The notes under the pieces are model-generated. The model ran no database searches and was not told where the DNA came from. It saw nothing but the letters and a program-made list of their open reading frames with translations. A DNA stretch of 64,000 nt from Tubulanus polymorphus. Taxonomy: Eukaryota > Animalia > Nemertea. The stretch lies in contig NC_134030.1 of the NCBI RefSeq assembly GCF_964204645.1, positions 1,781,355 to 1,845,354 on the forward strand, read 5' to 3'. Below, piece by piece: positions 1-64,000 of this stretch; position 1 is the stretch's first letter; the number at the start of each line of letters is the position of its first letter. A program made the translations under genes and the position numbers.

Positions 1-500
1 TTTGATTGAATTCCTTGTGCCACTAATCACCAACAAGAACAACAAGACACCAAAAATTCAAATTCCCTGATTGAATTATAAGATATCCTCAGTGAGGGCT
101 GCTTCTGATCAAGAGGTTCCTTGTGCCACTCGTCACCAGCAAGAACAACAAGACACCAAAACAGTCAAATTCCCTGATTAAATTATAAGATATCCTCAGC
201 GAGGGTTTTTTCTTGTCCAGGATCCAGTTCCACAGTTGTGAGTTAAGATTTAACTCTGAGTTTACTCATTGAAAATGAACTAATTCTAACTCAGAGTTAA
301 CTGTAACTCAGAACTGTGGAACTGAGTCCAGAGGTTCCTTGTGTCACTCATCACCAGCAAGAACAACAAGTCATCAAAAATAGATAGAACTCAATCAAAT
401 TTGATTAGAGTTCTATGAAAAATCCAAGTTCCCTGACTTTTCCCCTGGTTTTTATTAAGAAGAGTCAAAACTGGGAATAAATCTAGAATTCCCTGATTTA
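1..500. repeat. ~110-bp tandem/dispersed repeat family (GATATCCTCAG...GAGGTTCCTTGTGCCACTC...CAAGAACAACAAG)
   Basis: About 3 tandem units here; related copies at ~8180-8270 and ~37600-37755 (reverse) and ~55630-55780. Confidence 0.75.
221..328. mobile_element. MITE family A (108 bp, CAG TSD; Harbinger-like)
   Basis: TIRs GATCCAGTTCCACAGTT / AACTGTGGAACTGAGTC, CAG on both sides. Other copies at 957-1108, 8072-8168, 27337-27444 (also 108 bp), 45910-45981. Confidence 0.8.
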
Positions 501-556
501 CGGTGATCTTAACGAACTCTGATCACTTCGAAAGATAAGTTTTCAATCGATCTTAC

Positions 557-2749
557 TTTGACAGTTTTAGTGTCGTCGTTGAAGGTGATATTTCTACACG
601 GAGCTTCAGTAACAATCTCAACGTTAGAATCGCGTAAACTTTCCGCGATCGTTTCGCTTAATTGTTGAATTCCATTCTTTAATGACCAAACGGACCACAT
701 TTCCTTCCTGGATCGAATCACCAATTCACTACGACTGGAACATTGCGGACCTACAAACAGAAGTTGTAGATTTTGTGGTTTCAAAATGATAAATTCTTTC
801 GTATAATTTAATTGGAATTGTTGGATTTATTTAAAGAAGTAGTAGATTTCATCATAATTCATCACATATCTCATACCAGACACGGGTTTGGGAACAACGG
901 CTAGGTACTAGACTATTGGTCCCCTAGAACCATTTACTACTGAATTCTAATCATATGGACTCAGTTCCACAGTTGTGAGTTATAGTTAACTCTGAGTTAA
1001 AATTAGTTAACTCAGAGTTAAGTTCCACAGTTCTGAGTTATAGTTAACTCTGAGTTAGAATTAGTTAACTCAGAGTTAAATGTTAACTCACAACTGTGGA
1101 ACTGGATCCTGGGGCCGGTTTTATAGACTGGTATTGCCCTTAACGCGGAGCTAACTCTCAATTGATAATGAATTGTGTAGAGATGTATGAAACCTTTTCA
1201 CTCAAATTGTCACCTGCTTTTCTCGATTTGATCATCCCTCTGAACACGGAACCGTGAAGTTGCTCGTGTTCAAATAGAGTCGGAGCTACAGATTTAATAC
1301 TTAAATTACGAATATCACCGGCATAAATTCCTCTAAACACTGCATCAGCCGCAAACTCAGCCAACTGAAATAAATAGAAATAACAAACCTGCGATGAACT
1401 CTGGTAATGGATTCAGGTTTAGTTAATTACTCTGGACCCAGTAACTCAAAACTGTGGGCTCCGCAATGAATTACACTGTCAAGACTTTAAGACCAGTCCA
1501 ACAGATAGCACGGATTTGACTACATAATGGCTATGTCCCTTTCTAAGACCATCTTAGTTCCAAAGCGTACGTAACAACTTTAGACTCAGGAATTAAGGCC
1601 ACTTCTAACTCAGTCACATTGGGACTACCCTAACATCATCTTGGTTCAGTTGCTTGAGAACAAGTCTAATGATTTTTGACACCCTTTTGGAATGTGCAAC
1701 TGGTTCCTGCATCCTAATCATTGGTGGTAAATTGTGAAAAAGTCCGGTTACTGACCAGATTCAAGTGAAACGATTTTCTTTGTTTCTCACCTCAGAACCA
1801 ACTCTACGAGAAATGAAATTATACACAGAATCATCGCTCAATGGTGGATCAGGAGCTGGGATGTTTCGTTCCTTCAGTATATTCCAGATTAAAGCCTGAC
1901 TGAACGGTGCATTCGTTCGGAATAGATTAAAGAATCCTAGAAAATGAAATCCATACATATATCAATGTTGTTTTCAATCTTTTAAATAATAGTAATAATT
2001 GTATCATCTATTCATCCAGACTGAAATGTTTCTAACTCTAGTATTTTAAATAAACATTATAGTCTTTCAACAATTGTCGGATTTCATATTTTCATCAGAA
2101 TGACACTAGGAATGGATTTGTGGCACGTACCATTGGGCATTTTATTAATTTGACCCTTGGCGTAAACATATCTGTTTTGAGCAGCTTCATGTCTGTTAGA
2201 TATGGCGAGAATTGACGATTCTAAACCCAATTCATCAGCCTGAAACAAAAAAGAACAATTAGAGTTGGAAAATGATCAATAATTGAGGGGTATAATTAAT
2301 GACTGGTTGAATTAGTCACCAGTTCTATAGTGTTGACCCCTGGTTTTCCGTAAGCCCGAAGACTTCTTGGCCCTCGTTCAAATATCGCTCCATTATCAGT
2401 TTTAACTGACTCCATCCAACCTCCTAGACGATCACTACCTTCTATTAATACTATCTGAAATAGATAAGAACGCCGGGTTAATTAGTAGCCGCAAGCTTCG
2501 GACACCGATACGTGCTGCCACCTACACGCAACCTGCGGCATGCACGCACGACCACGTCAGGTGCTGCTATCTGCGCACAGCCAGTGGCATGCGACTTTTT
2601 TAATCGGCAAAATGAAAACGTGAATAAAATGTTAATTTATAAATATCTGAGGCACTGACCTGACTAAATAGTGAGCCAGAAAACTTGCTGAGATAATGAG
2701 CGGCTGAAAGTCCAGCGATTCCACCGCCGAGAACGATTGCTTTAGACAT
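557..2749 (-). CDS. PPOX: Protoporphyrinogen oxidase, 5' part (continues past left edge)
   Basis: Exons 2660-2749, 2320-2454, 2131-2239, 1791-1936, 1214-1364, 557-750, all GT-AG and phase-consistent. FAD motif VLGGGIAGLSAA, then EGSDRLGGW, FERGPRSLR, DDSVYNFISRRVG, FRGIYAGD, WSLKNGIQQL. Confidence 0.93.
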
Positions 2750-3194
2750 AGTTCAAGCTATAATACATGAACCTATATATTGACCATAGTAATCTACCGG
2801 GGCACCACCTACAGTGAAAATTATACACTTAAACATTATAGTTCATGCGCTAATCACTTCTCAAGCAACAGTCTCCTTGCAAAAATTGATACCTTCACAA
2901 AAAATAGATATTTCCAAGACACCAAAAACACAATATCCTCATCACCAGAATAACCATCACTCTTCAAGTTACATATCAAAAGAATTCCTCTTGCAAAGAG
3001 AAAGATTGCGCTCTCCAAGCGTCAAACATTAGTCTAGGGTCATCTTGATCCTCGCATTGAGACTGGAGACCGACTACAGCAAAACTGTCACTCAAAGAAT
3101 TTAAATAACGACAAAAATAATAAAATAGTTTTTTTACACTTGTGTTTTTCTTATTATTTTATTTTGTACATAGAAATAGAATGTAACACATTTT

Positions 3195-4561
3195 TTATGT
3201 AGCTTCAGTTTTAGTCGTTCTTGTGTAGATGATCTGAGCTCGGTGTTTATCGACCAATCGGATTAAACCTACAAAAACACAAACAATCTGGGTGAAACAG
3301 CGAGAAATATTTAATTTTCAAACAACTGCTTTTGATTCATTTGGTAAAATGAAATCTGCATAAGAAAGAAAATAAGTACTAAATGCATCATCATAACAAG
3401 TTGAAGGAAATATTTCAGACCTAACTAATCGTCCTCAATACCCATTCGCTATACACTCGTAGCCCAAAATTTCCCCTTAATTCATTTTCACTTATTTGTC
3501 TTTGATAATGAGCGACTATTTTTAGGATCATCACTGGTGCCAGTTGATCCCAGTTATGGTAAGTCCACGCTGATCCTAGGGAAACTAGCCTCTAGGGAAA
3601 CTAGCTGTGGCATGGCGGATAAGGTGTTTGACTCACAACTGAGAGGTTGAGGGTTCGAATCCTAGTGAAACCATGCATTCAGGCAGGACACATATCAGTA
3701 CTTGTCGACTCACTGATTTAACAACAAGTCCGTACCTGGCAAAAATCTTCAGCATGTTGAAGTTGGCCAGTAATAGGTAGAACTAGAACTAGAACTGAAG
3801 AGGGGCTCAAAATTCGCAATTTCTTCCAGAAAATTCTCAACAATTCTCAAAGATTAGTATACAGGATTTTGAGATGAGACCGGAAGCAATCTAAGGATTC
3901 ACAAGTTTTTTGAGGCTGGGAGCAAGTACGACTTGATATACTTATAATAACCTTTAGATTGTAGTTCTTTCAGAGCAGCTCTCGCTAATGATCCGCGAAT
4001 CTTCAATCTTTCAGAGACGACAGACGGAGTTATCAATTTATAACTGGGAACTTCCTTGTACAGTTTATCGTAGGTACCCTTATCGAAGAGAACCAAGTTG
4101 TTCAACTTATCGCGAACTTTTCCCTTAGACCACTTCTACAAAATCAAAAAGGGAGACAATGTTTTAGGAACAAGCTATAGTTAGAACAAGGCAAAAACCT
4201 TATCAGTTGCAATGATCGAACTAACCTTCTTCTTAGCCTTTCCGCCGGACCCTTCCTTCTTCTTGGCCGGTACTTTCGAGGTCTTACCCCCTTTCGGGTC
4301 CTTGCCTTTCGGTGGCTAAAAAACAGACACGAGAAATAACTAAAAGTTCAATAAAGCGATAGCAGGTGGCGCCACCGTCTCAGTCGAAAAACACCTCGAT
4401 TAAACCCTTAAATTCACCAGGAAATCAGGGCTGTATCGGGTTTACATCACGGATAGTTAATAGAATATATACAGAAGTATTGTCTAAACTTCATTTAGCG
4501 ATAATTAAACAGTTATTTTAGGAATAAAGCACTAATGAACGTGTTAATTTCGACCTACCAT
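3195..4561 (-). CDS. RPS25: 40S ribosomal protein S25 (eS25)
   Basis: Exons 4559-4561 (ATG only), 4226-4315, 3952-4135, 3195-3268. MPPKGKD...[57 protein letters not shown]...HRAQIIYTR. Confidence 0.98.
3595..3796 (+). mobile_element. tRNA-derived SINE in RPS25 intron 3
   Basis: A box TGGCATGGCGG (3608-3618), B box GGTTCGAATCC (3652-3662), non-tRNA body, (AGAACT)3 tail; no complete cloverleaf. Confidence 0.65.
4375..4452 (-). ncRNA. Candidate intronic box C/D snoRNA
   Basis: Sense to RPS25 in intron 1: C-like GTGATGT (4450-4444), D' CTGA (4428-4425), D CTGA (4383-4380), complementary ends, ~78 nt, ends ~60 nt from the 3' splice site. Confidence 0.5.
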
Positions 4562-4581
4562 GCTGCGAGTTCAATTACTGT

Positions 4582-4608
4582 GAAAAAGAGGCTCTACACG
4601 TGACGTCA
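4582..4608 (-). promoter_or_regulatory. TCT/5'TOP initiator with overlapping E-box and CRE
   Basis: Minus strand CCTCTTTTTC (4591-4582) about 20 nt upstream of the RPS25 ATG; CACGTG (4597-4602) overlaps TGACGTCA (4601-4608). Confidence 0.7.
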
Positions 4609-5492
4609 CTGGATAGATGATAAAACACAAACTCGCATATGAACCGATGATGTATTGAGTTAACGTAATTAATCCATTTAACTAAAACAATTTGAGAATA
4701 TTTCTGAAAAGTGAATCAGAAGATCTATGAAAATTGAGAAATGTTTTGTTTTAGGAAATATTTACAGGTGTGACCATCGTGAAGATTTTCTCTACAACAA
4801 ACACTTGTTTGAAGCAATTGATTAACTGTTAATTGTAATTAATCAATTCGATACTAATAAAAATCAACGATTATTATAATCTTAATCATGACGTAATCTT
4901 TTTTCTATTCGAAAGTAAGAAAATATCTAGCGGTGCTGCCATCGTGCGGATATTGTCTACATTAAGTGACGTTTCCATCCAATCAGAACCTGGTGCTGGT
5001 GCTGCTGCTGCTGCAGCTACAGGGAATGGATGAGGAAGGGTGAAAATACTGAACCATACACCCTTTACCACTCTGAAGCAATCTATGCACCCTTTACCAC
5101 TGGATCGGGTAGGTTCAACTGACGCACGGCAAAACTTGTGGCGCCGGTTCAACTAACTGAGTCAGGCTCCAAAAAAAGTCCAACTAAAAAAAACCCATAA
5201 ACGAGAAAAGTAATTAACTGCACTATGTATGTTATGTTTGCTTTTAGTTTTAAAATCAAAAAAATTCCTGAGCATTTAAATTTAAGAAATAACCTGATAA
5301 CATGCATTACTTGTAGTGCATTTGGCTTTTCTTCAGCTTATTTTGATAAAAAAAAGAATTTAGGGCCTGAATACTGATTTTCTTTTTTGTGAATCTTGAT
5401 TTGAAATTATAATCTCAATGTGACGATCTTCACTTTAATTTCAGAATAAATAGAGAGCGGAGAAAATAGTAAAAGGAGGAAGAGATTCGAGA

Positions 5493-7541
5493 ATGATGAA
5501 TCGTCACAACGGGACGACGCGGTCTGCTGCAGGTCCGAGCGGTGGTCAAGTGGAAGCGTTGTCATTAGAAACGAACAGACATCAGACGACTGTTGCTGGC
5601 TCCGTGCCTGATAATCCAGCGTCGATCTACTTCCCTACACCGGATACCGGCAATAATCCATCTTCATCGTCGGATACTACCGGGGTTTACTATCCTCCAT
5701 TACCGATAGACCCGGCAGTGACGTCCGTTTACCCCTCGTTAGAATCCTCACAACCTCCTCCGCAAATCTGTTTACCTCCCTCCGTATCTCATCACCTCCC
5801 CTCGACCGCAGCGCCACCTACAACCGCCTGCTCTTACGATTCCGCTAAATATCTCGAGGATTATTTCAAGGTCATCGAATCGTTCCAAGGTAGCGGCGGC
5901 GGACAAAACTACAACAACGCGCCACCAGGGGGAGTTAGTAGTTCGGGTTATTACGTACCCCAGATCGTCGGTACATCGCCCCCTGGTGGTGAAACGAGAA
6001 ATGAATCGAACACGGATAATTTGACCCCGAGTCGTGTAGCGCAGACGTTCAATAATATGTACGCGAGAGCGTTTTTAAACCAACCACACGGAACTAGTTC
6101 CGGTATTATAACTACTCCGTTATCGGATCACAGAGATAGTTCCGCTGGATCGGGCGATAGTTCCGCAGACGAGTCGGAGGATACTACCGCGGCTGTAGGT
6201 GGCGACACCGCTGCGGAATCGTCGGTCGTTATCGTTAAAATAGAGCGAGAGCTACAATCGGATAAATCTGAGTCCGAATTAGAAACGTTACAACCGGTTA
6301 CCGCGGTTACGACGAGTTCGTCTCCGGTTGCCGCGACGACGACGGAATGCGTGATATCGGCGAGCGCCGGTAAACCGACGAGGTTCCTTCCTCCGAGAAA
6401 AAAACGTAATCTATCGGCAATTATAGACGAGGTCGACGACGAGGATGAAAGAGAGGAGAGAATAAACAGACGTAAACGAGGACGTCCGAAACGTTCGATT
6501 CAAAACATCGAACAAATTCACGTAACCGATGACGACGACGATGATGACGAGGATGAAATAGAGGCTGAAGAAGTCGCTATGGCGACCAAAAACAATAAAT
6601 CGTCGTCGTCGGCGACAGGTGGCGGAGGGAAACGTAAGGGTAAACGTCGTTCCGTTAGAGGTACAAAAATATGCGAGAAATGTAACCGGAAGTTTGAGCG
6701 TAACGATACGTATCAGCGCCACCTATTGTTACACGATACTAAACTACTATACGGGTGTCACGTGTGCGGCGGGAAATACGAGAGACAGGAACATTTAACG
6801 AGACATCTACGCGTTCATTCCGGTGAGTTATACTGCTGCGACGTCTGCCATTCAACGTTCAGACAACAGAGACCGTTCCGCGATCACATGGCGAAATACC
6901 ACGCCGAACGTCGACCGTTCATCTGTCACATTGCGGGCTGCACATTCCGCGCTCAAACTCCGTCGCAGGTCGAGAAACACAGCGAGATCCATAGCGATCA
7001 GAAACAATACCGCTGCGAGAAGTGCGGTCGCGATTTCGCGCAGATAAACGGCTTACGAAGTCATCAACGTAGTTGCTACGAGAAACGTCAATATTTGTGC
7101 GATTTTTGCGGCGCGAAATTCAACTTTTTAGGCAGTTTGAAATCGCATCGTTACATTCACACCGGCGAGAAGCCTCACCAGTGTCCCGAGTGCGACGCGA
7201 AATTCACCGATCATCGCAATTTGCGACGACATCGTCTGATCCACGAGAACGCGTTCCCCTACCCCTGCACGATCTGCGATAAGAAATTCAGACATTCGAA
7301 TTCGTTAAAAGCTCACGTTAAAATGCATAAAGCGCCCTCTACATCGACGTCTGCGCCGGTATCGTCGGTTCAATCGAGTAGTTCGTCGTCGTCGGTACAG
7401 ATGGCGCCGTCGGGTCCGGTGAGCGGACTATCGACTCAATGGGAACGTCCCGAGGCTCAATTAGTTCATGAATATATGTTAGCTTTACAACATCAAACGT
7501 CACACGTTAATCAACAAGTTTCGCAAGTATCACATGTCTGA
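5493..7541 (+). CDS. AT-hook / C2H2 zinc-finger transcription factor, 682 aa, single coding exon
   Basis: Eight fingers (fifth is C2HC), one canonical HTGEKP linker, KRGRPKR AT-hook, acidic tracts, S/T/P-rich N-terminus; in-frame stop at 5451-5453 after a 5'UTR acceptor at 5444. Confidence 0.92.
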   Translation: MMNRHNGTTRSAAGPSGGQVEALSLETNRHQTTVAGSVPDNPASIYFPTPDTGNNPSSSSDTTGVYYPPLPIDPAVTSVYPSLESSQPPPQICLPPSVSHHLPSTAAPPTTACSYDSAKYLEDYFKVIESFQGSGGGQNYNNAPPGGVSSSGYYVPQIVGTSPPGGETRNESNTDNLTPSRVAQTFNNMYARAFLNQPHGTSSGIITTPLSDHRDSSAGSGDSSADESEDTTAAVGGDTAAESSVVIVKIERELQSDKSESELETLQPVTAVTTSSSPVAATTTECVISASAGKPTRFLPPRKKRNLSAIIDEVDDEDEREERINRRKRGRPKRSIQNIEQIHVTDDDDDDDEDEIEAEEVAMATKNNKSSSSATGGGGKRKGKRRSVRGTKICEKCNRKFERNDTYQRHLLLHDTKLLYGCHVCGGKYERQEHLTRHLRVHSGELYCCDVCHSTFRQQRPFRDHMAKYHAERRPFICHIAGCTFRAQTPSQVEKHSEIHSDQKQYRCEKCGRDFAQINGLRSHQRSCYEKRQYLCDFCGAKFNFLGSLKSHRYIHTGEKPHQCPECDAKFTDHRNLRRHRLIHENAFPYPCTICDKKFRHSNSLKAHVKMHKAPSTSTSAPVSSVQSSSSSSSVQMAPSGPVSGLSTQWERPEAQLVHEYMLALQHQTSHVNQQVSQVSHV

Positions 7542-8818
7542 TCGATCTGTTTTACCACCTGTTAATAACCCACAGTCCCAGTTTCATGAGAAAGTTTAAC
7601 TCAAATGTTTGGTTTGAATCGCTATATTGGTTACTTATGTGTTTATTGAAGGCATCAATACAAACTCATCCGTTTTAAGCTTTAACTTTTTTGTGAAACT
7701 GGACTCAGTTTTATAATGCTGTGAGATAAAAGCAGTTCATTATCCATGAATCCGGGGTTGCAGTCGCTGCTTACCGATAAATGGCAGATAAATACTGATG
7801 TATCAATGGACTTTTAATTGTCACTATGGCATTTATCCCCTGGTTTATTCTAACTAGCTTTCTAGCGACTGTAGCCCTGATGTTTACTCACAACAGCGTA
7901 ACTGGAGCCAGTTCCCCAGTTGTAAGTTTTGAAACGAGTTTCGATGAGTTCATTCCCAGGAAATTCTAAACTCGCAACCGTGGAACCGGGTCGAAGGTTA
8001 TAACAGATCAGTGAAAATCAGGAATTACGGATTTATTTAAGTGAAATTAATGAAAGTAAAGTTCTCTACATGATCCAGTCCCACAGTTGTGAGTTAGAGT
8101 TAACTCTGAGTTAAAATTAGTTCATTTTCAATGAGTCAAATCTTAACGCAGAACTGTGGAACTGGGTCCTGAGCCTTTTCTTGAAAAAAGTCAGGAAATT
8201 TTAGTTTGTGATGTTCTTGCTGGTGATGAGTGGCATGAATAGCTTCTCGAAACTGCCCTCACTCAGAATGTCAGTGTATTTTGAATCCTTGACCTGTAAG
8301 AATCATTGATTTATTCATTGTGCTATAATGTGCTTACCTCCAGCTTGGAGTACTCCAAGCCTCCAGTCATTTCCAGTGTTGTCAGTTAACTAACTCACCA
8401 ACTGTGAAACTTGGTGCTTAGATTGTTTAGATTGCTGTAATCTAATGATTTTGAATGTTCTGTTTTGTTTTTATAAAGCGCTTTGCTCTGTTAATAACGC
8501 TAACGGCTTTTGCCAAACATTCCTCGTGTTTTAAGATTATTTAAGTATAAATAAGGCAGGATTCCTTTAATCGTAAAATCCTTGAATGAGTGAAAATAGA
8601 TGTGATGATTTTGCTTTTAGATGTGATTTACGCTCAAGATTCTTCCTGTATTTTCCATGTCTTCCGTTTGTTATATTTAGAATCCATCATGGTTTCCATG
8701 TTCATGAAATATTCATTTAGGCGCGGTCAATTTAAGAAGATTTTCTTTAATTTACGCTTAACGTAAAATTCGACTTGGTTTTGATTATACGGTGAAACCT
8801 TGTTATAACGAACATCAG

Positions 8819-8977
8819 GGCTGGGTTTCATAGATGTGGAAGAAAAATAGTTACTGGGAACATTTTGAAATTCGTCAGTTATAACCATGGTTTCTCATTG
8901 TTACTATGGTGGTTGTTACCCAAATTGAGGATTTACCCCTTGGGATAACTTTGATACCCAGTCTATGAAACCGCGCC
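8819..8977. mobile_element. MITE family C (159 bp, CAG TSD)
   Basis: TIRs GGCTGGGTTTCATAG / CTATGAAACCGCGCC with CAG duplications; second 159-bp copy in opposite orientation at 55784-55942; tandem derivative at ~41360-41570. Confidence 0.75.
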
Positions 8978-9801
8978 CAGGGGACCTTTAAATCTGTTTG
9001 TTATAACTGATACAGTGGAACCTCGTTACAACAAAATTCGGGCAAAAAGCTTTAACTCTTAAATTGATTTAGTTTCTTCATTAATTCAGTTTATCTTAAA
9101 TCGATTTAGGCCTTAATCCTTTATGTGAAACTGGGCCCAGGAGACCAGAAAATCTGTTCATTATAACTGATTGTTCGTTACATCTAGTATGGTAGTTTCC
9201 AGTGTCAAATTAATTTGTCTCATGTTTTTATACGCAATTGTTTTGTTTCTGAGTTCGTTGTAACATAACGTTTCACTGTAATATACTTGTATTATATAAA
9301 TGATAGGCACGAACATTTGCCTTCAGTGCCATAGTAAACCAGTGTGTCAATCATGTAATCATTACTCCGCCTCCTAGTGATAGTTGCTTCTAAAGTAGAT
9401 CGAGAAGGAGTCTGCGGCAGGTGAATGTTGTTGATATATTATATGTTGTTAGTTAGTGTTGTTGCGGTCTCTTGTCAAACTCCATAAAATAAAATCTATC
9501 TGAAATCGTCATCTATAGATTGTATTTTGTTGGTGAGTCTGGAACGAACCTGGCGCATTGATCTTACTCAACAACACAATTTTATCTGTAGCCTGTAACC
9601 TGCACCCCTTCAGACAGTCAGCAGCCTGGACCCTGCACCCCTTCAGACAGTCAGCAGCCTGGACCCTGCTCCTCTATCAGACTGGACCCTGTACCCCTAC
9701 ATTGATGAACCACCCTTTTAGACATTGATAAGGATTGCCAACATTACAAAAGAAGTCACTTCTCTGTCCTTAGATGGTCGGTCAACTGATAGTACCGGTA
9801 A

Positions 9802-9951
9802 GGGGTCATTCATTTATTACGTACACATCAAGGGAGACGGGAGGTGTACTGTAATGCTTTATGTATATGAAAAAATGGCCGATTTTGTGTACAGAGGGGG
9901 AGGGGGGTGAAAAATTCAAATTTTATGCGTACGTAATAAATGAATGATCCC
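9802..9951. mobile_element. PIF/Harbinger-type MITE
   Basis: TIRs GGGGTCATTCATTTATTACGTAC / GTACGTAATAAATGAATGATCCC, TAA on both sides. Confidence 0.8.
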
Positions 9952-10147
9952 TAAGTCACCTCTGATTGTTGATCAAAAGCTACCGTCATCCTCTGATGGT
10001 TAAAAGACTTTTCTATTTCGATTTTCCATTAATATCATAAACTATTCAATACTTTCTTGAAAAACGATTTTATTTACAAACATTGATATAATATGATATA
10101 ATATACATTAATAATTGACTAGTGACGCGTTGATGTGACGTAATGTT

Positions 10148-13100
10148 CTACATTCCTGCGAATCCTAGTTTATCCACCTGTTCAATAGCCAATTGTAGAT
10201 TACTATCAAATAATTCACATCTGAAAATAGAAAGAATGTCGAGTTATAGAGGAGCAGGGACTGACTAATCTAAAGAATAAAAGCCACGTGCCCGGGCGCA
10301 GAAATCTGCTAGCCATACTGTTGTATCAATTGGGAAAGAGCTTTGACACGTAAAAATGCAATAGCCTGGCAGACAAGTGATAACAATAACCTACTAACTT
10401 TGCCCTAAAAATAATATACTTGTCCCAGGCAATCGGACAAGTGCTTAGATCGGACCCTAGAGGAACCGTGTGTGAAATCAATAAACATGAAAACAGGATA
10501 GACTACTGTGTCGGTGAACTAGTTTTATTTGAAGTACGATCTTTCGTTACTAGTGTATGGAGTAGCTTTATCGGGTAAATGAGTAAACAGGTGGTCACAG
10601 GTGGTGTAGGGTTAACTGATTTTATCAGAAATAAATTAAGTTTTCCAACGAGAGAAATCCCACAAAAAATTATTAATAATCAGTTCAGCTAAATACTATT
10701 AGCATCATACCGGGTAATTTTCGCTACTAGTGTATGGAGTAGCTTTATCGGGTAAATGAGTAAAACAGGAGTTATAGCATAGGTGAAGTGATTTCAGGGT
10801 AGCTTCCAGGGTAGTCTTACCTGATAGGCATATCTATTGAGTAGAATGGATTCTTCAGAGCGAAATCACCGTAAATTTCATACAATTTTCGCAGTAATAA
10901 ATCAATACCGGATTGTTTAGGGTCGGCTAAAACAATAAACTTCACTCCTAGAAACAAGACAGAAACCGAGAAACAACTTCAATAACCAAACACTGGATAT
11001 GAGTAGAGAGATGAGTGGAGAGTGTGGCAGAAGAGGGGAGAGTGAAGAAGAGAGAGAGAGAGAGGAGAGGGAGAGATAGAGAGGGGAGAGAGAGAGAGAG
11101 GGGAGAGGGAGAGAGAGGGAGAGGGGAGAGAGAGAGAGGGGAGAGGGAAGGAGAGAGAGAGAGGGGAGAGGAAGGTTACATTGGAAATCAGTAAAGAGGA
11201 GAGTGAGGTTTGTTGATTAAAGAGAGCTCCATGTTGCATAAGGACTGACTGGAATCTATGATCGATTGACTGCTCTAATGAAACTGTCAAGTACATGAAC
11301 TACAAGTACATTACACCTAGACAATAACAAAATGTAACATCATAAGGGGGTGAATAGAGGAGGTGAGAGGGTTAATACAGCAGGGGGTTTATAACACTGA
11401 CCTGTTAATGTTTGTGAACAGCACAATTTAAACACATCCGTTTCTAAAACTTCGATTCCAGATGATTTGTGTTCGGGAGATAATTGAGAACCGATCGCGA
11501 ATAATCTGAAAAACCATCGATAATAATAACATTAATCATATTTGAATTGAGGATATCATAATGTGAGATGTGCTCACGCAACCAGAACATGCTAATATAA
11601 AACCCCACAATAACAATAAATAGAGTCAGAAAATGGTTCCTTGAGTTAGTAGTTCATTTCAAAATCTCTACGTATTTTTTATTAAGGAATATCAATTCTT
11701 GATTACAAACTACCGATTCTGTATTGTTTAGAAACGCCTGTCTAAAGGTCATTTATGACTTGGGGCTGGTTGCATAGTCAGGGCTTAGACTTAAAGACTG
11801 CTCGAAGACCAACTTAGTTCTATTGCCAATCTAACAACTTAGACAAGTCATTAGATTTAAGACGACTTTTGGTCTTAAAAGTCTTGTCTATGGAACTGGC
11901 CCCTGGTGCTGGCCCCAGATCATAACCAAAGTCCGGGTACTGCTACTCCTGATTTTAGGGTTTGATACTTACGAATGAAACATACTCGCTAATACAATTT
12001 TCTCGTTTGTTGAAAGTCGCGGCCGTCCAAATTTTATCGCTATCGGATAATTCTCTTCATTAGCGATCACTTCCAGGATTTCACGACCATCTTCTAACTG
12101 TCGCCCGGCAGCGGGAACTCCGTTTATACCTAGCACCGTGTGTCCAACTACAAATACAACAATTACAGAAACATCAATCTTAGAGTTTATTTATAGACAG
12201 ACGGAGACAGGAGCAAAGCCAAGGGTAGTCAGTAACCTGTCTGTGGTTTAGTTTCACGATCGGATATTATCACAAACCACAGTCAGGAATGGGAAGGTCA
12301 TTTTTGTATGAAATCTTCGTCAGCCAATTTGACTGACGAGTAATTTGCCTGGCATTTCATTGTCTCTTATGATATCCGTCTAATTTTTGTTCTAATCGAC
12401 ACACAACAGATTCGTAGTTTGTCTGATACCTATAACACCTCACCTGACGTTCTTAATCCATGTGCAAATCGGCCGTAAAGTGAGAGTAAATTTCCGTCCA
12501 GTCAACAGCTGCCATTTTGAAAATTACTGGAGGTGCTGGCACCTGTGGACTGAGGCCAGGACAACAGCACAAACTAACAAAGCGAAACGACGAAATTAAA
12601 AAAAAATTAAGAAATCAACACTTATTCATATTTTTCTTTTACCAGAAATTTATTGTTTCATTATTTGTTATGGAAAACACGAAGATTTGAAATACAAGTT
12701 GGAAAACCATCAAAAATAAAAATTGTCGTTTCGTCTTGAAAGTTTTATATAAATCCTTGTAGGTCCCCTTGTCTTATCATGCCACATGTGCAATACAGAG
12801 AAATGGCGGCCAATGGCGAAATTTGTGGAGAAATTAATTAATTTCTCAAAATAATGCTGATTAATCACTCGAAACGTACATAAAATTGGATTATTTCGAA
12901 AGGTACCTGTGTTAGTTTGTGAATAAAGCCATTAATTGTGGACTGAAGTGAATAGAAAGTATATTTTTGAAGTGTTACTTTTTTCAACCGTGTTTTGGTC
13001 CTTGTCATCCCTAACGTTGGTATAAGCCCATCCGATTATAAAAAGCTTACTACCAACGATTAGGTAACTAACTAGGCCAAGGGGAGGAGGAGGCTGTTAG

Positions 13101-13430
13101 TGTTTGAGGAGGCTGTTTTCCTAGCCTTGGTCATTCATCTTTCTCTCCCATTGCATATATGCCACGTACATGCAGCAACGTACCATATACAGATAATATC
13201 TGTGATTCAAATACAGAACTGTCACAGCAGAGAAAGAATGAACCCTTCTTACCCTTGACTCCGTCTCTTTGCCCGAATGAAACCACCACTCTCTCGTCGA
13301 ATATTTTCAATAGCGGTTCCAACGGGAAACTGAACGTTTTCTCTGTTTCAACACGGCGACCGTTATTACTGTCATAATCATAGATTAAACCTCCGGCACG
13401 ATTCACTACAAATACGCTGAAAATTGTCAT
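10148..13430 (-). CDS. TRAPPC4: Trafficking protein particle complex subunit 4 (synbindin/Trs23), 218 aa
   Basis: Exons 13253-13430, 11973-12147, 11402-11505, 10821-10947, 10148-10220. [17 protein letters not shown]...[24 protein letters not shown]...[23 protein letters not shown]. Confidence 0.97.
11020..11175. repeat. (GA)n polypurine tract
   Basis: Almost pure G/A run in TRAPPC4 intron 3. Confidence 0.9.
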
Positions 13431-14088
13431 CCTGTTGTCATCGATGAATATATATTGAATTTAAATGAATTCTAACGTGCTGCCACCTAGTGTGAGCAAT
13501 TAAATTCAATACATTTCAGTGAAATGAGACATTATTTAGTAGTAAAACTGATACAACCAGTTTCAAAAAATTAGAAATCAAATATTTGCGCAAAATAATA
13601 TTAAATAAACAAAACACAGATTGCAGGCTGTTCACTGTTTGGTTAAAGTTAAATCAAGTCGTTATCCAAGGCGCGCGATTAAATGGAGTAAATGTGGAGT
13701 CTGTTTAGCGCCCTCTACAATATGAAAATACCAATATTTTATTAATTAACCAACAATTAAACTATTCCTAGTTGGATGTTTGTCTTGTTTTTCTTGTAGA
13801 GGATTTTTACGGATATTTTCTATCGATCAGTGAAGTTTCAGATCGAAAGTCTCAATAGTTCCTGAAAAATTCCTCCAAGTGTCGCTTCGCTGGATAGAAT
13901 TGGTCATACTAAGTATCGAAAGGTACCGATATATTATTATTTGATTCGGGCCGCCGACGCCGGTAATTACGTAAAATGTTTAAATTCGTAGCAATTGATG
14001 CCAATTGTATCTGAAGTAAAATTAGTTGAATTCAAAGCCAATTCCTTAATGCTTCAAACTTTTATTTATAGTCAATTGTATTTGAAAG

Positions 14089-17000
14089 ATGGAAATCACA
14101 TTTCTTGGAACTGGTTCTGCTTATCCCAGCCCTAAACGCGGTGTATCTTGTACAGCTTTAAAACAAGGTAAGTATTTTTTGAGTTGGTAATTGAGAGACG
14201 GATCTAGGGTGACTTGTACAAGTCCTCCTAATTTTTGAGCGCCATTTTTCATTTTGTCAACAAACAAAAATCGGATGACGCAGTTCAGTGCATTTATGCA
14301 TCAAAATACCATTTTGGAAATGACAAATTCATGAAAATTATCCCCTGGATCCACCCCTGGTAATATTTAAGAATCACCCATCTTCGCAAATTTATATATT
14401 CTACCACAATTTCGTGTACTAAAATATCATGAGTTCAAACTAATTTTGTAGCAGATTAAAATACTTATTTCAAACTATTTTGTTTGTGTAGAAGATGGAC
14501 AGATTTGGTTGTTTGACTGTGGTGAAGGATCCCGGATTCAAATTCAACGAAGTCAACTAAAACCAGGAAAAATAAGCAAGATCTTCATCACACATCTTCA
14601 CGGTGACCATGTTAGTAAATACAGGGGAATATCTTCACTATCTTCAGCTTCGGAAAGACTCTCTTCAGTCACAAGCAGAGGTCTTTTAAAACGATTTCAT
14701 AGATATGCGAAAATGCAATAAACAATCCCACGATATCTTTTCGACTTATCCTCGAAACAGTATCTTAAACGATCCCTTCTCAGCAACAGGCTAAGGCAGC
14801 GGCAAATTCAACTTGTAAGCTCTCCATAAATTAGAAACAAGGTATCCATAATATCAAGTCTTACAGCTGATCTGATGAGCAAGGCTTTCTCGATTATTGT
14901 TCATATAATCGTGCTTACGCGTGACAAGCAAATATTTTAGCAAAGGGTTTTTGTCATGTGCAATCTACTCTGCATGTTTTATTATAATTTTGACCGGATG
15001 TTTTTTTAGTTATTTGGTTTACCGGGATTGCTGTGTACGATCAGTCAGAATAACCTCAGAGACGACGCAGTTGAGATTTATGGACCTCTCGGTTTGAGAA
15101 AGTTCATTCGAGTCGCGTTGACTTTATCCAGATCACAACTAGGATTTAATTACAAAGTTCACGAGCTCGATTATACCGGTGTTGAAATGAATTTGGAGGT
15201 ATGTCGAATCAAAATTTCCGTCGATGAAACATCCTGAGTCCGTGTTGTAAAGATAATGTGAAATCCCTGCACACTAAAATGAAAAAGTGATCTTTAGGAA
15301 TACCGATTTATGGATGGTTGATTTGAATAATGGAGGTTTGATGAAGCCTTATCGTAGTAATAATGAAGTATTTTATCATGAGCATTTAGATTTTTGATTA
15401 TCTTTCTTATTACGTACCATCATTTCTAGGATATTTCCGTCGACCATACGACTAATGATGCTCTTCATCCGAACGAAATTGAAGGGGAAACTTTTAAACC
15501 TGATGAAAACGGAGCTTGGAACATGTAAGAATGAAAATAAGAGTCGTCGTTGAATCTTTATAAATGTTTTATTTTCTTGTTACGTCTTAACCGTTAATGG
15601 AACAATTTAAGTCCTTGAATCGCAATATGGGATAGTTTATTTCACCTTTTCCACTATATCCTAATAGTCATCGTCAGGAAAACTGATGTTGTCCTCATTA
15701 TAACCATTGATGAAACATTCTGAATCCGTGTTGTAACAATAATACAAAATCCTACTATAAGAACACTAGTATTTCTAAAGATGATTATTGTAATATAGCT
15801 GAAACATAGCTGAACAATCGTTAGCTCAAGGAAACTTTTCGGACTCTTTCTGTTCTAGCGCGAGTTCATATTTTCTCCGGTATATTTTGATTTTTCTTTC
15901 AGATTTTCAGATTCGATGATGTCAGTAAAGGCAGGGTATCTACAGCACAGAGTTCCTACGTTCGGTTATCTGATTACTGAATCAACTCAACCCGGAAGTC
16001 TAAACGCTGTGAAACTAAAAGCACTAGGAATTCCACCTGGTCCGCTTTATTCTAAAGTCAAGAGTGGCCAATCAATTATCAGTCCAACTGATGGTTCTAT
16101 TGTATCCTTAATAAATCAAAAAGAATGTTCCGATTGGGATTTGCCCCTTGCCAAGGTTTTAATTCTTTTGGACGAACCCCTTAGCCAAGAAACTACCCTT
16201 ATACATTAATCGGAAAATGATAGCCAGGTACTGCGGGCACTGTACTGTTTAATGAATAGAGATTTTACCACACCTGACTGGTCTCCACATTGACCTGGTC
16301 ACCCGCACTGACCTGACAAACTTACAAACTTCGACAGTCACTCCTGGTGTATGGTCTAGTGGTAAGCATGCTCGACTGGCATGCCGAAGGTCCATGGTTC
16401 AAGTCCCGTTGAGGTGTCGGATACACTGGTTAGCATTAATATGTATCTACCCATTTTAGCTGAATTCTAAGTGACATAACCATCTGGTTTAAAAATTTTT
16501 ATTCGAAAATTTTTGGTCAAAGTGAGATTATATTTGACACATTTTCTTTAGTTTTCACATACAAGAAAAATGTAGCGGTTAAATTCGACCTGTTCAATTC
16601 CTTCACTCCCGTTCCGTGTTGAATAGATAAACCCTAGTGATGTGATAGGTGCAGATAAACCCGGCAGGAAGATCCTGATACTCGGTGATACCTGTGATTC
16701 CAATCGTCTGGTTACGTTTACCAAAGATGTCGATGTTTTAATTCACGAAGCCACGTTAGAAAATGATAAATTATCAGACGCAATGGAGAAAGGACATTCA
16801 ACACCAGGTGATAAATCGAAAACTAAAGTCAAAAATCGTTGCTTGAATTGTCGTAGTTGTCGTAGTTGTGAGGATATGTTATGTTGATGACTTAATATCC
16901 AAATGATGGCGAATTAGAAATTCACATTGTGACTCAAGAATAGAGATGACTTCAGCTTTCTTAGAACTCAGGATCCCGATTCAGAAGGATCCAGTCGAGT

Positions 17001-17801
17001 CCGGACAGCTTAAATCGATTCGGGGGATAATAATCTTTGTGATATTGGGCCCTAACCGAGAAGTGTCCAATTACCAAAAGAACAGTAACAGGAGACACGC
17101 TGAAACTCTAAAGTGAAATTAATTCATTTCTAATGATTTATCCACCAGGACAAATTTGGATTCATAACTGTATTAAACAAACTGGGAGACTTCTTCACCC
17201 CGAGCTATTGTTAAAACTGTTGTTTGTTTTTTTTTTTGGTATTTTCTCAGGGATGGCCGCTGAATTTGCGAATGCGATTGGCGCTCGAAAGTTGGTACTC
17301 ACACATTTCAGTCAACGTTACAGATCAATCTCTGAAATAATTCGAGTACGTTTTTTATACGCTTAAATCCTAGGTTTCATTTCACACAATTTGTTATCAT
17401 AAATACGGAGTGGTGTTAAATCTTAAGACTGGTCTTACGTTTCTAGATTGGCTATAGAACCAAAATGGTCTTAAATTCATAGATTGGCTATAGAACCAAA
17501 ATGGTCTTAAATTCATAGATTGGTTATAGAACCAAAATGGTCTTAAATTCATAGATTGGCTATAGAACCTTAAAACCCGAGCCCGAGTCATAGAAATCAG
17601 AATTGAAGAATTCATCTGTATTTATATTGTAATGATTTGTTATATGTTGTCCGCACTGTGTTTCAGGATGGCGATGATAGCGTACAAACACTGGTCGATG
17701 AAGCTCAACTCGCGTTTAATGGCGAAGAAGTTATCGCTGCAGATGATTTCATGGTTTTACCGATCCCGCGTAGAAAAACTATCGAGGAAAACAATTCCTG
17801 A
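14089..17801 (+). CDS. ELAC1: Zinc phosphodiesterase ELAC1 / short-form RNase Z, 363 aa
   Basis: Exons 14089-14167, 14492-14610, 15010-15198, 15430-15524, 15903-16101, 16627-16807, 17251-17345, 17667-17801. [30 protein letters not shown] flexible arm, [19 protein letters not shown]. Confidence 0.96.
16102..16626 (+). other. U12-type (minor spliceosome) GT-AG intron, ELAC1 intron 5
   Basis: Donor GTATCCTTA; branch-like TTCCTTCAC at 16598-16606, A 21 nt from the AG; phase-0 join restores the protein. Confidence 0.8.
16341..16418 (+). mobile_element. tRNA-derived SINE head / tRNA pseudogene
   Basis: A box TGGTCTAGTGG (16352-16362), B box GGTTCAAGTCC (16396-16406); stems imperfect. Confidence 0.6.
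17420..17570. repeat. 39-bp tandem repeat derived from MITE family B
   Basis: (AGATTGGCTATAGAACCAAAATGGTCTTAAATTCAT..) about 3.5 copies. Confidence 0.8.
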
Positions 17802-18503
17802 TAATATTCATACATAGAACTAGAATTAAGAAATATTTTCGGATCCAGTTTAGAATATGAAATAACTGAAATAACTGATATAAACAACTGATTGAACTGT
17901 TACTGATCCTAACTTACAGCTGCTCAAACTCTGTTACACGATTGTTTCAATAAAAGTAATAAAGTTTATTTTTATCTACATTCTGTTTTCTATTTTGCGT
18001 GATTTGTATCAAGCACAGAGACTTTTCACAATTTAGAGTGAATGAATAAAACCAGTTTCGATGACCAACCCTGGTATGATCAGTTGAGGTATAAAAAACG
18101 TAATTAACTGATGAGGGTGGCCAATGCCGGTTCAAGGCAAACATTTCCTGCGTGAAATAAAGTTATCTAATCTTATCTTCTTTTGGAATGGAAAAAATAA
18201 CTGTCTCACTAAATAACGAGATGAGTAGTAATTAATAGGTTGAACTAATCTATTAGACGCACGAGTTTTCGCTAGTGAAAATAACTTATTGACTGCATTG
18301 TACCCGGCCGCCCCGGCAGTGCTGGAGGGCCTAAAAATATGAAATATTCACAGGAAATGTTGGCCCCCTTTGAAGTTGCAGCATCTGTTTTGCGTCCGAT
18401 GATATCTTTGATTTTGTGTAATTACCCATCATCAGGGCCACCCGTTCCAAGTGAATGAGTAACGGTCAATGCCGAAGGCAGACACTAATTAGAGTGGTCT
18501 CCC

Positions 18504-18676
18504 TAGACCGTGCGGTGCTGCCGCTATGCTAAACGTTACCGGGATTTTCATACACTAACGCAAGTCGACTCTGGCAATCTAGAGTGTAGGACAGCTCGTC
18601 GATTGCCAGAGTAGACTTGCGTTAGTGTATGGAAACTCCGCTAACGTTGCGCATAGCGGCAGCACCGTACGGTATA
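18504..18676. repeat. Long GC-rich inverted repeat (foldback)
   Basis: ~75-bp arms, e.g. ACACTAACGCAAGTCGACTCTGGCAATC / GATTGCCAGAGTAGACTTGCGTTAGTGT, ~20-nt loop. Confidence 0.85.
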
Positions 18677-19324
18677 GTGATACAATACATCGATCCTTAG
18701 CTCGTTAAGTTTCGGGTTGCTCGAATCGCTTGATTCTGGCAGTTGTAAAGAATCGCTTCGCATCGCAAAGCTGACCTGCGCATAACCGCCTTAGATGCAT
18801 TCAGTCCAAGGACCATGAGTTTCTTTTCCTTTGATACAGAATTCCATCTCCTCAAATAGAAAACTCTCCTAAGAAATAACTTATAAACATCCAAATCAAG
18901 ATTTATTTCATTGGTAGATATTTATATTTCTTTATTCAATATTTCATAATTTCATCCAAGTAAAATATGAAAAAAACAATTCAGAATGACATGAATAATG
19001 TCGCACTTGGAGGGGGGGTTGCGCGAGGGAGAGGATGGGGTCATACGATTACATCGTAACAAAAATGAGAGAAAGAGAACAATATTTTGTAACAAAAATC
19101 TATACACCATAATAATAATAATCATTGATCTTTCATTCCTTGAATGAAATGAAAAGAAATTAAACAGTTTTTGATTTTTACTCAATTCTTCGTTTTTTGA
19201 TTTTAAATATAACTAAGTAAAGCCATAAATCGCTTGTGTTTGTTTAACTTACAAAAAGACATGATCAATAGAAACTTGAGAGACAGAATCAAATTCACCA
19301 GAGTCTAAAATATCCAGACTAAAC

Positions 19325-19600
19325 CTGCCCTGTAATTACAGATGACATGCTGACCTGCCTGTTATTACAGGCTGACATGCTGACCTGCCTGTTATTACAG
19401 GCTGACATGCTGACCTGCCTGTTATTACAGGCTGACATGCTGACCTGCCTGTTATTACAGGCTGACATGCTGACCTGCCTGTTATTACAGGCTGACATGC
19501 TTGACTGCCTGTTATTACAGGCTGACATGCTGACCTGCCTGTAATTACAGACAGACATGCTGACTGCCTGTAGACTACAGGCTGACAGCGACAGGCTACT
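19325..19600. repeat. 30-bp minisatellite
   Basis: (GCTGACATGCTGACCTGCCTGTTATTACAG) about 8 copies. Confidence 0.95.
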
Positions 19601-20378
19601 GACAGCATGATATTCAATGAGAGATCATTATTGATTTCTATAATAAACCAGTTATCATAGTTTATATATTTGAGCAAGATTGACAATTTCCCCTGCCTCC
19701 CTACACCTCTATATCACCCCCCCCCCCGGCTCCCCCCCCCCCCACGGCTGGTTCCTACTAATCCTTGAGCAATCATTGATTAAAACATACAGTTTTTAAG
19801 CCCTCATTTCATACATGTTTATTATGTCTTATATTCATTTAAACTACCCCCGATTTGGAACCAGCCATCTTACAAACAGCCCAACCGCATTAACCCTTCT
19901 CAAATGTATCCCTCCCCATCTTATAGAATCCTATAAATTCTGAATTTATTGTCATCTTTATGCTTCAAATCTTGTCTTCATTAAAATGTCATAAATCCTG
20001 AAATAGTGACTAAATATGTACACGTTATTATGAGGTTGACTTGCCTCATTTAAAAGACTGATCGCGCGATAGAGGCTGCTAGCGTTGTTACTAGGCGTAC
20101 ACACTCGTGTACATAGTTCTAGTTACATATCATTCGAGAATCTCAATATAAATCAAAATAATCAATGAAAATTCAACATGAGACAGAGATAGGTAGAGAG
20201 GGGGAGAGATGGGAAGAAGGGCGAAGCTTTTTCTGCAGAGCGCTACAAGCAATCTTATCTATAATTTGCATACAATTTACATCATAAGAGTATTATCATT
20301 TAATCATCGTCATTCATTGCATAATAGAATTATCATCTACTTATAAAAAAAAACTGAATAATAGTAAGTAGTAGAACA

Positions 20379-21004
20379 TGGTAGCACTGCTGTGATTGGT
20401 CACTGCACTGGTAGCACTGCTGTGATTGGTCACTGCACTAGAAAGGTAGCAGTGCTATGATTGGTCACTGCAATGGGCAGGTAGCACTGCTGTGATTGGT
20501 CAATGCACTGTCAGCAGTGCTGTCAGTGGTCACTGCACTGAGCAGGTAGCATGGCTGTGATTGGTCACTGCACTGGTAGCACTTCTGTGATTGGTCACTG
20601 CACTGGTAGCAGTGCTGTGATTGGGCACTGCACTGTCAGCAGTGCTGTGATTGGTCACTGCACTGGGCAGGTAGCATGGCTGTGATTGGTCACTGCACTG
20701 GTAATATTGCTGTGATTGGTCACTGCACTGGGCAGGTAGCACTGCTGTGATTGGTCACTGCACTGGTAGCAGTGGTGATTGGTCGCTGCACTGGTAGCAC
20801 TGCTGTGATTGGTCACTGCATTGTCAGCAGTGCTGTGATTGGTTGCTGCACTGTCAGCAGTGCTGTGATTGGTCACTGCACTGGTAGCACTGCTGTGATT
20901 GGTCACTGCACTGTCAGCAGTGCTGTGATTGGTCGCTGCACTGTCAGCAGTGCTGTGATTGGTCGCTGCACTGTCAGCAGTGCTGTGATTGGTCACTGCA
21001 CTGG
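20379..21004. repeat. ~30-bp minisatellite with ATTGG/CCAAT core
   Basis: (CTGTGATTGGTCACTGCACTGGTAGCACTG) about 20 copies with variants. Confidence 0.95.
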
Positions 21005-21643
21005 TCTCACCATGGATGGAAAAGACATTCATTGTTATATAAGTTGTACATACGTATAATAGAGAAGCAGCAGAAATTGAATTCAAACAGTCGACTTGAC
21101 TAGTTATATAAACACTAGGGGGCAGTACTGGTCAGAGAGCACAACTGGAGCACATTAGTTGTTAGTTAATCCTTGGAGAAATACTCCAACTTCAGAGTAA
21201 CACATTTATCTCAGTTTATGTCACGTCCTCCAATTTCATTATCATATCCAACGGACTGCTGAAGCAGTGAATGCAGTTCAACTGGAGCATCAGTATATAT
21301 CACCAGTCCCCTGACTTCGGAGTTCTCCGATATTCCACAATTCTGATAATCCACGTTTATAACTGGAGCGTGATATATCACCAGTCCCCTGACTTCGGAG
21401 TTCTCCGATATTCCACAATTCTGATAATCCAAGTTTATAACTGGAGCGCGATATATCACCAATCCCCTGACTCCAGAGTTCTGTTCGTCCGAGTCACTGC
21501 TGGAGAGATAACTAGAGACCGACTGAAGCCTCCAGTCTGATGTGGAGTAGCTGCTGCTACAAGAGGTAACCGGTTCAAGCAGTTTCTTGTCTTTTTTTTC
21601 CCAAAATTCAGCAAATGATTTTTGTCGTTTGTAATTACACGTT

Positions 21644-32872
<11,229 letters not shown>

Positions 32873-33607
32873 AGTTTATAGTGATGGGGCTATCAGTTAT
32901 CACTGACTGACTCACTCTCGCCTCACTCAGTCGTCACACCATACAGATACCGGGGGATGATCTCTACCGGACCGGGTCGGTTTGTTTAAATCTCAACTGT
33001 CAATCAAACTGATGATGATGAAATAAGAATCCACTGAATCCACTGATAAATCACTGATAAGACGACGTTCTTCACTGGGCGTCACAGGACCTGGCGCCTG
33101 CCATCGACACCTTCCCGGGACTCGTCATGCCACGTGTAATCCTTTAAAAGTGAAAATCGATTGCTAAGAGTCACTGGAATGTCGGGTAGTGGTATATTAT
33201 ATTGGTTAAAGTCAAATAAATGTATAATAACCCTTTTATGCTGGTTTGTTGTTTCACAATACCTAATTCTGCGTTAAAAGGAAATTCGTACGGTTTTGGA
33301 AGATATCGAAGGTATCAAATTGAATTGTATTGAATTGAATTGTATTAGTATGTAGTAAGCACAGGGAAGTGAGTAGCTAGGGTTAGGGATTCGAACCCGA
33401 TCTGTCAAGTGAAGCGCGCGCTGAAATCGTGGTTCGAATCCCGATTAACGGAGCGAGCTTAAAAAAAAAGATAAAAACGAAAAACCCGAACGAACGAGCA
33501 AATGAGATTATACGACTGCGACCTATCTAATGTTTACTATGACCTGGGCGCCTGTCTGCTATGACCCCAGCTGAGGTCACAGATTGCACGTGAACATTCA
33601 AACTATT

Positions 33608-33650
33608 AGCCAATCAGCGCTCGATTCTCTCATGAACACCGTAATTCAAG

Positions 33651-33660
<10 letters not shown>
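33608..33660 (+). promoter_or_regulatory. CCAAT box and YY1-like start context of aralar
   Basis: AGCCAATCAG at ~33608 and CAAGATGGCAGCC spanning the ATG at 33651. Confidence 0.5.
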
Positions 33661-49529
<15,869 letters not shown>

Positions 49530-50070
49530 ATTCGTCACCGCGACGACAATGACTATTATTAATAAAAACATTGTGAGTAGTAGATCTCACCCGGCCCGCC
49601 TGCCCGCCCGCGCCCGACCGCTTCACGTAGAGAGCTTACCGACTGTGATTATTGTAGTTACCGTGGTTACCAGTGTATCCGGAGGAACTATACCGCGTAT
49701 TGTCATCCATCCAGCTACATCAGTAACAACTGTTCGTGTCATCTCAGTAGCAACGCGTTGCGCCCGACGATAACGGTTGTCATTGTTGTCAGCGGTGTGA
49801 AACACAATGAAGATCTGTTCAACGATGTTTAGTATGAATGAAAGAGCGAGGCGGCTGAATTCTCCTCCCCGGATTATCAATCACTCCCCCTCCCTCTCCC
49901 CTCCCTCTCTCCTCCCTCTCCCCCTCCCTCCCTCACACTGTATGGTGTGAACAGTGTAACTACTGTAGGCAAACATTCAATGCATTCTATTAGAGATATT
50001 TAATATGATGTAGATATTCACTAGAATTATGTACAGTATGATATAAGACAACTTTACAATGATAATATAG

Positions 50071-50806
50071 AGACTCAGAGTTAGACTCTGTGTCCTGATT
50101 CACAAGTCAGACTTGGAGAAGACTCTGTGACCAGAGTCTCTTATCTGACTTAACAGTCAGACTCAGAGTTAGACTCTGTGTCCTGATTCACAAGTCAGAC
50201 TTGGAGAAGACTCTGTGACCAGAGTCTCTTATCTGACTTAACAGTCAGACTCAGAGTTAGACTCTGTGTCCTGATTCACAAGTCAAACTTGGAGAAGACT
50301 CTGTGACCAGAGTCTCTTACCTGACTTAAGAGTCAGACTCAGGGTTAGACTCTGTGTCCTGATTCACAAGTCAAACTTGGAGAAGACTCTGTGACCAGAG
50401 TCTCTTACCTGACTTAAGAGTCAGACTCAGAGTTAGACTCTGTGTCCTGATTCACAAGTCAGACTTGGAGAAGACTCTGTGACCAGAGTCTCTTACCTGA
50501 CTTAACAGTCAGACTCAGAGTTAGACTCTGTGTCCTGATTCACAAGTCAGACTTGGAGAAGACTCTATGACCAGAGTCTCTTACCTGACTTAAGAGTCAG
50601 ACTCAGAGTTAGACTCTGTGTCCTGATTCACAAGTCAAACTTGGAGAAGACTCTGTGACCAGAGGCTCTTACCTGACTTAAGAGTCAGACTCAGAGTTGG
50701 ACTCTGTGTCCTGATTCACAAGTCAAACTTGGAGAAGACTCTATGACCAGAGTCTCTTACCTGACTTAAGAGTCAGACTCGGAGAAGACCTGACTCAAGA
50801 ATCAGG
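50071..50806. repeat. 88-bp tandem repeat (~8.3 copies) with three internal hairpins
   Basis: Units start at 50071, 50159, 50247 and so on; stems AGACTCTG/CAGAGTCT, CTGACT/AGTCAG, CAGAGT/ACTCTG. Confidence 0.95.
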
Positions 50807-51243
50807 TAGATATATTCGGTATAGAACCCCCGCCCTTCTTTACCATCTGTGTGATCCTATTCCCTGCTTAGATTTGTTACATTTATTTATAAAGAATTCT
50901 TCGAGTAGAAATGATTGTTTAGTTAGAATTGAATGGATTGAGCTTGATTAGGGGACAGGGGATTGTTCGCATACAAAATTAGAATATTACAGTAGTAATA
51001 ATATAACACGATAAAATGTATCAGAGTTTAGGGGATTACGGTAATTTGATAATAAGTTTAGGAAGATTTTCTGAATTTCTCGAGTTCCACTCCATATTAT
51101 TTTCTCTTGTAACCTTCCTAGCTTAACGTGTAAAAGTAGAGACGATCTTTCAAACGAGCTTAAACTGGATTTCAACTTGAACAAACTTATTTTACACATG
51201 ATTTGGATTACCGGTAAGCAAGTTTGATTGCTGTATCTAACTA

Positions 51244-51453
51244 CAGCAGACTGCGTGTTTCTAGGATTGTCAGGTGCCCTGGACTCAGCTTGCCTTGGAG
51301 TCAATTGCCTTGGACTATCATGCGTCCTGACAAAAATCTTTACAACTACCCTACCCCAATTCATGCGATAATGACCCATCGTCGCTCCAACTGCCCCGCA
51401 GTTCACTTGCCTGACTGGTACCGCGAGATCCATGGCACCGGCGCAGTCTACTG
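51244..51453. mobile_element. Tc1/pogo-like MITE
   Basis: TA|CAGCAGACTGCG...CGCAGTCTACTG; right TSD imperfect. Confidence 0.5.
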
Positions 51454-53046
51454 TTAAAGAATTATTTTGCTACGCAATATTTGAATAAGTAAAGATACCG
51501 TAGAAAATTTGTAAATGAAATATTTGAAATTTCTATTGATGATTTTTCTTTTTAATCGACTCAATCATAAAAACTTGTAACATCATCACAGAATATTCTA
51601 CGCAAAGAGTGAATAGATATTGTTTTGTGTGTGTAGATAATACAGCGGGTAATTTATTAAAGAGTTCTCTCAATGGGAACTCTCTGCTCTCTCTCTCACT
51701 CTCTCTGAACTGGGAGTTCACGTGTTTGTGCCAAAAAGAATTAATTGCAAGCAGCTGTGAATTTAGGATCTCCTCTAAAAAACCCTCATGAGACCCAGAG
51801 CCTTACTGGGTCCTGGATTATCTCATTTGAGACAAAATTTCCGAATAGTGTATTTTGTCTCAAATTTAATGAAAATTTAGGTGATTGAAGCGCGGTAACC
51901 CAGTGCCACCTGGTGGATTTTTGCTGAATCTTCGCTTCCCTCAGTAGCGTTGCCGGTATCCCATTTAACAACTTTAAAGTCAGTCAGTAACCTGTCCGTC
52001 ATTTAGCCTCACAATCGGATATTTTCACAATCCGAATATAAGAGCTTACCAACGATGATTCATGAAAAACTTTAGAGACCTATCTTAAGATTGGACTTAA
52101 GTTACAACTACTGTGGAACTGGGTCGCGTTGTTTTAGTGGAAAATAAGATTATAAATTATTATATCTACTACGTATATTAGAGAGCTCTTTACTAATGAA
52201 TTACTTAAAAAGAAAATATGTAATAAATAAAAGTTAGGTATAATTAATTAGTACTGTGCTGTTTTAACGATAGTTTAGAGTGTAGAGCCTCTCGTTTATT
52301 AAGATTTATTTGTTTTTTGTAGAGATATAAATGTTATTTCAGTGCATTGTCATGACACGCGAAATACTTTGTACAAAATTTTAAATCTGGTTACAAAATA
52401 AAATTTATTACTTTACGGATTTTTTCGTGCGTATTTTTAACTTTTTCTAGAAGAGTTTTAGGACAATGGATTCGAACTCTTGACCTCCGACCAGCAAGCG
52501 GCGACCAGCGATTTCTACAGATATTGATTCAAACCCTGAATATTTGACAACGAAGCGTATCCACAATCCTCAAAGGACTCTGATAAAGATGAGCTGTCTT
52601 CAAGGGAGGTCCTTTATCCACAACCCTCTCTAGTATAGAATGAAATAAGTTAAACTGACGAAATCCACATCATGAAAAACCAAAATTTCAAATATTGAAT
52701 TCATACTCAACTTTTTTATTCATTCTTTATCAAACATATCTTTATTTCACGCTTTGAATTCGACAAAAATTCACGAAAAGAATTTTTTTTAATATACGAT
52801 GACATTAAACGTAGAAAAACAAGGCATCATCACGCACAGTAATAATGAGTGAAATATTGAACACATGACGGTACCGTAATTACAGTTTCACTTAATTACT
52901 AACTCAAGTTAAATCATCGTCAGATAAATCGTCAAATTACTGAAGTCATCTCTATCTTTGGGTACCAACTTATATATCCAAATCAATTTGCCAAGTGTGC
53001 GATAAATCATCACTTTTTCCACAGCAGTCCCCAAAATAATGAGTTA

Positions 53047-53266
53047 GGCTAAACAAAAATGATACCTTGTTTCTCCGCAGCGGCCGGGTCATTTTTGTAA
53101 AATATGATAAAATTTATAAACAGTTCATTTCTATAGCGGCCAGGTCTGTAATGGTAAAATTTATCACGATTTTAAAAAAAGTAATGTATAGGGTAGATAG
53201 GCGGCCGGCCGGGTCAACATTTAAGCTCAGCAGAGCGGAGAAACAAGGCATCAATTTTGTTTTGCC
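53047..53266. mobile_element. PIF/Harbinger-type MITE
   Basis: TTA|GGCTAAACAAAAATGATACCTTGTTTCTCCGC...GCGGAGAAACAAGGCATCAATTTTGTTTTGCC|TTA. Confidence 0.8.
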
Positions 53267-54214
53267 TTATCTGAGGTTGAATGACCATTAAAGACTCCTC
53301 TTAATTCGAAACAATGAGGACGTATTAATGTTTGTTCTCGAGTAGTTGGGCGTGATACGTCTTATAGATAATGGAATTTAGATCTCATTCTGTTGCAGAA
53401 AGAGTTCAAGTTAAGAGGAGTCAGTTGACTGTATTTTACTTCAAGCAATTTAACGAAGCACTAAAACGATTGTGCCCCAGCAAGGGCAGATCTAGGATAT
53501 TTGGAAGGTATTTCTCGGATAAAGTAACGAAGTCAAAAACCTCTATTGGGTATTCCTCTTGGTTCCACCCGCGGTATTGGATATTTTTGGAGAAATACAT
53601 CTGAAACGTTGCAATCGCCGAGAGGATGAGCATCAAATTTACAGGTTAACAATATCAGTCTTGACGAAAAGGGCCATCACAATGGGACCTTCCCGAGAAC
53701 ACCCCCTAAATCCACCAATCCACCCCTGCCCAGCGAAGAGGAAGATAATATAAGATACTCATTTGATGAGTCAAACTACATGTAGTCGATGGAAGCACAG
53801 AAAGAATATCGGTTTTCATGGTGCTCATGATTCAGCATCACCTCAGGTGATGACGACTCTACTGGATTTAATACAATTAACAAACGTTACCACCATATTC
53901 TGGTAGAGCTTCAAAATCAGTTACAAAAATACGCATTTTACAAATATCATTAACAGAAAAAAACAGAGCAAATAAGTCCAGACCATTGAGGTGATGATAG
54001 TGTGAAAAGAGAGAGAGAGCATTTTATAAAGTATTTCTAAGCACAGAAATGGTGGAAAAATTTCTAACCATCTCCAACAACCTCCCACCCCCACACCACA
54101 TATAGACAAACTCCCACCCACCCACACCACTTGCAGCAGAATACTTTATAAAGAGCCTCCTCCGTGAAGTGAGAGCACAGATTTTTACAAACAATCACTC
54201 GTTGTGAAGTAAGA

Positions 54215-57200
54215 TCAAGATTCACGCGATAATCGCTGTATAACTTTCTGATAGTTAGCGACTGATTCCTCGAACTCTTTCTGTAAATAATTCATACGTT
54301 GTTCAGTGGTGAGATTATTCATCGCAGCCATCAGTTCATTCTCTTGTAAAACCTTATTGTATTTACTCATATCATTACGAGATTTCTGAAATAAACATAT
54401 CATAGATTAGATATAAGAGAGAGATCAGTGGAGAGAGAGCAAGAGGGAGAGGGAGTGAGAGGAGGGAGAGGAGAGTGATAGGAGGGTGAGAGTGACGAAG
54501 GAAGGGAGAGAGTGAGGGAGAAGAGGGAGAGGAGAGAGTGAGAGGAGGGTGAGAGGGACGAAGGGAGAGAGTGAGGGAGAGGGGAGAGTGAGAGGAGGGC
54601 GAGAGGGATGAAGGGAGAGAGTGAGGGAGAGGGGAGAGAGTGAGAGGAGGGCGAGAGGGACGAAGGGAGAGAGTGAGAGGAGGGTGAGAGGGACGAAGGG
54701 AGAGAGTGAGGGAGAGGGCAGAGAGAGTGAGAGGAGGGCGAGGGGGACGAAGGAAAAAGAGGGAGTGAGAGGAGGTTGAAAGGGAAAGAGAACAAGACAG
54801 CAAGAGGGAGAGGAGAACGAGCAAAGGAGAAAAGGGAGAGAAGGGTAAGAGGGAGGGTGAAAGGAAGAAAAGATAGTCATTGCAAATACCAAATAATATG
54901 CGAGGTTCGCTTTTATTGCATCAAAACCTGATTACAGGAAGCTTAAAATATTTGCTGAGTAACAACTCTTGGGTCACAGAGTAAATTTTACACAACAATT
55001 CCTACATTCATGGAGCTCATCAGATCAGAAAGAGTATATATTTATCATCCTCACCTGAAATGGTTGATTGATACGTTTTTTAACGTCTAATCTGTACAGT
55101 TTAAACTTCTTCTCATTGTGTTCGTCGGTCGCTTGCAGACGCAAAATTTCATAAACTCTTCGAGCTTGTTTCTAAAACAAATAAAATGCCAGAAAAAATT
55201 TACTCGATTGATTTCCATCAGATGTGCAGATTCAAATTGCAATACACCTACACCATAGTGCAGTATCTGAATTGATCTTAACACTTTCAGTGTGTCTGCA
55301 CTGCAGTGCGACGAGTACATTGCATCAGTAAGCAGAATGTTCAAATTCATATATTGATAAGTCAGCACTGAAACGATTAAATAGAGTTTTCTCCTAACCT
55401 TGTTGATTTTTAATTCAGTTTGAGCTTGTTTCGCCATCTCCGCTGTGAACCCTTCGTGTAAACGATTCTCCTGGAAACTCGACAGTTTACGACAATTTCG
55501 TGCGTCGACGAAATCTCGTAAACGCTGAAAATCTTCCGACGGATCTTCAACTGAAAATAACGATCAGCGAAATTAAGTTATCGATAGAAATATGAAACTT
55601 ATTAACTGAATATGAAATATTATTCACAGGGCTCTGACAGATTAGGGAAATTTCCCTGACCCTTGACCGAAAAATCCCTAATAAAATTATAAGATATCCT
55701 CAGTGGATGCTGCTTCTTATCAAGAGGTTCCTTGTGCCACTCATCACAAGCAAGAACAAGACCCAAAAAATTCAAATTCCCAGGGCCCGGTTTCATAGAC
55801 TGGTATCAAAGTTATCCCTAGGGATAACTCCTAAATCTGGTTAACAACCACCATAGTAACAATGAGAAACCATGGTTATAACTGACAAATTTCAAAGAGG
55901 TTTCCAGGGACTATTTTGCTTGCACATCTATGAAACCAAGCCCAGAACTTTACGCAGATCAACAAAAGAACAAAATGCCCTGATTTTCCTTGCAGGAGAA
56001 AGGAATGTAGTAGTTCTTACCAGTAATATCCAGTATTTCATCTCTAGTTTTCATCTCGTTATAAAACGTCTGCAGCAGTTGGCAGCCGTGACCTTGTTTT
56101 TGAAACGGCGGTAAGATCAACACTTGGCTGATTCGAGGTCGGAATTTCTCCGGATACGCGTAGTAACGATACGTCGTCATGTATCCGACTGTTGCGTACA
56201 TCGTTTCACCATCGCGTTTATACTTCTCAAACCTAGCAACAATAACAACAATTACAACAGTTATAATCCATCAAATTTGAGCTCAGTTCATTATTTAAAA
56301 TCACAGATGACTAAATGAGAACAATAGGAACAGTTCTACGGTCTTCCCCTTTCAGACTATTGGTTAAAGTTAAAATAAGCACCATCTTAGAATCTTCTCT
56401 TAATCAAACTCACAGCTGAGGAACTGGTTGAAGAACTGTGGAACTGAGTCCTGAACTGTGGAACTGTGTCCAGAACTGTAGAACTGGTCAAAGTACTGTG
56501 GAACTGGGTTCAGAACTGTGGAACTGAGTCCTGAACTGTGGAACTGAGTCCTGAACTGTGTCCAGAACTGAGGAACCGGTTGAAGAACTGTGGAACTGAG
56601 TCCTGAACTGTGGAACTGTGTCCAGAACTGTAGAACTGGTCAAAGTACTGTGGAACTGGGTTCAGAACTGTGGAACTGAGTCCTGAACTGTGGAACTGAG
56701 TCCTGAACTGTGTCCAGAACTGAGGAACTGGTTGAAGAACTGTGGAACTGAGTCCTGAACTGTGGAACTGTGTCCAGAACTGTAGAACTGGTCAAAGTAC
56801 TGTGGAACTGGGTTCAGAACTGTGGAACTGAGTCCTGAACTGTGGAACTGAGTCCTGAACTGTGTCCAGAACTGAGGAACTGGTTGAAGAACTGTGGAAC
56901 TGAGTCCTGAACTGTGTCCAGAACTGAGGAACTGGTTGAAGAACTGTGGAACTGAGTCCTGAACTGTGGAACTGAGTCCTGAACTGTGTCCAGAACTGAG
57001 GAACTGGTTGAAGAACTGTGGAACTGAGTCCTGAACTGTGTCCAGAACTGAGGAACTGGTTGAAGAACTGTGGAACTGAGTCCTGAACTGTGGAACTGAG
57101 TCCTGAACTGAGTCCTGAACTGTGGAACTGAGTCCAGTAACTGTGGAACTGGTCAAAGAACTGTGGAACTGAGTCCAGAACTGTAGAACTGGATCTTGAA

Positions 57201-59490
57201 CTACTGTGAACAGGGTTCAGAACTGTGGAACTAGATCCTGAATTGTCGATACAAATTAAACTTACACAAGATAATAATTCCACCGAGGATCATCGGTATC
57301 GATGTATGAAGCTGCGTCTATATAAAACAGAATAAAGGGTTCCAGATGACTGTGGAACTCTCTGAATCCACGTTCATCCACATCCGTTTTATAAATCTCG
57401 AATTTACGAGTGTCAATTTCATCTGAAAAATATAGAAATCGTTTCGATGTAGCTAACTGCACAGGACTTTTTGGTTCTATAAGACCAGTCTATTTAAGTA
57501 TTGATTGACTATGTAATAAGCCCTAAGCCTCCAAACCTTCATTAACTGTATAAGAATGTATCAATTCTCCGAATGGTCGGAATTTTTTCTCTTTCTCGAA
57601 TTCTTTCACAAACTCGTCGATGTTTGTGTGATAACCCGGCGGTAACTTCTCTGTCAAAAGCGGCATTACATCATCAGCCTTTATAACAAAATATAAACCA
57701 TTCAAAATATCGTCAATTCAACCAGCTTTCAAGGACTTAAGATTAGCTTTTACCAGCTTTTACAGACTTTAGATTCAGTTTCTTGATATCATACCAGCTT
57801 TTCATCCAGTTTGATGAAATCGTACATTTTTTTATGATTTCCGCGTTAATTCAGTTTATCGCAAATCAATTCAAAAGTTTCATGAAAAGATTTCAACTCT
57901 ATTTGAGTTTGAGTTCAAATCTATTTGATTTCTTCATTAATTCAGATCAGTTGATTTCAGAGTTGATTCTTTTAACGAATTTGGAATCCCTTGATTCACT
58001 ACTCTGGTTAAAACGTGTCAACAATATGAATAAAAATTTTATTGATTTACTTACGTGAACTCCGTCGAATTTTTTCGGCGATATTTTATCGAGATATTTG
58101 ATATTTAGAAAAGTTTTCAAACTTCCCGCCGTACAAAACATTTCTATCTGTAAATCTCGATATCCGAATATACTTTCACTGTAACACAAATAAACAAAAG
58201 ATATTAAATGAAGTTTTATCAACATGACTCATAAAGTCTGACGACATAGAATGCAGTTCAATATTACGATTGATAGAACACTATATCCGTGTTGACTCGA
58301 TGTAAGGGGGAATCCCACAATTATAACGAAAAAGTCCGAAAATGAAACTTCGAGATAGTAGTTTATTTCAACGTTTCGACTATATCCTAATAGTCATCTT
58401 CAGGAATACTGTATTCCTTGAGCTAGTGTAGTTTATTCAACGTTTCGACTATATCCTAATAGTCATCTTCAGGAATACTGTATTCCTTGAGCTAGTGTAG
58501 TTTATTCAACGTTTCGACTTTATCCTAATAGTCATCTTCAGGAATACTGTATTCCTTGAGCTAGTGTAGTTTGTTCAACGTTTCGACTATATCCTAATAG
58601 TCATCTTCAGGAATACTGTATTCCTTGAGCTAGTGTAGTTTATTCAACGTTTCGACTATATCCTAATAGTCATCTTCAGGAATACTGTATTCCTTGAGCT
58701 AGTGTAGTTTATTCAACGTTTCGACTATATCCTAATAGTCATCTTCAGGAATACTGTATTCCTTGAGCTAGTGTAGTTTATTCAACGTTTCGACTATATC
58801 CTAATAGTCATCTTCAGGAATACTGTATTCCTTGAGCTAGTGTTGTTTATTCAGCGTTTCGACTATACCCTAATAGTCATCTTCAGGAATACTGTATTCC
58901 TTGAGCTAGTGTAGTTTATTCAACGTTTCGACTATATCCTAATAGTCATCTTCAGGAATAATGTATTCCTTGAGCTAGTGTAGTTTATTCAACGTTTCGA
59001 CTATATCCTAATAGTCATCTTCAGGAATACTGTATTACTTGAGCTAGTGTAGTTTATTCAACGTTTCGACTATATCCTAATAGTCATCTTCAGGAATACT
59101 GTATTCCTTAAGCAAGTGTAGTTTATTCAACGTTTCGACTTTATCCTAATAGTCATCTTCAGGAATAAGGCAGGCAGTCCAATATCGATTAATGCTTAAT
59201 CAATTTTGATATCTTGATATAAATTATGTTTCTGTTTCGATATTTAACTTACTTTTCACCGAATACCTGATGACTCATCACTGGACTAAACGATATATCA
59301 TCATTTTCTAAATCTGCTTGTTCGCGAACTGTAAAATCAGAAAAAAAAACATTTGGAAACAAAAAAATTTCTGAAGCCGAAGGAAAAGAATTAGCCATTT
59401 TAGAAACAGATGACTCTTACCCAATTTAAAAACTAATGCATCGTTTGAGTCACATTTGTATTGTTCCAATTTATCTTTTAATAACGACAT
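54215..59490 (-). CDS. HAT1: Histone acetyltransferase type B catalytic subunit
   Basis: Exons 59421-59490, 59253-59328, 58055-58178, 57537-57678, 57266-57422, 56021-56232, 55399-55550, 55055-55171, 54215-54385. HQVFGENESIFGYRDL, FILFYIDAASYIDTDDPRW, YYAYPEKFRPRISQVLILPPFQKQGHG, DITVEDPSEDFQRLRDFVD. An extra upstream coding exon cannot be excluded (acceptor near 59506). Confidence 0.96.
54415..54872. repeat. Polypurine GA-rich compound repeat
   Basis: ~450 bp of nearly pure G/A with a recurring GAGAGGAGGG(T/C)GAGAGGGACGAAGG unit, directly upstream of the last HAT1 acceptor. Confidence 0.9.
56410..57240. repeat. Complex GAACTG-based satellite derived from the MITE family A TIR
   Basis: GAACTGTGGAACTGAGTCCT sub-units arranged in repeating higher-order blocks. 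Confidence 0.9.
58358..59167 (-). ncRNA. Tandem array of 12 minimal type I hammerhead ribozyme motifs (69-nt unit)
   Basis: Minus-strand unit TATTC-CTGAAGA-T-GACTAT-TAGGAT-ATAGTC-GAAAC-GTT-GAATA: conserved core, 6-bp stem II, palindromic ACGT stem III, 5-bp stem I. Period 69 (58381, 58450 ... 59140). Confidence 0.75.
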
Positions 59491-60093
59491 TTTTACCAAG
59501 TTAATCTGCAAATAAAATACATTGTCATTGGATCCATTTGATTTGTATTAGATTGAAGCGATTTTCTGTTTATTTCTCATGTTTTTAGATTGATTTCGGC
59601 GGAAATTTCAATCGCCAGAATAAATCTTAGACTTGTTTTTATTTTGTTTACCCGAAATATCGAATATCTTGCAGAAGAAGCCGCTTATTTCACGCAAATA
59701 TGCACAATATCGAAACGCACTATTTTATTTATTACCGCCACTAGAAAGTTACCGACCGCAAATTTGAGAATAGCGGTGGTTACATTTCCAATACAATAAT
59801 AAATTACTTTATTGATGCATGGAATAACTTTAACTTCTGCGGTACACCTTTAGAACATAGGAAACATGTGGATTTCTGGGATATATATATATATATAATT
59901 TGAATTGATCAAAAAATGTCCATGAAAATTATATCCCGAAAAATCTACACGGCATCGCACCGGACATAGATTCCGATGCCCGCTTTGAAAGCGAATAGTG
60001 GCAAGTGAGTGTTGAATGTCAGAATTCAATTCAATATAGTATGTTGAATAGTATAATGCGATTGAATTGAATTGAGGATTATTGAAGTAGATA

Positions 60094-63000
60094 ATGAATA
60101 GCGTTCGTGTTTATTTCCTCGCATTTGTTTCACTTGTAGCAATTTTATCGTAAGTATTTCGTTATTTCATTTCTTTGATCTCACACATCCCGTATAGTAG
60201 TAGTAGTTCACTCACGACAACACAATCTCCAACCAAGTCCAAAGTCCAACAAACAAAGTCCAAGCCATGTTTGTTCTGCTGAAAAGACTACCAATAGAGT
60301 ACCAAGATAAAAACCCACTACTTACTACTATCCACAAAAAAAGAATTTAAAAACAAGAAATTTATCAATTCGAACAATCTAAAATATATAAAATACACGA
60401 CGTTTCCATCTCATCCTAGAGATCATCGTCAAGTTACTTACACCTTATTATCCGTTCACCACATCACATTTGAGTGTGGTTATTGTTCTAGTATACTAGT
60501 ATTACTAATAAGTTCTAACAGCATGTCGGTCTCGGATGAAAAGTGGCGCCGAATGTACTACATAGCCTAAATACGAACTGTCTGTTATAGATAAATAGAT
60601 AGTGAAAGATTAGATTAAGACAATTGATATCTGATATTATTTGCCAGTACCGGTAATTGTTGTTCTGATGCAAAGTCAAATATTTTTTAGTCCCCTCCCT
60701 TAGTCCCTGAGCTAGGTCACACCCACACCTTTCAAATCAAGCAAAGTTGAAATTGTAGGCGTCAAAAAGACCAGGTTTTATGTCAGTTTAGTTGAATGTT
60801 GTATGATTGTTGTTTATTGTTATTTTCAGTGTTGTTTTTGCTACTAGTCAATTAGATGCAGCTGAGGTATATTTATTATATATATATATATATCAGTATA
60901 TTACCTAATCCTCAAATAGAATCCGATCATCTCAAAAACGTTGATTTCTATTTTAGCATGTTCGAGTAAAACGCTCGGGTGGAGGAGCGCCGTCTGGTGG
61001 CGATGAATCGAACGATAAAACGGAAGATGAAACGATCGGGATTCAGTTAAACGATACGGAATGGATTTCTGGGAAACAGTGGTACCTGGTACGTATTATA
61101 GCCACTAGGTGGAGCTAGTGCGAGGTCTAGGAAATTTTGGGCTATTGGGTATTGAGCAATGTAACCTTATGGGACAATGTTTGTAGCTTCTTATCATCTT
61201 GTATGTGATTATTTAAAATTTTGGTGCTAAACTATAGGTGGTGTTAGTGTGGCAAGTATCCATTAGATGGAGCTAGTGTGAAGTAGGTCTCATTCTTTCA
61301 ATCTTTTTGTTCGTTTCCAGGAAAAAACCAAATCGCACACGTTTCAAACTTTAAACGCGCGCGTTGCCTGGGAACAATGCGTTACGGGAAAAGGCGTAAA
61401 CGTGGCTATAGTAGCTAATTCGATTATTCAAAATAACCCTGACCTTCATAATAATTACGTAAGTTAAGATTAAACAAAATGATTGCGAACAATGAAATAG
61501 AACAATGAAGAATTGAGTAATAATTGAGTAAGAATTGAGTAATAATTGAGTAATAATTCGTGTTTCGAATGGTTTTTCAGGAAGCCAAAATTTCTTATGG
61601 TCCGTTCAATAAAACAGGATCTTCATCACTCAATATAAATCCAGCTGATAAGGCTACGCAATGCGCTGGAATCATCGCAGCTGGAGCGAATCACTTCTGC
61701 GGAGTCGGAGTAGCTTTTGATGCTAAAATTGTCGGTATGAAAACTTGATATCAGGGTAGCTCACCTGGGGCTGGTTTTACAGACTGGTGTTATCTTTAAC
61801 CCGGGGTGTCGGGGAATTTCGTAATAGAAAGCTAAAAATCAGAGAAATTTTTCGAGATTGCGCATAAAATCAAACAGTTTCTGGCTGTGTTTTACATATT
61901 TGACCGTGTTAATTGATCGGATTCTTGGCAGATCAAGTCAGGGAAAACAAAGTGCTTGTCAGGGAATAGTCACGGGAAAAGCCAGTCAATTAAAAGTGGC
62001 CTCCCGGAATAAAATCTTCATTCTTGGATCTCGCCCTTACAGGAAAAAAGTCATGAAATTGAAAGTTGATTTTCTATGAAGAGAATTTAATGGTTGTTTA
62101 ATGAAATGAAAAGAATTGAGATGTTAAATGTTTTATATTTCTTTAGGCGAACAGATGAACGATAAACCGAGTGATGTAAAACTAGCTGAAGCATTAACCG
62201 AGCACAGTAATAAAGTAGATGTTATATTGAATATACTCGAACACACGGCTATTTCACCGATTGGGCAGAAAACAATGCAGGCAATTGAAACTGATATCAA
62301 ACAGGTATCGAAACATTAATCAATTATCCTCTTCAGTGTATCATCAATTATCTTTATCAAAGACAGAGTTTCAGTGGACTGCATGATTACCAGGGAGCTG
62401 ATGACGTGCCTCGGACTGTGTTTGTCGCCGAGCCGTTTACCTCTAATTATCACGTGACCCTGACTCTGTTTGCCATTGCCTCTAATTATATATGCTATTC
62501 CGTATATTTCTAGGGTCGAAAGAGTAAGGGTACGATACTAGTGACCCCTGTTGGCGATCTCGGTACTAGTTGCTCGTTTAACGGATTTATAAATCGTCCC
62601 GAATCGATCGCCGTTTCCGCTATCAGACGTAACGGCTTTAAACTAACGGACGGCAATCACTGCTCCGCCGTCATGGCAACGGCTTATAGTAAAAATCAAC
62701 AAGATACGGATCCAATTGTAGGTTTTGGATCGGTTGAATCCAATACACGTATTTATTCTAATGTAGGTTGTGAATAATGAAATTATTTTGTTTCGTGCAA
62801 AGGTTACAGTAACAGGAAATGAAGGATGCACCGAAGACGTAGCTGGTTCGGCACCTGCTGCATCATTCGCAGCTGGAATTATTGCACTCGCTTTGGAAGC
62901 CAAGTAAGCATTGATCATTTACACTCGGAGTCCACGCCTCGGCCGGGACTGAGGATACGTCGTGGCAGTAAAACAAATTCATAGAGATGTAAATTAGATT

Positions 63001-63691
63001 TGGTTTCTTTGTCAGAGAATAATCTTATCGTCTATGATAAGATGGGAATGTTATAACGAACAACGTGGTTTTCTACAGGATATCACGGAGTACCATGGGC
63101 GGGGAGATGGAGGGGTTCTCGGCCGGATAATTTCACCATCTTTTGATGCTAAGCGAAAAAGTCGCACAATTCAAATTTTATATGATATAATTTATTAAAA
63201 CGAAACCACAACGTTTCGGCTGTTGACAGCCATCATCAGGAGGAATGATGATTATCTACAGTGTACACGGATTAGATGTTTCATTCGGCCTCTTGATGCG
63301 TTTGTGAGGACATCAAGATATATTTTCCACGCTTTATTCGTCCATAAGTACCGTTTAAGCAGTTGTGGCAGTAGGCCCAATTCGCCCCTGGGGCCAATTC
63401 CATAGTCAAGACTAAAGACAAAAAGTGGTCTGAAGTCTTGACACTGGTCTTAAGTTGGCTCTAGACCTAAGTTGGTCTTAGACTGGTCTTAAGTCTAAGC
63501 CCTCACTATGCAACCGGCCCCAGTTTCTAGTGGTGTTGTTTGTTTGTTCAACTCATGGTTTATAATTTCTGTATATTTTAGTCCTGATCTATCGTGGAGA
63601 GACGTACAGCATTTGATCGTACAAACTTCAACTTCGAAAAATGTTCGTTTTAACCCGAATGATTTCGTCAAAAATCAACAAGGAATTTCGG
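60094..63691 (+). CDS. Kexin/furin-family (S8B) proprotein convertase homolog, predicted catalytically inactive; continues past right edge
   Basis: Exons 60094-60149, 60830-60866, 60957-61088, 61321-61458, 61581-61734, 62147-62304, 62514-62717, 62803-62903, 63582-63691, frame open throughout. Signal peptide, RVKR, [51 protein letters not shown]. Confidence 0.9.
63206..63243 (-). ncRNA. Solitary minimal hammerhead-like motif
   Basis: CTGATGA-T-GGCTG-TCAA-CAGCC-GAAAC-GTT; stem I imperfect. Confidence 0.5.
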
Positions 63692-64000
63692 GTAAGCGCG
63701 CTGGTGATTAAAACGATCAGTTAATGACTGTTAGAGACTGGTATTCATCTCAATATTTCAGAGTTTATGACTGGTAGAGACTGATAATGATCTCAGTGTG
63801 TCAGAGTTAATGAGCAAAACCCATATAGTTGATAATATAACAGTTTATTCTGACAGTTTGATTTTTGACAGTTTGATAATGAAGTTCGGTCAAAACTTCA
63901 TCAACTGTTGGTTTTGCTCATGATTTTTCATCCTGGTGTCAGAATGCTTAATTCAGCGATGCTTACTTTAGATTCAACTGAAGAAGACTTAAATCATAAC

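Follow-up and report, generated by a model that had tools for sequence, protein, structure and literature searches.

The question raised by this locus of Tubulanus polymorphus is what becomes of a furin-like gene once every catalytic residue has been replaced. Proprotein convertases are textbook obligate enzymes, and their prodomain, which is removed by autocleavage, is held indispensable for folding. An earlier note, made by eye from the sequence of the window (the whole stretch of 64,000 nucleotides analysed), had proposed that the gene encodes a selected, secreted, non-catalytic kexin-fold protein rather than a decaying pseudogene. Our analysis indicates that it very probably encodes an expressed, selectively maintained kexin-type pseudoprotease.

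The gene lies on the (+) strand, and positions 60094-63691 of the window contain exons 1-9 of its 12 exons (Table 1). The earlier note had counted nine GT-AG exons without stops or frameshifts; all of these borders hold, but three more exons follow. The NCBI model of the gene, P0003 ("PCSK6-like", 596 aa), is identical to the exon translations except at six split codons, and it was used for full-length comparisons, while the window was searched exon by exon. The reading frame is intact over the 12 exons (590 whole codons, zero stops, zero frameshifts), and the borders, read by hand, have 22 of 22 splice dinucleotides intact, each donor being GT and each acceptor AG. The gene extends 1.9 kb beyond the window end (L003:4077-5889). 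The P domain that the earlier note suggested looking for downstream is found there, just past the end, followed by a transmembrane (TM) helix and a 29-residue tail; exons 10-12 are in frame and represented in RNA, and not the frameshifted, silent remainder that would have marked a plain pseudogene. There is a single copy of the gene in the genome.

Table 1. Exons and key residues of the Tubulanus polymorphus gene (window positions; L003 coordinates for exons past the window end).
Feature	Position	Strand	Description
Exon 1	60094..60149	+	Start ATG, then a hydrophobic signal peptide (aa 1-18 plus 2 nt); agrees with the P0003 N-terminus
Exon 2	60830..60866	+	12 residues joining the signal peptide to exon 3; in relatives, a prodomain of ~60 residues here
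Exon 3	60957..61088	+	Vestigial prodomain end with RVKR (Arg34-Arg37), low-complexity acidic/Gly linker, QWYL = start of catalytic domain
RVKR	60963..60974	+	Matches the furin cleavage consensus, in the place of the primary prodomain cleavage site; aligned to ...IASR in the Lineus protein
Exon 4	61321..61458	+	Asp-motif exon, IVANS replacing ILDDG; RNA piece 1320-1458, 0 differences
Ala107 (GCT)	61414..61416	+	At catalytic Asp153 of furin; next residue Asn at Asp154
Exon 5	61581..61734	+	His-motif exon, KATQCAG replacing HGTRCAG; PF00082 match; RNA piece 1581-1733, 0 differences
Lys145 (AAG)	61650..61652	+	At catalytic His194 of furin
Exon 6	62147..62304	+	SWGPEDDG substrate-binding loop region, remodelled and shortened; Glu236, Asp258, Asp264 lost; RNA piece 2146-2302
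Exon 7	62514..62717	+	Oxyanion-hole exon, PVGD replacing ASGN; Asp301, Asp306, Glu331 lost; Cys303, Cys333 kept; RNA piece 2512-2717
Asp240 (GAT)	62556..62558	+	At oxyanion Asn295 of furin
Exon 8	62803..62903	+	Ser-motif exon, GSAPAAS replacing GTSASAP; sample S2 contig over 2778-3106 identical at the Ser-position codon
Ala310 (GCA)	62851..62853	+	At catalytic Ser368 of furin; Ser309 at the Thr367 position
Exon 9	63582..63691	+	Conserved helix LSWRDVQHL, end of catalytic domain
Exon 10	L003:4077-4188	+	Past the window end; RNA piece 4076-4188
Exon 11	L003:4737-5011	+	P domain; RNA piece 4737-4968
Exon 12	L003:5576-5889	+	End of P domain, TM helix, tail, TAG; RNA joint 5009->5574 GT..AG

The positions of the motifs come from exon-by-exon phmmer searches against PDB chains of furin and kexin, whose alignments are ungapped at the motifs. 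They agree with the replacements read by eye in the earlier note, i.e., Asp to Ala, His to Lys, Ser to Ala and, in the oxyanion hole, Asn to Asp. The SWGPEDDG loop, which had been described as gone, is replaced and shortened in the alignment to furin, and the Ser that had been noticed one residue before the canonical nucleophile is indeed Ser309. The substrate pockets have also changed (D154N, D191P, E236L, D258 lost, D264S and D306N in the alignment, furin numbering), and the ligands of the Ca2 and Ca3 sites are gone. From furin structures, we take these acids to form the S1, S2 and S4 pockets that accept Arg/Lys at P1, P2 and P4, and the SWGP strand to hold the substrate backbone. Among 245 near-full-length convertases (400-1100 aa), the four catalytic positions read DHNS in 209 and DHDS in 16; the remaining deviants are the Tubulanus protein (AKDA), its paralog P0001 (DTKG), one octocoral protein (DRNS), two EHNS proteins and N-terminally truncated rows. 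The oxyanion residue of PC2 is also Asp (the 16 DHDS rows), and thus Asp240 by itself does not disqualify a protein from convertase activity. From the residues at all these sites, we infer that the Tubulanus protein is unable to hydrolyse peptide bonds or to hold RxKR substrates.

The prodomain is missing as well. The PF16470 domain is absent from P0003 and a genome-wide scan placed none at the Tubulanus locus; tblastn searches of the introns and of 10 kb of upstream sequence found no trace of it. The removal was clean, with the signal peptide and the reading phase retained. Exon 3 is homologous to the exon of Lineus longissimus that encodes aa 81-132, with the same homologous starting point, and it is present in the spliced RNA contig. 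Subtilases usually need the prodomain for folding, and a member of the family without it might misfold. Both inactive Tubulanus paralogs carry an RxKR motif after the signal peptide (RVKR in P0003, RSKR in P0001).

The remainder of the protein still looks like a convertase. The Peptidase_S8 profile (PF00082) scores 73.9 bits over profile positions 1-288 and P_proprotein (PF01483) 40 bits; when single exons, which are too short, were scanned against Pfam, exon 5 alone scored, slightly under the cut-off. The full-length alignment to human furin has 32% identity (E value 4e-64). The AlphaFold model (pLDDT 81.3, pTM 0.79) predicts a furin-like fold that superposes on furin with a target-normalised TM score of 0.87-0.89 and an rmsd of 2.2-2.5 A. 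The structural cysteines and core that the earlier note regarded as kept are present: the cysteines of both catalytic-domain disulfides (furin positions 211/360 and 303/333) are retained, together with core Gly/Trp residues. Look-alikes in the ESM Atlas were generic convertase clusters only. There are two hydrophobic segments in the protein, at residues 2-27 and 536-567, and by its sequence the product is predicted to be a type I membrane protein. Therefore, the kexin-fold protein foreseen in the earlier note appears to be non-catalytic and maintained, as proposed, but its C-terminal TM helix makes it membrane-anchored and not a soluble secreted protein.

The nearest relative is another "PCSK6-like" protein, P0151 of Lineus longissimus, with 41% identity and eight intron positions in common, and database sequence searches found no relative above 50% identity; a word search with exon 7 alone gave no candidates, its length window leaving out full-length relatives. 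In the tree P0151 is the sister of the Tubulanus protein (SH-aLRT 97-98), and the two have in common a DFTPLYIF juxtamembrane motif and the TM anchor. The neighbours of the Lineus gene are MFS, DC-STAMP, PX/Vps5 and ATP-synt_C genes. P0151 retains the PF16470 prodomain, the catalytic Asp, His, Asn and Ser, the SWGP strand, Asp301, Asp306 and Glu331; therefore, the losses are specific to the Tubulanus lineage. Both proteins fall with coral, Lingula and bivalve proteins in a clade with 99% support that is separate from furin/PC5/6, PC1 and PC2; it contains no vertebrate protein, and PCSK7 was not among the best matches. Its taxa (cnidarians, a brachiopod, bivalves and nemerteans, without vertebrates) agree with the published description of the PCSKX group of Tao et al. 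(bioRxiv 10.1101/802215), a preprint that does not mention inactive members, and by this taxon spread the clade is probably PCSKX. Within the clade, the coral members look complete save for Asp306, the Lineus and Lingula proteins are without the S1 Asp258, and the bivalve members are without prodomain and substrate strand.

The Tubulanus genome contains six active convertase genes with prodomains and the second inactive paralog, P0001, on a different chromosome. P0001 also lacks the prodomain and has lost His, Asn and Ser, with Thr at the His position and Gly at the Ser position. The tree suggests that its catalytic loss is independent of that in P0003; in an AU test (17 proteins, LG+G4), monophyly of the two inactive paralogs was marginally rejected (p-AU 0.046).

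A gene in this state could be a transcribed, unprocessed pseudogene that has recently lost its function and is drifting, its open frame and splicing being leftovers. Every catalytic residue is gone, the terminal branch is about twice that of the Lineus ortholog (2.16 vs 1.02), a close ortholog was not found in other species, and run X5, an older putative RNA run (2015) with the same species label, has no contig on the gene, which is not evidence of silence. However, the 590 stop-free codons and all the splice dinucleotides have survived a change at 41 of the 97 universally conserved positions (at least 90% invariant in active convertases), of which the Lineus ortholog has changed 15. In simulations of neutral drift to the observed 37% residue divergence, frames accumulated 10.8 stops on average and none of 3000 remained open, which excludes survival of the frame by chance; even at 10% divergence only 4.5% stay open (probability of no stop 0.045). 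The clean excision of the prodomain and the retention of the disulfide cysteines, the core residues, the P domain and the TM helix also argue against drift, as does a correctly spliced transcript. Contig 17 of run X4 (1451 nt), from a second sample, is spliced at the listed exon 3 to exon 11 junctions, to within one or two bases of the borders read by hand; the exon 8 and 9 pieces are absent from its junction listing, and the gap in contig coordinates fits their summed length. The four replaced codons are the same in this spliced contig, and the RNA support consists of it and one exon 11/exon 12 joint, from one sample. Comparison of the two samples gave at least 4 synonymous and at least 2 non-synonymous coding differences, which are small counts, and ~3-4% difference in some intron stretches. 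From the spliced RNA and the intact frame against the neutral expectation, the gene is expressed and kept under purifying selection. A pseudogene is thus very unlikely, in line with the earlier note.

If the protein is maintained, it might still be a hydrolase that works through non-canonical residues, such as a Ser309/Lys145 dyad. Lys145 stands at the His position and Ser309 one before the canonical nucleophile, and Ser/Lys dyads occur in other peptidase clans. We consider such an enzyme most improbable, since a Ser at the Thr367 position was already present in the ancestor of the clade's protostome sub-branch (KSS in Lineus, QSS in one Lingula protein, ESG in the inactive paralog) and Ser309 is therefore not a compensating novelty. 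In addition, a negative charge has entered the oxyanion hole (Asp for Asn), the protein is left without the SWGP strand and the S1, S2 and S4 acids, and the Thr and Gly of P0001 allow no dyad in that paralog. Alternatively, the protein could act as a decoy or competitive substrate: its inactive cleft would trap RxKR motifs, its RVKR leader would compete for furin, or its ectodomain would soak up the prodomains of active paralogs. The RxKR motif of both inactive paralogs, the six prodomain-bearing active genes and an anchor that would put the protein in the same compartments favour this explanation, which on balance we find improbable. With Asp154, Asp191, Glu236, Asp258, Asp264 and Asp306 all replaced and the SWGP strand missing, the cleft should have lost its grip on basic motifs and on the C-terminal tail of a prodomain, and a decoy for RxKR substrates is therefore unlikely; moreover, a single RVKR per molecule would be a weak competitor, and the motif may be a mere relic of the prodomain junction.

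According to the reading that we favour, that of a maintained pseudoprotease, the product would be a 596-residue type I membrane glycoprotein of kexin/furin fold, with a subtilase-like domain, a P domain, one TM helix and a short cytoplasmic tail. Its ancestor would be a member of the invertebrate-only convertase clade, probably PCSKX. In the Tubulanus lineage the gene has lost the triad, the oxyanion Asn, the acidic S1/S2/S4 residues, the SWGP strand, two calcium sites and the entire prodomain, whereas the disulfides, the glycines of the core, the P domain and the anchor have been retained. The signal peptide would direct it into the secretory pathway, where the short N-terminal leader is probably cut off at RVKR37 by an active furin-type convertase, and the ectodomain may then serve as a membrane-tethered binding module, by analogy with PCSK9. 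Once the prodomain had gone, autocleavage, the sole remaining need for its own catalysis, had gone too, and this could explain the free loss of the triad.

We also consider, as a tentative and rather doubtful extension, that the invertebrate-only clade is a natural series from enzyme to pure binding protein and that the two Tubulanus paralogs have independently completed the transition. If so, there would be a conserved non-proteolytic membrane job, such as escort of cargo or receptors or regulation of active convertases, that predates and explains the repeated catalytic loss, and kexin folds would be able to fold without an intramolecular chaperone.

A limited full-text check and the convertase phylogeny preprint gave no report of a natural S8B member without triad and prodomain that is yet maintained. 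If the Tubulanus protein folds and functions, the furin fold would lend itself to reuse as a membrane-tethered binding module, a convertase-type protein could do without its prodomain, and a group of orthologs regarded as "functionally similar to furin" may play a non-proteolytic role in some spiralians. So far, the case is confined to a single species in a phylum that has received little study; with two parallel instances in its genome and a triad-bearing Lineus ortholog, it is a ready comparative system.

The Tubulanus protein has the same fold and order as the furin/kexin-like convertases (MEROPS S8B), that is, a subtilase domain, P domain, TM anchor and short tail. Unlike them, it is without the triad, the oxyanion Asn, the acidic pockets, the SWGP strand, the Ca2/Ca3 ligands and the prodomain, and it cannot be an enzyme of their kind. 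PCSK9, a member of the convertase family, offers a functional parallel in that it acts physiologically by binding and not by proteolysis: the secreted protein needs no catalytic activity to lower LDL receptors (PMC13276728). However, PCSK9 belongs to the proteinase K subfamily, keeps its triad for autocleavage, remains bound to its prodomain and is secreted, whereas the Tubulanus protein, of the kexin type, lacks both triad and prodomain and appears to be membrane-anchored. CspA and CspC of Clostridioides difficile are subtilisin-family proteins whose triad is not intact and whose role is in signalling or as receptors (PMC7200643, PMC6636752); being bacterial, soluble, of the S8A type and without a P domain, they are linked to the Tubulanus protein only by the subtilase fold. 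The iRhoms, in turn, are membrane-bound inactive protease homologs that have been conserved as regulators of the trafficking and activity of an active protease. Their intramembrane rhomboid fold is unrelated, and they are a model only for how a membrane-tethered inactive homolog can matter.

The kexin/furin-like gene that starts at position 60094 of the window encodes P0003 (596 aa; 'PCSK6-like' at NCBI) in 12 exons traced by hand from the ATG, nine within the window and three beyond its end, the latter given in coordinates of the overlapping locus L003 (window coordinate = 60000 + L003 coordinate). All the donors are GT, all the acceptors are AG, and the phases are compatible; the RefSeq protein consists of the 12 hand-made exon translations in sequence, joined only by six split codons. 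The window-sequence searches were run per exon, unjoined. The window corresponds to G000:C6:1781355-1845354 in the 268-Mb genome of the ribbon worm Tubulanus polymorphus. Intron 8 carries (window 63385-63525) a ~140-bp dispersed repeat, of which over 50 copies with 80-86% identity occur on many contigs, part of them tandem-arrayed (e.g., G000:C2:31148878-31149583). Just past the window end, intron 10 contains another repeat (L003:4290-4580), tRNA-derived or SINE-like in appearance by eye, where reads are stacked thousands deep and each of the three runs shows many variant joints. A (TA)n run lies ~200 bp upstream of the ATG (window 59870-59900).

Exons and active-site replacements of the P0003 gene, and location of the paralogous P0001 gene
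Feature	Position	Strand	Remarks
E1	60094-60149	+	ATG at 60094
E2	60830-60866	+	
E3	60957-61088	+	
E4	61321-61458	+	
E5	61581-61734	+	
E6	62147-62304	+	
E7	62514-62717	+	
E8	62803-62903	+	
E9	63582-63691	+	last exon inside window
E10	L003:4077-4188	+	past window end
E11	L003:4737-5011	+	past window end
E12	L003:5576-5889	+	past window end; TAG stop
furin Asp153	Ala107 in P0003		motif IVANS (canonical ILDDG)
furin His194	Lys145 in P0003		motif KATQCAG (canonical HGTRCAG)
furin Asn295 (oxyanion)	Asp240 in P0003		motif PVGD (canonical ASGN)
furin Ser368	Ala310 in P0003		motif GSAPAAS (canonical GTSASAP)
P0001 gene	G000:C4, ~6843000-6852900	+	loci L018/L019; 603 aa, NCBI 'endoprotease bli-like'

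Transcription and correct splicing of the gene are documented, and its reading frame has been kept open. Four sequencing runs were mapped over L003:50-5950, and the RNA-seq that the earlier note had suggested as a check is provided by one assembled contig of run X4 (1451 nt), spliced at the predicted exon borders. Its listed pieces (L003 955-1087, 1320-1458, 1581-1733, 2146-2302, 2512-2717, 4076-4188, and 4737-4968) are the exons minus the introns, with borders within 1-2 bases of the hand-derived ones. The unlisted 210 nt at contig positions 896-1107 match E8 + E9 (211 nt), the contig starts with 108 nt that are consistent with E1 + E2 + a leader of 15 nt, and the E11/E12 junction is represented by a joint of its own, 5009->5574 (GT..AG, cut +2). 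Since exons 7 and 8 have a single genomic copy, the spliced form represents RNA rather than a retrocopy. The contig appears to begin ~15 nt before the ATG, the 5' UTR being very short or incomplete. Among the differences listed between the X4 sample and the reference, six are coding, four of them synonymous (window 62603, 62886, and 63589; L003:5586) and two replacements (62647, Thr270Met; 63592, Ser331Thr), and none affects the catalytic codons; two intron stretches differ by ~3-4%, plus indels. If 76% of the sites are replacement sites, two replacements among the six differences listed give a one-sided binomial P of ~0.03 (a hand calculation on small counts), a weak sign of selection.

P0003 is a membrane-anchored protein of furin fold that lacks the catalytic, oxyanion, and basic-pocket residues as well as the prodomain. 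The catalytic motifs were located by phmmer per exon against PDB chains, with alignments ungapped over each motif, and the codon coordinates previously proposed for the replaced catalytic and oxyanion residues turned out to be exact. The full-length protein aligns with human furin with E 4e-64, and in this alignment the SWGP strand is substituted and shortened, in agreement with the reported disappearance of the SWGPEDDG loop. Assuming the functional roles that the pocket and calcium-site positions have in furin structures (furin numbering), the S1 (Asp258 missing, D306N), S2 (D154N, D191P), and S4 (E236L, D264S) pockets are lost, together with the Ca2 (Asp258, Asp301, E331N) and Ca3 (D174G, D179T, D181S) sites, and the Ca1 site is retained (Asp115, Asp162, Asn208). 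Cys198 and the Cys at the 211/360 and 303/333 positions are also retained, as the earlier note had stated for the structural cysteines. In a census of the four active-site positions in 245 near-full-length convertases (400-1100 aa) retrieved in this analysis, 209 read DHNS and 16 read DHDS (PC2 type); N-terminally truncated rows and two EHNS aside, the only deviants were P0003 (AKDA), its Tubulanus paralog P0001 (DTKG), and one octocoral protein (DRNS).

Pfam recognizes in P0003 the whole Peptidase_S8 profile (73.9 bits) and, in the downstream part still to be read at the time of the earlier note, a P domain (40 bits). The only two hydrophobic segments, i.e., a signal peptide (2-27) and a predicted transmembrane segment (536-567), the four N-glycosylation sequons of the ectodomain, and a tail of 29 residues indicate a type I membrane protein, and thus the secreted protein formerly proposed is not a soluble one. 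The AlphaFold model (41 homologs; pLDDT 81.3, pTM 0.79) shows low confidence only in the linker 26-58, the loop 138-140, the juxtamembrane stretch, and the tail, and superimposes on furin crystal structures with a target-normalised TM of 0.87-0.89 and an rmsd of 2.2-2.5 A.

No S8 prodomain was detected in P0003 by Pfam. A genome-wide scan with the prodomain profile PF16470 found prodomain exons adjoining six other Tubulanus convertase genes and none at the P0003 or P0001 loci, and tblastn with Lineus, chicken furin, Lingula, and coral proteins over 10 kb upstream, all the introns, and 6 kb downstream of the P0003 gene matched annotated exons only. The start of E3 is homologous to the start of the Lineus exon encoding residues 81-132, and the RVKR of P0003 sits at the prodomain end of the Lineus protein (...IASR); the exon(s) encoding the prodomain body were thus lost, with retention of the signal peptide and the phase.

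This Lineus longissimus protein (P0151, 'PCSK6-like', 667 aa, 41% identity) was the only one closer to P0003 than ordinary convertases when a profile built from exon 7 and the paralogous exon was compared with 1.84 billion representatives and a word search was made with P0003. It has a prodomain, the motifs VVDDG, DHGTKVAG, and GGNGG, and a Ser in the place of the nucleophile, and it also keeps the SWGP strand, Asp301, Asp306, and Glu331. Its juxtamembrane and transmembrane segments are nearly identical to those of P0003, and the two genes have eight intron positions in common. Both proteins come out as sisters in the 44-protein and the 17-protein tree (SH-aLRT 97 and 98, respectively), with a Tubulanus end branch 1.6-2.1 times that of Lineus. 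Since a search with P0151 matches only the eight known convertase loci, Tubulanus has no intact co-ortholog.

P0003 and P0001 fall in a clade (99% support) separate from furin/PC5/6, PC1, and PC2 that contains coral 'furin-1-like' proteins, two Lingula proteins, Mytilus and Saccostrea proteins, and one labelled Nymphon. Features decay stepwise within it: the coral members keep nearly all of them, Asp306 excepted; the Lineus and Lingula members lack Asp258; and the bivalve P0267 (Mytilus galloprovincialis) and P0269 (Saccostrea), which may be intermediates toward non-catalytic proteins, have neither the prodomain nor the SWGP strand nor Gly366/Thr367 and keep D/H/N/S. The clade also includes P0018 (Dendronephthya gigantea XP_028408148.1), an octocoral convertase with the catalytic His changed to Arg and a long extra C-terminal part, fibrinogen-related-domain-like by eye. 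Compared by description only, the taxon spread of the clade is compatible with PCSKX. This uncharacterised group of kexin-like proteins was defined by Tao et al. (2019, bioRxiv 10.1101/802215); it has members in Nematostella, spiralians, sea urchin, and amphioxus and has disappeared from vertebrates and ecdysozoans. Elsewhere, P0002 (3332 aa, from an 82-kb ENA contig) and P0004 (940 aa, JGI/NCBI) each consist of several tandem kexin-like domains that have no His motif and carry GTD, GTE, or GSE in place of GTS; these are eukaryotic pseudo-kexin repeats.

P0001 retains the catalytic Asp and has His->Thr, Asn->Lys, and Ser->Gly; it lacks a prodomain, has an RSKR soon after the signal peptide, and carries a TM anchor. 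It is most closely related to bivalve proteins and to the Lingula anatina P0014, in which the prodomain and DHNS are both present. Forcing P0003 and P0001 into one group costs 33.6 log-likelihood units (p-AU 0.046), although long-branch attraction would favour joining them, and therefore independent losses in both proteins receive moderate support. The remaining six Tubulanus convertase genes have canonical motifs. One convertase gene (G000:C6:8525449-8528849, L031/L032) shows two tandem versions of its His-motif exon (TRCAGE...CGVGVAY twice, ~680 bp apart) that could be duplicated or mutually exclusive.

Of 97 alignment columns that are >=90% invariant among 224 triad-bearing convertases, 41 are changed in P0003 and 15 in its Lineus ortholog, which has the consensus residue in most of those 41, so that these changes arose on the Tubulanus branch. 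When neutral point mutation was simulated for each exon in turn (590 whole codons overall; transition/transversion rate ratio, 2), divergence to 37% of the residues produced a mean of 10.8 stops and no open frame in 3000 runs, and 4.5% of the runs were still open at 10% divergence; indels and splice-site loss would lower frame survival further. Selection thus protected the frame for most of the time during which the active site was being lost. The simulation excludes a transcribed pseudogene, except if the active site had changed before function was lost; such an order is implausible, because none of the active members varies at these residues. Hence, the view of the earlier note that this is not a decaying pseudogene stands, given the open frame and the spliced RNA contig.

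A non-canonical catalyst formed by Ser309 and Lys145 is unlikely, since the protostome sub-branch of the clade had a Ser there ancestrally, an acidic residue occupies the oxyanion position, and there is no substrate strand. It is also unlikely that P0003 acts as a decoy for furin substrates or prodomains, because the acidic pockets have been lost. A selected protein that would be proteolytically inert, with a cleft predicted to bind RxKR motifs no longer, is the reading that we favour.

P0003 would pass through the secretory pathway, where one of the six active convertases probably cuts off its short leader at RVKR37. Autocleavage of the convertase prodomain requires the protein's own triad. 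Once the prodomain had been deleted, autocleavage would no longer be needed and the triad would become dispensable for a protein already acting by binding, which is how we interpret the absence of both in P0003 and P0001. The order of events is not fixed, because bivalve proteins without prodomain still carry the triad.

RefSeq already listed the gene model, named like an ordinary enzyme; what is new relative to the annotation is the dead state of P0003, its prodomain loss, and the parallel paralog. The case concerns one species and one assembled RNA contig, and it is built from sequence, predicted structure, and that contig. Pseudoproteases as a kind are well known. We found no description of natural kexin-type ones in a limited full-text literature search and the convertase-phylogeny preprint. 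By analogy with PCSK9, which acts by binding without needing catalysis (PMC13276728), the ectodomain of P0003 may work through binding a partner, and this general non-catalytic way of acting would be the same as that of the iRhoms, which are dead protease homologs, and of the Csp pseudoproteases of C. difficile.
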